A stretch of 64,000 nt of DNA from Mediterranea massiliensis (GTDB lineage Bacteria > Bacteroidota > Bacteroidia > Bacteroidales > Bacteroidaceae): positions 18,742 to 82,741 of the forward strand of contig SUYA01000008.1 of assembly GCA_015060695.1 (NCBI GenBank), in the 5' to 3' direction. The translations under genes were made by a program, and so were the position numbers. Positions 1 to 64,000 of this stretch are shown here, one piece after another. The notes beneath the pieces were generated by a model. The model was not told where the DNA came from, made no database searches, and saw only the letters and a program-made list of their open reading frames with translations. Numbering within the stretch: position 1 is the stretch's first letter; each line of letters opens with the position of its first letter.

Positions 1-1
1 G

Positions 2-790
2 TCAAGCGGTTTCTGTGTAGCCAACCAAGCATGGATGTGGCATCTGACTTACTCAGCCGAAAACATGGGTAACCTCTGTAACTTTACCGGTTGGATGTCA
101 GGCGAAGCCGATTGGGGATATTCTTCATTAACTCGTCCAAGTATCGACCGTGCACTTTACGACAAGATTGCACCGAGCGACTTCCGCAAGTATAGCTTCC
201 TCGACCCCGAAAAACTCAACTACTATCCTTATAAGTCAGTTCGTGGCGACAAGTGGATTGAAGAAGTACCCGCTTACTTGTCATTGAAGTTCCGTTGTGT
301 AGATGGCGATTATGAAACATATAGTATTGGTGGTGCCTGCGATGTGCCTATTATGCGTGTTGAGGAAATGTACCTCATCGAAGCCGAAGCAGTAGGTATG
401 TCACAAGGTGTAGCTGCCGGTGTAGAAAAACTGAATAGCTTCATGCAAACATATCGTGACCCTGAATATATTTGTGCCGCAAAAGACGAACGTTCTTTCC
501 AAATCGAAGTATTGGCACAAATGCGTATCGAATTCTGGGGCGAGGGTAATGCATTCCCGTCAGCTAAACGTATTAAACCGGGTGTTATTCAAAACTACGA
601 AGGAACCAATGCTCCGGCTGATATCTTCAAGATTAACTGCGAAGGAATCAAGCCCAACTGGAACTTGGTAATTCCTTTGACAGAAATGAACTCTAATAAT
701 GCAATTACTGACGATACCAACAACCCCGACCCGACTGGCACTGTTACCGGTCCGTCACCTGTCGGAGAGTATGCGCCAGGCAATTTTTAA
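2..790 (+). CDS. RagB/SusD family outer-membrane nutrient-binding protein, C-terminal part (5' truncated by window edge)
   Basis: Frame is open from position 2. SusD C-terminal motifs IMRVEEMYLIEAEA, RIEFWGEG and IPLTEMNSN are present. Confidence 0.85.
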   Translation, partial: SSGFCVANQAWMWHLTYSAENMGNLCNFTGWMSGEADWGYSSLTRPSIDRALYDKIAPSDFRKYSFLDPEKLNYYPYKSVRGDKWIEEVPAYLSLKFRCVDGDYETYSIGGACDVPIMRVEEMYLIEAEAVGMSQGVAAGVEKLNSFMQTYRDPEYICAAKDERSFQIEVLAQMRIEFWGEGNAFPSAKRIKPGVIQNYEGTNAPADIFKINCEGIKPNWNLVIPLTEMNSNNAITDDTNNPDPTGTVTGPSPVGEYAPGNF

Positions 791-812
791 TCATTAATCA
801 TAAACAGAATAT

Positions 813-2639
813 ATGAAGACAATAAAAAATATATTAGGTATATTGCTGACCGGTGCCATCCTCTTAGGCTTTACCTCTTGTGGTGAAGAAGAAGCAGAAT
901 ACACTCCGGCCGAAGCGCCTACCAATGCGCAAGTATATTTTGCCAGCAACCTTGCAAGCACTGTGAATCTGACTTCATCAGCCACTTCATTTACCGTTGA
1001 CTTGCACCGTCAAATGACCTCTACTGCTGCTACTGTGGCTTTGAGTGTTACCGATGGAACCGGCAAATTAAGTATCCCTTCTTCTGTTGAGTTCGCATCA
1101 GGTGCAGCTACTGCTACATTGACCATCGGTTATAATCCGGCAGACTTCACTTACGATGAATTTAGCGAAGTATCTATTTCTATTGCCGAAACCGATGCAA
1201 CTCCTTATGGTGTTTCTACTTATACATTTAAAGTTGGAATGCCGGCTCCATGGGTTTCACTGGGTATGGCTACTTATAGAGAAGACTTTGTTACTACACT
1301 CTTTGGAGTAGAAAATGTAAGCTATAAAGTAGAAATCCAAGAGAATCAAGAAAAGCCGGGATTGTATCGATTGGTAAATCCTTATGGTGCTGCTTATCCG
1401 TATAACGAACCGGGTGATTTCGATGAATCAAAGAACTACTACATGGAAATCAATGCTCAAGACCCTGATGGCGTTTATATCACTCAAACCGTTACCGGAA
1501 CTGATTGGGGTTATGGCAACATGATTATGTGGAGCATGGCAAACTACTACATGGTAAGACAAGGTGCTACTGTAGAAGACATGAAAGCTGCTGGCTACTG
1601 CGGTACATTGAAAGATGGTGTAATTACATTCCCTAAAGAAAGTTTGTTATTTGGTATGGCAGACTATAATGATGGAGGATTGTATCCTGCTAATGCAAAC
1701 GGTGCATTCATGGTAGCATTCCCCGGTGTTGTAATAGCCGACTATAGTGCAACCATTGAATATGCCGGCCTCTTCACCGATGCAAGTGATGCAAATGCTG
1801 CTGTTGTGAAAGTGACTTTGGGCGAAGATGTTGAATCGGCTAAGGTAGCTATGGCTGCAACAAAGGATGTAGATGCAATTGTAGCTGCTATTTTGGATGG
1901 TTCTCTGGAATCAGTAGAAGTGGTAGATTCAGGTTTTGTAAGCCTACCGGTAGAGGAAGCTGGTAAATATACAGCGGTTGCCATAAGCTATGGAGCAGGC
2001 AAACCTCAAAAAATAGCTTCTACTACATTTGACATCTATTTGGGTGGTTCTCCATTCGACGCTTTGATTGGAGGTACTATCGACGCTTATGAAGGAAGCT
2101 GGGCTGTACCTGTATGGAATTCTTCCGGTAGTGGACATTTATTGGCAACTATGACAAAGGGAGAAGACGCGAATGGTATCTACTTGACTGTTAAGGGGCT
2201 TTCTACTTGGGCTTCTGAGGGATATGATGATACTTTCTACATGGATTACGACCCCGAAACAGGTTGGGTATATCTTTATCCGCAAAATGTAAATACATTC
2301 TCTTATAAGGGTACCGAATATCCAACAATCTTAGCCGGTGCTAATTATGAAGAAGGAAAACTTTATACTTCAGCATATTTAATTGGTGGTCTGACAGAAG
2401 ATGGAACTATCAAGTTCCTTAACGCCTCTGAAAATGAAGTAACACTCGACTCATTCCTATTCTATGCTAATGGCTTGGGTACTATTTCTTACTTTACTGG
2501 ATTAGAATGGATGCCTTATACTTCAACTCGTAACATCTTCGAAGAGGTGAAGCCTAATGGTAATTTCCAAACTTTCCAAGTAATAAATAAAGTGAAACCT
2601 ACAATTAACAATGTAGAAAATGTACCTTTCTTGAAATAA
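813..2639 (+). CDS. Surface lipoprotein of unknown function downstream of susD
   Basis: 608 aa. Signal peptide II ends in FTSC, followed by an acidic export-type stretch (GEEEAEY). The sequence is beta-rich and Ig-like. Confidence 0.75.
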   Translation: MKTIKNILGILLTGAILLGFTSCGEEEAEYTPAEAPTNAQVYFASNLASTVNLTSSATSFTVDLHRQMTSTAATVALSVTDGTGKLSIPSSVEFASGAATATLTIGYNPADFTYDEFSEVSISIAETDATPYGVSTYTFKVGMPAPWVSLGMATYREDFVTTLFGVENVSYKVEIQENQEKPGLYRLVNPYGAAYPYNEPGDFDESKNYYMEINAQDPDGVYITQTVTGTDWGYGNMIMWSMANYYMVRQGATVEDMKAAGYCGTLKDGVITFPKESLLFGMADYNDGGLYPANANGAFMVAFPGVVIADYSATIEYAGLFTDASDANAAVVKVTLGEDVESAKVAMAATKDVDAIVAAILDGSLESVEVVDSGFVSLPVEEAGKYTAVAISYGAGKPQKIASTTFDIYLGGSPFDALIGGTIDAYEGSWAVPVWNSSGSGHLLATMTKGEDANGIYLTVKGLSTWASEGYDDTFYMDYDPETGWVYLYPQNVNTFSYKGTEYPTILAGANYEEGKLYTSAYLIGGLTEDGTIKFLNASENEVTLDSFLFYANGLGTISYFTGLEWMPYTSTRNIFEEVKPNGNFQTFQVINKVKPTINNVENVPFLK

Positions 2640-2656
2640 TAGAAACACATAAATGT

Positions 2657-2690
2657 AAAAAAAAGGATGCCCAGAGGCATCCTTTTTTTT
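2657..2690 (+). terminator. Intrinsic terminator (bidirectional-type)
   Basis: A8-GGATGCC-caga-GGCATCC-T8. Confidence 0.85.
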
Positions 2691-2813
2691 GTAGATAGGC
2701 CATAAAGATATGTTTTGAAAGGTACAATTTGTATATTTCAAATCGTATAATTATTTTTGTCCGAACAAAACAGGATGATTGACCGTATATATAATAAGGT
2801 GTAAAAAGAACGT

Positions 2814-4061
2814 ATGAAAGAATTTGTAATATCGGAGGTGCAAACTGAAACGGCCGTGTTGGTGGGGCTTATTACCAAAATGCAAGATGAGCGCAAGACA
2901 AACGATTACTTGGACGAGTTGGCTTTTTTGGCCGAAACGGCTGGTGCGGTGGTAGTAAAACGGTTTACCCAGAAGATGGATGGCCCCAATTCGGTGACCT
3001 ATGTGGGAAAAGGTAAGTTGGAAGAAATCAGTCAATATATTAAAGATGAAGCCGAGGCTGAGCGAGAAATAGGTATGGTGATTTTCGATGATGAGCTCTC
3101 TGCCAAACAGATACGAAACATTGAAGCAGAACTGAAAGTGAAGATATTGGATCGTACTTCGCTGATTCTAGATATCTTTGCCATGCGTGCCCAAACGGCC
3201 AATGCTAAAACTCAAGTAGAGTTGGCACAATATAAATATATGCTTCCTCGATTGCAAAGATTATGGACTCACTTGGAACGACAGGGTGGTGGCTCTGGTG
3301 CCGGCGGTGGTAAAGGCTCGGTGGGGCTTCGTGGACCGGGTGAAACTCAGTTGGAAATGGACCGTCGTATCATCCTGAATCGTATGTCGTTGTTAAAGGA
3401 ACGTTTGGCTGAAATAGATAAGCAGAAGGCTACACAACGTAAGAATCGTGGCCGGCTGATTCGTGTGGCCCTGGTAGGCTATACCAATGTGGGTAAATCG
3501 ACGTTGATGAACTTGTTAGCCAAGAGCGAAGTGTTTGCTGAAAATAAATTGTTTGCTACGCTTGATACTACGGTACGTAAAGTGATTATCGAAAACCTGC
3601 CTTTCTTGCTAAGTGATACCGTTGGATTTATTCGCAAGCTGCCTACCGATTTGGTGGATTCGTTTAAATCAACGTTGGACGAAGTGCGCGAAGCAGACTT
3701 GTTGTTGCATGTGGTCGATATTTCACATCCCGATTTTGAGGAACAGATTGAAGTGGTAAACAAGACGTTGGCAGACATTGGTGCTGCCGGTAAACCGATG
3801 ATGATTATTTTCAACAAAATTGATGCTTACACTTATGTGGAGAAGGCTGAAGATGACTTGACGCCACGTACCAAAGAGAATTGGACGTTACAGGAATTAA
3901 TGAGTACCTGGATGGCGAAGATGGAAGATAATTGCCTCTTTATTTCGGCTTTGCAGAGAGAGAATATGGAGGTGTTTAAGGAGGTGGTTTACAATAGGAT
4001 TAGAGAACTACATGTACAGAAATATCCTTATAATGACTTCTTGTATCAGACTTATGAATAA
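2814..4061 (+). CDS. hflX: GTPase HflX
   Basis: Motifs GLRGPGETQLE, GYTNVGKS, DTVGFI and NKID. Confidence 0.97.
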   Translation: MKEFVISEVQTETAVLVGLITKMQDERKTNDYLDELAFLAETAGAVVVKRFTQKMDGPNSVTYVGKGKLEEISQYIKDEAEAEREIGMVIFDDELSAKQIRNIEAELKVKILDRTSLILDIFAMRAQTANAKTQVELAQYKYMLPRLQRLWTHLERQGGGSGAGGGKGSVGLRGPGETQLEMDRRIILNRMSLLKERLAEIDKQKATQRKNRGRLIRVALVGYTNVGKSTLMNLLAKSEVFAENKLFATLDTTVRKVIIENLPFLLSDTVGFIRKLPTDLVDSFKSTLDEVREADLLLHVVDISHPDFEEQIEVVNKTLADIGAAGKPMMIIFNKIDAYTYVEKAEDDLTPRTKENWTLQELMSTWMAKMEDNCLFISALQRENMEVFKEVVYNRIRELHVQKYPYNDFLYQTYE

Positions 4062-4084
4062 CAGATAAAGAAACAAATACAGCC

Positions 4085-6079
4085 ATGACTTACAGACAAC
4101 TGACAAAGAAAGAGATTGAACAACTACAAAATCAGGCTTGCTTGGCCGATGATTGGACTTTGGTGCAGGTGGCCGAAGCATTTTCTCCGGAGTATATCAA
4201 CCATACTCGCTTTTCGGGTAGAGTATCTCTCGGAGTGTTTGAAAAAGAATTTATTTTACCGGGTGGTATTAAAAAACATGCTGCTTTGCGACATGTGACG
4301 TTGCATAACGTTACGTTGGGAAACAATTGTTTGATTGAGAATGTGCAGAATTATATTGCCAATTACGAAATAGGTGATGATACATTTATTGAGAACATTG
4401 ATATTATGTTGGTAGATGGTGTTTCTCGTTTTGGCAATGGAGTGGAAGTCTCAGTCTTAAATGAAACTGGTGGACGTGAGGTAGTGATGACCGATAAACT
4501 TTCGGCTCACATGGCCTATATTATGGCTCTATATAGGCATCGCCCAGAACTGATCGAGAAACTTCGTGAAATAGCCGATTACTATGCTAATAAGCATGCT
4601 TCGTCAGTGGGGCTTGTAGGTAATGGAGTGACGATTGTCAATACAGGCTCTATTAAAAATGTTCGTATTGGTGATGCTTGTCATATAGAAGGAACTTGTC
4701 GTTTGAGTAATGGTAGTATAAATAGTAACGTAGAGGCACCAACTCGCATTGGTCATGGAGTAATTTGTGACGATTTCATTGTTTCTACCGGTTCGCATAT
4801 AGACGATGGTGCCATGCTGACCCGTTGTTTTGTAGGACAAGCATGCAAATTGGGGCATAACTATTCGGCCAGTGACTCCCTTTTTTTTAGTAATTGTCAG
4901 GGGGAGAATGGTGAGGCTTGTGCCATATTTGCAGGGCCGTTTACGGTAACTCATCATAAATCGACGCTACTTATTGCCGGTATGTTTTCGTTTATGAATG
5001 CTGGTTCGGGCTCTAATCAAAGTAATCATATGTACAAATTGGGGCCTATTCATCAAGGAACATTGGAACGTGGTGCTAAGACTACTTCCGATTCCTATAT
5101 CTTGTGGCCGGCCAAGGTGGGCGCATTCTCGTTGGTTATGGGGCGACACGTCAACCATTCGGACACCTCGAACCTGCCATTTTCGTATCTGATAGAGCAG
5201 AATAACACCACCTATTTAGTGCCGGGTGTTAACTTGCGTAGCGTGGGAACCATTCGCGATGCGCAGAAGTGGCCCAAACGCGATGCACGTACAGATAGCA
5301 ATAAGTTGGATTTTATCAATTACAATTTGCTTAGTCCTTTTACGGTGCAGAAGATGTTTAAGGGGCGAGAGATACTGAAGGAACTGCGTCGGGCTAGTGG
5401 AGAATTGTCTGACATATATTCTTATCATAGTGCTAAGATACGCAACTCGGCTTTGGTAAAAGGAATTCGTTTTTATGAAACGGCCATTCATAAGTTTTTA
5501 GGCAATTCGGTAATCAAGCGATTGGAGGAGATCCCTTTTCGTAGCAATGAAGAGATACGACAACGCTTGTTACCAGATACACCGACTGGTTCAGGTGAAT
5601 GGGTGGATATATCGGGACTGATTGCACCGAAGAGTGAGATTGATGGCTTGATTGAGGCTGTTGAGCGGGGAGAGATAAATCGTTTGAAGTACATCAATGC
5701 CGAGTTCGAACGGATGCATCGCAATTATTACACTTACGAATGGACTTGGGCTTACGAACGATTGGAAGATTTCTATGGAGTGAAACCCGAAGAGATGACG
5801 GCGGCCGATGTGATTACCATTGTAGATAAGTGGAAAGAGGCCGTAGTGGGGTTGGATAAGATGCTTTATGAAGATGCCAAGAAAGAGTTCTCGTTGGCCT
5901 CGATGACCGGCTTTGGTGCCGATGGCTCTCGGATGGAAAAAGAGCAAGACTTCGAACAAGTGCGTGGCGATTTTGAAAACAATCCTTTTGTGACCGCAGT
6001 GCTTCGTCATATCGAAGTGAAGACAGCCTTGGGCGATGAGTTGATTGCTCGCTTACAACCGTTGTTAGCTACCAATTAG
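4085..6079 (+). CDS. DUF4954 family protein (left-handed beta-helix-like)
   Basis: 664 aa. The FAGPFTVTHHKSTLLIAGMFSFMNAGSGSNQSNH motif is recalled from the Bacteroidetes DUF4954 family, which often lies next to hflX. Confidence 0.8.
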   Translation: MTYRQLTKKEIEQLQNQACLADDWTLVQVAEAFSPEYINHTRFSGRVSLGVFEKEFILPGGIKKHAALRHVTLHNVTLGNNCLIENVQNYIANYEIGDDTFIENIDIMLVDGVSRFGNGVEVSVLNETGGREVVMTDKLSAHMAYIMALYRHRPELIEKLREIADYYANKHASSVGLVGNGVTIVNTGSIKNVRIGDACHIEGTCRLSNGSINSNVEAPTRIGHGVICDDFIVSTGSHIDDGAMLTRCFVGQACKLGHNYSASDSLFFSNCQGENGEACAIFAGPFTVTHHKSTLLIAGMFSFMNAGSGSNQSNHMYKLGPIHQGTLERGAKTTSDSYILWPAKVGAFSLVMGRHVNHSDTSNLPFSYLIEQNNTTYLVPGVNLRSVGTIRDAQKWPKRDARTDSNKLDFINYNLLSPFTVQKMFKGREILKELRRASGELSDIYSYHSAKIRNSALVKGIRFYETAIHKFLGNSVIKRLEEIPFRSNEEIRQRLLPDTPTGSGEWVDISGLIAPKSEIDGLIEAVERGEINRLKYINAEFERMHRNYYTYEWTWAYERLEDFYGVKPEEMTAADVITIVDKWKEAVVGLDKMLYEDAKKEFSLASMTGFGADGSRMEKEQDFEQVRGDFENNPFVTAVLRHIEVKTALGDELIARLQPLLATN

Positions 6080-6096
6080 ATACTATGTTTTGCCAA

Positions 6097-6135
6097 AAAA
6101 GATAGTATCTAATGACGTAAAAGATACTATCTTTT
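6097..6135 (+). terminator. Hairpin/terminator after DUF4954 (an alternative pairing is possible, see findings)
   Basis: AAAAGATAGTATCT ... AGATACTATCTTTT inverted repeat. Confidence 0.65.
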
Positions 6136-6255
6136 CAGACAAAACTCCCTATCTTTTCCAAAACTTGATATTTATTCCTTCGACAGATGTACTATTCTTT
6201 GGTAGCGCATTGATGTTTTTTCTTGTTTTTTACGAACTACTTTCAAGAATCTTTG

Positions 6256-6263
6256 TACCTTTG
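6256..6263 (+). promoter_or_regulatory. Bacteroidetes sigmaA -7 element upstream of fumarase
   Basis: TACCTTTG matches TAnnTTTG, 48 nt before the ATG. Confidence 0.6.
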
Positions 6264-6311
6264 CGAAAATGAACAAAAAACATTAATTCATAAAATAAAA
6301 ATATAAGCATT

Positions 6312-7949
6312 ATGGCAAATCCAGAATTTCATTATCAGCCGATGTTCGATTTGGGTCCAGACAAGACTGAATACTATCTCTTGACCAAGGACTATGTATC
6401 AGTGAGTGAATTTGAAGGAAAACCTATCCTAAAGATTGAAAAGGAAGGTTTGACAGCAATGGCTAATGCAGCCTTCCGCGATGTCTCATTCTTGCTCCGT
6501 CGTGCTCACAACGAGCAGGTGGCCAAGATATTGAGTGACCCCGAAGCAAGCGATAACGACAAATATGTGGCACTGACCTTTTTACGCAATGCCGAAGTTT
6601 CTGCTAAGGGCAAGTTACCTTTGTGCCAAGATACTGGTACTGCCATTATTCATGGTGAGAAGGGACAGCACGTATGGACTGGTTATTGCGATGAAGAGGC
6701 TCTTTCACTTGGCGTATATAAAACTTATACCGAAGAAAACTTGCGCTACTCTCAGAACGCTCCGCTCACCATGTATGACGAAGTGAATACCAAGTGCAAC
6801 CTTCCAGCCCAAATTGACATTGAAGCTACCGAAGGCATGGAATATAAGTTCCTCTGTGTGACCAAAGGTGGTGGCTCGGCCAACAAGACTTATCTATATC
6901 AAGAAACCAAGGCGGTGTTGAATCCGGCAACTTTGGTTCCGTTTATGATTGAAAAGATGAAGTCGCTTGGTACAGCCGCTTGTCCTCCTTATCACATTGC
7001 ATTCGTTATCGGTGGTACTTCGGCCGAAAAGAACTTGTTAACAGTGAAGTTGGCTTCTACTCACTATTACGATGAATTACCGACTACCGGTAATGAATAC
7101 GGCCGTGCCTTCCGTGATGTCGAATTGGAAAAGCAAGTCTTGGAAGAAGCACATAAGATAGGACTCGGTGCCCAATTTGGTGGTAAATACATGGCTCACG
7201 ATGTTCGCATCATCCGATTGCCACGTCATGGTGCTTCTTGTCCGATTGGTCTTGGTGTCTCTTGTTCGGCCGACCGTAACATTAAATGTAAGATTAACAA
7301 GGACGGTATCTGGATTGAAAAGATGGACGACAACCCGGGAGAACTTATTCCCGCTGAACTTCGCGAGGCAGGTGAAGGCGATGCTGTAAAGATAAACCTC
7401 AACCAGCCGATGGCAGACATCTTGAAAGAATTGACTAAATATCCGGTAGCTACCCGTTTGTCTTTAAACGGTACTATCATCGTAGGTCGTGACATTGCCC
7501 ATGCCAAACTGAAAGAACGTATTGACAACGGTGAAGACCTTCCACAATATATCAAAGATCATCCCATCTACTATGCAGGCCCCGCCAAGACACCGGCAGG
7601 CATGGCATGTGGTTCTATGGGCCCGACTACAGCTGGTCGTATGGACTCTTACGTTGATTTGTTCCAAAGTCACGGTGGTAGCATGATTATGTTGGCAAAG
7701 GGTAACCGTAGCCAACAGGTGACCGATGCTTGTCAGAAGCATGGAGGTTTTTATCTTGGTTCTATCGGTGGTCCTGCTGCTATTTTGGCTCAGAATAACA
7801 TTAAGAGTATTGAATGTGTGGAATATCCGGAACTTGGCATGGAAGCCATTTGGAAGATTGAAGTGGAAGACTTCCCGGCATTCATCCTCGTGGACGATAA
7901 GGGTAACGATTTCTTCAAGCAATTGAAGCCTCGTTGTAGTTGCAAATAA
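6312..7949 (+). CDS. fumA: Class I (Fe-S) fumarate hydratase, FumA/FumB type
   Basis: Motifs [22 protein letters not shown] and GPTTAGRMD. Confidence 0.93.
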
Positions 7950-7962
7950 TAACCGATAATAT

Positions 7963-8005
7963 AGCGGAACAGTAGAGGAACTTCTTTCTTTACTGTTCCG
8001 CTTTT
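7963..8005 (+). terminator. Intrinsic terminator after fumarase
   Basis: AGCGGAACAGTA ... TACTGTTCCGCT-TTT. Confidence 0.75.
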
Positions 8006-8032
8006 GTTATACATTAAAACATTTGAAAAGCT

Positions 8033-8794
8033 ATGGGAATGGGTAAGTGGATTGGAGGAATCTTAGGTTGGATGGCCGGGGGACCGTTGGGGGCTCTCTT
8101 GGGGTACGGTTTAGGTTCATTGTTTGAATCAACTACCATTGAAACCGATGCTACCACCGGAAGAAATGTCAATCAAGGCGAACGGAACAGTTTTTTGTTC
8201 AGCTTGATGGCTATGGCATCTTATATCATTACAGCCGATGGAAAGATTATGCATAGTGAAATGGAATTTATGCGCAATTTCTTGCGGGTGAACTTCGGAG
8301 AAAGTGCAGTGGCACAAGGTGAGCAAATTCTGCGTAATCTTTTCGAACAGAAGAAACAAATGGATGCCCGTTCGCCACAGGCTTTTAGAAATACCATCCG
8401 TGAATGTGCAGCACAGATCGCTGCAAATATGCCTTATGAGCAACGCCTTCAGTTACTCAGTTTCTTGGCAGGTATATCGAAGGCCGACGGTAAAGTGACT
8501 GCCGATGAAATACAAGCCCTAAAAGAGGTTGCTGTTTATATGGGGTTGACCGAGAGCGAAGTAAACTCAATGTTGAATTTAGGGGGAAATTCGCTTGAAG
8601 AAGCATATAAAGTTTTAGAAATTGAGTCTACAGCTACCGATGCTGAAGTAAAAAAGGCATACCGCAAGCAAGCATTGAAACATCATCCTGATACTGTGGC
8701 TTCTTTAGGAGCCGATGTACAGAAAGCTGCTGAAGAGAAATTCAAGCAGATAACCGAGGCCTATGAATGCATAAAGAAGGCCAGGGGGTTGTGA
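8033..8794 (+). CDS. DjlA-like co-chaperone (TerB-like domain plus C-terminal J domain)
   Basis: N-terminal Gly-rich TM segment, ADG motifs, and a C-terminal J domain with HPD. Confidence 0.88.
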   Translation: MGMGKWIGGILGWMAGGPLGALLGYGLGSLFESTTIETDATTGRNVNQGERNSFLFSLMAMASYIITADGKIMHSEMEFMRNFLRVNFGESAVAQGEQILRNLFEQKKQMDARSPQAFRNTIRECAAQIAANMPYEQRLQLLSFLAGISKADGKVTADEIQALKEVAVYMGLTESEVNSMLNLGGNSLEEAYKVLEIESTATDAEVKKAYRKQALKHHPDTVASLGADVQKAAEEKFKQITEAYECIKKARGL

Positions 8795-8806
8795 TAAGTG
8801 CTAATT

Positions 8807-10132
8807 TCATTCTAAGTAATTGGTGATCTTTCCACTGATTTGTAGCAATGAGATTTCGCATAATTTGGTGTCGTATTCAGCTGCAAGAATACGTTCTTCG
8901 GCATCCAATAAACTTTTTTGTGCTTCGCGCATCTCTATACCCGACAAGTCACCTAACATATAACGTTCCATAGCTATTTCATGATTATCTTTGGCGGCTA
9001 TTAAATTTTGGCGTTCCAGATGTAGCATTTCCAAGTTGTTTTTGTAGGCTTGCCACAGATTTGTAAGGTCGGCGCGCAGTGCTTGTTCTAATTCATTGCG
9101 TTCTAAGCGTGCATTTTTTACGGCTATTCGTGCATTTTCTCGTTCTTGTTTTCGCTTTCCATCGAAGAGTCTAAAACCGACAGTGACACCAAAATTCAAC
9201 CCCAGATTATTACGCCGACTATTAGCTGCAATTTCATATTTGTTGAGCGTATAGCCATATCCGGCATTCATCTTGAGATAAGGATAATCTCTCGCACAAA
9301 CTTTTTTGTAGTCTAAACGAGCTAAAGTGTTATTTTGTTCTGCTTTCAATAAATTGGCATTTATCTTTAATGTCGCATTCCATAAGTCATCAAAATTCAA
9401 TGTGCTATTCACGTCGATGATAGTATCGAGAACGTGGATAGGCTGATCTACATTTTCATTAGCCATCAATTCGTTCAGTTGGATTCGAGAAGTATGTACC
9501 AACTCTTGTTGTTTCATGTATTGTGCACTATCTGCATTAAAATCGACTTTAGCTTGTTGGTAATCCAATCGGGAAAAATCTCCTATTTGGTAGCGGGCTT
9601 CTACTATGCGGAGGCGTTCTTTGGAAAGCGAAACTGCATAACGGAAATTGTTTAAGCGGATTTTTTGTTGTACGAAGTTGTAGTATTCTGCAGTTATATC
9701 GGCTATCAAATCTTCTATGGCTATGCGAGTATTTGTTTCACCTTGTCTTTCCAACTCTTTTAGTCGTTGATGATTAGCAGTGATATTGAAACCATCAAAG
9801 ATAGTCCAATTCAGATTTAAGCCAGCATTCAATGTCTGATCGAACACACCGTTTGTTTTACTTTTTTCTCCTGTTGAGCGCAATGTAGTTTCTGTATCAT
9901 TTACGTTTCCACTATAACCGGCGCTCAAATCGAGTGTGGGTAAATAACCGGCATTAGCCCAGGTTGCATTATTTTGAGCAATCCTCTCTTCGTTGCGTAC
10001 TATTTGCAGAGAATAGTTGTTTTGAAGTCCTTTTTCTAAGCATGATTGTAGTGTATAGGTGGCAACTTGTTGTGCTCGGAGAGAAGGTAAACAAGCTAAT
10101 AGTATTAATAGATGGCTTAAGATTCGTTTCAT
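8807..10132 (-). CDS. TolC family outer-membrane efflux protein
   Basis: Signal peptide and OEP-type repeats. Overlaps the RND gene stop by 4 nt. Confidence 0.92.
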   Translation of the reverse strand: MKRILSHLLILLACLPSLRAQQVATYTLQSCLEKGLQNNYSLQIVRNEERIAQNNATWANAGYLPTLDLSAGYSGNVNDTETTLRSTGEKSKTNGVFDQTLNAGLNLNWTIFDGFNITANHQRLKELERQGETNTRIAIEDLIADITAEYYNFVQQKIRLNNFRYAVSLSKERLRIVEARYQIGDFSRLDYQQAKVDFNADSAQYMKQQELVHTSRIQLNELMANENVDQPIHVLDTIIDVNSTLNFDDLWNATLKINANLLKAEQNNTLARLDYKKVCARDYPYLKMNAGYGYTLNKYEIAANSRRNNLGLNFGVTVGFRLFDGKRKQERENARIAVKNARLERNELEQALRADLTNLWQAYKNNLEMLHLERQNLIAAKDNHEIAMERYMLGDLSGIEMREAQKSLLDAEERILAAEYDTKLCEISLLQISGKITNYLE

Positions 10133-13100
10133 ATTTCTTTTAATTTGCTGCGATTGGTTGATAGATAACTATAAATTGCCGGAACAATGTACATAGTGAG
10201 TAAGGTAGATATTAACATTCCTCCCACGACGGCTGTACCCATGGCTATACGCTGATTAGAACCTTCTCCTGTGGCAAATGCCAAAGGAATAAGGCCTAAC
10301 ACAGTAGAAGCACTGGTCATTAGGATTGGACGTAAACGTTGTAGTCCAGCTTCTTGGATGGCACGCATCTTGTTGATTCCTTCATCTTGTTTCTGATTAG
10401 CAAATTCTACAATTAAGATGCCGTTCTTGGCTACTAATCCTATGAGCATGATTATACCGATTTGGCTGAAAATATTCATGGTAATATCGGAAAAATACAT
10501 GAATATTAAAGCACCGGCAATAGCTAAAGGTACTGTCAGCATGATTACCAAAGGATCTTTGAAACTTTCGAATTGAGCGGCTAGAATAAGATAAATTAAT
10601 ACAATTGCCAGGACAAATGCGAACATCAAACTTGAAGAACTTTCTCGATATTCTTTTGACTCACCTGATAGGGCTGTACGGAATGTTTCATCCAATACTT
10701 CGCTAGCTATTTTGTCCATTTCATCCAAACCTTGGCCAATTGTTTTTCCTTGAGCCAATCCAGCTGAGATGGTGGCTGAAACGAAACGATTATAACGGTA
10801 TAGCTTGGGTGGAGCGATGCTTTCTTCTAATTCTATTAAGTTGTCGAGTTGCACCATTTCTCCGTTGCTGTTACGAATATATATACCTCGTAGGTCGGAA
10901 GGCTTGTTTCGTTGTTGTCTGTTTATTTCACCCAATATTTCGTATTGTTTTCCATTCATGTAAAAGTAGCCCATGCGTTGACCACTTAACCCGTATTGTA
11001 GTGTTTGGGCAATGTTGCGGGTACTTACTCCCATAATGCTTGCTTTGTCTCGATTGATGTTTATGCGAGCTTCTGGTTTGCTAAACTTCAAATCTACATC
11101 GGCCATCTGAAATGTTGGATTCTCGTAAACGCGGGTTAAGAATATGGGTAATACTTCTTGCAGTTTCTCTAAGTTTGTAGCTTGTAATACATATTGTATC
11201 GGCATGCCACCTCTACGGCCACCAAAAGAAGAAGATTGTTGTACAAAGGCACGGGCTTTAGTTTTTTTCTGTACAGCCTTTGAAAGTTCTTCTGCAACTG
11301 ACATTTGTGAATAGTTACGTTCTTTCATATCTTTCAGCGTTATTTGGACACTACCACTTCCGCTTGATACTCGTGCTGTAACAGATTTTGCATCGGGTAC
11401 TAAAGAGTCAACTAACTGATTGATGTTTTCTGTATAGTCGCGGATGTATTCATAAGTAATTCCTTCGGCTCCCCGTGTATTGATGTTAATTCGTGAACGG
11501 TCTTCCAATGGTGCCATTTCAGCAGGAATGGTGTTCCAAAGATAGCTGATTAGAAGTAGGGTGATAATGGTTATGGGAAATGCTATCCAACGCTTTTCTA
11601 AAAAGATTTGTAATGAACGGCTATACATACTGTTCATACCTTCAAAGAAAGGTTCCGTTTTCCGATAAAACCAATTTTGTTTTTCACGTTTTACTAATAA
11701 TTTTGTGGCAAGCATGGGAGTGAAGGTCAGTGCTGCAAATGAAGAGATGATAACGGCTCCTGATACAACAATGCTAAACTCACGGAATAGTCGACCTGTG
11801 GTTCCTTCCATAAATACAATAGGAAAGAATACGGCAACTAATGTAATGGTAGTTGATATAACAGCAAAGAAAATCTCTTTTGCACCTTCGATACCAGCTT
11901 CCTTAGGACGCATGCCTCGTTCGATACGCACATAAATGTTTTCAGTCATTACAATAGCATCATCCACCACTAGTCCTACGGCTAAAACAACGGCTAACAT
12001 GGAAAGTACATTGATGGAGAAACCAGCTAAATACATGACGAAGAAAGAACCTATGAGTGATACTGGTATTACGATGCAAGGAACTAGTGTAACACGCCAA
12101 TCACGAAGGAAAAGGAATATAATGATGATGACTAAAATGAATGCTTCGTAAACAGTTTTCTTTACTTCGTTGATGGAAGCACGAATGAATTTTGTATTAT
12201 CGAAACCATAGCTATAGGTAACGTCCTCTGGTAAATCTTTTTTCATACGTTCCATACGCTCATAAACAGCATCTGCAATTTCAATATGGTTGGCACCGGG
12301 TTGAGGTACTACAACTACGCCAATCATTGGTACCCCATTCATTTTCATATAGCTGCGAATGTCGGCAGGGCCTAATTCTGCTCTACCAATGTCACTAAAG
12401 CGTATAACTCGATTACCATCTTTTTTTAAAATCAAATTGTTGAACTCTTCGGCAGTATGCATTAATCCCAATGTACGAATCGTCAATTCAGTGGTGTTCC
12501 CTTCGATACTACCGGAGGGAAGTTCTACATTTTCTTGGTCGACAGCGTTTTTAACATCGGTGGGAGTGATGCCATAACCGGACATTTTTGCAGGATCTAA
12601 CCAAAGACGCATGGAGTAGCGCTTTTCTCCCCAGATATTTACACCGCTAACGTCAGAGATAGTTTGCAATTGTTCCTTTACTGTGAGGTCGGCAATTTCG
12701 CTCAGTTCTAATAATGACCGCTTATCGCTTTGTAAAGCTACCATTAAGATTGGCATAGCATCGGCATCAGCTTTTGATACAGTTGGTGGATCACAGTCTC
12801 TAGGCAACCAGCGTTGGGCACGCGAAACTTTGTCACGTACATCATTGGCGGCAGTTTCTAAATCAACAGAAAGTTCGAATTCAACAGTAATGCGTGATGA
12901 ACCTTGTTGACTTACGCTGGATAAAGATCGTATTCCGGGAATACCATTTATGTTTTGTTCTAATGGTTCGGTAATTTGGTTTTCAATAACATCTGCATTA
13001 GCTCCTGCATATGAACAGGATACTGATATGATGGGATTATCAACCGAGGGATATTCTCGAACTCCAAGATAATTGTAACCGATGACACCAAAAAGTACAA

Positions 13101-13161
13101 TGATAAGTGTCAATACGGTGGCAAGTACCGGACGTCGTATGCTAAGTTCTGATATATTCAT
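10129..13161 (-). CDS. RND efflux permease (AcrB/AcrD/AcrF family)
   Basis: Motifs GLVVDDAIV, AKNGILIVEF and RLRPILMT. ATG at 13161 (MNISELSIRRP) is preferred over the TTG at 13170. Confidence 0.95.
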   Translation of the reverse strand: MNISELSIRRPVLATVLTLIIVLFGVIGYNYLGVREYPSVDNPIISVSCSYAGANADVIENQITEPLEQNINGIPGIRSLSSVSQQGSSRITVEFELSVDLETAANDVRDKVSRAQRWLPRDCDPPTVSKADADAMPILMVALQSDKRSLLELSEIADLTVKEQLQTISDVSGVNIWGEKRYSMRLWLDPAKMSGYGITPTDVKNAVDQENVELPSGSIEGNTTELTIRTLGLMHTAEEFNNLILKKDGNRVIRFSDIGRAELGPADIRSYMKMNGVPMIGVVVVPQPGANHIEIADAVYERMERMKKDLPEDVTYSYGFDNTKFIRASINEVKKTVYEAFILVIIIIFLFLRDWRVTLVPCIVIPVSLIGSFFVMYLAGFSINVLSMLAVVLAVGLVVDDAIVMTENIYVRIERGMRPKEAGIEGAKEIFFAVISTTITLVAVFFPIVFMEGTTGRLFREFSIVVSGAVIISSFAALTFTPMLATKLLVKREKQNWFYRKTEPFFEGMNSMYSRSLQIFLEKRWIAFPITIITLLLISYLWNTIPAEMAPLEDRSRININTRGAEGITYEYIRDYTENINQLVDSLVPDAKSVTARVSSGSGSVQITLKDMKERNYSQMSVAEELSKAVQKKTKARAFVQQSSSFGGRRGGMPIQYVLQATNLEKLQEVLPIFLTRVYENPTFQMADVDLKFSKPEARININRDKASIMGVSTRNIAQTLQYGLSGQRMGYFYMNGKQYEILGEINRQQRNKPSDLRGIYIRNSNGEMVQLDNLIELEESIAPPKLYRYNRFVSATISAGLAQGKTIGQGLDEMDKIASEVLDETFRTALSGESKEYRESSSSLMFAFVLAIVLIYLILAAQFESFKDPLVIMLTVPLAIAGALIFMYFSDITMNIFSQIGIIMLIGLVAKNGILIVEFANQKQDEGINKMRAIQEAGLQRLRPILMTSASTVLGLIPLAFATGEGSNQRIAMGTAVVGGMLISTLLTMYIVPAIYSYLSTNRSKLKEI

Positions 13162-13166
13162 AGGGC

Positions 13167-14251
13167 TCAATCGATATTATCCAATGTGACGTTCAATCCG
13201 GTACGTAGTTGCAATGTTCCTGAAGTAATAATGGTATCTCCTTCTTGTAACCCATGTAATACTTGTACTTCTTTCTCTGTACGGATTCCGGTAATTAAAT
13301 GACAGGTTGTGCCTTGCCGTTCTTATAAAGAAATACTTTATCTTTTCCCATTTCGGGAATGATGGCTTCTGAAGGAATTGCTATTGCATTTTCAATTTCG
13401 TCTTTGACTAAATGAATGCTAACATAGCGTCCGGGTAGAATGGCACCATTATTGTTTGGATAGAGTGCACGTATGGTTAATGTATGAGTTTCTTCATCAA
13501 TCTTTGATTCACGAGCATAAACTTTGGCGTGAAGGGGTTCGAGTTTGCCTTCAAGATTAAAACTTAAATTAGCTCCTATTTTTATGTCATTAGCATGACG
13601 TTCGGGGATAGAGAATTCTACTTTTAATGGTGATACTTTGGTTAAAGTAGCAACGATTGTAGATGGAGATGCAAAAGCTCCGATACTGATTTGGCGCAAG
13701 CCGATGATGCCATCAAAAGGAGCACGTAATTCAGTCTGTTGTATGTTTGCTTTTACTAAATCAATGTCTGCATTCAAAGTTGCTAAATTGGTCTTTACCT
13801 GTTCGTAGGCTTCTTTGCTGACTGCATCTTTTTTGAGAAGGGTGTTCTGACGGAATACACGGTCTTCTGCAAGTTTTAATTGTGCTACCAATCGCTGAAG
13901 CTGTGCTTGGAGTGGTTTGTCATTAACTTTAGCCAATAATTGCCCCTTTTTTACAAAAGTTCCTTCCTCAAAGTTGATTTCAGTAATTTTCCCAGAAGCT
14001 TCAAAAGATAAGTTTACTTCTTCATCGGGTAACAACTTTCCGCTGATAGGTGGTATTTCATCTTTAAGTAATTGTGGTTTAATGATTTTAGCATTTACAT
14101 TAAGGGCTTTGTTGCGTGTTTTACTTCCAGTCATGATTTTATCTGCAGCCATTAATTCTTTGTTGGTTTTGGGGAGCTGGCTATATATGCCTCCTACAAT
14201 TAATACAGCACCTATTCCTATAATGATGCCCCATTTGATTTTTTTGTTCAT
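13167..14251 (-). pseudogene. RND periplasmic adaptor (MFP) with a 1-nt frameshift near 13297 (pseudogene or sequencing error)
   Basis: The ORF stops at ...KAQPVI* (13295). The typical MFP tail ITGIRTEKEVQVLHGLQEGDTIITSGTLQLRTGLNVTLDNID* continues in the -1 frame to TGA at 13167, 5 nt before the RND ATG. Confidence 0.85.
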
Positions 14252-14344
14252 TCAGTAGTCTTTATATAATAATGTGTAATATCTTTTTTTTTGATGTAAA
14301 TATGAAAGGATAGTTTAAGTAAGCATGGTTAAAGGTTGTTAATA

Positions 14345-15280
14345 TTAGTATCCGGTTCTGTATTTCCCTTCATCCTTGTCATCTAGCATACTCAGGTATG
14401 ATGTGTAGCGCGATGTACTGATGAAGTGCTCTTCTACTGCTTGTCGAACGGCACATCCCGGTTCGTGACGATGTGTACAATTGCTATATCGACAATTGAC
14501 TGATGCTTTGAATATTTCGGGGAAGTAGTGACTGATTTCTTCTTCTTCCATGTCGAAGGTACCGAATCCTTTGATGCCTGGGGTGTCGATGAGAAATCCA
14601 TTGTTTGCTACGGAAAACATTTCAGAAAAAGTGGTAGTGTGCATCCCTTTTTTATGGTAAGCTGATATTTCTCCGGTTTTGGCGGATGCTGCGGGGAGAA
14701 TGGCGTTGATGAGTGTAGATTTTCCCACCCCCGAATGTCCAGAAAAGAGTGTGACTTTTCCTTCAAGTTCTTTTATGATTGTACTAACTCCTATGCATTG
14801 TTTAGCTGATACTTTGAAGCAGGGGTAGCCAATAGAGGTATAGAGTTGGATTAGTGCATCGAGGTAGGTCTTTTCTTCTTTGTTGTAGGTATCTATCTTA
14901 TTAAAAATAATTTTTACCGGAACTTGATAGGCTTCGGCAGAAGCTAAGAAGCGGTCAATGAAAGTGGTGGATGTTTCCGGATAGTTTATGGTGACTATCA
15001 GCATGCATTGGTCGAGGTTGGCGGCAATGATGTGGCTTTGTTTGGATAGGTTGGATGCCCGGCGAATGATGTAGTTCTTGCGGTCTTCTATTTCTGTGAT
15101 GAAGGCTGTGCCTTCTTGATTTCGAATGATGTGTACATAGTCGCCTACGGCTATGGGGTTGGTGCTACGTATGCCTTTTAGACGAAAATTTCCTTTAATT
15201 TTGCATTCAATGTCTTCTTTGGTATCGGTACGTACCAGATACCAACTTCCTGTGTTTTTTATGACAAGACCGCGCTCCAT
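14345..15280 (-). CDS. rsgA: Small ribosomal subunit biogenesis GTPase RsgA
   Basis: Circularly permuted GTPase ([20 protein letters not shown]) with the zinc finger [14 protein letters not shown]. Confidence 0.96.
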
Positions 15281-15315
15281 ATTATTTGCTTTGATTTGGT
15301 GATATCTTTATGTAC

Positions 15316-15347
15316 AAATACGCCAACAGTAGGATGTTGGCGTATTT
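15316..15347 (-). terminator. Stem-loop between frr and rsgA
   Basis: AAATACGCCAACA-gtagga-TGTTGGCGTATTT. Confidence 0.6.
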
Positions 15348-15372
15348 ATGTAAATGGATATCCATGTAAGAA

Positions 15373-15933
15373 CTATACAGTCAAGATTTCTTTTTCTTTG
15401 GCTGCATACATATCGTCAATTTGTTTGATGAATTTGTCATGCAACTTTTGTAGTTTTTCTTCACCACCCTTTTGTGCATCTTCAGCTAAGCCTTCTTTTA
15501 CGGCTTTCTTCAAAGCATCAATAGTATCACGACGGGCATTGCGTACACTTACCTTGGCTGTTTCGGCTTCGCCTTTGCATTGTTTAGCTAATAGTTTGCG
15601 GCGTTCTTCGGTCAGAGGCGGGATGCCGATGCGGATAATCTCACCATTGTTTTCGGGCATAATGCCGAGTGGAGAGTCGATGATTGCCTTTTCAATAATG
15701 CGGAACATACTTTTGTCCCAAGGCTTGATAGCAATGCTACGAGCATCGGGAGTTGTTACGGCAGCAACATTGTTGATGGGTACCATGCTTCCATAAGAGT
15801 CAACACGAATGCCGTCTAATAGGCGTACGTCGGCCTTGCCGGCACGGATGTGTGCCAAGGCATCGTCCAAATACATGATGGCCATATCCATCTTATCTTG
15901 GGCTTCGCTTAAAATTTCTTTTACGTCTTTCAT
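15373..15933 (-). CDS. frr: Ribosome recycling factor
   Basis: Motifs IRAGKA, PPLTEERRK and VRNARRD. Confidence 0.97.
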   Translation of the reverse strand: MKDVKEILSEAQDKMDMAIMYLDDALAHIRAGKADVRLLDGIRVDSYGSMVPINNVAAVTTPDARSIAIKPWDKSMFRIIEKAIIDSPLGIMPENNGEIIRIGIPPLTEERRKLLAKQCKGEAETAKVSVRNARRDTIDALKKAVKEGLAEDAQKGGEEKLQKLHDKFIKQIDDMYAAKEKEILTV

Positions 15934-15956
15934 AAGATATATAAATCAAAATTAGT

Positions 15957-16667
15957 TTAATTATGTACCAATGTGCCGATGTTTTCGCCACTCATTACTT
16001 TTTTAAGGTTGCCTACAGTGTCCATGTCGAATACGATAATGGGCAGGTTGTTTTCTTTGCACATGCAGGTTGCTGTCAAATCCATTACTTTTAGCCCTCG
16101 TTTCAATACTTCGTCGTAGGTGATGTCGTCAAATTTAGTAGCTGTCGGGTCTTTTTCCGGGTCAGCAGTATAGATGCCATCAACCCGAGTACCTTTCAGC
16201 ATGACGTCGGCCTCAATCTCAATGCCTCGCAATGATGAGCCGGTATCTGTGGTGAAAAACGGATTACCTGTACCTGCCGACATTATTACTACCTCACCGT
16301 TCTCCATAGCATCTATGGCTTTCCACTTGCTATAGAATTCACCGATAGGTTCCATACGAACAGCTGTCAGTACGCGGGCTTTGACGCCTGCGGCTACCAA
16401 TGCGGAACTAAGAGCCAGACTGTTGATGACCGTTGCCAGCATACCCATCTGATCACCCTTTACACGGTCGAATCCTTTATTGGCACCACTCAATCCTCGG
16501 AAGATGTTGCCTCCGCCAATTACGATGCCAATCTGTACACCCATTTCATGTATTTCTTTGATTTGGGCTGCATATTCGGCCAGTCGTTTTTCATCAATGC
16601 CATATTGCTTTTCGCCCATCAAACTTTCGCCACTGAGCTTCAGTAAGATTCTTTTATAGTTAGCCAT
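15957..16667 (-). CDS. pyrH: UMP kinase
   Basis: Motifs KLSGE, GGGNIFRG and GNPFFTTD. Confidence 0.98.
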   Translation of the reverse strand: MANYKRILLKLSGESLMGEKQYGIDEKRLAEYAAQIKEIHEMGVQIGIVIGGGNIFRGLSGANKGFDRVKGDQMGMLATVINSLALSSALVAAGVKARVLTAVRMEPIGEFYSKWKAIDAMENGEVVIMSAGTGNPFFTTDTGSSLRGIEIEADVMLKGTRVDGIYTADPEKDPTATKFDDITYDEVLKRGLKVMDLTATCMCKENNLPIIVFDMDTVGNLKKVMSGENIGTLVHN

Positions 16668-16695
16668 ATTCTTATTACTTTTTCGTTTGTTTTTG

Positions 16696-16703
16696 CAAAC
16701 ATA
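16696..16703 (-). promoter_or_regulatory. -7 promoter element for pyrH-frr
   Basis: TATGTTTG on the minus strand, 28 nt upstream of the ATG. Confidence 0.6.
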
Positions 16704-16778
16704 CTAAAAATATCTCGAAACTTGCTATATAAGTGCAATTATTTCTTTTCGAGGCTGTATGGGTACATTGTTTTATTT

Positions 16779-16815
16779 ACCCTTTATGGAAAAATAATTT
16801 TTCCTTTACGGAAAA
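16779..16815. repeat. Two imperfect TTCC-N5-GGAA palindromic units 22 bp apart
   Basis: CCTTTATGGAAAA at 16781 and CCTTTACGGAAAA at 16803. Confidence 0.55.
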
Positions 16816-16820
16816 TATAT

Positions 16821-17105
16821 ATGTAAGTTTAGCAATCAGCATGGGTTACTTTTTTTGAAAGAAAATCAAAGGCCATCAGCAAATGTCTGTCTCTTTGATG
16901 GACATGCGTTACATTTAGTTGACAGGTAAATGATTTTGCTGTTGTTATTTGTATGCTTAGATTGTGGCGTCTTTTAATATATTGATAATTAAGCATGTAA
17001 GTCTTGTTTGTTAAGTTGTTCAACTACCTATAGGTAGTTAGCCGATTACCTATAGGTAGTTGGTTCACTACTTATAGGTAGTTGCTCTTCTACCTATAGG
17101 TAAAT
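16821..17105. repeat. Dispersed non-coding element, copy 1: four 18-bp palindromes at a 22-bp period plus a conserved flank with an IHF-like box
   Basis: Units at 17022, 17044, 17066 and 17088 (consensus AACTACCTATAGGTAGTT). The reverse complement aligns with 40277-40515. Confidence 0.92.
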
Positions 17106-17108
17106 CGT

Positions 17109-17142
17109 ATAGATGGAGAAATCAGATTTCTCCATCTATTTT
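17109..17142 (+). terminator. Perfect 15-bp inverted repeat followed by T's on the plus strand
   Basis: ATAGATGGAGAAATC-a-GATTTCTCCATCTAT-TTT. Confidence 0.6.
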
Positions 17143-17230
17143 GCTTATTACTTTTAGGATTGGATGTTGTTTAGTGGCTATTAAAGGATTCCTTTATTAT
17201 CTTTTTCCACATATCACAACAAATCTTATT

Positions 17231-18526
17231 TTATAAGCGACGGCTTAACAATGTTTGTACAATGCCGCGAGTTAGTAAATAGCTGATGAAAGCTAACCAA
17301 AGGGCATGATTCCCTAAGTTATTGCTAAATAGGAAATATAGCAGGAAGTAAATAGTGGTTGCACAGAGCATGGAGAATAGCATGCCACGGGTGTAGGTGC
17401 ACCCAATGTAGATGCCGTCCCATACGAAAGCAGCCATTCCGGCTATAGGGATGGCAACGGCCCATGGGAAGTAGTCGGTTGAGGCACTTATCACCGATTG
17501 TTCGTTGGTAAGCAGATTCAAGAAACTTTCACCTCCTATTAGGTATAATAGGGTAAATAGCAGAGTTGCCATTCCACCCCATGCAAAGAGGTGACGAATG
17601 CTTTGTTGTAATCTCATCCTATTCCCTTCGCCTAAATAGCGACCGGCTAATGCCTCGCCAGCATAGGCAAATCCGTCCATAATGTAAGAGTAGAGGGTAA
17701 ATAATTGCATTAATAAAGTATTGACTGCTAATATTACTTCGCCTTTTGAGGCACCGGTTGCGGTGAAGAATAAAGTAACGGAAACTAAACAAAGGGTGCG
17801 AAGAAATATATCGCGATTTACTTGGAAGAATCGGATCAATGCTCCTCTCTCCCATATAGTTTTCCCTCTCAACAGGCAGATGTCCGAAGGCTTGTAATAG
17901 TATTTGATATATAGGAAGATGGCCATGATAAAGCCGGCATATTGTGCAATCAGTGTGCCTAAAGCCACACCTTCGACCTTCATTTTAAAGAGATATACTA
18001 AGCAGAGGCTTGTCGCAATGTTTACAATGTTTTGACTGATGGCAATCCACATGGGTAACTTGCTATTTTGCATGCCAATAAACCATCCTGTCAAACTATA
18101 CAATCCCAACATGGCCGGTGCTCCCCAAATGCAGATATGAAAATAAGTAGTAGCTTGTGAAACAACTTCGGGAGTGGCGTGAATAAGACTGAACGTAGCT
18201 TGTCGGATAGGCGTTTGGAGGAGAAGCAGTAGTAGGGAGATGCCAATACCTACTCCCAATGAACGGAATAGAAGTAATTGGGTTTCAACTCTGTTATTGG
18301 CACCATAGGCCTGCGAAGTCATACCACTTGTACCCATTCGTAAAAAGCCGAACACCCAGTAGATAAGATTAAACATCATACTTCCAACGGCAATGGCACC
18401 AATATACGTTGCTGCCCCTAAATGTCCTACAATGGTAACATCAATCAAGCCCAATAAGGGTACGGTTATATTAGATACAATCGAAGGCCATGCTATGTTC
18501 CATATTTCCTTATCAATACTCTTCAT
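17231..18526 (-). CDS. MATE family efflux transporter (DinF-like)
   Basis: Motifs PLLGLIDVTIVGHLG, FLRMGTSG and DGFAYAGEALAG. Start moved to MKSIDKEIW to avoid overlap with birA. Confidence 0.92.
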   Translation of the reverse strand: MKSIDKEIWNIAWPSIVSNITVPLLGLIDVTIVGHLGAATYIGAIAVGSMMFNLIYWVFGFLRMGTSGMTSQAYGANNRVETQLLLFRSLGVGIGISLLLLLLQTPIRQATFSLIHATPEVVSQATTYFHICIWGAPAMLGLYSLTGWFIGMQNSKLPMWIAISQNIVNIATSLCLVYLFKMKVEGVALGTLIAQYAGFIMAIFLYIKYYYKPSDICLLRGKTIWERGALIRFFQVNRDIFLRTLCLVSVTLFFTATGASKGEVILAVNTLLMQLFTLYSYIMDGFAYAGEALAGRYLGEGNRMRLQQSIRHLFAWGGMATLLFTLLYLIGGESFLNLLTNEQSVISASTDYFPWAVAIPIAGMAAFVWDGIYIGCTYTRGMLFSMLCATTIYFLLYFLFSNNLGNHALWLAFISYLLTRGIVQTLLSRRL

Positions 18527-18545
18527 TTGTTCTTGGTGATGGAAG

Positions 18546-19295
18546 TTATAATATATATTGCACCTCTTTGAATAGATAATTTCGTTCACATCCCGATTCA
18601 TCTCTTAATACAAATCGACCATCAGGTTCTACCCGAAGTAATTCGGCCATAAAAATACCATTGACATCTTGGTAGGGATGAAAACCGTTGCGTCTGAAAA
18701 GAGAATTAAAATACTTTTCTTCAATAGCCATACTACTTTGAGGCGATTCAGATAAATGATTGTAATATTGTTTAATACGCGATAATATCCCTTTCAATAT
18801 AAGTTCTGTAGAATAATCTTTATTAGTAATTTGTTTGAGAGAAACCGGATTGGGGGCATTACTAATAAATGTTTCTTGATTAATATTGAGCCCAACGCCA
18901 CATATGCAATATTTGATGTGATGTCCTTGCAATGTATTCTCAATCAGAATGCCGCATATTTTTCTCTCTTTCCAATAAATATCATTTGGCCATTTAATGT
19001 ATATATCGGAAGTGTAAGTGTCCAATTCCTCTTTGATGGCCAACGAAATCAATTGCGAAAGAATGAACTGTTCTTTCACTTTTAAAAAAGAAGGGTAAAG
19101 AAGCAGGCTAAAAAGCAGGTTCTTGCCTTTCTCCGATTCCCAACTATTCCCACGTTGCCCTTTACCTGCTGTTTGGTAAATAGACGTTACAGTAGTAAAT
19201 TCTTTTAATGTATCCTCCTTCTCTTCGCAAAGTTGAGAAAGATATCGGTTCGTAGAATCGGTTTCTTGAAGTCTAATTATCGGAAATGAAGCCAT
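18546..19295 (-). CDS. birA: Biotin--[acetyl-CoA-carboxylase] ligase (no HTH domain)
   Basis: Motifs DSTN, QTAGKGQRGNSW, KWPNDI and KICGIL. Probable ATG at 19295. Confidence 0.93.
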   Translation of the reverse strand: MASFPIIRLQETDSTNRYLSQLCEEKEDTLKEFTTVTSIYQTAGKGQRGNSWESEKGKNLLFSLLLYPSFLKVKEQFILSQLISLAIKEELDTYTSDIYIKWPNDIYWKERKICGILIENTLQGHHIKYCICGVGLNINQETFISNAPNPVSLKQITNKDYSTELILKGILSRIKQYYNHLSESPQSSMAIEEKYFNSLFRRNGFHPYQDVNGIFMAELLRVEPDGRFVLRDESGCERNYLFKEVQYIL

Positions 19296-19386
19296 AAAAT
19301 CAATATTTTCTGATTGAAAAGACAAAATTACACTTTTTCTGTTTTGTTTTTACAAGAAGTAAACTTAAATTTGCACTATCATATAA

Positions 19387-19626
19387 ATGAATATGAGGAA
19401 AAGAGACAAAAAAAACATAAACCTCCTGCACGAGAAGTCAAAACGTCATCAACGTATAGTGTGTTTGATGAGTGAAGATGAATTGCGTATTGTTGACCGT
19501 TATTTAGAAAAATATAAAATAACCAACAAATCGCGTTGGTTTCGCGAAACCATCCTCATGTTTATTCATAAGAATATGGAAGAAGATTATCCTACATTAT
19601 TTGGAGAACACGATATGAGGCGTTGA
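19387..19626 (+). CDS. Conserved hypothetical small protein (possible ribbon-helix-helix)
   Basis: 79 aa ORF ending 1 nt before tadA, with a beta-helix-helix-like pattern. Confidence 0.7.
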   Translation: MNMRKRDKKNINLLHEKSKRHQRIVCLMSEDELRIVDRYLEKYKITNKSRWFRETILMFIHKNMEEDYPTLFGEHDMRR

Positions 19627-19627
19627 T

Positions 19628-20062
19628 ATGGATGATGTTTATTATATGAAACAGGCTTTGTTTGAGGCAGAAAAGGCTTTCGAACAAAATGAGATACCGG
19701 TAGGAGCTATTGTAGTATGTCGTAATCGTATCATAGCCCGTGCTCACAATTTAACTGAAGCATTGACGGACGTAACAGCTCATGCCGAGATGCAGGCTAT
19801 TACGGCGGCAGCTTCTGTGTTAGGCGGCAAGTACTTGACTGATTGTACTTTGTATGTAACTTTAGAGCCTTGTATCATGTGTGCAGGTGCGATGGCTTGG
19901 GCGCAAATTGGTCGCTTAGTTTTTGGTGCAGAGGATGAGAAAAAAGGCTATCAGCGCTATTCGCCTCAAGTATTGCATCCAAAGACTTTAGTTCAAAAAG
20001 GGGTAATGGCCGATGAGGCAACTATGTTGATGAAACGCTTCTTTGCCAATAAACGGAAATAA
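19628..20062 (+). CDS. tadA: tRNA adenosine deaminase / nucleoside deaminase
   Basis: EIPVGA, HAE and EPCIMC zinc motifs. Confidence 0.9.
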   Translation: MDDVYYMKQALFEAEKAFEQNEIPVGAIVVCRNRIIARAHNLTEALTDVTAHAEMQAITAAASVLGGKYLTDCTLYVTLEPCIMCAGAMAWAQIGRLVFGAEDEKKGYQRYSPQVLHPKTLVQKGVMADEATMLMKRFFANKRK

Positions 20063-20082
20063 ACTTGACTTTTTATTGATAT

Positions 20083-20337
20083 TTATTTCACTTCCTCAAA
20101 TTCCACGTACTCTCCATCATTCTTATCAAAGATTTTCTTTCGTGGGCTAACTACATCTTCTTTCGTAAAGTCTGTTTGTGAAGCCGTTGACTGAGTGTTA
20201 TTTGCTTTTTCATGTTTGTAAAAATGATGTCGGTTTCCTAAACCGAAAATTCCTCTTACTAAACTAATTAGTAAGAAAAAAGCTGCTATTAAGATAATAG
20301 TAATCAATAAAAATATAAATCCGAAAATATGAAACAT
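20083..20337 (-). CDS. DUF4834-like small membrane protein
   Basis: N-terminal TM helix and C-terminal KKIFDKNDGEYVEFEEVK. Confidence 0.75.
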   Translation of the reverse strand: MFHIFGFIFLLITIILIAAFFLLISLVRGIFGLGNRHHFYKHEKANNTQSTASQTDFTKEDVVSPRKKIFDKNDGEYVEFEEVK

Positions 20338-20405
20338 AACTATAATTATTCTAATGAAGTTTAGTGCTCGTTAGTTGTTGATGAATGTCGGATGGTGTTT
20401 TCCTA

Positions 20406-21113
20406 TTATTTGTGTCTTTGAGTAAAAAGTGAGAGGAGTATGTACCAAACAATGCATGCAGCAATACCTGTTGTTCCTAAAAACAAAATAAGTAAAATGC
20501 AAATCAAAAGGAAAATAAAGCAGACTTTGTTTTCATTCCAAGATAAGCTTTTAAGTTTTAGAGAAAACATTGGTATTTCAGATATCAATAACCATGAGAA
20601 TAGACAAACTAAAAATAGCAAGTAAAGCGGATGACATGCTTCGTGAGTTAAGATGGCATGATTACCCGCAATCAGTGATGACCAAAACAATGCATTGGCA
20701 GGTACTGGTAATCCGATGAATGAGGTGGATTGGCGAGTGTCGTTATTGAATTTGGCTAATCGTAAAGCAGAAAAGATAGAAATAAGAAATGCGGCATAGG
20801 GTAGATAAGATGCAATGCATCCTAAAGATGCTGGATAATGCATTTCTTTAAATAAAGAAAATATCATAACAGAAGGTGCAACTCCAAAACTGATGTCGTC
20901 TGCCAATGAATCTAAATCTTTTCCGATATTTGAATAAGCGTGTAACAAACGGGCCGCCATCCCGTCGAAAAAATCAAACAAAGCACCAATGAATATGAAT
21001 AGTAAGGCCAAATCATAGTACGATTGGAAGGCCATAACACATGCAATACAACCTGAAAAGAGGTTTAAGCAGGTAATGGCGTTGGGTATGTGGCGAGTTA
21101 TTGCATTGGCCAT
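20406..21113 (-). CDS. pssA: CDP-diacylglycerol--serine O-phosphatidyltransferase
   Basis: CDP-alcohol phosphotransferase motif DFFDGMAAR...GKDLDSLAD. Adjacent to psd. Confidence 0.9.
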   Translation of the reverse strand: MANAITRHIPNAITCLNLFSGCIACVMAFQSYYDLALLFIFIGALFDFFDGMAARLLHAYSNIGKDLDSLADDISFGVAPSVMIFSLFKEMHYPASLGCIASYLPYAAFLISIFSALRLAKFNNDTRQSTSFIGLPVPANALFWSSLIAGNHAILTHEACHPLYLLFLVCLFSWLLISEIPMFSLKLKSLSWNENKVCFIFLLICILLILFLGTTGIAACIVWYILLSLFTQRHK

Positions 21114-21123
21114 AATGTCCAGA

Positions 21124-21813
21124 TTATTTAAGTTTGGCAATTATCGTTTGATTACCGGTAGTGATTTGCCCCATTTTAACCAATACTTCAGTGCCTAGTG
21201 GAAGATATACATCAACGCGAGAGCCGAATTTGATAAATCCCATATGTTCGTCAATATAACACTCTTCGCCTGGATTGGCATAAGTTACAATACGGCGTGC
21301 CATCGCACCAGCTATTTGGCGTGCCATGACCTCAACACCTTCAGGAGTTTCTATTACCACCATGGAACGTTCATTGTCTGTACTAGCTTTGGGAAGCCAA
21401 GCTTTCATGAATTTACCGTTTTGATGATCAACTTTCTTTACTGTTCCATCTACAGGGTACCAATTGGCATGTACATTGACAATACTCATGAAAATAGAAA
21501 TCATTAATCGGCGGTCATGGAAATATTCAGTTTCATCAACTTCTTCAATCACTACAATTTTGCCGTCAGCTGGAGCAACTACTATTTTTTCCGTGTCTTC
21601 TTGATTGAAATAACGAATAGGGCATCGGAAGAAATTTAATAATATAGCATATAGTACAACGCTGACAACTCCAACAATATAAAATGGAAGTTTATTTTCA
21701 ATTCCCCAATAGAGCACAAGGTTAATCGCTGATAGAAGTAAAAAACTTGTTATCAGTGTTCCTGTTCCTTCGCGGTGTATTCTTATTTTTTTAAGTTTTT
21801 TTAATCGCTTCAT
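21124..21813 (-). CDS. psd: Phosphatidylserine decarboxylase proenzyme
   Basis: APADG motif and the FGSRVD autocleavage motif. Confidence 0.93.
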
Positions 21814-21979
21814 TATATAGTATCTCTATTTTAGATAGAAATTATCTGCAAAAATAATCTTATTTTGAGAATTACCCAAGAAAAACCAAGAATATTATGC
21901 TTGTTGATAACTTTTAGTTAAATATTTTGGCCGAATCTATGGTTGAATGTATCTTTATGCACTCAAAAAACAGAGAATT

Positions 21980-24900
21980 ATGCAAGATTTTGTTCATTTA
22001 CACGTACATACAGAATATTCATTGCTTGATGGGCAAGCCAGTGTGGCTCGTTTGGTGGATAAAGCCATGAAAGATGGTATGAAAGGTATTGCGATAACCG
22101 ATCATGGAAACATGTTTGCTATCAAGGAATTTACCAACTATGTTAATAAAAAAAATAGTGGTCCAAAAGGAGAGATCAAGAAATTGAAAGCTCGGATTGC
22201 TGATATTGAAAGCGGTAAAATAGAATGTGCTGATAAGCAAGCAGAATTGAATGATTGTAAGAATAAAATAATTGAATCCGAAGCAAAGATTTTTAAGCCG
22301 ATTATCGGATGTGAAATGTATGTTTCTCGGCGTGGTATGGACAAACGTGAAGGCAAGCAAGATCAGAGTGGTTGGCATTTGATTGTACTAGCAAAGAATG
22401 AAAAAGGTTATCATAATCTTATTAAATTAGTTTCAAGGGCTTGGACAAAAGGCTATTACATGCGTCCCCGAACTGAGCGTAGCGAATTGGAAAAATTCCG
22501 TGAAGGGTTGATTGTTTGTTCGGCTTGTATTGGTGGTGAAATCCCCAAAAAGATATTAAACGGTCAAATGCAAGAAGCAGAAGAAGCGGTGAAATGGTAT
22601 AAAAGTGTGTTTGGTGAAGATTATTATCTTGAGCTTCAACGGCATAAAGCAACAGTACCTCGGGCTAATCATGAAACCTACCCTCTGCAACTCAAGGCAA
22701 ATGAGGGTCTTGTTGAATTAGCACGTAAGTATGGTGTCAAGTTGATTTGTTCAAACGATGTTCATTTTGTTGATGAAGAGAATGCTGAAGCTCATGACCG
22801 TTTGATATGCCTTAGCACGGGAAAGGATTTGGATGACCCCTCTCGTATGCTTTATACTAAACAAGAGTGGATGAAAACTCGTGCGGAGATGAATGAACTC
22901 TTTGCAGATATACCAGAAGCATTGTCAAATACATTGGAAATACTTAATAAAGTAGAATTTTATTCCATAGATCATGCTCCTATTATGCCTACATATGCCA
23001 TTCCTAAAGAATTTGGTACAGAAGAAGAATATCGGCAGCGTTTTACGGAAAAAGACCTATTTGAAGAGTTTACTCGAGATGAAAATGGTAATGTGGTGTT
23101 GAGTGAAGAAAAAGCACATGAGAAAATAGAAAGATTGGGCGGATATGATAAACTTTATCGTATTAAGTTAGAAGCCGATTATCTCGCAAAATTAGCAATG
23201 GATGGAGCAAAAAAAATGTATGGTGAACCTTTATCTGAAGAGGTGGCTGAACGACTAAATTTTGAGCTCTATATTATGAAGACAATGGGTTTCCCTGGCT
23301 ACTTTTTAATTGTGCAGGATTTTATTGGGGCTGCCCGTTCGGAATTGGGTGTATGGGTAGGCCCAGGACGTGGTTCTGCTGCCGGTTCGGCTGTTGCCTA
23401 TTGCTTGGGAATTACTCGAATTGACCCAATACAATATGATTTGCTATTTGAACGTTTTTTAAATCCAGATCGTATCTCTTTGCCTGATATAGATGTGGAT
23501 TTTGATGATGATGGCCGTGGTGAAGTATTGCGTTGGGTGACAGATAAATACGGCCAAGAGAATGTGGCACATATTATTACTTATGGAACTATGGCCACCA
23601 AAATGGCAATTAAAGATGTGGCTCGTGTTCAAAAGTTGCCTTTATCTGAGTCTGATAGACTTTGTAAAGCCATACCAGATCGTCTTCCCTCAGGGCGTAA
23701 AATGAACTTAAATAATGCAATAGAAGATATTCCTGAATTGCAGCAGGCCGAAGTTTCGTCCGATCCGTTACTTCGAGATACAATGAAATATGCTCGGATG
23801 TTAGAAGGGAATGTTAGAGGGACTGGTGTGCATGCATGCGGTACCATTATTTGTCGAGATCCGATTACCGATTGGGTGCCAGTTAGTACGGCTGATGATA
23901 AAGAGACGGGCGAGAAAATGTTGGTTACTCAATATGAAGGTTCGGTGATAGAAGATACTGGTTTGATTAAAATGGACTTCCTTGGTTTGAAAACTCTCTC
24001 TATTTTGAAGGAGTCTGTTGAAAATGTTCGTCTTTCAAGAGGAATAGAAGTGGATATTGATGCCATACCGATAGATGATCCTGCAACTTATAAATTGTAT
24101 TGTGAAGGTAGAACTATCGGAACATTTCAATTTGAATCGCCAGGTATGCAAAAATATTTGCGAGAATTACAACCTAGTACCTTTGAGGACCTTATTGCAA
24201 TGAATGCACTTTATCGTCCTGGTCCAATGGACTATATTCCAGATTTTATTGATAGGAAGCATGGTCGTAAGCCTATTGAATATGACATTCCTGTGATGGA
24301 AAAATATTTGAAGGATACATATGGCATTACGGTTTACCAAGAGCAAGTGATGTTGTTATCTCGTTTATTGGCAGATTTTACTCGTGGGGAATCTGATGCA
24401 TTAAGAAAGGCAATGGGTAAAAAATTGCGTGATAAATTGGATCAGATGAAACCTAAATTTATTAGTGGCGGACAAAAGAATGGACATAATCCAGAAACGC
24501 TTGAGAAAATTTGGGCAGATTGGGAAAAATTCGCTTCTTACGCTTTTAATAAATCGCACGCCACTTGTTATTCTTGGGTTGCTTATCAAACTGCTTATAT
24601 GAAAGCTAATTATCCTGCTGAATATATGGCGGCTGTGATGAGCCGGAGTGTATCGAATATTAGCGATATTACTAAGTTGATGGATGAATGTAAGTCGATG
24701 GGAATCAAAGTACTTGGTCCTGATGTAAATGAAAGTTACTTTAAATTTACGGTTAATAAAAATGGTGATATTCGTTTTGGGTTAGGTGCCGTAAAAGGAG
24801 TGGGTGAGGGTGCCGTACAATCTATTATAGAAAATAGAGAGAAGGGTGGTTTATTTACCGGTATATTTGATTTTGTTCAACGAGTAAATTTGAATGCTTG

Positions 24901-25780
24901 TAACCGTAAGAATGTGGAATGTTTAGCACTATCTGGTGCACTTGATGGATTCCCGGAGGCAAAACGTGAGCAATATTTTGCTATGACTGTTAAGAATGAA
25001 ATGTTTATAGATGTCTTGATGAGGTATGGTAACCGTTATCAAATAGATAAGGCTGCAGCAATCAATACCTTATTTGGAGGTGAAAACGTAGTAGAAATTG
25101 CAACTCCAGAAGTTCCTCAAGCTACTCATTGGAGTGATTTAGAACGGCTTAGTAGGGAACAACAATTGGTAGGAATTTATCTTTCAGCCCATCCGTTAGA
25201 TGAGTATGCCGTGGTGTTGGAATATGTATGTAATACATGCATGGTTGAATTAGAGAAAAAAGAGTCATTAGTGAATAAAGACATTGTTATGGGAGGAATT
25301 GTAACCGAATTGCGTACTGGGACGAGCAAAAATGGTAATCCTTATGGTATAGTAAAGATTGAAGATTATTCAGGAGCAGCCGAAATTCCCTTCTTTGGGA
25401 ATGATTGGGTAACATATAGAGGGTATCTAGATAAACAAACTTTTCTATTTATAAAGGCAAAATGCCAGCCTAAAAAATGGAATAAAGAAGAATATGAATT
25501 GAAAATAACTTCAATTGAGTTGTTGTCTGATGTTAAGGATAAGCTTATAGAAAAATTAACAATCATAGTACCATTGGCAATTCTAAATAAAACATTGATA
25601 ATGGAACTTTCTTCGTTGGTGAAAGAGCATCCTGGCAATGCACAAATATATTTTAAATTAATAGATACGGATAATCGAATACAGGTGGATTTGGTATCAA
25701 GACCTCTACGCCTTTCAGTCAGTCGTGAAGTAATCTTATATTTAAAAGAACATCCCGAACTTGATTTTCGAATAAATTGA
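21980..25780 (+). CDS. dnaE: DNA polymerase III alpha subunit
   Basis: PHP domain HLHVHTEYSLLDG, GRGSAAGS, PDIDVDF and YAFNKSH. Confidence 0.98.
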   Translation: MQDFVHLHVHTEYSLLDGQASVARLVDKAMKDGMKGIAITDHGNMFAIKEFTNYVNKKNSGPKGEIKKLKARIADIESGKIECADKQAELNDCKNKIIESEAKIFKPIIGCEMYVSRRGMDKREGKQDQSGWHLIVLAKNEKGYHNLIKLVSRAWTKGYYMRPRTERSELEKFREGLIVCSACIGGEIPKKILNGQMQEAEEAVKWYKSVFGEDYYLELQRHKATVPRANHETYPLQLKANEGLVELARKYGVKLICSNDVHFVDEENAEAHDRLICLSTGKDLDDPSRMLYTKQEWMKTRAEMNELFADIPEALSNTLEILNKVEFYSIDHAPIMPTYAIPKEFGTEEEYRQRFTEKDLFEEFTRDENGNVVLSEEKAHEKIERLGGYDKLYRIKLEADYLAKLAMDGAKKMYGEPLSEEVAERLNFELYIMKTMGFPGYFLIVQDFIGAARSELGVWVGPGRGSAAGSAVAYCLGITRIDPIQYDLLFERFLNPDRISLPDIDVDFDDDGRGEVLRWVTDKYGQENVAHIITYGTMATKMAIKDVARVQKLPLSESDRLCKAIPDRLPSGRKMNLNNAIEDIPELQQAEVSSDPLLRDTMKYARMLEGNVRGTGVHACGTIICRDPITDWVPVSTADDKETGEKMLVTQYEGSVIEDTGLIKMDFLGLKTLSILKESVENVRLSRGIEVDIDAIPIDDPATYKLYCEGRTIGTFQFESPGMQKYLRELQPSTFEDLIAMNALYRPGPMDYIPDFIDRKHGRKPIEYDIPVMEKYLKDTYGITVYQEQVMLLSRLLADFTRGESDALRKAMGKKLRDKLDQMKPKFISGGQKNGHNPETLEKIWADWEKFASYAFNKSHATCYSWVAYQTAYMKANYPAEYMAAVMSRSVSNISDITKLMDECKSMGIKVLGPDVNESYFKFTVNKNGDIRFGLGAVKGVGEGAVQSIIENREKGGLFTGIFDFVQRVNLNACNRKNVECLALSGALDGFPEAKREQYFAMTVKNEMFIDVLMRYGNRYQIDKAAAINTLFGGENVVEIATPEVPQATHWSDLERLSREQQLVGIYLSAHPLDEYAVVLEYVCNTCMVELEKKESLVNKDIVMGGIVTELRTGTSKNGNPYGIVKIEDYSGAAEIPFFGNDWVTYRGYLDKQTFLFIKAKCQPKKWNKEEYELKITSIELLSDVKDKLIEKLTIIVPLAILNKTLIMELSSLVKEHPGNAQIYFKLIDTDNRIQVDLVSRPLRLSVSREVILYLKEHPELDFRIN

Positions 25781-25781
25781 T

Positions 25782-25789
25782 TATCTTTG
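25782..25789 (+). promoter_or_regulatory. -7 element for trxA
   Basis: TATCTTTG. Confidence 0.55.
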
Positions 25790-25840
25790 CCGACATATAG
25801 TTAATATAGCTCAAATCATAAACTTAAATATCGAAGAATT

Positions 25841-26155
25841 ATGGCATTAGAGATTACAGACAACAATTACAAAGAACTTTTGGCAGATGGTAAGCCTGTG
25901 GTTATTGATTTTTGGGCACCTTGGTGTGGCCCTTGTAAAATGGTTGGTCCTATCATAGAAGAATTGGCTACCGAGTACAATGGTAAGGCTATTATTGGTA
26001 AATGTGATGTGGATGAAAATGTTGATGTGGCATCAGAATTTGGTATACGAAATATTCCCACTGTACTTTTTTTTAAAAATGGTCAATTGGTAGATAAACA
26101 AGTAGGTTCAGCTCCGAAAACTACTTATGCGAACAAATTGGATGCATTGCTTTAA
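25841..26155 (+). CDS. trxA: Thioredoxin
   Basis: WCGPC active site. Confidence 0.97.
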   Translation: MALEITDNNYKELLADGKPVVIDFWAPWCGPCKMVGPIIEELATEYNGKAIIGKCDVDENVDVASEFGIRNIPTVLFFKNGQLVDKQVGSAPKTTYANKLDALL

Positions 26156-26174
26156 AAGTGTTTACCTAAAATAA

Positions 26175-26513
26175 ATGAATATGGGATTGGAAGAAGATTT
26201 TTTGCAAGACGATTTGGATGCAGAAAAAACTATTGAGTATATAAAAAACTACCTGCCCCAAGATTTGAAAGATAAATTTTCGGATGATCAGCTTTACTAT
26301 TTTCTTGATTTGATTGACGAATATTACGTAGAAAGTGGTGTGCTAGATTCACAGCCTGATGGCGATGGCTGTATTGAAATTGATTTGGATAAAGTAGTAG
26401 ATTATATTGTTTCCGAAGCACATAAGAACGAAATGGGAGAGTTTTCCCCCGAAGAGATTTTATTTATAGTTCAGGGTGAATTAGAATATGCTGAGTCATT
26501 AGGAGCAGAATAA
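26175..26513 (+). CDS. Conserved acidic hypothetical protein
   Basis: 112 aa ORF directly after trxA, followed by a terminator. Confidence 0.75.
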   Translation: MNMGLEEDFLQDDLDAEKTIEYIKNYLPQDLKDKFSDDQLYYFLDLIDEYYVESGVLDSQPDGDGCIEIDLDKVVDYIVSEAHKNEMGEFSPEEILFIVQGELEYAESLGAE

Positions 26514-26530
26514 TAGTTGTTCGTATATAC

Positions 26531-26581
26531 AAAAAGATGCGATAAATTTATTGATTAACAAGTGTTTATCGCATCTTTTTT
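26531..26581. terminator. Bidirectional terminator between convergent genes
   Basis: AAAAAGATGCGATAAA ... TTTATCGCATCTTTTT. Confidence 0.8.
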
Positions 26582-26592
26582 GTGTATAGTAA

Positions 26593-26814
26593 TTATGCAG
26601 ATTGACGATATTTGAAGAAGAAGGATAGAGATAATGTGATTAGTACAATACCCAATATGCCATATAGAAGGCGAGCGTATGGACGTTTAAGGCGTTGTAC
26701 AATGAATTGAGCATTTTGGGCTGTAAAAAACCAGTCCCAATTGAATAATGCTGCCAGAAGTGCAAGGATACCTGCCATGGCAAATAGTGAATGAACAAGA
26801 TTGTGAACTCCCAT
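26593..26814 (-). CDS. Imm17-like small membrane protein
   Basis: Two TM helices with NWDWFF and ARLLYGILG, recalled as the immunity-17 family. Confidence 0.7.
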   Translation of the reverse strand: MGVHNLVHSLFAMAGILALLAALFNWDWFFTAQNAQFIVQRLKRPYARLLYGILGIVLITLSLSFFFKYRQSA

Positions 26815-26818
26815 TGCT

Positions 26819-27244
26819 TTATTCTAATGAGTTGAGAGTTATTTTGCGCTTACCATTCTCAATCTCTTCAATACATACTTTTACGGTATTTCCAGGGAGT
26901 AATTCATCGATTAGTTCGGGCCATTCTATGAAGCAGATGGCACCACTATAGAAATAGTCTTCATATCCCATATCAAAGACCTCTTCAATCTTCTTTATTC
27001 GATAGAAATCGAAATGATAAATTAATTCACCGGCTATGTCTGATCGGTATTCGTTTACAATGGCAAAGGTAGGCGATGTAATTGTATCTTCTACACCTAA
27101 CTCCTCACAAATGGCTTTTACAAAAGTTGTTTTACCTACTCCCATCTTACCGTAAAAGGCAAAAACGGTATTATCACCCATTCTGGTAATAAATTGGTGA
27201 GCAGCTTCTTGTATTTTTTCTAGCGATTCAATTTTAATTTCCAT
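26819..27244 (-). CDS. tsaE: tRNA threonylcarbamoyladenosine biosynthesis ATPase TsaE
   Basis: Motifs [19 protein letters not shown] and IEWP. Confidence 0.96.
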
Positions 27245-27257
27245 ACTATTATGTTTG

Positions 27258-28058
27258 TTATATTCTTGTTCGATGTGTTATTTTACAGATACCGTATATC
27301 AAGATGGATACAAATATGATAGAGGCTCCTGAAGGAACATTTAGATAAAACGAGGTTAATAAACCACCTATGCAGCTCAATATGCCGAAAATAATGGATA
27401 GCATTATGATGTATCCGAAACGGTGACTGAAAAGATTTGCTGTCATTTGAGGAATGGTGAGTAATGAAATGGCCAATACAATACCTACTATACGTAGACA
27501 AGATACGATGGTTAATGCTATGAGTATCATTAATAGATACTCAAAAATATGCACTGGTAACTTTTGTGAAAGAGCATATTCACGGTCGAAGGCTATATAG
27601 ACAATGAGGTAATGGTAATGAGTAAAAAAAAGTATGAGTATACATGCTATACAACTGAGCATAATAAGATCGCTCGTGCCGATAGTCAAAATATTACCGA
27701 ATAGATAGGCTGAAAGATCGGGAGCATATCCGGGCGACAGAAATGTAAAGATGATTCCGACAGCCATACCTAATGTCCAAAAAACGGCAATAGCAGAATC
27801 TTCACGTACGTCATTTCGTTTACTTAGCCATTCTACACCGCAGGCAGAAGCTATAGTAAAAAGAGCCGCAGAAAGGATAGGGGAGAAGCCGAAATATAAA
27901 CCTATACCGATGCCTCCGAATGAGGCATGAGTCAATCCGCCACTGATGAACACTAGGCGGCGCGATACAATATAGGTTCCAATTATGCCACAGGCAATAC
28001 TGGCCATCAAACTACCAATCAAAGCGTGTTGGAAAAATGTATATTGAAGCAGTTCCAC
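27258..28058 (-). CDS. Metal (Zn/Mn) ABC transporter permease, ZnuB family
   Basis: Motifs [15 protein letters not shown] and AFDREYA. The GTG start overlaps the upstream stop. Confidence 0.9.
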
Positions 28059-28477
28059 TAATGAATCCTCCTTTCACCTACAATCAAGAACACTTCATCT
28101 TTGATATTGTTTGGTAAGGAGATGCCACGAAGTTGTAGGCTGCGAACCCATCCAGCTACTTCGTCCGATTGCATTGTATAGAAAACATCGCGAAATTCAT
28201 CTTCTTCTTCCGGTGTATAACATTCGGGTGCAATTCCAATAAAACGATCTAATTCCTCATCATCATAATATTCTATTTTACGACTGACGGCAGCCAATAG
28301 ACTATCACGTTCGCATATTTCGTGTTGCCCACAACATTCCTCGTCAACCTCGACTACTTCGGGTATGCTATCCAATTCGCCGTTTTCTACTTTTTTGTGT
28401 AAATAGCGGTAGCGGATACTTCCTGCTATTGCGGCTACGATGGCTAATATGATTAAACTAAGAATCAGTATCCACAT
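28058..28477 (-). CDS. Membrane-anchored hypothetical protein with a Cys/His cluster
   Basis: Probable start MWILILSL (28477), TM helix, ECCGQHEICE and IEYYDDEELD. A TAACTTTG -7 box lies at 28501-28508. Confidence 0.75.
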   Translation of the reverse strand: MWILILSLIILAIVAAIAGSIRYRYLHKKVENGELDSIPEVVEVDEECCGQHEICERDSLLAAVSRKIEYYDDEELDRFIGIAPECYTPEEEDEFRDVFYTMQSDEVAGWVRSLQLRGISLPNNIKDEVFLIVGERRIH

Positions 28478-28577
28478 TCTTTTTATTCTTTGTTGTGCGG
28501 CAAAGTTACATATTGTTTTGCAACTTGCCAAATTATAAAAATGGTGTATATGTTTGGGCATGGAAAACCCCGTTGAG

Positions 28578-29843
28578 CTATTTGTTAAGAGTTGTTCCTA
28601 TTTTGTTGATTTGGAATCCGACTTTTTGAAGATCTTCCCAATAACAGGGGTATGATTTACTAACGACTTCCGGGTGATCGATAATTATTTGGGGGCGTAT
28701 TATGGCGATGGGAGCAAAGGCCATGGCCATACGATGATCATCATAGGTACTAATGGTGGGGGATATTTCTGCTTGACAACGTTCGCCTTCCCAAATTAAA
28801 ATACTATCTTGCTTGTTTTTAACTACATATCCTAATTTATGTAGTTCGGTAATGAGTGCAGTGATACGGTCGGTTTCTTTTATTTTGAGACTTTGTAAGC
28901 CACTAATACAGAAAGGTATTCCTTTTAAGCAGCAGGTGACGACAAATGTTTGTGCTAAATCGGGGATATCAATCATGTTTTCATCCAATCGCTTAATGGT
29001 GGATGGTGTTTTTGTTAAGCGGACACCTTGTCGGGTGTATTCGGTGTGCACTCCCAGTTTAGTGAATATTTCAGCACCTCTGCAATCGCCTTGATAGCTG
29101 TTGGGATACAATCCCTTTAATTCTATGCTCACTGATTGTTTTTCATTCTCTAGGTTCGGTAGTAATGCTATCATTTGATACCAATAGGAAGCCGCACTCC
29201 AATCGCTTTCTACCGTATAGTTAATATCTTGATAACCACCTGCATGTATTTGTATTGAGTGTGGGGAAATCCATTCAAAGTGTGCGCCAAAATCACTCAT
29301 CATTTTTAATGTTAAATTGATGTAAGGACGCGAAATAATATCACCGATCAATGTTAGTCGAAGCCCTTCGGGAAGAGTAGCGCCTATCATTAATAAAGCA
29401 GATATATATTGTGAACTGACATTTCCAGGTAAATCTATATGGTTGCTTTTCAGATTACTACCGGTAATTTGTAGGGGTGGGAATCCTTCGTTACCTACAT
29501 ATTCAATGGCTGCTCCTAATGAACGTAATGCTTCTATTAGAATTCGGATGGGGCGTTGTTGCATTCGTTGGGTGCCAGTGAGGATGCGAGTTCCTGGAAT
29601 TGTACTAAAGTATGCAGTTAAAAAACGCATGGCCGTACCTGCTGCCATGATGTCTATATTTGTTGAATTTCCGCTAAGGGCACGAATCATAACCTGAGTA
29701 TCGTCACAATTGCTTAAGTTTTTGGGCGTCTGTTTTCCATGAGCCAAAGCGTGGAGTATCAAAGCACGGTTGCTGATACTTTTAGAGGCTGGCAATTGAA
29801 TGCTTCCATTTAATATGCGAGGTACTGAAAGTTGGAATTGCAT
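28578..29843 (-). CDS. aroA: 3-phosphoshikimate 1-carboxyvinyltransferase
   Basis: Motifs SKSISNR, AGTAMRF, SSQYISA, KETDR and DHRMAM. Confidence 0.96.
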   Translation of the reverse strand: MQFQLSVPRILNGSIQLPASKSISNRALILHALAHGKQTPKNLSNCDDTQVMIRALSGNSTNIDIMAAGTAMRFLTAYFSTIPGTRILTGTQRMQQRPIRILIEALRSLGAAIEYVGNEGFPPLQITGSNLKSNHIDLPGNVSSQYISALLMIGATLPEGLRLTLIGDIISRPYINLTLKMMSDFGAHFEWISPHSIQIHAGGYQDINYTVESDWSAASYWYQMIALLPNLENEKQSVSIELKGLYPNSYQGDCRGAEIFTKLGVHTEYTRQGVRLTKTPSTIKRLDENMIDIPDLAQTFVVTCCLKGIPFCISGLQSLKIKETDRITALITELHKLGYVVKNKQDSILIWEGERCQAEISPTISTYDDHRMAMAFAPIAIIRPQIIIDHPEVVSKSYPCYWEDLQKVGFQINKIGTTLNK

Positions 29844-29924
29844 ATTTTTTTGAAATTGTTTAGCCGTTAATATTAATTAATGTGCAAAGATATAACAATA
29901 TCTTTATCCGGAATCTTTTTGGAT

Positions 29925-29960
29925 AAAAAAAGTGGATATATCATTTTGATACATCCACTC
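29925..29960 (-). terminator. Terminator after tRNA-Pro
   Basis: Minus strand GAGTGGATGTATCA-aaa-TGATATATCCACT-TTTTT. Confidence 0.65.
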
Positions 29961-29972
29961 ATTATTTACCAG

Positions 29973-30047
29973 TCGGGGTGACTGGATTCGAACCAGCGAC
30001 CACACGCCCCCCAGACGCGTACTCTAACCGGGCTGAGCTACACCCCG
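29973..30047 (-). tRNA. tRNA-Pro(GGG)
   Basis: CGGGGTGTAGCTCAG...CT-GGG-GG...GTTCGAATCCAGTCACCCCGA cloverleaf. A TACATTTG -7 box lies at 30059-30066. Confidence 0.95.
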
Positions 30048-30148
30048 AATTGCGGCTGCAAATGTACGGCTTTATTTTGAATTAGCAAATGTTTTTGCAT
30101 AAAAAATGAGTAGAAGATTACTTTTATTTATTTTCTTTTGGGGTGATA

Positions 30149-31213
30149 TTAGCATCCCATACATTCTCGGTAGAAGTCGAAAGTTTCGAAGATGGTCTCT
30201 TTATCAGCTGTTTGATTTAGGCAAACTTCTCCTATATCTTTTAATAATGTGAAGTTGATGATGCCGTTTTGATTTTTCTTATCGTGTGTCATTAGTTCGT
30301 AAAGGGTATCGTATTGCTTGCAACTGAACAAGAATGTTCCATAGTTATCTTTGATGAATGTGATAATTTTCCGCATGATTTCTTTGGGAAATCCTACTTT
30401 TATATGAGATAGGTATAGCTCGCAAATTAATCCCCACGCTACTGCATATCCATGGAGTATATGGCGCTCTTCGCTTAAGGCAAGGCTTTCGAAAGCATGC
30501 CCGATGGTGTGTCCAAGATTTAGTGCTTTTCGGATGTTGTGCTCATGAGGGTCTTTGGCTACTATCTCTTCCTTGACGGAAATAGATTGCCCAACGAGGA
30601 GTTTAAGCTGCTCGTAATCAATCTGCTCCATATTGAAAGTTAGTAATTTGTCGAAATATTGTGGGTTACTTATTAACCCATGCTTTAACATTTCGGCATA
30701 GCCTGAGAATAAATTCGGAGTATCAAGAGTTTTTAGGAACTCGGTTTCAATCAACACTGATGTAGCAGGATAGAAAGCTCCTATTTCATTCTTTAACCCG
30801 TTGAAGTTGATACCGGTTTTGCCTCCCACCGATGCATCTACCATGGCCAATAGGGTAGTAGGGATGTTAATGTATTGAATACCGCGTTTGAAGGTTGAGG
30901 CAGCAAAACCTCCTAAGTCGGTAACCATTCCTCCACCTATGTTGATGAGGAGCGAGTGCCGGCTGGCTCCTAAGCAGCTAAGTTGTTGCCATACCGTGGA
31001 CAGTGTTTCCAATGTTTTGTTTACGTCCTCAGCACCGATTATAATCTCATTGAAAAATTCTCCTTCTTGGAAAATATTTTTTGCCTTAAGGAAACAAAAA
31101 TTGTGAGTATGTTCGTCGGTCAAGATGAATAGCTTGTCGTATTGACATTGGTTGATGGCTTGCTTTAGGTCATTCGCAAAAGATTTACAAAGAATAACTG
31201 CTTGTTTTTTCAT
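30149..31213 (-). CDS. aroB: 3-dehydroquinate synthase
   Basis: Motifs GGGMVTDLGGF, PTTLLAMVDASVGGKTG and LNLGHT. Confidence 0.96.
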   Translation of the reverse strand: MKKQAVILCKSFANDLKQAINQCQYDKLFILTDEHTHNFCFLKAKNIFQEGEFFNEIIIGAEDVNKTLETLSTVWQQLSCLGASRHSLLINIGGGMVTDLGGFAASTFKRGIQYINIPTTLLAMVDASVGGKTGINFNGLKNEIGAFYPATSVLIETEFLKTLDTPNLFSGYAEMLKHGLISNPQYFDKLLTFNMEQIDYEQLKLLVGQSISVKEEIVAKDPHEHNIRKALNLGHTIGHAFESLALSEERHILHGYAVAWGLICELYLSHIKVGFPKEIMRKIITFIKDNYGTFLFSCKQYDTLYELMTHDKKNQNGIINFTLLKDIGEVCLNQTADKETIFETFDFYRECMGC

Positions 31214-31320
31214 AATGTGTCTGTCTTTTTTTCTGCGACAAAGATACTTCTTTCGGTAATAAATTGTACCTTTGCAACCGCAAAAAATATAATGAGAAAA
31301 GAAAAATTAAAATTATAAAA

Positions 31321-31734
31321 ATGAAACCGCTTCTTCCTGTCTTTTGCCGTCCTATGGGATATTTCGTTATAGCATTAGCATTGTTTATGCCATTCTTAAT
31401 GTATTTCATGGGGCGGGTAAGCGATGCTAACGTCTTGTTTTACAAGGAATGTACCAAGCTGTTAATGATGTTGGGTGCCGTTATGATTATTTTTGCACTG
31501 AACAAAAACGAAAGCAAAGAATTGGAGCAGGTCAGAGGAAAGGCAATGCGCAATGCTATCTTTATGACGATTATTTTTATTTTTGGTGGAATGCTCTACC
31601 GGGTGTCAAAGGGCGATATGACATCCGTGGATTCTTCTTCTTTCTTGACGTTCTTATTATTGAATGTTTTATGTCTTGAATTTGGCATTAAAAAAGCCCA
31701 AGTTGATAGGCATTTTCACAGAAATGGTCGATAA
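31321..31734 (+). CDS. Hypothetical four-TM membrane protein
   Basis: Probable ATG at 31321. A TACCTTTG -7 box lies at 31267-31274. Confidence 0.7.
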   Translation: MKPLLPVFCRPMGYFVIALALFMPFLMYFMGRVSDANVLFYKECTKLLMMLGAVMIIFALNKNESKELEQVRGKAMRNAIFMTIIFIFGGMLYRVSKGDMTSVDSSSFLTFLLLNVLCLEFGIKKAQVDRHFHRNGR

Positions 31735-31841
31735 TTAAGTAAAAATAATAGAAATCAATTTAAACCTTTGTGATAAAGGGAGGTCAAAGGTATCAGTTTG
31801 TGGAAAAAGATTTGTTTATTCTAATTTAAGGATTGTATTTA

Positions 31842-34772
31842 ATGAAAAGAATGATGACCGGAGCCTTGTTGCTCCTGCTGACAACATTGACGGTATTCTC
31901 GCAGAGTAAAAACATTGTAGTATCAGGACGTGTAATCGAATCCGATTCGCAAGAGCCTGCTATCCAAGCCAATGTGCAACTTTTATCACTCCCAGATAGT
32001 ACATATATTGGTGGTAGTGCCACTTCTATAGAAGGCAAGTTTACTTTGCCTAAGGTTGCTGCTGGTAAATATTTACTAAAAATCACTTATGTAGGTTTTC
32101 AAACAGAGCAAAGACCTTTGAATCTTACGAAGAACATAAATATTGGTACTATTCAACTCAAGACAGATGATGTATTGTTAGCCGAAGCTGTGGTTACGGC
32201 CGAAGCTGCTCAAGTGACTGTTTCGGGAGATACATTGGGATACAATGCTTCGGCTTATCGAACATCTAAAGGAGCAGCATTAGAGGAATTGGTAAAGAAA
32301 ATACCGGGTGCTGAAGTGGATGATGATGGAAATGTCAAGTTGAATGGTAAATCTATCAGTAAATTGTTGGTGGACGGAAAAGAATTCTTTGGTGGAGATG
32401 TGAAGACCGGTTTACAAAATCTGCCCGCAGATATGGTAGAAAGGATCAATGCCTACGACCGTCAATCGGACAATGCTCGTATTACCGGTATTGACGACGG
32501 TGAAGAAGAAGCCGTACTCGATTTGACGGTGAAGAAAGGTATGAATCAAGGTTGGATTGGCAATTTAGATGCAGGTGTAGGTACTGAAGACCGTTATTCG
32601 GTTAGCACGAATATCAATCGATTTGCCAGTTCGCGAGGAACAGCCGATCAGTTTTCGCTTATCGGAAGAATCAACAATGTGAACAATATGCGTTTTGGTG
32701 GTGGCGGAGGTCCCAGTTGGAGAAGAAACAACGGTTTGACAACCAGCAAGGAACTTGGCCTTAACTATGCCATGGAAAGAGAAAAGGTGGAATTTGGTGC
32801 CAGTGTACGTTATAACTACCGTGATAACGATGCTCGTAGCACCGGACAAGTAGAAAACTTCTTGCCAACAGGAAACAGCTCTTTCTCAAACTCAATCTCT
32901 TCAAGTCGCAATAAAAATCAAAATCTCAATGCAAACATGCGCTTGGAGTGGCGTCCGGATAGCTTGACTACTTTCTTTATGCGAGGTAGTTTGTCGTGGG
33001 GGGATACAGATAGTCGTTCAGAATCATTGTCGGCGACATTTAATTCAGACCCTTATGCCGTAGTAACCGACCCTAATATGTATTTAGATTTCACTTCAGA
33101 AACCAATGAAAAATTGGATGCCATTCGTGTTAACGCCTCTAATAATGGCTCTTTTTCAGAAGGTAACTCTTTGTCAGCCAATGCAAATATGCAATTAACC
33201 CACAAACTGAATGATACAGGACGAAACATTACTTTGCGCCTTATAGGTAGCTATGGTGATAATGAAAGCGACCGTTATTCTCATAACTTGACTCGTTACT
33301 ACGGTGGCGACGGCATCCCTACTTTCTATGAAGATACCATTCGTCGATATATCACAACTCCCACCAACAATTATAATTTGGGTACACAAATCAGTTATAG
33401 TGAACCGTTAGCCGATAAAGTTTATTTGCAATTCAGCTATCAATTCCAATATGGCTATAGCGAAAGCGATAACTCAACTTATAATATGCCCTTCGGATGG
33501 TTGCTTTCAGATGGATTGCCTAACCAATTCTCGCAGCACAAGTCAGAATGGTTAGACCCTGAACAGAGTAAATATGCCGAGTATAAGAACTATAACCACG
33601 ATGCCCGTGTTACTTTCCGAGTAAACCGTGAGACATGGCGTCTTTCTGCCGGTATGGCTTTCAGACCTCAAAGTTCGAAGCTCTCTTATAAAAAAGGTGT
33701 ACACGAAATAGATACCACTCGCAACGTATTCAATTTCTCACCCGAAATAGATTTCCGTTATCAACCTCAGAGACAAACACAATTACGATTCTCATATCGT
33801 GGACGTAGTAGCTCGCCAAGTATGGAGAACTTGTTGCCTATCGAGGATAACTCCAATCCGTTGAATATCCGTACAGGTAATCCTGGCTTGAAACCCTCTT
33901 TCTCTCACAATTTGGAACTTCGTTTCAATACCTTCAATATGGAAGCGCAACGTGGTATATTCTCACATGTCAGCGGTTCATTTACTCAAAATGCCATCAG
34001 TAACATTCGTAAGTACAATGAAGCAACGGGTGGTTGGATGACTATGCCTGAAAACATCAATGGTAATTGGAACCTATTCGGTATGTTTGGCATGAATACA
34101 GCTTTGAAAAACAAGAAGTTTACCATTGATACATTCACCAGTGCCAACTATAGTAACAACGTGGGTTATATTACTACCGGTGAAATGAAAGATGCTCAAA
34201 AGAACACAACCACTAACTTGACTTTGGGAGAACGTCTCGGAGGTAGATATCGTAACGATTGGTTGGAAGTTGGTCTTAATGGTAGCATCAACTATACATT
34301 CGAAAAAGACAAGTTGAATCCTAAAAATAACCAAGAGCCATATACATTCTCTTATGGCGGTAATGTGCAGATATATGCACCTTGGGGTACAACCATTTCA
34401 ACCAATATGACCAATCAAGCTCGTCGTGGCTATTCTGATTCCAGTATGAATCGCAACGAGTTGATTTGGAATGCCCAAGTAGCTCAAAGCTTCATGAAAG
34501 GAGCTTTAACATTGAGTTTTGAATGGAACGACATTTTGAAAGAACAAAAGAATATCTCTCGTTCTTTGACTTCAGATGGCCGTTCGGTATATACCTATAA
34601 CGGCATAAACAGTTACGGTATGATTCGTGCCATTTACCGTTTGAATATCTTTGGAAGCAAATCATCTCGCGAACGTATGCAGCAAGGCCGTGGCGGTATG
34701 GGCGGTTTTGGTGGTGGCATGGGCGCTGGTCGTGGTATGGGCGGTGGCCGTGGCATGGGTGGTGGCCGTTGA
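31842..34772 (+). CDS. TonB-dependent-receptor-like outer-membrane beta-barrel protein (CarboxypepD_reg-like N-terminal domain)
   Basis: Signal peptide, SGRVIE...GKFTL...YVGF domain, plug-like region, GNPGLKPSF barrel motif and a Gly-rich C-terminal tail. Confidence 0.85.
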   Translation: MKRMMTGALLLLLTTLTVFSQSKNIVVSGRVIESDSQEPAIQANVQLLSLPDSTYIGGSATSIEGKFTLPKVAAGKYLLKITYVGFQTEQRPLNLTKNINIGTIQLKTDDVLLAEAVVTAEAAQVTVSGDTLGYNASAYRTSKGAALEELVKKIPGAEVDDDGNVKLNGKSISKLLVDGKEFFGGDVKTGLQNLPADMVERINAYDRQSDNARITGIDDGEEEAVLDLTVKKGMNQGWIGNLDAGVGTEDRYSVSTNINRFASSRGTADQFSLIGRINNVNNMRFGGGGGPSWRRNNGLTTSKELGLNYAMEREKVEFGASVRYNYRDNDARSTGQVENFLPTGNSSFSNSISSSRNKNQNLNANMRLEWRPDSLTTFFMRGSLSWGDTDSRSESLSATFNSDPYAVVTDPNMYLDFTSETNEKLDAIRVNASNNGSFSEGNSLSANANMQLTHKLNDTGRNITLRLIGSYGDNESDRYSHNLTRYYGGDGIPTFYEDTIRRYITTPTNNYNLGTQISYSEPLADKVYLQFSYQFQYGYSESDNSTYNMPFGWLLSDGLPNQFSQHKSEWLDPEQSKYAEYKNYNHDARVTFRVNRETWRLSAGMAFRPQSSKLSYKKGVHEIDTTRNVFNFSPEIDFRYQPQRQTQLRFSYRGRSSSPSMENLLPIEDNSNPLNIRTGNPGLKPSFSHNLELRFNTFNMEAQRGIFSHVSGSFTQNAISNIRKYNEATGGWMTMPENINGNWNLFGMFGMNTALKNKKFTIDTFTSANYSNNVGYITTGEMKDAQKNTTTNLTLGERLGGRYRNDWLEVGLNGSINYTFEKDKLNPKNNQEPYTFSYGGNVQIYAPWGTTISTNMTNQARRGYSDSSMNRNELIWNAQVAQSFMKGALTLSFEWNDILKEQKNISRSLTSDGRSVYTYNGINSYGMIRAIYRLNIFGSKSSRERMQQGRGGMGGFGGGMGAGRGMGGGRGMGGGR

Positions 34773-34821
34773 TAGCTCCCCTCTTGTTTTGTGAAATAAC
34801 TTCAATTTTAATATAAAGTGA

Positions 34822-34859
34822 CACTCCCCCTTCCCAAATTAATTTTGGAAGGGGGAGTG
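34822..34859. terminator. GC-rich hairpin between convergent genes
   Basis: CACTCCCCCTTCC ... GGAAGGGGGAGTG. Confidence 0.65.
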
Positions 34860-34938
34860 CCTATATTATCTTTTAGCTAACCTTAGTGATTAGTTGTTTT
34901 ACATTTTCTATGGAAAACGAGCTTTATCTTTAAATGTT

Positions 34939-35925
34939 TTATTTTGCCATTTTGTTTTTATATTGCAGATGTCCCCATCCCCAAACCCCCAATACAATAA
35001 CCAATAATGTCTGTATGCCATGTACAAGCAGAGCAAATAGTGAGGCATCTGTTGCCGATACTCCATAAAGCATCATCATGGTAATAATAGCAAAATGCCA
35101 AGGGCCTGTACCATTGGGTGTTGGTACGATAACGGCAAAGGTTCCTCCTACAAACATAACCAACCCAGCTAAGACACCAAGATGTTCACTGAAAGCAAAA
35201 CAATAGAAAGTGAGATAGAAGTGGAGGAAGTAACAAAGCCATATTAATAATGTGTACAATATAAAAAGGGATTTGTTATTAACTTTGCGTAGCGACAAGA
35301 TACCTTCCCATAGATTCATGATAGTTCCTTTTACTTTCTTGTAAAACGAAAACATTCTCAAGAAATAAATAAGTAGTATGATTACACCAATACTGCTAAA
35401 TAGTATGACATAAAACCAAGGCGTGGTAAAGAGGTATGTCAATGAAGGGATTTTTGCTCCGGTTTCGTGGAAAAACTTTAGGTAAATAGGCAATTGAACT
35501 AAGAGAGTGACAGCGGTAATTATAGCAACAAGAAGTGTGTCAATAATACGTTCTGTAACCACCGTACCTAACGATTTGGCAAATGATACGTTATCGTATT
35601 TAGCCAACACACCGCAACGTGAGACCTCTCCGATGCGAGGTATAATCAAATTGGTTGCATATGATAGGAAAATGGCATCTACACAATTGCTTGTTCGTGG
35701 GTGTTCACCAATGGGTTCTAATGTTAATTTCCAACGCCATCCTCGAAAAACGTGCCCCATGACACCGAAAAACAATGAGATAATCATCCATCCCCAGTGC
35801 ATCTGCTGAAACAAGGCTTGGCGTACTTGCTGAAAATTGAAATCGCGATATACCCAATAAAGTATGAAACACCCTAAGGCAAAGGGTAATACTACTTGTA
35901 GAGCCGTTTTTACTACTTTATTCAT
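34939..35925 (-). CDS. Lysylphosphatidylglycerol synthase TM-domain (YbhN/UPF0104) protein
   Basis: Motifs RGWRW, PRIGEVSR, TERIID and PTPNGTGPWH. Confidence 0.85.
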   Translation of the reverse strand: MNKVVKTALQVVLPFALGCFILYWVYRDFNFQQVRQALFQQMHWGWMIISLFFGVMGHVFRGWRWKLTLEPIGEHPRTSNCVDAIFLSYATNLIIPRIGEVSRCGVLAKYDNVSFAKSLGTVVTERIIDTLLVAIITAVTLLVQLPIYLKFFHETGAKIPSLTYLFTTPWFYVILFSSIGVIILLIYFLRMFSFYKKVKGTIMNLWEGILSLRKVNNKSLFILYTLLIWLCYFLHFYLTFYCFAFSEHLGVLAGLVMFVGGTFAVIVPTPNGTGPWHFAIITMMMLYGVSATDASLFALLVHGIQTLLVIVLGVWGWGHLQYKNKMAK

Positions 35926-36024
35926 CGAAAATCGTTAAATTCTTTATTCTTCATTCTTTGTTCTTCGTTGAAAAGAACTACCTTTGCAATATTTAGATTG
36001 CAAAAGTAACGATTTTGTTGATAT

Positions 36025-36825
36025 ATGAGATTAGTAAAGCCTAAAAAGTTTCTTGGTCAGCACTTCTTAAAAGATTTGAAGGTAGCCAAAGATATAGCAG
36101 ATACAGTAGATACTTGTCCCGATTTGCCCATTTTGGAAGTAGGGCCTGGAATGGGTGTCTTGACGCAATATTTGTTGCCCAAGAATAGACCGGTGAAGGT
36201 CGTAGAATTAGACTTTGAGTCAGTGGCCTACTTGCGGGAAGAATTTCCTGAATTAGAAGAACATATTATTGAGGATGATTTCTTGAAGATGAACCTTGTT
36301 AGTCTGTTTGACGGTAACCCGTTCGTGTTGACGGGGAACTATCCTTATAACATATCCAGTCAGATATTCTTTAAGATGTTGGAATATAAGGATTTGATAC
36401 CTTGTTGTACCGGTATGATACAAAAGGAAGTGGCTGAACGAATAGCTGCAGGTCCTGGAAGCAAGACCTATGGTATTCTCAGTGTATTAATACAAGCGTG
36501 GTATAAGGTGGAGTATCTTTTTACGGTTCATGAACATGTTTTCAATCCTCCCCCAAAGGTGAAAAGTGCAGTAATTCGCATGACTCGCAATGATATCCAA
36601 AAATTAGGTTGCAATGAGAAACTCTTTAAGCAGGTAGTGAAGACAACCTTTAATCAACGTCGCAAGACGTTACGGAATTCTATAAAACCTATATTGGGTA
36701 AGGATTGTTTGATAACGGAAGACTCCCTTTTTAATCGTCGTCCTGAGCAATTATCTGTTGAAGAATTTATCGATTTGACCAATCGGGTTGAAGCAGTTTT
36801 GGTAAATTCTGAAAACGTAAAGTAA
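36025..36825 (+). CDS. rsmA: 16S rRNA adenine dimethyltransferase
   Basis: Motifs LGQHFL, EVGPGMG, GNYPYNISS and PPPKVKS. Confidence 0.97.
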   Translation: MRLVKPKKFLGQHFLKDLKVAKDIADTVDTCPDLPILEVGPGMGVLTQYLLPKNRPVKVVELDFESVAYLREEFPELEEHIIEDDFLKMNLVSLFDGNPFVLTGNYPYNISSQIFFKMLEYKDLIPCCTGMIQKEVAERIAAGPGSKTYGILSVLIQAWYKVEYLFTVHEHVFNPPPKVKSAVIRMTRNDIQKLGCNEKLFKQVVKTTFNQRRKTLRNSIKPILGKDCLITEDSLFNRRPEQLSVEEFIDLTNRVEAVLVNSENVK

Positions 36826-36855
36826 GACACTGTTGGCATTAATACATTGATTGTT

Positions 36856-38202
36856 ATGGAAATGAATAAAGAATATATAGATAGAATAAAGGAGTGCATT
36901 GACCAAAAAGAAGACGTAGGTTTAAAAGCTCTTTTGCAAGACCTGCATCCGGCTGATATTGCCGAGTTGTGTAATGACCTCGATTTGGAGGAAGCACGTT
37001 TTATCTATCGTCTGCTCGATAACGAAACAGCGGCTGATGTATTAGTGGAGATGGACGAGGATGCACGTAAGGAATTTCTAGAGGTATTGCCTTCCGAAAC
37101 CATTGCCAAACGCTTCGTTGACTACATGGATACCGATGATGCCGTAGATGTTATGCGCGAGTTGGATGAAGATAAGCAGGAAGAAGTCCTGTCGCACATA
37201 GAAGACATTGAGCAAGCTGGTGATATTGTCGATTTGTTGAAATACGACGAAGATACAGCCGGTGGTTTGATGGGTACCGAGATGGTGACGGTTAACGAAA
37301 ATTGGAGTATGCCGGAGTGCTTGAAAGAGATGCGTCAGCAAGCCGGTGAATTGGATGAGATATATTATGTATATGTAATTGATGATGATGAACGCTTGCG
37401 TGGTGTTTTCCCGTTGACCAAAATGATAACTTCTCCTTCAGTTTCTAAAGTAAAACACGTCATGGAGAAGGATCCAATCTCTGTTCATGTCGATACATCG
37501 GTTGAAGAAGTGGCGCAGGTTATAGAAAAATACGACTTGGTGGCGGTTCCTGTAGTGGATAGTATTGGCCGTTTGATGGGACAGATTACCGTCGATGATG
37601 TGATGGATGAAGTGCGCGAGCAGTCAGAAAGAGACTATCAGTTGGCATCGGGTCTTTCGCAAGATGTGGAAACTGATGACAACGTGATGCGTCAGACTTC
37701 AGCTCGTCTTCCTTGGCTGCTTATCGGTATGTTAGGTGGTATTGGAAGTTCTATGATTTTGGGTAATTTCGACCAGGTATTTGTTTCTCATCCAGAAATG
37801 GCACTTTTTATCCCTTTGATTGCCGGAACGGGTGGTAATGTCGGCACTCAATCTTCGGCTATAGTGGTGCAAGGTTTGGCTAACGGCTCGTTTGATACGA
37901 AAAATGTTTTTAAGCAGATATTTAAAGAGGCAATCGTTTCAATTATCAATGCTACCATTCTTTCCTTGTTGGTATATCTTTATAATTTCTTTTGTTACGG
38001 AGTCTTATCAACAGTAACTTATTTAGTGCCAATCAGTCTGTTTATTGTTATCATGTTTGCTTCTATATTTGGCACATTGGTACCCATGACATTAGATCGT
38101 ATAAAAATAGATCCGGCCATTGCTACCGGCCCCTTCGTTACTACCACAAACGACGTGATAGGTATGTTGATTTATATGGGGGTAACGGTATTATTAGCTT
38201 AA
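36856..38202 (+). CDS. mgtE: Magnesium transporter MgtE
   Basis: HPADIAE, a CBS pair, RLPWL, GGNVGTQ and DPAIATGPFVTTTND. Confidence 0.96.
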   Translation: MEMNKEYIDRIKECIDQKEDVGLKALLQDLHPADIAELCNDLDLEEARFIYRLLDNETAADVLVEMDEDARKEFLEVLPSETIAKRFVDYMDTDDAVDVMRELDEDKQEEVLSHIEDIEQAGDIVDLLKYDEDTAGGLMGTEMVTVNENWSMPECLKEMRQQAGELDEIYYVYVIDDDERLRGVFPLTKMITSPSVSKVKHVMEKDPISVHVDTSVEEVAQVIEKYDLVAVPVVDSIGRLMGQITVDDVMDEVREQSERDYQLASGLSQDVETDDNVMRQTSARLPWLLIGMLGGIGSSMILGNFDQVFVSHPEMALFIPLIAGTGGNVGTQSSAIVVQGLANGSFDTKNVFKQIFKEAIVSIINATILSLLVYLYNFFCYGVLSTVTYLVPISLFIVIMFASIFGTLVPMTLDRIKIDPAIATGPFVTTTNDVIGMLIYMGVTVLLA

Positions 38203-38318
38203 ATTCATACTTTTTTGAAAAAAAACGGAAAATAAGTATGAAATAAGCGTTTTATTTCCTTAATTTGTAACCTAATGTAAACCAAACGGGCTTGTCCTGT
38301 TATAAAAATGTAAATACA

Positions 38319-40172
38319 ATGACTGACACTCATGACACTAATCTCCCCGAAAAGCCGGTGGAATTAGAAGAAGAAAAAATGGCAGCAGAGGTTTCGGAAC
38401 CGGTTATAACGGAGGCTCCTGCCGAAACAAGTGAAGAACAGAAACCGGTTGAAACAGTTCAAAAGTTGACTAAAGAAGAAATTGTAGAACGGCTACGCAT
38501 CATTGCCGAAACTGCCGAAGAAGCAGAGAAGACGGATATAGATGCTTTGAAACAGGCATTCTATAAGCTACACAATGCAGAACAAGAAGCTGCACGCAAG
38601 GCTTTTGCTGAGAATGGAGGTGTAATCGATGAATATGTATCTCAGCCCTGTGCGTTGGAGGAAGAGTTTAAAAACGTAATGTCGGTTATTAAAGAGAAGC
38701 GGAATGCAGCTAATGCCGAATTAGAAATGGAAAAGCAGATGAATCTTCAGATAAAGCTTTCTATCATTGAAGAACTGAAGGAACTGCTCGAATCGCCCGA
38801 AGATGCCAATAAGAATTATAGCGAGTTTAAGAAATTGCAGCAGCAATGGAATGATACCAAACTATTGCCGCAAGGAAAAATTAATGAATTGTGGAAACAT
38901 TATCAGTTGTATGTTGAGAAGTTCTACGATTTATTGAAATTGAATAATGAATTTCGTGAATACGACTTCAAGAAAAACCTGGAGATTAAAACACGTCTTT
39001 GTGAAGCAGCCGAACGATTGGCCGATGAACAGGATGTAATCTCTGCCTTCTATCAACTTCAAAAATTGCATCAGGAATTCCGAGAAGCAGGTCCTGTTGC
39101 CAAAGAGTTGCGTGAAGAAGTTTGGCAACGTTTTAAAAATGCATCGACCTTGGTTAATCGACGTCATCAGCAACATTTCGAGGCTTTGAAAGAGGTTGAG
39201 CAGAATAATCTTGACCAGAAAACAGTTATCTGTGAAATCATGGAGGCCATTGAATATGCCGAGTTAACAACCGTTTCGGCATGGGATAACAAAACACAAG
39301 AAGTAATAGCTTTGCAGAATAAATGGAAGACCATTGGCTTTGCTCCACAGAAGATGAATGTAAAAATCTTCGAACGCTTCCGTAGTTCATGCGATGAGTT
39401 CTTCCGTAAGAAAGGTGAATACTTCAAGAGCTTGAAGGAAGGAATGAACGAAAATTTGGAAAAGAAACGTTTGTTGTGTGAAAAAGCCGAAGCATTGAAA
39501 GATAGTACTGATTGGAAAACCACTGCAGAAGTATTGGTCAAGTTGCAGAAAGAATGGAAAACTATCGGTCCGGTTTCCAAGAAACATTCTGATGCCGTGT
39601 GGAAACGTTTTATTAGTGCATGTGATTATTTCTTTGAGCAAAAAGCTAAAGCAACCTCTTCTCAACGCACCGTAGAATTAGAAAATCTGCAAAAGAAAAA
39701 AGCATTGATTGATAAGTTGCAGGCACTTTATGATGCGGAAGAGGAAAATGTACAGGCCGTACGCGATGCCATGAAGGAATGGAATTCAATAGGGCATGTA
39801 CCGTTTAAAGACAAGGATAAAATTCATAAGCAATTTCATGGTCTGGTCGATAAACTTTTCGAGCGTTTCAACCTCAGTGCATCCAATAAAAAACTTAATA
39901 GCTTCAAGTCGTCTATCGGCTCTATTCAAGAAGGAAATGCCCAAACACTCTACCGAGAACGAGAGAAGTTGGTACGAGCTTATGACAACATGAAGGCCGA
40001 GTTGCAGACTTATGAAAATAATCTTGGTTTCCTTACTGCTTCTTCTAATAAAGGTAACAATTTGTTGAATGAAATCAATCGGAAGGTAGAGAAACTGAAA
40101 GCCGATATTGATTTGGTGAAGCAAAAGATTAAGGTTATTGACGACAACATAAACAATCAACCGGAGGCATAA
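38319..40172 (+). CDS. DUF349 domain protein
   Basis: Repeated LQxxWKTIG(P)...W-RF helical units. Confidence 0.88.
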   Translation: MTDTHDTNLPEKPVELEEEKMAAEVSEPVITEAPAETSEEQKPVETVQKLTKEEIVERLRIIAETAEEAEKTDIDALKQAFYKLHNAEQEAARKAFAENGGVIDEYVSQPCALEEEFKNVMSVIKEKRNAANAELEMEKQMNLQIKLSIIEELKELLESPEDANKNYSEFKKLQQQWNDTKLLPQGKINELWKHYQLYVEKFYDLLKLNNEFREYDFKKNLEIKTRLCEAAERLADEQDVISAFYQLQKLHQEFREAGPVAKELREEVWQRFKNASTLVNRRHQQHFEALKEVEQNNLDQKTVICEIMEAIEYAELTTVSAWDNKTQEVIALQNKWKTIGFAPQKMNVKIFERFRSSCDEFFRKKGEYFKSLKEGMNENLEKKRLLCEKAEALKDSTDWKTTAEVLVKLQKEWKTIGPVSKKHSDAVWKRFISACDYFFEQKAKATSSQRTVELENLQKKKALIDKLQALYDAEEENVQAVRDAMKEWNSIGHVPFKDKDKIHKQFHGLVDKLFERFNLSASNKKLNSFKSSIGSIQEGNAQTLYREREKLVRAYDNMKAELQTYENNLGFLTASSNKGNNLLNEINRKVEKLKADIDLVKQKIKVIDDNINNQPEA

Positions 40173-40180
40173 AACAGATT

Positions 40181-40226
40181 AAAAACGAGGGTTCACTATT
40201 TTACAAGAAGTGAACCCTCTTTTTTT
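40181..40226. terminator. Bidirectional terminator after DUF349
   Basis: AAAAAC-GAGGGTTCACT ... AGTGAACCCTC-T7. Confidence 0.8.
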
Positions 40227-40276
40227 GTTTCTTAATTTTAGTTTTGCAAGTATCGAAGGATTTTTTCATGTTTATA

Positions 40277-40515
40277 ATTTACCTATAGGTAGAAGAGCAA
40301 CTACCTATAAGTAGTGAGCCAACTACCTATAGGTAATCGACTAACTACCTATAAGTAGTTTGATAACTTAATAGAGGTGTCTTAAGTGCTTGCTTATCAG
40401 TGCGTTATAAATCCTTATAATCTAAACGCACAAATAAATACTGCAAAACCATTTGCATGCCCACATTTTGATTTTCTTTCATAAGGGTAAATCATGCAGA
40501 TTGCGAAACTTAAAT
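40277..40515. repeat. Dispersed non-coding element, copy 2 (inverted relative to copy 1)
   Basis: Units at 40277, 40299, 40321 and 40343. 81/84 nt are identical to the reverse complement of 17022-17105, and flank homology extends to ~40515. Confidence 0.92.
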
Positions 40516-40525
40516 CTCATCATTT

Positions 40526-40558
40526 AAAAAGGGCAGACTCTGAATGAGCCTACCCTTT
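40526..40558 (-). terminator. Terminator of the susC1-susD1 operon
   Basis: Minus strand GGGTAGGCTC-attca-GAGTCTGCCC-TTTTT. The G:U pairs support this strand. Confidence 0.8.
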
Positions 40559-40598
40559 CCTCTTTAAAGGTTTATCTTAACCTATTGAAAACATGTTA

Positions 40599-42596
40599 TT
40601 ATTCGCAAGTTGCACCAGCAGTTGTCGGCCATCCCGGATTTTGGTAGATCGGAGATTGGCTGATTGTTGCACCATCAGGAGCAGTAATCAAGAAGTGCTG
40701 AACTGCAATAGGATCCAAATAGTGTGCTTCGAAGAAGAAGAAACCGTTGTAGTATTGGTCGGTTGAAACCTTCTGGTTCGGACGCAAATAGTCACTTAAT
40801 GTGGGTGAAGAAACGTTGTTATTCTTCTCATTTTCTTGGTCATACTTCAACAAGTCGCCGAAGATTGATTCCATAGGACCGAAAATCTTGGCACCTTCCA
40901 ATTGGAAACCATTCAATTGGTCCATAGCACGCCAACGAATCAAGTCCATGTAGCGGAAACCTTCACCGATAAATTCGCAACGACGTTCACGACGGATGTT
41001 GTACAGAGTGGCGTCAACCAATGCACCCTTTGAGTATGCACCCCAGTCGTTAACAGCTTCCTTAGCCATATCGGTAGCAGCAATGGTCTTAGTATAGTCT
41101 GTATCTACACCGGCACGTTTGCGCAATGCTTTCCAGTAACCATCAGCCTTGCTGTTGATTTTGCCTTCTTTCAAGTAAGAAGCTTCGATGTAGTTCAAGT
41201 ATGCTTCGGCAGCACGGAATACCACGAAAGCAGTTTGGTCTTTACCCAACAATTGGTCATTGAAGTCCAATGAGTAACCCTTACCTTGGATGTAGCCGGT
41301 AGAGGTTGCAATCTTAGTATCAGACTTGTACAAGTCGGGTACTTCAGGGAAGTATTCAACTACTGCAATGTTTTCTACAGCTTTAGCTTCTTTCGGAGCC
41401 TTCATGAAGAGTTGCCAACGCCAGTCACGGTCAATCTTGGTGTCTGCAATGAAGTCATCGCCTGCATAACCACTGCCATCTGCGTAGATAGGCAAACCGT
41501 TCTGCATCAAGAATGTTTGTTCGAATTGCTTGGTGTAACCGGTGTTACCGCCACTATACAGATAGTGGTTGAAGTGGTGAGCGTTGCTGATGTCCAAGTT
41601 GTAGTTACGACACATGATTACTTCGCTGTAACCTGTGGGGTCGTGAGAAGCAAACATATCGTAGTAAGGATTCTTCGGTTTAGCTACTTCGTCGCGAATC
41701 ACTTGGTTGTTTTCAGTCAAAGCAACAGCATCTGCTACTTGTTCTGCAGCTTTCATGGCTTCGTCCAAGAAGAAGTTTATTTCAGTGTCAGCGTTGTATT
41801 GCAAACCTTGGTTGTAGTCCTTGCTTGCACCCGGCCAACCGCTACCGTTGGGAACCATAGCAGTACCTGCGTGGTATTTTTCCCAAGTTGCTTCAAACAA
41901 GGCAACGCGAGATTTCAATACCAAAGCAGCATTCTTAGTGATGCGTGTCTTTGCCATGTTGTTGTGCAACAAGCTGATAGCTTTGTCCAAATCAGAGAGA
42001 ATGAAACGAGCAACTTGGTTACGTGGAGCACGCTTTGACATTTCTGTCAAAATAGCAGCATCGTCCGGTTGAGTGGTTTCCACGATGGGGAAGTCACCGA
42101 TAGTGCGCAAACGATAGAAGTACTCCAAAGCACGGAGGAAGTAACCTTCACCCACATAGTGCTTAACGTTTTCTGCGTTACCGCTCAATTCACCGTTTTC
42201 CAAGCGAGGAGCTACTGTTTGCAGGTAGTAGTTCAAACCATAAATGTTTTCGAAGTTCCATTTTCCACCGCTTTGACCTACGGTCCAAGTATCCTTTAGG
42301 TAACGACCGTTAGTACCTTGTTGGTTGTCGGTAGCATTGTCGTCTTTGTAGGTAGAACCGTTTTGGGTACCCCAGTGGCTGGGAATCTGTCCACCTCTGT
42401 TAGAAGAGTTGCTGTCCCAGTTGCTATAGTTGGCATAGTAACCGTTGATATAAGCAGCCAATTGGTCTTCGCTCAAAAGATACTTCTCAGGAGAAACGTT
42501 TGACAACGGTTCTTGGTCCAAGAAATCGTCACATGCAGGCAGTGCTACGATGGCGCATGCCAACATCAAAGCTTTTGCTATATTATTAAATTTCAT
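40599..42596 (-). CDS. RagB/SusD family lipoprotein (SusD1)
   Basis: Lipobox LPAC-DDFLD, GEGYFLRA, FRAAEAYLNYIEA, IRRERRCEFIGEGFRYMDLIRW and QNPGW. Confidence 0.95.
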   Translation of the reverse strand: MKFNNIAKALMLACAIVALPACDDFLDQEPLSNVSPEKYLLSEDQLAAYINGYYANYSNWDSNSSNRGGQIPSHWGTQNGSTYKDDNATDNQQGTNGRYLKDTWTVGQSGGKWNFENIYGLNYYLQTVAPRLENGELSGNAENVKHYVGEGYFLRALEYFYRLRTIGDFPIVETTQPDDAAILTEMSKRAPRNQVARFILSDLDKAISLLHNNMAKTRITKNAALVLKSRVALFEATWEKYHAGTAMVPNGSGWPGASKDYNQGLQYNADTEINFFLDEAMKAAEQVADAVALTENNQVIRDEVAKPKNPYYDMFASHDPTGYSEVIMCRNYNLDISNAHHFNHYLYSGGNTGYTKQFEQTFLMQNGLPIYADGSGYAGDDFIADTKIDRDWRWQLFMKAPKEAKAVENIAVVEYFPEVPDLYKSDTKIATSTGYIQGKGYSLDFNDQLLGKDQTAFVVFRAAEAYLNYIEASYLKEGKINSKADGYWKALRKRAGVDTDYTKTIAATDMAKEAVNDWGAYSKGALVDATLYNIRRERRCEFIGEGFRYMDLIRWRAMDQLNGFQLEGAKIFGPMESIFGDLLKYDQENEKNNNVSSPTLSDYLRPNQKVSTDQYYNGFFFFEAHYLDPIAVQHFLITAPDGATISQSPIYQNPGWPTTAGATCE

Positions 42597-42611
42597 TTTC
42601 TTTCTTGTTTA

Positions 42612-45600
42612 TTAGAAGTTAACACTCAAACCAAATGAATAGGTGCGTGACAACGGATACACTGTACCACCTTGTGCACCAATACCGGCAGTTTCGGGGT
42701 CCATAGTACCAGTCAAGCTAGTAATAGTCAGCAAGTTTTCACCTGATACATAAACACGCAGATTTTGCAAACCAATCTTGTTGATTAAGCTCTTCGGCAA
42801 TGTGTAACCCAATTGCAGGTTCTTCAGACGCATGTAAGCTGCATTTTGCATGTAGCGTGTTTGTGTCTGTTGGTTCTTGCCATTGAAGAGAGGACGTGGA
42901 TAGTAAGAATCCAAGTTTTGTCCCAGCGGATGATCTGCATCGGCACGGAAGTAATCCATGTGTTCTTTGAATGAAGTTGACCACCATTGACCACTACCGG
43001 TAGTACCCCAGAATACCATACCACCGGGCATGTAGTCGCGCTTCAAAACACCTTGCCAGAACATAGAGAAGTCAAAGCCTTTCCATTGAGCATCAAATGT
43101 GATACCAGTGCGGAAACGCGGAGTATTGTTACCCAACTTTCTCAAGTCACCCATATCGTCCATAGTGTTTGAACCGTTGCTAATCTTTCCGTCATTGTTA
43201 ATGTCGGCATACATGATGTCACCGGCTTCCCATTTAGAGCCGAGAGCTGTTTGACCACCGTTGGGCAATGTAGCCAAGTGGGCATCCATCTCTTCCTTGG
43301 TCTTAGCAATACCGATGGTGGTATAACCGTAGATGTCACCAATCAATTCGCCTTCGCGGTATTGTGAAAGGCTTCTTGTCGGGTTAGGATACTTGTCGAT
43401 ACGGGTTTGTGAGTCAGAGATATTCAACTTCACACCGTAGCTGAAGTCGTCAATCTTATCGCGCCAGCCCAAAGAGAGTTCCCAACCATAAGTAGTCAAG
43501 TCAGTATTGTTAGTTCTAGGAACGCTTGTACCTAACAAAGCAGGGAGTTCTACACCGGGGCCTACCATGTTAGTCGTCTTACGCCAGAAGTAGTCGAACG
43601 AACCAGTCAAACGGTTGCGGAATGCACCAAAGTCGAAACCAAGGTTGGTGTTCTTAATCTTTTCCCAAGTCAAAGCAGCTGAAATTAATCCGGGAGCATA
43701 AGCTACGTTGGTTTTTCCACCACCTTGCAACCAGTTACCGCCGTTGGTAGTAACGCTCAATGTTTGGTAAGTAGGATACCAGTTGCTAGTGTTTTGGTTG
43801 GCCAATTCACCGTAAGATACGCGCAACTTGAATGTTTCTACTGTTTCAGCGAAGTTACCCAATGCTTGCCAGAAGTTTTCGCGAGCAACGTTCCAACCCA
43901 AAGAGAATGAAGGAGTAGTCACCCAACGCTTACCTTGACGGAAACGAGAAGAACCGTCGTAGCGGAGGTTAGCTTCAACCAAATACTTACCTTCGAAGTC
44001 ATAGTTTACACGACCGAAGAAACCGGCATTTCTCCATGATTGGTATTGACCATTCAATGTGTAGTTATCAACAGCGGTTGTCAAGTTCAATACAGGGAGG
44101 TCTTCAGTAATCATACCAGAACGTGCACCTGTCATATCGCGATAATCCATCTTTTCAGCTTGGAAACCGGCCAATACGGTGAAGTTATGCTTGTCTTGCA
44201 AAGAGAATGTGTAGTTAGAATATACAGTCGGGTTCAAGTAAGTTGCCTTGTATGAATATTCTGATACACGGTTGGTATTGGCACTGGTCAATGCTGTATA
44301 GGTATTCTCCGGATTGTTACCGTAGTGTGAATAGAATACATTTTGTGCCCAGTGTGTCCAGTTGTTATCGGTCTTGATGTTCATTTCACCAATGATGTTC
44401 CAGTTCTTCAACGGAGTGAAAGTCACCTTCAATTGGTGAGAGAGTGCATCCTTTTGTTCCTTTTGACGACCACCGTCACGCATTGCGGCGATGTAGTTGA
44501 TGTCTGACATCAAGTGACCGTTCGGATCATACTTTGCACGTACCGGACGAGCACGACGCAAGATTTGGTTGTAGAAGTCGCTATTCATATAGGTAGGACG
44601 TGCATAGTCGGTGCGTACCCAACGAGCTGAGTAATCTACTTTCAAAGCCTTAGTCAACTGTGCGCTCACCTTACCAGTGATGGTGTAGCGGTCGTAATCT
44701 TCAGTACCGTAACGCATGAAACCGTCTTGTGCCATGTAGTTGGCAGAGAGGTAGTAAGTCAATTTTCCGCTACCACCGCTTACGCTTACGTTGTGTTCAT
44801 GTGACGGAGCAGTCGGTTGATAGTATTCTTTCAACCAGTTTACATTGTGAGCTGGGTAGTCATAGTTCCATTTACCGTTACCTTGAATACCGGTACCGTC
44901 AGTTGTCCAAATATACTTGTCGCTCTTACCTACCATGAAGTCATAAACGAATTGCTTATATTCATCGGTGTAGAGGTGACGGTTGCTACCATTGAATTCG
45001 GCATCGTCGAAGAGGTTTACGAATTCATATGAATTTGCCATGTCGGGCATCTTCACTGGAGTTTGGATGCGGTAGTTGAAGTTGTAGTTGATTTGAGCAC
45101 GACCTTCTTTACCACTCTTGGTAGTTACAAGAACAACACCGAAAGGTGCGCGCGAACCATAAATAGAAGAGGCAGCAGCATCTTTCAATACAGAGATGTT
45201 TTCGATGTCTTGCGGGTTGATAGAGTTCAAATCACCTTCCATACCGTCAATCAAGATAAGCGGAGAACCGCTTGAATCTCCACCGACAGTACCGGTACCA
45301 CGCACATTGATAGATTTGGTTGCATTCAACTCACCACCGTTACCGCTAGTAGAGATGTTCAAACCGGGAATCACACCTTGCAATGCTTGAACAGCATTGG
45401 CTACCGGACGTGCTTCCAAGTCTTTAGCAGTAGCAGTACCAACAGAACCGGTCAAGTTCACTTTCTTTTGAGTAGCAAAACCTACTACAACCACTTCGTC
45501 CAACATTTCGTTGTCTTCTTCCAAAGTGATTTCAAAAGATGTTTTACCGGCTACTGGTACTTCTTGGGTTTTGTAGCCCACGAAGCTAATCTCTAAAGTA

Positions 45601-45842
45601 GCGTTTGAGGCAACTGTGAGAGAAAAGTCACCGTCTAAACCGGTGATTACACCATTGGTGGTACCTTTCTCAACAACACTGGCACCGATAACGGGACCCA
45701 TAGCGTCGTTTACCACACCTTTTACAGTGATTGCATTCTGCGCATTCAAGAACGGAACGTTCAAAAAGAGCGCCATGCAAACAGCCAAAATCGAAAGAAC
45801 TTTGCTTCCGAAAGGCATTGAGGAAATCTTTCGCTTTTCCAT
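42612..45842 (-). CDS. SusC/RagA TonB-dependent transporter (SusC1)
   Basis: EVVVVG, LKDAAASSIYGSRA plug motif, RYDGSSRF, LTWEK and C-terminal VNF. Confidence 0.97.
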   Translation of the reverse strand: MEKRKISSMPFGSKVLSILAVCMALFLNVPFLNAQNAITVKGVVNDAMGPVIGASVVEKGTTNGVITGLDGDFSLTVASNATLEISFVGYKTQEVPVAGKTSFEITLEEDNEMLDEVVVVGFATQKKVNLTGSVGTATAKDLEARPVANAVQALQGVIPGLNISTSGNGGELNATKSINVRGTGTVGGDSSGSPLILIDGMEGDLNSINPQDIENISVLKDAAASSIYGSRAPFGVVLVTTKSGKEGRAQINYNFNYRIQTPVKMPDMANSYEFVNLFDDAEFNGSNRHLYTDEYKQFVYDFMVGKSDKYIWTTDGTGIQGNGKWNYDYPAHNVNWLKEYYQPTAPSHEHNVSVSGGSGKLTYYLSANYMAQDGFMRYGTEDYDRYTITGKVSAQLTKALKVDYSARWVRTDYARPTYMNSDFYNQILRRARPVRAKYDPNGHLMSDINYIAAMRDGGRQKEQKDALSHQLKVTFTPLKNWNIIGEMNIKTDNNWTHWAQNVFYSHYGNNPENTYTALTSANTNRVSEYSYKATYLNPTVYSNYTFSLQDKHNFTVLAGFQAEKMDYRDMTGARSGMITEDLPVLNLTTAVDNYTLNGQYQSWRNAGFFGRVNYDFEGKYLVEANLRYDGSSRFRQGKRWVTTPSFSLGWNVARENFWQALGNFAETVETFKLRVSYGELANQNTSNWYPTYQTLSVTTNGGNWLQGGGKTNVAYAPGLISAALTWEKIKNTNLGFDFGAFRNRLTGSFDYFWRKTTNMVGPGVELPALLGTSVPRTNNTDLTTYGWELSLGWRDKIDDFSYGVKLNISDSQTRIDKYPNPTRSLSQYREGELIGDIYGYTTIGIAKTKEEMDAHLATLPNGGQTALGSKWEAGDIMYADINNDGKISNGSNTMDDMGDLRKLGNNTPRFRTGITFDAQWKGFDFSMFWQGVLKRDYMPGGMVFWGTTGSGQWWSTSFKEHMDYFRADADHPLGQNLDSYYPRPLFNGKNQQTQTRYMQNAAYMRLKNLQLGYTLPKSLINKIGLQNLRVYVSGENLLTITSLTGTMDPETAGIGAQGGTVYPLSRTYSFGLSVNF

Positions 45843-45891
45843 TGATAAAATTTAAGAGTTAGTAATAATAAATACATTAATAAATTTGCGG

Positions 45892-45899
45892 CAAAAGTA
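45892..45899 (-). promoter_or_regulatory. -7 element of susC1
   Basis: TACTTTTG on the minus strand. Confidence 0.6.
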
Positions 45900-45930
45900 A
45901 ATTTATATTTATTATGTGAACATCTCTTAA

Positions 45931-45995
45931 ATTTCAATTAGGTAGAACTTTGGTCCATGAAACAATTTTCTACCATTAATGAAACAATTATACCA
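45931..45995. promoter_or_regulatory. Candidate HTCS operator upstream of susC1
   Basis: ATGAAACAATT direct repeat at 45957 and 45979 (22-bp period), with a degenerate inverted copy at 45931-45958. Confidence 0.5.
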
Positions 45996-46006
45996 CTATA
46001 TGTGGA

Positions 46007-49000
46007 CTATTCTCCCTTAATGGTGCTACTAGATGTAAATGTTTCCATGTATTCTGATGGCAACATACCGAACTCTTTCTTGAAGCAGGCACTGAAATAA
46101 CGCGGGTCGCTATAGCCCACCGCATAGGCCAATTCGGAAATACGGATGTGTTGGTTTTCTTCCATAATGCGGCAGGCCGCTTTCATGCGGATGTTTCGAA
46201 TGAAGGAAGAATAACTAAGTCCGGTTAATGATTTTAGTTTGCGGAAGAAGGTAGATTTGGTGGTATGCAATTCTTCCAATAATTGTGTTTGGTCAAATGT
46301 GGCATCGTCTATATGGCGATTTACGCAATCGATGGCACGTTGCAGAAACTCTTCGTCAATGCTGGTGAAATTTAGTTCTTTGGCTTCGAATACCAGTTGC
46401 TTCTTAAATTCTCTGTTCAGCCGTTCGCGGGCTTTCAGCAGGTTACTGATTCGGGCATGAAGTACGCTAAGGTTAAACGGTTTCCCGATAAATCCGTCTG
46501 CACCCGATTCATAGGCTTCCACTTGATCTTCTTCTTTGTTCTTAGCCGTCAATAAGATAATGGGTATATGGCTGGTCTCAATATTGTTTTTAATCTGTTT
46601 GCACAGTTCGATGCCATTCATTTCGGGCATCATTACGTCCGATACCACCAACTCAATCTCTTCGTTGCATACTATTTCCCAGGCAACTTTCCCATCTGCC
46701 GCAGTATGGATAAGGTATTCTTTGGATAGTAATTTCACCATAAGTTGCAACAGTTCTTCGTTGTCCTCCACCAATAGTATGGAATGTTTTAATTCCTCCT
46801 CATCATGTTCTTCCGTTGCCATTGGCGGATTCTCTTCTTCAGAAATGATTGGTATTGTATCATCAATTTCTTCTTCACTATAAGCAGTGCGTTCTATGGG
46901 GAACGTCACGATGAAAGCAGTTCCTTTTCCTTCTTCGCTTTCCACTTCAATGCTGCCGTGGTGTAGCATTACTAAATCGCGTACTAATGATAGACCGATA
47001 CCGGTTCCTATGGTCTTGAATTTTCGGTAATCGCCTTCATAAAAACGTTTGAACAACTCTTTTTGTGCCTCTTTTGATATACCTGCTCCATTGTCTTTGA
47101 CTGTTAAACGTGCCATCCCTTCACCACTGAAGACCAAAGAGATTTCCACTTTACCGCCCGGATGATTGTACTTTGCGGCATTAGAAAGCAGATTGTATAG
47201 TATTTTATCTAATTTATCCGTATCGAAATATACATCCTTGGGTGGTGGAACGGCTGTAATTTGGAAATCAATCTGTTGCTTTTTCAATAATGGAACAAAA
47301 CCATTAACGCTGCGTTGGATGAATTGCGACAAGTCACCTAAAGAAACACGTAGTTTCAAGTTTCCGGTTTCTGTCTTCCTGAATTCTAAAATCTGTTGCA
47401 ACAGACGAATCAATCGGTTGATATTGGTATTCATTACACCATATTGCTCTTTATAAGATGGAGCTACTTGTTTCAGTTCATCTACCGATGCTGATATAAT
47501 GGTTAAAGGAGTGAGTAGTTCGTGGGTGATGTTTGTAAAGAATTGCAGTTTTGCGTGATTCAACTCTTCAAGTTGGTTTTTCTCCATCTCTTTGAAACGA
47601 AGTGCATTACGCATCCTAATGCGGTTGTGTACAGTCCGATACACAAATCCTATCAGTAGGATTGCTGCCAATAGATATAATGTATAAGCCCACCATGTAG
47701 CCCACGGGGGAGGGAGGATGGTGATTTTTAATATGCGTACTTCTCCGTTCCATATTCCGTTGGAACCGGCAGCACGCAGTTGGAACGTATAGTTTCCCGG
47801 TTGCAGGTTGTTGTAGTAGGCAAAACGTTTGGTAGCGTTGGCATATTGCCATTCTTCTTCAAACCCGTCCAGTCGGTAGGCGTAGTGGTTTCGTTCGGGT
47901 TTGATATAGCTCATAGCAGAAAATTCGATAGAGAAATTGTTTTGTTTGTGGTTTAACTCTATCTGTTTGGCGTATGGAGGAGCGAGTGGTGATATCTGTT
48001 GGCGTTCTTCGACAGGGAGAGAGTTCCATGAACGATTGAAAATTTTGAAGTCAGTAATCATTACCGGAACGGCATAGGTGTCTTCAGAAAGTGCTTCCGG
48101 ATAGAAACAGTTATAACCTCCATGTCCTCCGAAGAACAATTGTCCATCAGCGTCTGCAAACGAAGCTCCCCGATTGAAAATGTTACCCTGCAACCCGTCG
48201 GCGGTGGTATAGAGCCGGAATGCGTGTGATGTAAGGTCGTCTGATACGTCTAATCTGATCAATCCGGCATTGGTGCCTAACCAAAGTGTTCCGTCTTTAC
48301 TCTCTTCGATACTTAGCACGGCATCGCCAGGTAGGTTCCACCGCGCATGAACCGGAAGGAAAGTATCGGTTAATCGGTCGTAAAGATTCAAACCGCTTCC
48401 ACCCATGCCGGCCCAAATACGACCTTTACTGTCTGTGAAGATGCAATTCCCTTGGTTGTTGTTCAATTTTCCATTTTCAACGGAATATAGATACAGTTTG
48501 TAAGAATGGTTGTCGGGTTTCATGCACAGCACTCCATTCCCATTTGTAGCAGCCCATATTTCTTGTTCTGTTGATTCGGTTAAGTGTCTGATTTCCAAAT
48601 CTTGCATCTGAAGATTTTCGCCTTCGATGATTTGTGAGTCAAAACGTTTAAACTCTCCTTCCATAGATAACTTTGAAACCCCTCGTGCAGTAGAAAACCA
48701 AAGGTTTTGTTGCTCATCTTCATGAATATCGAAAACCAATGCGCTAGGTAACCAGGATACGTTCATAGGTGTGTATTGATGCACTTTTTGATGCGTAGCA
48801 GTTTTATTAATCACATAAACTCCAGTGTTATAGGCGGCAAACCAGATTTCTCCGGTCGTGGAGTGTTGGCAAATGGCTTCCACCGTTGGTATCGTTGCAT
48901 AGTTGTCGAACATCGGCATTTGCGTATAGCGGGTCAGTTTTCCATTCGTGTCTTGCATGGCCAAGCCATAGCTGCCGATACCCATCCAAAGGTTCCCTTC

Positions 49001-50122
49001 ATCATCTTTGATGAGGCTTCTTACTGAACTGGTATTCAGTTTCATGGCAAAATCATCTCCGTTAAAATCTGATTTACGAATGTGAACTTTGTTTATGCCT
49101 CCGCCAATCATACCAATCCACATTACTCCTTGGCGATCTATTACCAAAGAGGTCAATTCGTCGCTATTCAGCGAAGTAGATGAATAGTCGGGGTAGTAAT
49201 TTTGAAAATGAAATTCCGGATTGTCAATCAAAGGAAGTACGCTCAAACCTCTGCGTGTGCCAACCCATAAAGCATGATTATAAGGGTCTTCGTTTATCGC
49301 ATATATTATATTGTCTGATATGGAGTGTTCGTCCTCTTCATTGTGCAAGAATGTCTGCCAAGTGGTAAACTCTGGTTGATATGGATTTATCAGTTTCTGT
49401 ACTCCCGAACGCCATGTTCCTACCCAGATGTCTCCCCGACTGTCTTGAAACACCACATGTGCTGAGTTTTGTTGGTTCATGGGGGGATATTTATAGAATT
49501 TGCCGGTTCTGTATTCATAGCGGTAAAGACCTTGTGACCAAGTGCCTATCCAGATATCTCCTCGTGCATCTTCCATAAGTGAACGAACGGTAACTATGGG
49601 CATTACATTACCGGTATTCGTTTGATTGTATAGTAAGAAAGTATCTGTTTCCCTAAGATATTCATACAATCCGGCATCTGTGGCAAAGAATACTCGATTG
49701 TTTCGCGACACTAATATATTTACTACCTTATTATCTTTTAGTCCTTGCGTCTCTATTTGTTTGATTTCTCCTGTACGTTTGTCTAATACATTCAGCCCTT
49801 TGGCGGTACCAATCCACAATCGGTGTTCGCCATCTTCGGCCACGCAGTTGATGTTGTTGCTGTTTAGCAGGTCGGGGGTGTGTAGATTCGACTTGTAGGT
49901 GGTAACGCTATAACCGTCGTATTGAAAGAGCCCGTTGCGAGTAGATATCCAAATATAACCATCTCTGTCTTGATAAACCGATTGCACTTCTTTATTGGTC
50001 AGTTCTTTTAGTTCGTTGGGATTTTCGAAGTTGAGCGTCTGCCCAGAATTAGCTTTCAGAAGGGGAATTTCTCCTAAAAGAAAAGTGAACAATAATATAA
50101 TGCGGTATAGAAAATCGGTCAT
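46007..50122 (-). CDS. Hybrid two-component system sensor kinase/response regulator (HTCS1)
   Basis: Beta-propeller repeats, Y_Y_Y domain, TM helix, FFTNITHELLTPL, GTGIGL, receiver SDVMMP and AraC HTH. Confidence 0.96.
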   Translation of the reverse strand: MTDFLYRIILLFTFLLGEIPLLKANSGQTLNFENPNELKELTNKEVQSVYQDRDGYIWISTRNGLFQYDGYSVTTYKSNLHTPDLLNSNNINCVAEDGEHRLWIGTAKGLNVLDKRTGEIKQIETQGLKDNKVVNILVSRNNRVFFATDAGLYEYLRETDTFLLYNQTNTGNVMPIVTVRSLMEDARGDIWIGTWSQGLYRYEYRTGKFYKYPPMNQQNSAHVVFQDSRGDIWVGTWRSGVQKLINPYQPEFTTWQTFLHNEEDEHSISDNIIYAINEDPYNHALWVGTRRGLSVLPLIDNPEFHFQNYYPDYSSTSLNSDELTSLVIDRQGVMWIGMIGGGINKVHIRKSDFNGDDFAMKLNTSSVRSLIKDDEGNLWMGIGSYGLAMQDTNGKLTRYTQMPMFDNYATIPTVEAICQHSTTGEIWFAAYNTGVYVINKTATHQKVHQYTPMNVSWLPSALVFDIHEDEQQNLWFSTARGVSKLSMEGEFKRFDSQIIEGENLQMQDLEIRHLTESTEQEIWAATNGNGVLCMKPDNHSYKLYLYSVENGKLNNNQGNCIFTDSKGRIWAGMGGSGLNLYDRLTDTFLPVHARWNLPGDAVLSIEESKDGTLWLGTNAGLIRLDVSDDLTSHAFRLYTTADGLQGNIFNRGASFADADGQLFFGGHGGYNCFYPEALSEDTYAVPVMITDFKIFNRSWNSLPVEERQQISPLAPPYAKQIELNHKQNNFSIEFSAMSYIKPERNHYAYRLDGFEEEWQYANATKRFAYYNNLQPGNYTFQLRAAGSNGIWNGEVRILKITILPPPWATWWAYTLYLLAAILLIGFVYRTVHNRIRMRNALRFKEMEKNQLEELNHAKLQFFTNITHELLTPLTIISASVDELKQVAPSYKEQYGVMNTNINRLIRLLQQILEFRKTETGNLKLRVSLGDLSQFIQRSVNGFVPLLKKQQIDFQITAVPPPKDVYFDTDKLDKILYNLLSNAAKYNHPGGKVEISLVFSGEGMARLTVKDNGAGISKEAQKELFKRFYEGDYRKFKTIGTGIGLSLVRDLVMLHHGSIEVESEEGKGTAFIVTFPIERTAYSEEEIDDTIPIISEEENPPMATEEHDEEELKHSILLVEDNEELLQLMVKLLSKEYLIHTAADGKVAWEIVCNEEIELVVSDVMMPEMNGIELCKQIKNNIETSHIPIILLTAKNKEEDQVEAYESGADGFIGKPFNLSVLHARISNLLKARERLNREFKKQLVFEAKELNFTSIDEEFLQRAIDCVNRHIDDATFDQTQLLEELHTTKSTFFRKLKSLTGLSYSSFIRNIRMKAACRIMEENQHIRISELAYAVGYSDPRYFSACFKKEFGMLPSEYMETFTSSSTIKGE

Positions 50123-50153
50123 TATGCAGCAATTTTATCTGTATTAGGTGCTG

Positions 50154-50161
50154 CAAAAGTA
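50154..50161 (-). promoter_or_regulatory. -7 element of HTCS1
   Basis: TACTTTTG, 31 nt upstream of the ATG. Confidence 0.55.
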
Positions 50162-50276
50162 CATTATTTCGTCAAAGTTGCAAAAAAATCGTCATTATTT
50201 GACGAATTTCCATATCCTCTACCTTTGTTTGTTATGGAATGAGTGGTTTTAATCGTTTAGCTGATGTTGCCAATTT

Positions 50277-51104
50277 TTACATAGTTTTGTTCCAAGGTCC
50301 CCAAATGGTAGGGGAGGTCAATGTATCTTGAAGTGAGATTAGTTGATAAGATTTTGTTCCTTTCGATAAGTAGGGAGAGCCATGCTGTTGTCCTACTGCT
50401 ATGCGAATGTATTTGCCGGTATGGCTAAGATAATCGTCGGTCAGTTCGGCCAAGTGCAATGCCCAACCCTCTTCCGACACATAGATGTGGTACCCCTTTC
50501 CATCCATATCTACAAATAATGACATCTCACCGGCCATTTGTCCACCGGGTAAATCCCGTTTCACCAATAACCCTTTCTTTACTGCGTTATTCCACTCTTT
50601 TGAACCCTTTGAATGGTAATTTTTCCATTGCAGTGTGTCGAGGGTTATACGTTCATTGGTAGTCATCTCTGCCGGGTACTTCATCGGGTTTACTCTACCG
50701 GCGCGAACAAATTGGTATGGACCTTCTATCTGTTTGCTTACTGCAACGGCTGCGTATGCGGCCCAATCTGCCTGATTGTTGATTTCCAACTGAAACCACA
50801 TGACAAACTGTTTGCTACGTGCGTTGTATAGCACGGAAGGTGAGGACATTGTACATCCGTAGGCTATTGGGCTGACAGCCTCTATTTCACTCTTTAATGC
50901 TGTTCCTTCCCTTTCCCATACTTGCAAGTCATCCGATGTGTAACACCCCATATCTCCATTTGCTGTTTGGGCAAATTTATAGTGCTTCCCTCCTTTAGTT
51001 ATCACTCCTTGTCGGAAGTCATACGTTATTTCTGGTGCCTCTTGTTGGCATCCCATCAATAGTATGATGCTCGCTACCCATGCTGCAATCCGTTCTCTGT
51101 TCAT
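50277..51104 (-). CDS. GH43 subfamily 24-like lipoprotein, truncated and apparently non-catalytic
   Basis: Lipobox LMGC. Segments CYTSDDL, VAVSKQIEGPY, LFVDMDGKGYHIYVSE and AELTDDYLSHTGKYIRI match GH43_24, but the catalytic motifs are degenerate. Confidence 0.8.
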   Translation of the reverse strand: MNRERIAAWVASIILLMGCQQEAPEITYDFRQGVITKGGKHYKFAQTANGDMGCYTSDDLQVWEREGTALKSEIEAVSPIAYGCTMSSPSVLYNARSKQFVMWFQLEINNQADWAAYAAVAVSKQIEGPYQFVRAGRVNPMKYPAEMTTNERITLDTLQWKNYHSKGSKEWNNAVKKGLLVKRDLPGGQMAGEMSLFVDMDGKGYHIYVSEEGWALHLAELTDDYLSHTGKYIRIAVGQQHGSPYLSKGTKSYQLISLQDTLTSPTIWGPWNKTM

Positions 51105-51121
51105 CTCTTTTTATTAATTGG

Positions 51122-51151
51122 AAAAGGCATCCTCTCGAAAGAGGATGCCTT
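51122..51151 (-). terminator. Terminator after susD2
   Basis: Minus strand AAGGCATCCTCT-ttcg-AGAGGATGCC-TTTT. Confidence 0.8.
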
Positions 51152-51202
51152 GACAAATTAAATCCTATGGATTTATTTCTTACCTATTGAAAAACTCTTC
51201 TA

Positions 51203-53227
51203 TTATTCAACGATATCTTCGTCAGCTACAGCGTCTTTCCAATCTGTCCACATAGGTGTGTTTTCGCTGTAACCGTCGTAACCGTAGTTTTGACGAAGTT
51301 GTCCCTTGTTGTTAGCTGTGATAGCTGAATTGGGAACCGGCCAGTGCAAGTTGTGCTTGTTCACCTTGTATTCAAATTGTTGTGAACCTTGTGAACCCTT
51401 GCCGTAAGGTTGGTTGAACACGTTGTATTTTGTACAACGTTGGAACCAGTAGCTACCACCGGCCAAGTCTGTACCGCTTTGCTTGTCCCAAGTGTCGATG
51501 CTGTAAGTTTGACCCCATTCATCGGGCTTGCCACTCTTAGCCAAACACCAAGATACGCGAACCATTTCAGCTTGACGGAACTCTTCCATATACAATTCAC
51601 GAGCACGTTCGTCCATGATGTCACCGATAGTTACCTTGTCGTACATCTTCTTAGCGTTGGCACGTTTACGTACTGCATTTACGTCAGCAGCAGCTTCAAC
51701 ATCCTTGCCTTGGTAGAACTTAGCTTCAGCACGGAGCAAGTAAGTGTCAGCTAAACGGAACAAGTACATGTCACCGTTACAGCCCTTACCTTGAGCACCT
51801 TGGAATTGGTTTTGACCCAAACCTGCTTCAGCAACTTCGTCGAGGATGTAGAGTTGGTACAACGGAGTGGGGTACCAGCTACGGATAGTATCCGAGCAGA
51901 GGATGTCACCCTTAGCAACTACCAACTTACCGTCTTTGTCAAAGTAATCTTCAGTAGCATAGAGTCTGTAGTTTTCACCATACAAGTCAGACTTCGGGTT
52001 GTTGTACTTGAAGTCTTCCATTTCCATCCAGTTACCTACTTCACGGTTGTGACGAAGGTCTTGCCAGTCCATTTCACCATCATAAGTCCAGATGGTCTTG
52101 TTGTAGTGATAAGAAGTACGGTTCAATGCGATACCACGGCCGGCTACACGTACCCAGTCGAGTTTCGGATTGTATTCCTTAGCATTACGAGCGTAGTTTA
52201 CACCCGGGCCACCCAAACCGTGCGGGTCACGGATAATACCGTTGCTCCAGTGAGCGAAGTTGGCACGCATGATGTTGTAAGTGGTGAAGTTTTGGTCGTT
52301 AGAGTTGATGATAGGCATAATCAACTCCTTGTTTTCTGCGTGGCAGATGTTAGGAGTACGGTGCAAGTCCCAAACCACGTTACGGGTAACCTTCCAAGTT
52401 TCTTCGTTACCAGAGGGTTGCCATGTACCAAACGGTTCAGTCATCAGTTGCAAACCGTGGTTGCTGATCAACTCAGTAGCCAACGATTCAGCTTTGGCAT
52501 ATTCGCCGTTTACTAAGTAAACCTTTACCAACAGGTGCTTACAAGCCTCTTGGTTAACCATACCGAGGTAAGACATGGTAGCTTGAGTGGGCACCCACTT
52601 GCAAGCAAATTCCAAGTTTTCTTGCAACATCTGGAAGATGGCAGTTTTGCTGGTAGAAGTATAGTTTTGCTTAGGAACTTCCGGCAACTTGGTTACCAAA
52701 GGAATATCACCAAATTGCAATGCCAAGTTGTAGTAAGCGTAAGAATGGTGGAACAAGGCACGACCCTTGTAAGCATTCTTGGTAGCTTCGTCCAAACCTT
52801 CTACTTTGTCAACGTATGACAATACAGAGTTGGCATATTTCACGATGTTGAAACCTTCGTTCCAGAAACGTTGCATGTAGTTACCGTCACCACCGGTACC
52901 CATACCTGAAGTCGGAGTCAACTTAGCGTCGAAGTTGTCTTGGAAACCACCACCCATATCGGTCTTGGCATACATGCCGACATCAGTTAAGTAGTAGTTG
53001 GTTGAGAGACCTACGTTGTTCCAGTTACCGTCGAGGATGTAGGTTTTCAAGGCCTTGTCACACATGGTCAAGGCTGCCTCCAAACCTTCTTCGGTAGAGT
53101 AAGTGCTGGTAGGCTCGTAGAATGAGAGGGGATCTTGTTCCAAAAACGAGTCTGAACAAGCAGCCATCATGGCAGTCAGTACTACTGCTGCACCACCCTT
53201 ATACAAAGTATTTATATAATTTTTCAT
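51203..53227 (-). CDS. RagB/SusD family lipoprotein (SusD2)
   Basis: Lipobox MAAC-SDSFLE, FRLADTYLLRAEA, DERARELYMEE and QNYGY. Confidence 0.94.
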   Translation of the reverse strand: MKNYINTLYKGGAAVVLTAMMAACSDSFLEQDPLSFYEPTSTYSTEEGLEAALTMCDKALKTYILDGNWNNVGLSTNYYLTDVGMYAKTDMGGGFQDNFDAKLTPTSGMGTGGDGNYMQRFWNEGFNIVKYANSVLSYVDKVEGLDEATKNAYKGRALFHHSYAYYNLALQFGDIPLVTKLPEVPKQNYTSTSKTAIFQMLQENLEFACKWVPTQATMSYLGMVNQEACKHLLVKVYLVNGEYAKAESLATELISNHGLQLMTEPFGTWQPSGNEETWKVTRNVVWDLHRTPNICHAENKELIMPIINSNDQNFTTYNIMRANFAHWSNGIIRDPHGLGGPGVNYARNAKEYNPKLDWVRVAGRGIALNRTSYHYNKTIWTYDGEMDWQDLRHNREVGNWMEMEDFKYNNPKSDLYGENYRLYATEDYFDKDGKLVVAKGDILCSDTIRSWYPTPLYQLYILDEVAEAGLGQNQFQGAQGKGCNGDMYLFRLADTYLLRAEAKFYQGKDVEAAADVNAVRKRANAKKMYDKVTIGDIMDERARELYMEEFRQAEMVRVSWCLAKSGKPDEWGQTYSIDTWDKQSGTDLAGGSYWFQRCTKYNVFNQPYGKGSQGSQQFEYKVNKHNLHWPVPNSAITANNKGQLRQNYGYDGYSENTPMWTDWKDAVADEDIVE

Positions 53228-53242
53228 GTCTGTTTTTATGAA

Positions 53243-56200
53243 TTAGAGTGTAACATTAATACCAAATTGGAATTGACGGTTTGCATAGCCACCTGTTTCG
53301 GGGTCACCGTATTCCCAACCGTCGATAGTAAACACGTTGTTGATACCGGCGGTGAGGTGAACTCTTTCGAGCATGAACTTCTTGGTCCAAGCTTGCGGCA
53401 AGGTATAACCGAGGGTAATGTTGTCCAAACGAACGAAGTTGCGGTTGTAAACCTTGTTCACACCTGTTGCACCCTTAGGACCTACTGCGTTCAGACGACC
53501 ATAGTCGTTGGTCGGGTTGTCCGGAGTCCAGTATTCCTTCACGTAAGTGTTACAAACTTGAGTAAACATAGAACCAGAGTTGTCGTTGTTCAAATAGTAA
53601 CCGGCTTGGCTCTTGTGACCCATGTAAGAATACAATGAGAACGAGAACTTGAAGTTCTTGAAGAAGGTGAATTCGTTGCGCATGTTCCAGTAAATAGGCG
53701 GGTTACGAGTTCCTTGATACACCTTATCCTTGTCGTTATAAACAGGAGTACCATCGGCATTGTCGTCACCGGTGTAGTGGTTGATCACTTTCGGATCACC
53801 CGGTTGTTGGCCTACCTTAGCAGCTTCTTCTGCTTCGTCCAATTGCCAGATACCATCTACTTCGAAGTCCCAGATTTCACCGATAGGCTTACCAATGAAC
53901 CAACCGTTGCTGGTATCGTCGATTTCCTTACCGTTTTCATCGTATTCGTAGTACAAGTGCTTGATTTCATTCTTGTTGTAAGAGAAGCCCAAAGAAGTGT
54001 TCCAAGTGAAGTTTTCACGCTCAATGTTAGTAGAATTCAAAGTGATTTCGATACCGGTGTTGGTTACTTCACCCAAGTTGGTAGTGATGCTGCTGAAACC
54101 AGTGAAGTTCGGTAAGCGTTGTGACATAATCATGTCGTGAGTCTTCTTGTGGTAAAGTTCAACGCTACCGGTCAAACGATAGTCGAGCACTGCGAAGTCC
54201 AAACCTACGTTGTAGGCAGTGGTCTTTTCCCATTCCAAGTTGGGGTTACCCAAACGGTTTACGTAGAGGGCATTTACTACGGCTTGCGCACCGTTGTTCC
54301 AATAACCCATTACACCACCGTTAGACAAGTTAGAAAGTGATCTATAAGTGTCGCCCAAAGAACGGTTACCGTTAGTACCGTAAGATAGACGGAGCTTACC
54401 GGTGTTCAACCAATCGAGGTCAACGAAGCTTTCTTCTGAGAATACCCAGCTACCACCGACTGACCAGAAAGTAGCCCACGGATTATTTTGACCAAATGCC
54501 GAGTAACCGTCACGACGTACAGTACCGGTGAACATATAGCGGTCTTTGTAACCGTAGAACAAACGGCCGAGGTAAGCGGCTGCTGTTGAGTGAGTATCGT
54601 TGGTTGAGAATGAAGATTGATCCTTGTTGGCACCGCTTACATAGTGGAAGCCCAATACGTCTGTCGGAGTGATGTTACGAGCAGAGATATTGTCGCTCCA
54701 GTAACGGTTTTCTTCAGCTTCTTGTACCAAAGTTACAGTGAAACGATGGTCACCGAAAGTCTTGTCCCAAGTAATAGTATTGTTCAAGTTCCAATCGAAG
54801 TTCTTAGAAGTGTTACGGTTAACACCACGGCTTGAAGCTGTGCTGTTAGGCAGGTCAGCTGACATGAAGTAACGGTCGTAGAACCATTGGAAGCGAGGAG
54901 CAATGTTGAATTGGTAAGAGAAACCGAACGGCAAAGTAATCTTAGCATTGAAGATTGTATTCAATACGGTATAACCCTTTTCCAAGTCAATGTATTGTTG
55001 GTTGAAGTGGTAGTTGTAACCGGGGTTAGTGGGGTTACCGTTACGTGGATATTGTACTTCGTTACCATTTTCGTCGAAACGAGAAGAGAATGGTGATTCA
55101 CGCATCTGGTTGTCGTCCCAGTAGTTGCTACCCAAAGCCACAGGGCTTGATTCGTCGCTACGGTCTTGGAAGTTAACGTTAGCGTTTACTTCAAACCAGT
55201 CGGTAATCTTGGCATTCAATTTCATGTTAGAACGGAAAGCACGATAGTCATCACCTTGGATGGCACCTTCGTTGTTCAAGTAACCGAAGCTCAAGTAGTA
55301 GTTTACCTTATCAGTTGCACCAGAGATGCTGGCGTTGTAGTCTTGGTTGAAACCGGTACGGAATGTTGCATCTTCCCAGTTATAAGTTCTGTCATTCAAG
55401 AAGTTGTCATAGATCAAAGCAGCATCTACGTTCAAACCCATACGACGACCGTAGAGTTCCTTGAGGCTTTCGCCAGCTTGCATGGTCAACGGACCGTTAG
55501 AAGCCCAAGCGTCTTGGTTAGAAACTTTGCTGTAGTGATCGTAGTAGCCTTCGGGAATACCGCTGGCAGTGCTGTAGTAACCCCACTTGCCGTCTGCACG
55601 GTAACCGTAAGTAGTTGCCTTATACCAATCTTCGCGGTATGACAAGAAACCGGCAGCATCATATACATCGCGATATGTAGCCTTGGTGTTGGCAGCGATG
55701 TTAGCGCTTACGTTGATAACCGGCTTACCTTCCTTACCCTTCTTAGTAGTGATGATGATAACACCGTTTGCAGCCTTGGCACCGTAAACAGCAGCTGAAG
55801 AAGCATCTTTCAATACGTCAATCTGACCGATGTCATCGGGGTTGATTTCTGAAAGTTCACCGTTAAACATCATACCATCGAGGATAATCAACGGAGAAGT
55901 GTTGGTTCCCAATGAGTTTTGACCACGCAATTGGATGCTTGAACCACCCTTAGCAGAAGTTGAGTAACCGATTTGCAAACCCGGAGTACCACGGAGCAAG
56001 TCTGATACGGTAGCGGGGTTCTGGTCAGCCATCTTGCTGGCGTTGATCTGAACAACCGAACCGGTCAAGTCCTTCTTACGCATTGAACCGTAACCAACAA
56101 CTACTACTTCTTCAAGCATTTCGTTGTCTTCTACCAGGTTGATGCTTAATGTTTTCTTTCCTTCAACTGCAATTTCTTGAGTTTTGTAGCCTACGAAGCT

Positions 56201-56455
56201 AACAACCAAAGTTGCGTTAGAAGGAACTGTGAGAGTAAAGTCACCGTCGATGCCGGTGATAACACCATTGGTGGTACCTTTCTCAACAACACTGGCACCG
56301 ATAACGGGACCCAGCGCATCGTTTACCACACCTTTTACAGTAATTGCATCTTGCGCATTAATGAACGGAACGTTCAAAAAGAGCGCCATGCAAATTGCCA
56401 ATACAGAAAGCACGCGGCTTCCAAAAGGCATTGAGGAAATCTTTCGCTTTTCCAT
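53243..56455 (-). CDS. SusC/RagA TonB-dependent transporter (SusC2)
   Basis: EVVVVGYG, LKDASSAAVYGAKAANGVIIITTK, RRDGYSAF and NPNLEWEKT. Confidence 0.97.
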   Translation of the reverse strand: MEKRKISSMPFGSRVLSVLAICMALFLNVPFINAQDAITVKGVVNDALGPVIGASVVEKGTTNGVITGIDGDFTLTVPSNATLVVSFVGYKTQEIAVEGKKTLSINLVEDNEMLEEVVVVGYGSMRKKDLTGSVVQINASKMADQNPATVSDLLRGTPGLQIGYSTSAKGGSSIQLRGQNSLGTNTSPLIILDGMMFNGELSEINPDDIGQIDVLKDASSAAVYGAKAANGVIIITTKKGKEGKPVINVSANIAANTKATYRDVYDAAGFLSYREDWYKATTYGYRADGKWGYYSTASGIPEGYYDHYSKVSNQDAWASNGPLTMQAGESLKELYGRRMGLNVDAALIYDNFLNDRTYNWEDATFRTGFNQDYNASISGATDKVNYYLSFGYLNNEGAIQGDDYRAFRSNMKLNAKITDWFEVNANVNFQDRSDESSPVALGSNYWDDNQMRESPFSSRFDENGNEVQYPRNGNPTNPGYNYHFNQQYIDLEKGYTVLNTIFNAKITLPFGFSYQFNIAPRFQWFYDRYFMSADLPNSTASSRGVNRNTSKNFDWNLNNTITWDKTFGDHRFTVTLVQEAEENRYWSDNISARNITPTDVLGFHYVSGANKDQSSFSTNDTHSTAAAYLGRLFYGYKDRYMFTGTVRRDGYSAFGQNNPWATFWSVGGSWVFSEESFVDLDWLNTGKLRLSYGTNGNRSLGDTYRSLSNLSNGGVMGYWNNGAQAVVNALYVNRLGNPNLEWEKTTAYNVGLDFAVLDYRLTGSVELYHKKTHDMIMSQRLPNFTGFSSITTNLGEVTNTGIEITLNSTNIERENFTWNTSLGFSYNKNEIKHLYYEYDENGKEIDDTSNGWFIGKPIGEIWDFEVDGIWQLDEAEEAAKVGQQPGDPKVINHYTGDDNADGTPVYNDKDKVYQGTRNPPIYWNMRNEFTFFKNFKFSFSLYSYMGHKSQAGYYLNNDNSGSMFTQVCNTYVKEYWTPDNPTNDYGRLNAVGPKGATGVNKVYNRNFVRLDNITLGYTLPQAWTKKFMLERVHLTAGINNVFTIDGWEYGDPETGGYANRQFQFGINVTL

Positions 56456-56516
56456 TGATAATTTTTAAAAGTTAGTAATAATAAATAATGTGTGTTTTAA
56501 AATTTTAATTTTGGCG

Positions 56517-56524
56517 CAAATATA
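56517..56524 (-). promoter_or_regulatory. -7 element of susC2
   Basis: TATATTTG on the minus strand. Confidence 0.6.
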
Positions 56525-56556
56525 GGAGGTACTTTTTTATGTGGTAGGTCAATTAT

Positions 56557-56623
56557 TCGTCAAATAGGGTATAGAAATCGGTCAGATATGTGAAATGACG
56601 AAAAACTATACCTAAAATGACGA
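56557..56623. promoter_or_regulatory. Candidate HTCS operator between divergent susC2 and HTCS2
   Basis: Two inverted 28-bp arms, each TCGTCA-N5-GGTATAG-N4-(T/C)(C/G)GTCA. Confidence 0.6.
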
Positions 56624-56701
56624 TTTATTATATCCTTGTGCGGAGAAATGAATTATCTGTTTCTCTTAATTTTGTAGCGATGAAATAAAATAGGAGATTT
56701 G

Positions 56702-59700
56702 ATGCGGAATAGAATGCGGTTTATATGGTTGCTAATTTGGATAAGTTGTAACGTTTCGTTGTCTCTGCAAGCTCAACGTCGAATTATTCAATTGGGCGTG
56801 AAAGACGGTATGTCTAACAATTATGTGGTTGCTTTGGAAAGAGACGATAAAGGTTACATCTGGATTGCTACCGAATCGGGTTTAAACCGCTTTGACGGTA
56901 CACGTTTTACTATATATAACAAGAATAATTCTGGTTTGTGTAACGATGCCTTGAACTGTTTGTTACACGATGCCAGTCGTAATTGTCTTTGGATAGGTTC
57001 GCAGCGCGACGGCATCAGTCGTTTCGATTATCATTCAGAAACCTTTACCACACTTTCTGTTTCCGATGGCTCTATAATCAGTAATGACATACCGTTTATC
57101 TCTTCTTCGGCCGATGGAGGAATTTGGATAACCCATTACCACATGGGTGTTCAATATTTTCATCCCGAAAAAGGTGTTACTGAAGTTTATGATAAAAACC
57201 GATTTCCAGCTTTGGCAGGCCCCTATTGGGTAGCTAAGGAAGATGGTGAGGGAAAACTCTATATTGGGACGGTGCATAGCGGCTTGGCAGTTGTAGATTT
57301 AAAACGAAATACTTTGCAAACCTTCCGGCACGATCCTGAAGATTCCAGTAGCCTGCCTGGAAATGAGGTCTATTCCATTTGTATTGATAATAGTAAGAAT
57401 GTATGGGTAGGTACCAATCGTGGGATGGCATTATTGAATAGTCAGACCGGTCGGTTTAAGGTGTTCCGTCATCAATCGGAAAGATCTTCTTCTTTGTTAC
57501 CAGGTACTGTGTATGATATCAAGCAGATGCAGAATGGTGAAATCTGGTTTGCTACCAATATGGGTGGTGTTAGTATTCTGAATATGCAAGACAATACGTT
57601 TACTGATCCGCAGCATGTTGTTTTCCGGAATCTGACTGTGAGTAACGATGAGTTCGGTTTGTCCGGTCCTTATGTACGTCGTTTGATGCAGGATGCTTAT
57701 GGTAATGTGTGGTTGGGTAACTACAGAGATGGTTTGGATTTTGTAGGAAACGATTCTCAACTTTTTCAGATATTACCATACGTAAACAATCGTTCTCCAC
57801 TATTCCCTTATCGGCAGGTGTGGAGTCTTTGGATGGATAAGGATGATGCATTGTGGATGGGGGGTGAAGGCGAATTGGCTCGCTATGATGCGTCGGGTAC
57901 GGTAGAATCCATTCCCCTTCCTACTTGGCAAACTCATCCGCATGCTTATGTCCGAGCATTGTATGGCGATAAGGCTGGACGTTTGTGGGTAGGTACTTGG
58001 GAAGGTGGCCTATTCTATTATGATAAATCCTCTAAGCGATTTGAAAGAGTATCAGTTGACGGTCGTTTGCCTATAGATGTGCGTTGCTTTCGAGAAGACT
58101 CTTCGGGAAAGTTGTGGATTGGTGCCCGTGACGGCATCTATTCGTATGCCGATGGCCGCTTGCAGCATGAAGATGCGTTAAACAAACAGATGTACGACTT
58201 GTTAGTGCAGGGGTTGTGCTTCGATCATTTGGGACGTTTGTGGGTGGGTACTTTCGGTAAAGGTATCCATTTGTTTGATACTTCCGGTAAATTATTGTTG
58301 CGGCACGAAACAGCTAACGGATTCCCTTCGAATGCCGTCAATGCACTATATATAGATTCGAAAGGACGCGTTTGGGCAGCTACCCGCGAAGGGGCTGTGA
58401 TGTTTGCCGACATGGAGAAGCCGGAAAGTTACACCCTCTTTTCGCCCGAACACGGTCTGCCCAATCCGCAAGTGCGTGCTTTTCAAGAAGACCGTGACGG
58501 ATATATGTGGATAAGTACCAACGTGGGTATCTCTCGATTGGATGTGGCGAAAAAAGAGTTTTCCAACTATAACCACTGTGACGGGTTGCCACGAGGTAAC
58601 TATATGGACGGAGCAGCGGTGATCGATGCCGATGGAGAGATTTATTTTGGTTCGCAAAACGGTGTTTGCAGCTTTAGTCCTTCCTATTTGAGCGAATTGC
58701 AGCCGGTGGCGCCGGTTGCCATTACTCGTTTTACGGTTTATGACCAGCAGACCGAGAGCCGCTATGTGGAGACAGCCCTGCCGCTCTCCGAAGGAAAAGT
58801 GGTGTTGCCCAACCATTGGAATGCGTTTAACATAGCCTTCAACGTGATGGATTATAGCCAGAATAGGCAGGTGGATTTTGCCTATATGTTGCAAGGATTA
58901 GACGAAGTGTGGTATAATACGTTGGAAGAGAATCAAGTGAGTTATCGGAATGTCCCTCCCGGCAATTATACCTTCAAGGTGCGTACTCGCCTGCGCAACC
59001 AAGATTGGGAAGCGGATATTGCCGAACTGGATATCGTGGTGCGTCCACCGTTCTATATGACGTGGTATGCCAAACTGTTTTACTTCTTGCTGGCGTTGGT
59101 GATAGTTTGCTATCTGTTGAAGATTTACAAGCGGCGCATAGAGTTGGAAAGCAACCTGCAGATAGAACGCGAAAACAGTCGCAACAAACAAGAGTTGAAC
59201 GACGAACGGTTGCGCTTCTATACCAACATTACTCATGAATTGCGAACGCCACTGACGTTGATTTTAGGCCCCTTGGAGGATTTGCTGAACGACAAGAGCC
59301 TTGCAGAGAAACATTCCAAGCGGATAGGATTGATATATGGGAGTGCCATTCGTTTGTTGGGACTGATAAACAGCATCTTGGAGTTCCGTAGGACAGAAAC
59401 TCAGAACCGTAAATTGGCGGTGTCACATGGCAACTTGGCCGGATTGGTGCGTGAGTTGGGAGTACGTTATAAAGAGTTGAATAGGAACGAACGAGTGAGT
59501 TATCAGATTTTCATTGAGCCAGAAGAGTGCTACATGCTGTATGATGCCGATATGATAACTACGATTGTGGAAAACTTATTGAGTAATGCCGCCAAATACA
59601 CACCTGAAGGAACCATATCGCTGACCATGAAGGTGTTAGAAGAGGAGGGTGTGAAATATACCGAAATTAGTGTCAGTGATACCGGCTATGGCATATCGGA

Positions 59701-60766
59701 AGAGGCTTTGCCTCATATTTTCGAACGTTATTATCAAGTAAACAGCGAGCATCAATCCGGTGGTTCGGGCATCGGATTGGCTTTAGTGAAGGGATTGGCC
59801 GATTTGCATCAAGCTACGTTGAAGGTTGATAGTAGAGTAGGAAAGGGTACTACCTTTGTTTTGCGACTGATTACAGAGAACAGCTATCCCAACGCATTAC
59901 ATGTATCACACTCCAAGCCAACCTTGGAACGAGTGACCTTTGACTTGCCAGAAGTGCCAGATGAGGAGGTTGAACCTGAAAAGCGGGCGGTGTTATTGGT
60001 GGTGGAAGACGACCAAGATATTTTGCAATACATCCGTCAGTCGTTAGGGCGTTATTACGATATGCTGACGGCTGAGAATGGACAGGAAGGTTGGGAAATG
60101 GTGCAACGATTCACACCGGATGTGGTGGTGAGTGATGTGGTAATGCCTATTATGGATGGTATAGAGTTGTGCAGACGTTTAAAAGAAAGCGAGGAGACCA
60201 ACCATATACCGGTCATCTTGTTATCGGCCAAGAATACTTCGAGCGACCGAGAGGAGGGATATAGTGCGAAAGTCGATTCTTATATGACCAAACCATTCAG
60301 CATGAAGCTGTTACAAAGTCGCATTGACAATTTGATAGAATCGCGTAAACAATTGGCTCCCCACACATTTGATTCGCCCACCTATTTCTTATTACCTCGT
60401 TTGAACGAAGCATTCGAAACGCTGAGTGCCGTAGATAAAGAATTCCTGCTGAAGTTGGCTGAGATTATTGAGGGACACTTATCGGTAGAAAAGATTGATG
60501 TGGGACTTATTTCCGAAAGGATGTTTATGAGTCACTCTACGATTTATCGTCGGGTGAAGTCGTTGTTAAGCATGAGTATCAACGAGTATATCAGGGCGGT
60601 GCAGATGGATAAAGTAATAAAACTATTGAAAACAGAACGATATACCATTTCTCAAATTGCCTCCATGACTGGGTTCAGAAACGTGGCTTACTTCCGTGTC
60701 TGCTTCAAGAGCGAATTTGGCATGATTCCCAGCGAATATCTTCAAAAACTGAAAGAGGAGGAGTGA
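56702..60766 (+). CDS. Hybrid two-component system sensor kinase/response regulator (HTCS2)
   Basis: Propeller repeats, Y_Y_Y domain, FYTNITHELRTPL, GSGIGL, receiver SDVVMP and AraC HTH. Confidence 0.96.
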   Translation: MRNRMRFIWLLIWISCNVSLSLQAQRRIIQLGVKDGMSNNYVVALERDDKGYIWIATESGLNRFDGTRFTIYNKNNSGLCNDALNCLLHDASRNCLWIGSQRDGISRFDYHSETFTTLSVSDGSIISNDIPFISSSADGGIWITHYHMGVQYFHPEKGVTEVYDKNRFPALAGPYWVAKEDGEGKLYIGTVHSGLAVVDLKRNTLQTFRHDPEDSSSLPGNEVYSICIDNSKNVWVGTNRGMALLNSQTGRFKVFRHQSERSSSLLPGTVYDIKQMQNGEIWFATNMGGVSILNMQDNTFTDPQHVVFRNLTVSNDEFGLSGPYVRRLMQDAYGNVWLGNYRDGLDFVGNDSQLFQILPYVNNRSPLFPYRQVWSLWMDKDDALWMGGEGELARYDASGTVESIPLPTWQTHPHAYVRALYGDKAGRLWVGTWEGGLFYYDKSSKRFERVSVDGRLPIDVRCFREDSSGKLWIGARDGIYSYADGRLQHEDALNKQMYDLLVQGLCFDHLGRLWVGTFGKGIHLFDTSGKLLLRHETANGFPSNAVNALYIDSKGRVWAATREGAVMFADMEKPESYTLFSPEHGLPNPQVRAFQEDRDGYMWISTNVGISRLDVAKKEFSNYNHCDGLPRGNYMDGAAVIDADGEIYFGSQNGVCSFSPSYLSELQPVAPVAITRFTVYDQQTESRYVETALPLSEGKVVLPNHWNAFNIAFNVMDYSQNRQVDFAYMLQGLDEVWYNTLEENQVSYRNVPPGNYTFKVRTRLRNQDWEADIAELDIVVRPPFYMTWYAKLFYFLLALVIVCYLLKIYKRRIELESNLQIERENSRNKQELNDERLRFYTNITHELRTPLTLILGPLEDLLNDKSLAEKHSKRIGLIYGSAIRLLGLINSILEFRRTETQNRKLAVSHGNLAGLVRELGVRYKELNRNERVSYQIFIEPEECYMLYDADMITTIVENLLSNAAKYTPEGTISLTMKVLEEEGVKYTEISVSDTGYGISEEALPHIFERYYQVNSEHQSGGSGIGLALVKGLADLHQATLKVDSRVGKGTTFVLRLITENSYPNALHVSHSKPTLERVTFDLPEVPDEEVEPEKRAVLLVVEDDQDILQYIRQSLGRYYDMLTAENGQEGWEMVQRFTPDVVVSDVVMPIMDGIELCRRLKESEETNHIPVILLSAKNTSSDREEGYSAKVDSYMTKPFSMKLLQSRIDNLIESRKQLAPHTFDSPTYFLLPRLNEAFETLSAVDKEFLLKLAEIIEGHLSVEKIDVGLISERMFMSHSTIYRRVKSLLSMSINEYIRAVQMDKVIKLLKTERYTISQIASMTGFRNVAYFRVCFKSEFGMIPSEYLQKLKEEE

Positions 60767-60863
60767 CACATAGCATTGAATTTACCTTTTATACGGTTGG
60801 AAAAAGGTTGAAAGCAGCGTTTATACCTCCAAAAACGGTTGTATTGCGTCTGTTTTGTGCGCC

Positions 60864-60985
60864 GAAACTATCTGTTTCTCTCCACGAAACAAAGTGTTTC
60901 AGCGCTTGAAACAAAGTGTTTCACCGTATGAAACAAACAGTTTTAAGTCATTGAAACAATCAGTTTCATACCAATGAAACAGATA
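60864..60985. repeat. Tandem array of six GAAAC-N5-GTTTC-type palindromes (last unit partial), period 22-23 bp
   Basis: GAAAC at 60864, 60886, 60908, 60930, 60953 and 60976. Confidence 0.88.
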
Positions 60986-61090
60986 ATTAGCTTGTTTTAC
61001 GGACAATAACAAAAAGGGTTGCGTGGCATTAAAATCACTAAAATAAAACTTCTATGCAGAAATAATAAGGAGAGATTGATGTATAAAAAG

Positions 61091-61120
61091 AAAAAGCCGT
61101 GCAAATGGTTTGCACGACTC
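61091..61120 (-). terminator. Terminator after tRNA-Gln
   Basis: Minus strand AGTCGTGCAAA-cca-TTTGCACGGCT-TTTT. Confidence 0.75.
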
Positions 61121-61134
61121 TAAAAAAGGAGGTG

Positions 61135-61205
61135 TTGGAGTACCAGGATTCGAACCTGGAATGACAGGACCAGAATCTGTAGTGTTACCATTACACCATA
61201 CTCCA
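61135..61205 (-). tRNA. tRNA-Gln(CTG)
   Basis: TGGAGTATGGTGTAATGG...ACAGA-TT-CTG-GT-CCTGT...GTTCGAATCCTGGTACTCCAA. A TATCTTTG -7 box lies at 61224-61231. Confidence 0.95.
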
Positions 61206-61361
61206 ATCTTCTGTTTTGCGGGGCAAAGATACGAAGAATTCGAGAAAAGCAAAGCGATGGAACTAAAAAAAATAAAAAAATGAAAGACTTTCCCCCCTTT
61301 TGCGTGTTTGATATAATAAATAGGTGTATATTTGCCAACCATTAATAGAAATGTATAGTAA

Positions 61362-61721
61362 ATGAACGGAACTAAAGAATTGATTCAACAAATTACAGAA
61401 GGTATTCAGGATAAGAAAGGAAAAGGCATTGTGGTGGCCGACCTGACTGAAATAGACGATACAATTTGTAACTATTTTATTGTCTGTCAAGGAAATTCAC
61501 CCAGCCAGGTGCTGGCCATAGTAGATGCCGTAAAAGAAGCAGCCCGTGAAGGAGTCGGTGTGAAGCCGATATCGGTAGATGGATTGAACAATGCAGAATG
61601 GGTGGCTATGGACTATGCCGATGTGTTAGTACATATCTTTCTGCCCGAACCCCGCCAATTCTATGACTTGGAACACTTATGGGCCGATGCCAAATTAACA
61701 AGAATTCCCGATATAGATTAA
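61362..61721 (+). CDS. rsfS: Ribosome silencing factor
   Basis: Motifs DKKG, WVAMDYADVLVHIF and FYDLEHLW. Confidence 0.95.
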   Translation: MNGTKELIQQITEGIQDKKGKGIVVADLTEIDDTICNYFIVCQGNSPSQVLAIVDAVKEAAREGVGVKPISVDGLNNAEWVAMDYADVLVHIFLPEPRQFYDLEHLWADAKLTRIPDID

Positions 61722-61724
61722 TGA

Positions 61725-63761
61725 ATGGATATGGAAAACAAACAGAACGAACATAAGAATTACGGCCAGCCGGGAAACAAAATGAATGTACCGAAGTTCA
61801 ACCTGAATTGGCTATATATGATAATATTGACCATGTTGGTCGTATTTTGGTTTACCAACGAGAATGCTGTTGGTAGCAAAAATGTATCTTACGACGTATT
61901 TCAAGAATATATCACTAAAGGATATGTCAGTAAGGTAATTGGCTTCGATGACAATTCAATTGAGGCATTCATCAAACCGCAACATGTAGCCGATGTATTT
62001 CAGAAAGACTCAAATGCGGTGGGAAGAAGCCCCATGGTGATTTCAGAAGCTCCTTCAAGAGAAAGTTTAGGCAACTTCTTAGAAAAACAGAAGGAAGAGA
62101 ACCACTTCGACGGTGCCATCAGTTATGAGAAGAAAGGCAATTTCTTCATGGCATTCTTGTTGCAAGTGTTGCCGTTTTTGCTCATCATCGGTTTCTTTGT
62201 ACTGATGTCACGCCGAATGGGTGGTGGTGGTATGGGTGGCGGCATTTTTAATGTAGGAAAGTCGAAAGCTCAACTTTTTGAAAAAGGAGGAGCCACTACC
62301 AAAGTAACCTTTAAGGATGTGGCCGGATTGGCCGGTGCCAAGCAAGAAGTAGAAGAGATAGTCGAATTCCTGCGCCATCCGCAACGATATACCGAATTGG
62401 GTGGAAAGATTCCCAAAGGAGCCCTGTTAGTAGGCCCGCCGGGAACCGGTAAAACACTATTGGCTAAAGCCGTAGCCGGCGAAGCCGATGTACCTTTTTT
62501 CTCATTGGCAGGTTCTGACTTTGTAGAAATGTTTGTCGGAGTAGGTGCTTCCAGAGTACGCGACCTCTTCCGTCAAGCCAAGGAAAAGGCACCCTGCATT
62601 GTCTTTATCGACGAGATAGATGCGGTAGGAAGGGCACGCTCTAAAACAACGGCAATGGGCGGAAACGATGAACGGGAAAGCACCTTGAACCAATTGCTGA
62701 CCGAAATGGATGGATTCGGCTCGAATAGTGGAATCATCATATTGGCCGCCACCAATCGGGTGGATGTGTTGGATAAAGCCCTGCTTCGTGCCGGACGTTT
62801 CGACAGACAGATTCATGTTGACTTGCCTGACTTGAACGAACGAAAGGAGGTCTTCGGGGTTCACTTGCGACCTATCAAGATAGACGAAACGGTAGATGTC
62901 GATTTGTTAGCCCGACAAACCCCCGGATTCTCAGGAGCCGATATAGCCAATGTCTGCAACGAAGCAGCATTGATAGCAGCCCGTCATGGCAAGCAGTTTG
63001 TAGGAAAACAAGACTTCCTAAATGCCGTAGACCGTATAGTGGGTGGATTGGAGAAGAAAACCAAAATAACAACCGAAGCCGAACGACGCTCCATTGCTAT
63101 CCACGAGGCTGGTCATGCCAGCATATCGTGGTTGTTAGAGCATGCCAATCCGTTAATTAAAGTGACGATTGTACCTCGTGGCAGGGCTTTGGGAGCCGCA
63201 TGGTATTTGCCCGAAGAACGACAAATCACCACTAAAGAGCAGATGCTCGATGAAATGTGTGCCACCTTAGGTGGTCGTGCGGCCGAAGATGTATTCTTGG
63301 GACGCATCTCTACTGGTGCCATGAACGACTTGGAGCGTGTGACCAAACAAGCTTATGGCATGATAGCTTATTTGGGAATGAGCGAAGCACTGCCCAATCT
63401 TTGTTATTATAACAATGAGGAATACTCCTTCAACCGTCCATACAGCGAAAAGACCGCCGAACTGATTGATTTGGAAGTGAAGCGAATGGTTAATGAACAA
63501 TATGAACGAGCCAAACAGATTTTACGTGATAATGCCAACGGTCATAACCAATTGTCCCGACTATTGATAGAACGAGAAGTGATTTTTGCCGAAGATGTAG
63601 AACAGATATTCGGCCCCCGTCCCTGGGCATCACGCTCCGAAGAGATTATTACGGCCAACAAAATTTCGGCAGAGCAGAAACAATTGGAAGCTTTGCAGGC
63701 CGAAAAGGCCGAAGAGGCGGAGAAGGAAGTAAAAGAAGAGGCCGAAGAAAATACCAAATAA
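61725..63761 (+). CDS. ftsH: ATP-dependent zinc metalloprotease FtsH
   Basis: Two TM helices, [15 protein letters not shown]-type Walker B, SRH and HEAGH. Confidence 0.98.
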
Positions 63762-63772
63762 ATATGTAGCTT

Positions 63773-64000
63773 ATGAAGAACTTTATCCAACGCGCCATTA
63801 CCGGTGTACTGTTTGTTGTTATCTTGGCGGGCTGCCTGCTGTATAGCCCCCTTTCTTTCGGAGTGCTTTTCACCTTGATAGCAGCTCTAAGTGTTCATGA
63901 ATTTGCCACATTGGTCAATCAATATGCTGGTGTTTCAATGAACAGAACTATCGCTTCGTTGGGAGCCGCCTATTTGGTATTGGCCTTTATGAGCTACTGT
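63773..64000 (+). CDS. cdsA: Phosphatidate cytidylyltransferase, N-terminal part (runs off the window)
   Basis: My translation is MKNFIQRAITGVLFVVILAG...HEF. The rsfS-ftsH-cdsA order is typical of Bacteroidetes. Confidence 0.8.
   Translation, partial: MKNFIQRAITGVLFVVILAGCLLYSPLSFGVLFTLIAALSVHEFATLVNQYAGVSMNRTIASLGAAYLVLAFMSYC

Follow-up and report, generated by a model that had tools for sequence, protein, structure and literature searches.

A transposon-borne array of four palindromes in 22-bp phase is linked across Bacteroides to an HU-HIG gene, whose product is a candidate binder of the array

Here we report that an array of four palindromes at positions 17022-17105 (plus strand) of the window, the 64,000-nucleotide stretch of DNA under analysis, is carried by a MITE that has multiplied in this genome, and that it is not arbitrary MITE cargo, since the same four-unit module is associated throughout Bacteroides with one orthogroup of HU-HIG proteins. 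From the sequence evidence we infer, with about as much confidence as doubt, that the array holds the cognate binding sites of an HU-HIG protein and that the MITE has spread it.

The array comprises four palindromic units of 18 bp (AAYTACYTATARGTARTT) that recur at intervals of exactly 22 bp, identified from the sequence, by TRF, and in a genome scan. The units lie at 17022-17039, 17044-17061, 17066-17083, and 17088-17105 with a 4-bp spacer after each, in full agreement with the original prediction, and TRF called a period of 22 over the span 17023-17102. The array sits inside a MITE copy of the class we refer to as type A (copy 1; 16823-17198, plus strand) that consists of the left arm, the array, a terminator hairpin, and part of the right arm. 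Genomic BLASTN homology covers approximately 16813-17198, and the right terminus, close to the stop of a MatE gene, is degenerate or truncated. On the minus strand at 16975-16987, 34-35 nt from unit 1, is an IHF-consensus box, TATCAATATATTA, which corresponds to WATCARNNNNTTR. A terminator-like hairpin with a 14-bp stem followed by a T-rich tail (17109-17147, plus strand) is a conserved part of the MITE right arm. The inverted second copy of the array that had been predicted at 40277-40360 (minus strand) is indeed there and is identical to the first at 81 of 84 positions, with three differences. It belongs to copy 2 of the MITE (40237-40513, minus strand), a 277-bp internally deleted derivative, and has its own IHF-consensus box, TATCAGTGCGTTA, at 40395-40407 on the plus strand. 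The flanking homology noted originally is also real (16823-17021 versus 40361-40513) and can now be identified as the MITE left arm. Terminal inverted repeats (TIRs), which had been thought absent, are found in both copies: copy 1 has a left TIR at 16823-16835 (plus strand), GTAAGTTTAGCAA, where the family consensus is TTAAGTTTCGCAA, and copy 2 has kept both of its TIRs, at 40501-40513 and 40237-40249. Elsewhere in the window, TRF detected a 22-bp-period array at 6078-6144, directly after the stop codon of a gene, in which AGATACTATCT arms are predicted to form a terminator-like hairpin with one extra arm; a similar array is present at C21:60645.

The element was initially thought to be present twice. 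Our survey covered a Bacteroides assembly of 2.53 Mb in 28 contigs (87% complete, 41.9% G+C). A 16-mer search allowing at most one mismatch yielded 84 matches per strand across the whole genome compared to 0 for a reversed control, and a scan for arrays, defined by units with at most three mismatches, yielded 30 copies rather than two, nearly all of them with four units at exactly 22 bp. Every one of the 30 lies between genes and is oriented at random with respect to its neighbours, which are ordinary genes (amino-acid kinase, MatE, DUF349, SusD/SusC). They fall into two classes. In the 21 type A copies, the array ends in GGTAAAT and is embedded in conserved DNA on either side. The nine type B copies are solo arrays of about 115 bp; their ends are short and inverted (GTTGTTCAAC ... 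GTTGAACAAC), and their flanks are unrelated. At full length, type A copies measure 423-429 bp and define a MITE of about 425 bp, in which a TIR and a 190-bp leader are followed by the IHF-like box, the 4 x 22-bp array, the terminator hairpin, a 130-bp tail, and the second TIR. Homology among type A copies ends exactly at TTAA within 13-bp TIRs (TTAAGTTTCGCAA / TTGCGAAACTTAA) that face each other 411-416 bp apart. Target-site duplications (TSDs) had also been reported missing, and the two window copies do lack them; the family nonetheless has 9-bp TSDs, with every position matching (9/9) in two full-length copies and seven of nine in a third, while two others matched at 6/9 and 3/9 positions and mismatched flank pairings, used as a control, gave a mean of 3.7 and a maximum of 7. 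The original assessment that the element has no credible ORF holds: its sole ORF is a spurious 64-aa ORF starting with TTG. In four relatives, the orthologous interval between the kinase and MatE genes is about 480-500 bp shorter than in this genome. We also searched metagenome contigs for the exact empty junctions predicted for the two copies with perfect TSDs and did not find them, a result that is uninformative if the species is rare there. Collectively, the TIRs, the 9-bp TSDs, the lack of a credible ORF, the intergenic placement, and the shorter orthologous interval in relatives establish that type A is a MITE, a small, non-coding element with TIRs, TSDs, and dispersed copies.

Against this assignment stands the fact that we found no parent transposase. 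An autonomous partner IS with matching TIRs was recovered neither in this genome, which at 87% completeness does not show its absence, nor by BLASTN in 250 Bacteroides genomes. Two candidates were rejected: an intact IS5-family gene on contig C4 (the only intact DDE_Tnp_1 gene), because its TIR, ACGTGAGTTCGA, differs, and TIR-like pairs about 3 kb apart on contig C24, because the genes they enclose are ordinary. The shared contig ends that we examined for a parent IS held only rRNA operons and a duplicated gene, and TIR-like 13-mers with two mismatches were not in excess of a reversed control (93 versus 134). Three other Bacteroides species (G091, G082, and G092; L123-L125 and L117) have the right 60-100 bp or so of the MITE, TIR included, on its own, and these right-arm homologues are accompanied by no array, left arm, or adjoining transposase.

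Identity among full-length copies was 73% in the leader, 80% in the tail, 86-92% in the TIRs, and 94% in the array, which bears out the original view that conservation is higher in the array than in its flank. Inside the array of these copies, the 18-bp units were 97% identical and the 4-bp spacers 80%, and the corresponding values over all 21 type A copies were 97% and 78%. The spacers, which have drifted much as the MITE arms have, serve as a built-in neutral control, and thus the core units themselves are under constraint. The unit logo reads AAYTACYTATARGTARTT, then four low-information positions, and positions 2, 6, 11, and 15 of the unit vary by transitions only. In 18 of the 21 type A copies, the IHF-consensus box (WATCARNNNNTTR) lies 34-36 nt from unit 1; its four N positions are variable and its consensus letters are kept, and the motif has a genome-wide density of 1.1e-4 per position. 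Nor does the spacing vary freely: over all arrays from about 20 Bacteroides species, 171 of 178 intervals were exactly 22 bp, the others being 44 bp (5) or 23 bp (2). In the dispersed arrays, mirrored positions showed no covariation, the compensated T-A state was under-represented, mismatches of the U.G and C.A types co-occurred in the same arrays, and none of the inter-unit pairing schemes was favoured. The lack of covariation and of a favoured pairing argues that sequence, rather than base-pairing, is conserved in the dispersed copies.

Among 185,579 species genomes, two adjacent units at 22-bp phase were found in Bacteroides only, with the exception of one 2.8-kb contig in a Desulfovibrionaceae bin that is probably mis-binned. 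The public contigs with these arrays are all named Bacteroides. Arrays are present in 19 of 249 other Bacteroides species genomes, most of which have one to three, and in five IMG/VR contigs. Bacteroides sp. UBA939 has undergone a separate array expansion with different flanks. The MITE arms are essentially private to this genome, and the array occurs without them at nine sites here and in the 19 other species. Our literature search found neither the unit sequences nor Bacteroides REP-like repeats. Three to four species (B. oleiciplenus and three MAG species; L039, L042, L047, and L059) share a fixed ACTACC-type array at an orthologous site. One of its units is a variant (ACTACTACGTAGTAGT), and its neighbours are a GH3 gene and a GH2/PA14 gene, the array being 48 bp past one stop and 56 bp ahead of the next start. 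B. timonensis likewise has arrays of the ACTACC type.

The original prediction had proposed a search for a co-occurring HU/IHF-like gene, and clustering of the proteins encoded next to arrays revealed one that is genetically linked to the array. In five species, the array is abutted by the stop codon of a gene for a protein of about 160 aa that belongs to the HU-HIG family (PF18291, E = 2e-30). This genome has 12 HU-HIG paralogues, and the orthologue of the array-linked gene (contig C15:28403-28882; L072:1501-1980) has a type B array about 205 bp upstream of its ATG. Close orthologues were present in 27 of 249 genomes as 29 gene copies. In 25 of these copies the four-unit module begins no more than a few bp past the stop codon and keeps a perfect 22-bp register. 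At most of these native loci a DUF4248 gene follows about 50 nt past the module. The orthologue was detected in 9 of 19 array-positive genomes compared to 18 of 230 others, a comparison that is partly circular, as 5 of the 9 include the gene-adjacent array, which in four of those is the only array detected in the genome. The 10 array-positive genomes in which the candidate protein had no detectable orthologue, many of them incomplete MAGs, count against its being the binder. Two HU-HIG orthologues (L098 and L099; G220 and G098) lack the four-unit module and are followed instead by a different direct repeat (GTACTTTCTTTTGCCTTGATGCA...). Approximately 190 bp from the HU-HIG-linked type B array in this genome is an imperfect repeat region of about 250 bp (L072:771-1024, C15; TRF period 36-37) in which a motif of about 37 bp (TAATCCTTATTATTATGGAAGATAG...) occurs four times.

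The association extends to other members of the family. A TRF run over the flanks of the 12 HU-HIG paralogues revealed a 22-bp array at most 500 bp upstream of three of them, with a different palindrome in each: four units of the ACTACC type at about -205, five units of CCACRTATGTGG at -173 to -64, just downstream of a TATATTTG -7 box, and 2.6 units of GAGTTAACTC at about -370. Given 71 period-22 arrays genome-wide, 0.2 genes with such proximity are expected (P~0.001). Dispersed copies exist for each of the three unit families linked to HU-HIG genes. The second paralogue, the one with the CCACRTATGTGG array (L070:1258-1875), encodes a 206-aa HU-HIG + wHTH protein with homologues (E <= 1e-40) in 86 of 249 genomes. 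When the 450 bp upstream of 20 of its orthologues were analysed by autocorrelation at lags of 15-30, the best lag was 22 in 19 of the 20 regions, compared to 23 of 400 (5.8%) random windows from this genome; the dyads there are of the CACA-N-TGTG or GCTCAC...GTGAGC type. The linkage of arrays to HU-HIG genes thus holds across species and paralogues. The 22-bp phasing is likewise general. Among the tandem arrays of this genome with a period of at least 10 bp, 70 of 105 have a period of 22 bp and 14 of 11 bp, with no other period represented more than three times, and the 22-bp arrays comprise about ten unrelated unit families (e.g., TGGCAGTGGAGTGCCA, TCACAGCTGTGA, and GAGTTAACTC). Most of them, 68 of 71, do not adjoin an HU-HIG gene, a point against HU-HIG binding. 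The unit families also include the GTTTC-N7-GAAAC arrays. One of these, in the window (60873-60981) beside a tRNA gene (61135-61205, minus strand), has five GTTTC-N7-GAAAC dyads with a 22/23-bp period and belongs to a dispersed element of about 400 bp with about eight copies in the genome. A related GTTTCC-N6-GGAAAC family has about nine copies. In a sample of 80 Bacteroides genomes, 28 had the two-unit GTTTC-N7-GAAAC pattern, and a single genome had as many as 128 matches.

We propose that each unit is a candidate binding site for one dimer of the cognate HU-HIG protein. A spacing of 22 bp, or about two helical turns, would place neighbouring dimers on one face of the helix and allow cooperative binding, probably with the help of an IHF/HU-type bend in the box beside the array. 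At the gene of the HU-HIG protein itself, the array would act as an autoregulatory operator, and the MITE would have carried copies of it to about 20 more intergenic sites, which would serve as dispersed landing pads. Alternatively, the HU-HIG protein may recognise the mobile element itself, as Burroughs et al. 2017 proposed (PMC5499826). Because the units are palindromic and mutually complementary, the module is also predicted to fold into very stable hairpins, and the native 3:4 half probably doubles as an intrinsic terminator. The original proposal that the array receives several dimers of a single protein has thus gained indirect support from the strict 22-bp phase, the conservation of sequence over pairing, the IHF box, and the HU-HIG linkage; its remaining part, the binding, is what we infer. 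Two further points weigh against HU-HIG binding: Burroughs et al. consider HU-HIG proteins unlikely to be sequence-specific transcription factors (PMC5499826), and DUF4248 or another factor could be the real binder. 

The main rival to HU-HIG binding holds that the array is a hairpin cassette with no dedicated protein and matters solely as nucleic-acid structure. Transcribed or cruciform stem-loops would stop or pause transcription or shield the upstream mRNA from 3' exonucleases, and the MITE would be spreading a portable terminator or insulator. This explanation draws its strength from the native locus. There, the 88-nt module aligned without gaps in 25 species. The unit sequences vary by species, with CTAC ... 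GTAG arms kept in each unit, and the centres of units 1 and 2 are mutual reverse complements, as are those of units 3 and 4. RNAalifold independently picked the inter-unit helices 1:2 and 3:4, with double compensatory changes in 13 of 20 pairs. A model with these two long hairpins had 81.5% paired cells (91% in helix 3:4) and 92 double-change cells compared to 46 +/- 6 in shuffled columns, beating 500 of 500 shuffles. By contrast, a model of four self-hairpins was no different from shuffled columns (157/500) and was rejected. An attenuator-like 2:3 pairing was weakly above controls, with 68% paired and 5-8 of 500 shuffles reaching that level. Furthermore, a T-run ends 20 of 25 native modules. 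Based on this covariation and the T-runs, the native module is predicted to form two long hairpins, the second of which would be the intrinsic terminator of the gene. 

These native-locus data could be explained by nucleic-acid structure alone and to that extent detract from HU-HIG binding. A symmetric protein complex also requires conservation of inverted repeats, however, so the covariation is compatible with a bound protein. Other observations in favour of a hairpin cassette are the predicted folding energies of the window arrays (-67.8 and -58.8 kcal/mol; z = -12 and -11), the location of about half of the solo arrays at most 150 bp from the 3' end of a gene, and the canonical terminator hairpin that the MITE also bears. 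The dispersed copies do not fit as well. They lack covariation in any pairing scheme, and compensated pairs are depleted. The features of an intrinsic terminator were found at the native HU-HIG locus (helix 3:4 with its T-run, 20/25) and in the hairpin at 17109-17147, but neither in the array itself within the MITE nor at 27 of 36 solo arrays, a T-run being present at only nine of them. In addition, loop and inter-hairpin spacer lengths are invariant in 25 species, a constancy that hairpins do not need, and a hairpin cassette leaves unexplained both the 22-bp period shared by unrelated unit families and the arrays upstream of HU-HIG genes. A cassette of this kind therefore accounts well for the native locus and poorly for the dispersed copies, the invariant spacing, the shared period, and the HU-HIG-upstream arrays; we regard it as a live rival, albeit an unlikely one.

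It is considerably less probable that the element is purely selfish and that the array serves its own transposition or maintenance, for example as subterminal sites for a transposase or accessory protein, with no role for the host. In its favour, the array is the best-conserved part of the MITE, and BrickBuilt and MITE464 of Porphyromonas gingivalis also have internal tandem repeats (PMC4596501). The array is, however, about 200 bp from either TIR, it occurs without the MITE arms here and in other species, and different species share it as a fixed feature of orthologous host loci. A family of small-RNA genes, each producing a transcript with four hairpins and a terminator, is more doubtful still: the units are free-standing and independent of the orientation of their neighbours, and in type A a terminator lies 3' of the array, yet the MITE has no conserved Bacteroides-type -7 box (TAnnTTTG), the TIRs and TSDs show that the copies arose via transposition, and Rfam searches at gathering and permissive thresholds returned only tRNAs and sub-threshold generic hairpins. 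Finally, REP-like mobilisation by a RAYT (an HUH tyrosine transposase), to which the CTAC/GTAG heads of the units and a 195-aa Y1_Tnp-like protein with HUH and Y motifs (C4:26055-26642) might point, can be dismissed almost entirely, because the RAYT-like gene is not flanked by ACTACC units, the sole palindrome near it is GC-rich, unrelated, and inside its own ORF, and the type A TIRs and 9-bp TSDs are the signature of DDE rather than HUH transposition. The original suggestion of a REP/BIME-like non-autonomous element was accordingly right about a dispersed, non-autonomous element and wrong about its kind, a MITE with TIRs and TSDs. The RAYT/IS200-like protein itself (L069:1141-1728, equivalent to C4:26055-26642) has the HUH motif PNHFHAII and the Y motif YYEHII. 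A low-complexity insert in the protein is encoded by a GC-rich inverted repeat within the ORF, which is perfect over 25 bp and has a GTAG head (L069:1414-1438 and 1474-1498).

Bacteroides are dominant gut bacteria, and each Bacteroides genome has 10-20 HU-HIG genes. Two HU-HIG orthogroups are now linked to specific 22-bp-phased dyad arrays, which provides the first candidate DNA target for the family. One of these arrays owes its many copies to a MITE, and 22 bp predominates among the tandem periods of the genome. The sole published proposal for HU-HIG proteins is a speculative role against mobile elements (PMC5499826). If binding is confirmed, operator arrays borne by a MITE would allow a nucleoid or regulatory protein to acquire many new genomic sites in a single burst. 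Extending the idea, we suggest, with somewhat less than even confidence, that HU-HIG proteins are sequence-specific array binders, that each paralogue has a private dyad at 22-bp phase, and that the arrays are carried by MITE-like elements. If so, the roughly 70 22-bp arrays per genome would be paralogue-specific landing pads for nucleoid organisation or regulons or, alternatively, tags that allow HU-HIG proteins to identify mobile DNA and tame it.

Equally spaced sites about two helical turns apart that support cooperative binding are familiar from iteron origins and plasmid centromeres (e.g., pPS10, with four 22-bp iterons, and F sopC). The likeness to the array lies in the several equally spaced sites and in the period. 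Iterons are direct repeats at single loci beside rep or par genes, whereas here the repeats are palindromes in 30 chromosomal copies spread by transposition with no adjacent rep or par gene, and we rejected an iteron origin or plasmid centromere on these grounds. The RIP / BIME-1 elements of E. coli and the Correia elements of Neisseria are closer in that they are dispersed, extragenic, and palindromic with an adjoining IHF-consensus site; they influence where transcripts end, and nucleoid proteins bind to them. An internal tandem array is, to our knowledge, absent from Correia elements. REPs, which are mobilised by RAYTs, are GC-rich, imperfect palindromes that alternate in orientation, and in enterobacteria REP/BIME stem-loops act on transcription or on the stability of the upstream mRNA against 3' exonucleases. 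We know of no REPs with fixed four-unit 22-bp phasing, TIRs, or TSDs, and the array here differs from them in having exactly four units at 22 bp inside a MITE with TIRs and TSDs.

The closest described element is the BrickBuilt MITE of Porphyromonas gingivalis (Klein et al. 2015, PMC4596501), a non-autonomous element of Bacteroidales with a leader, an internal tandem repeat of about 22-23 nt, a tail, and short TIRs. The likeness is one of architecture only (leader, repeat, tail, TIR), as the sequences are unrelated. BrickBuilt has a 23-nt unit without spacers, in 1 to 22.8 copies, an IS5-like TIR (GAGACCTTTGCA), and inconsistent TSDs (PMC4596501), whereas the array here is fixed at four units of 18 + 4 bp and the TSDs are 9 bp; with TIRs and unit length both different, we rejected the array here as a BrickBuilt homologue. 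A link to an HU-family gene is not reported for BrickBuilt (PMC4596501).

The HU-HIG clade of the HU/IHF superfamily is expanded in Bacteroidetes (Burroughs et al. 2017, PMC5499826; Pfam PF18291; PDB 4FMR), and the array-linked genes described here fall within its glycine/acidic-tail and wHTH subclades. Burroughs et al. 2017 predicted that these proteins recognise mobile or invasive DNA, named no DNA target, and argued against sequence-specific regulation (PMC5499826). By comparison, our data point to private phased dyad arrays, one of them borne by a MITE, as the partner of HU-HIG proteins. HU-HIG binding of the arrays would fit the recognition of mobile DNA that Burroughs et al. 2017 envisaged and would oppose their view that the proteins are non-specific (PMC5499826).
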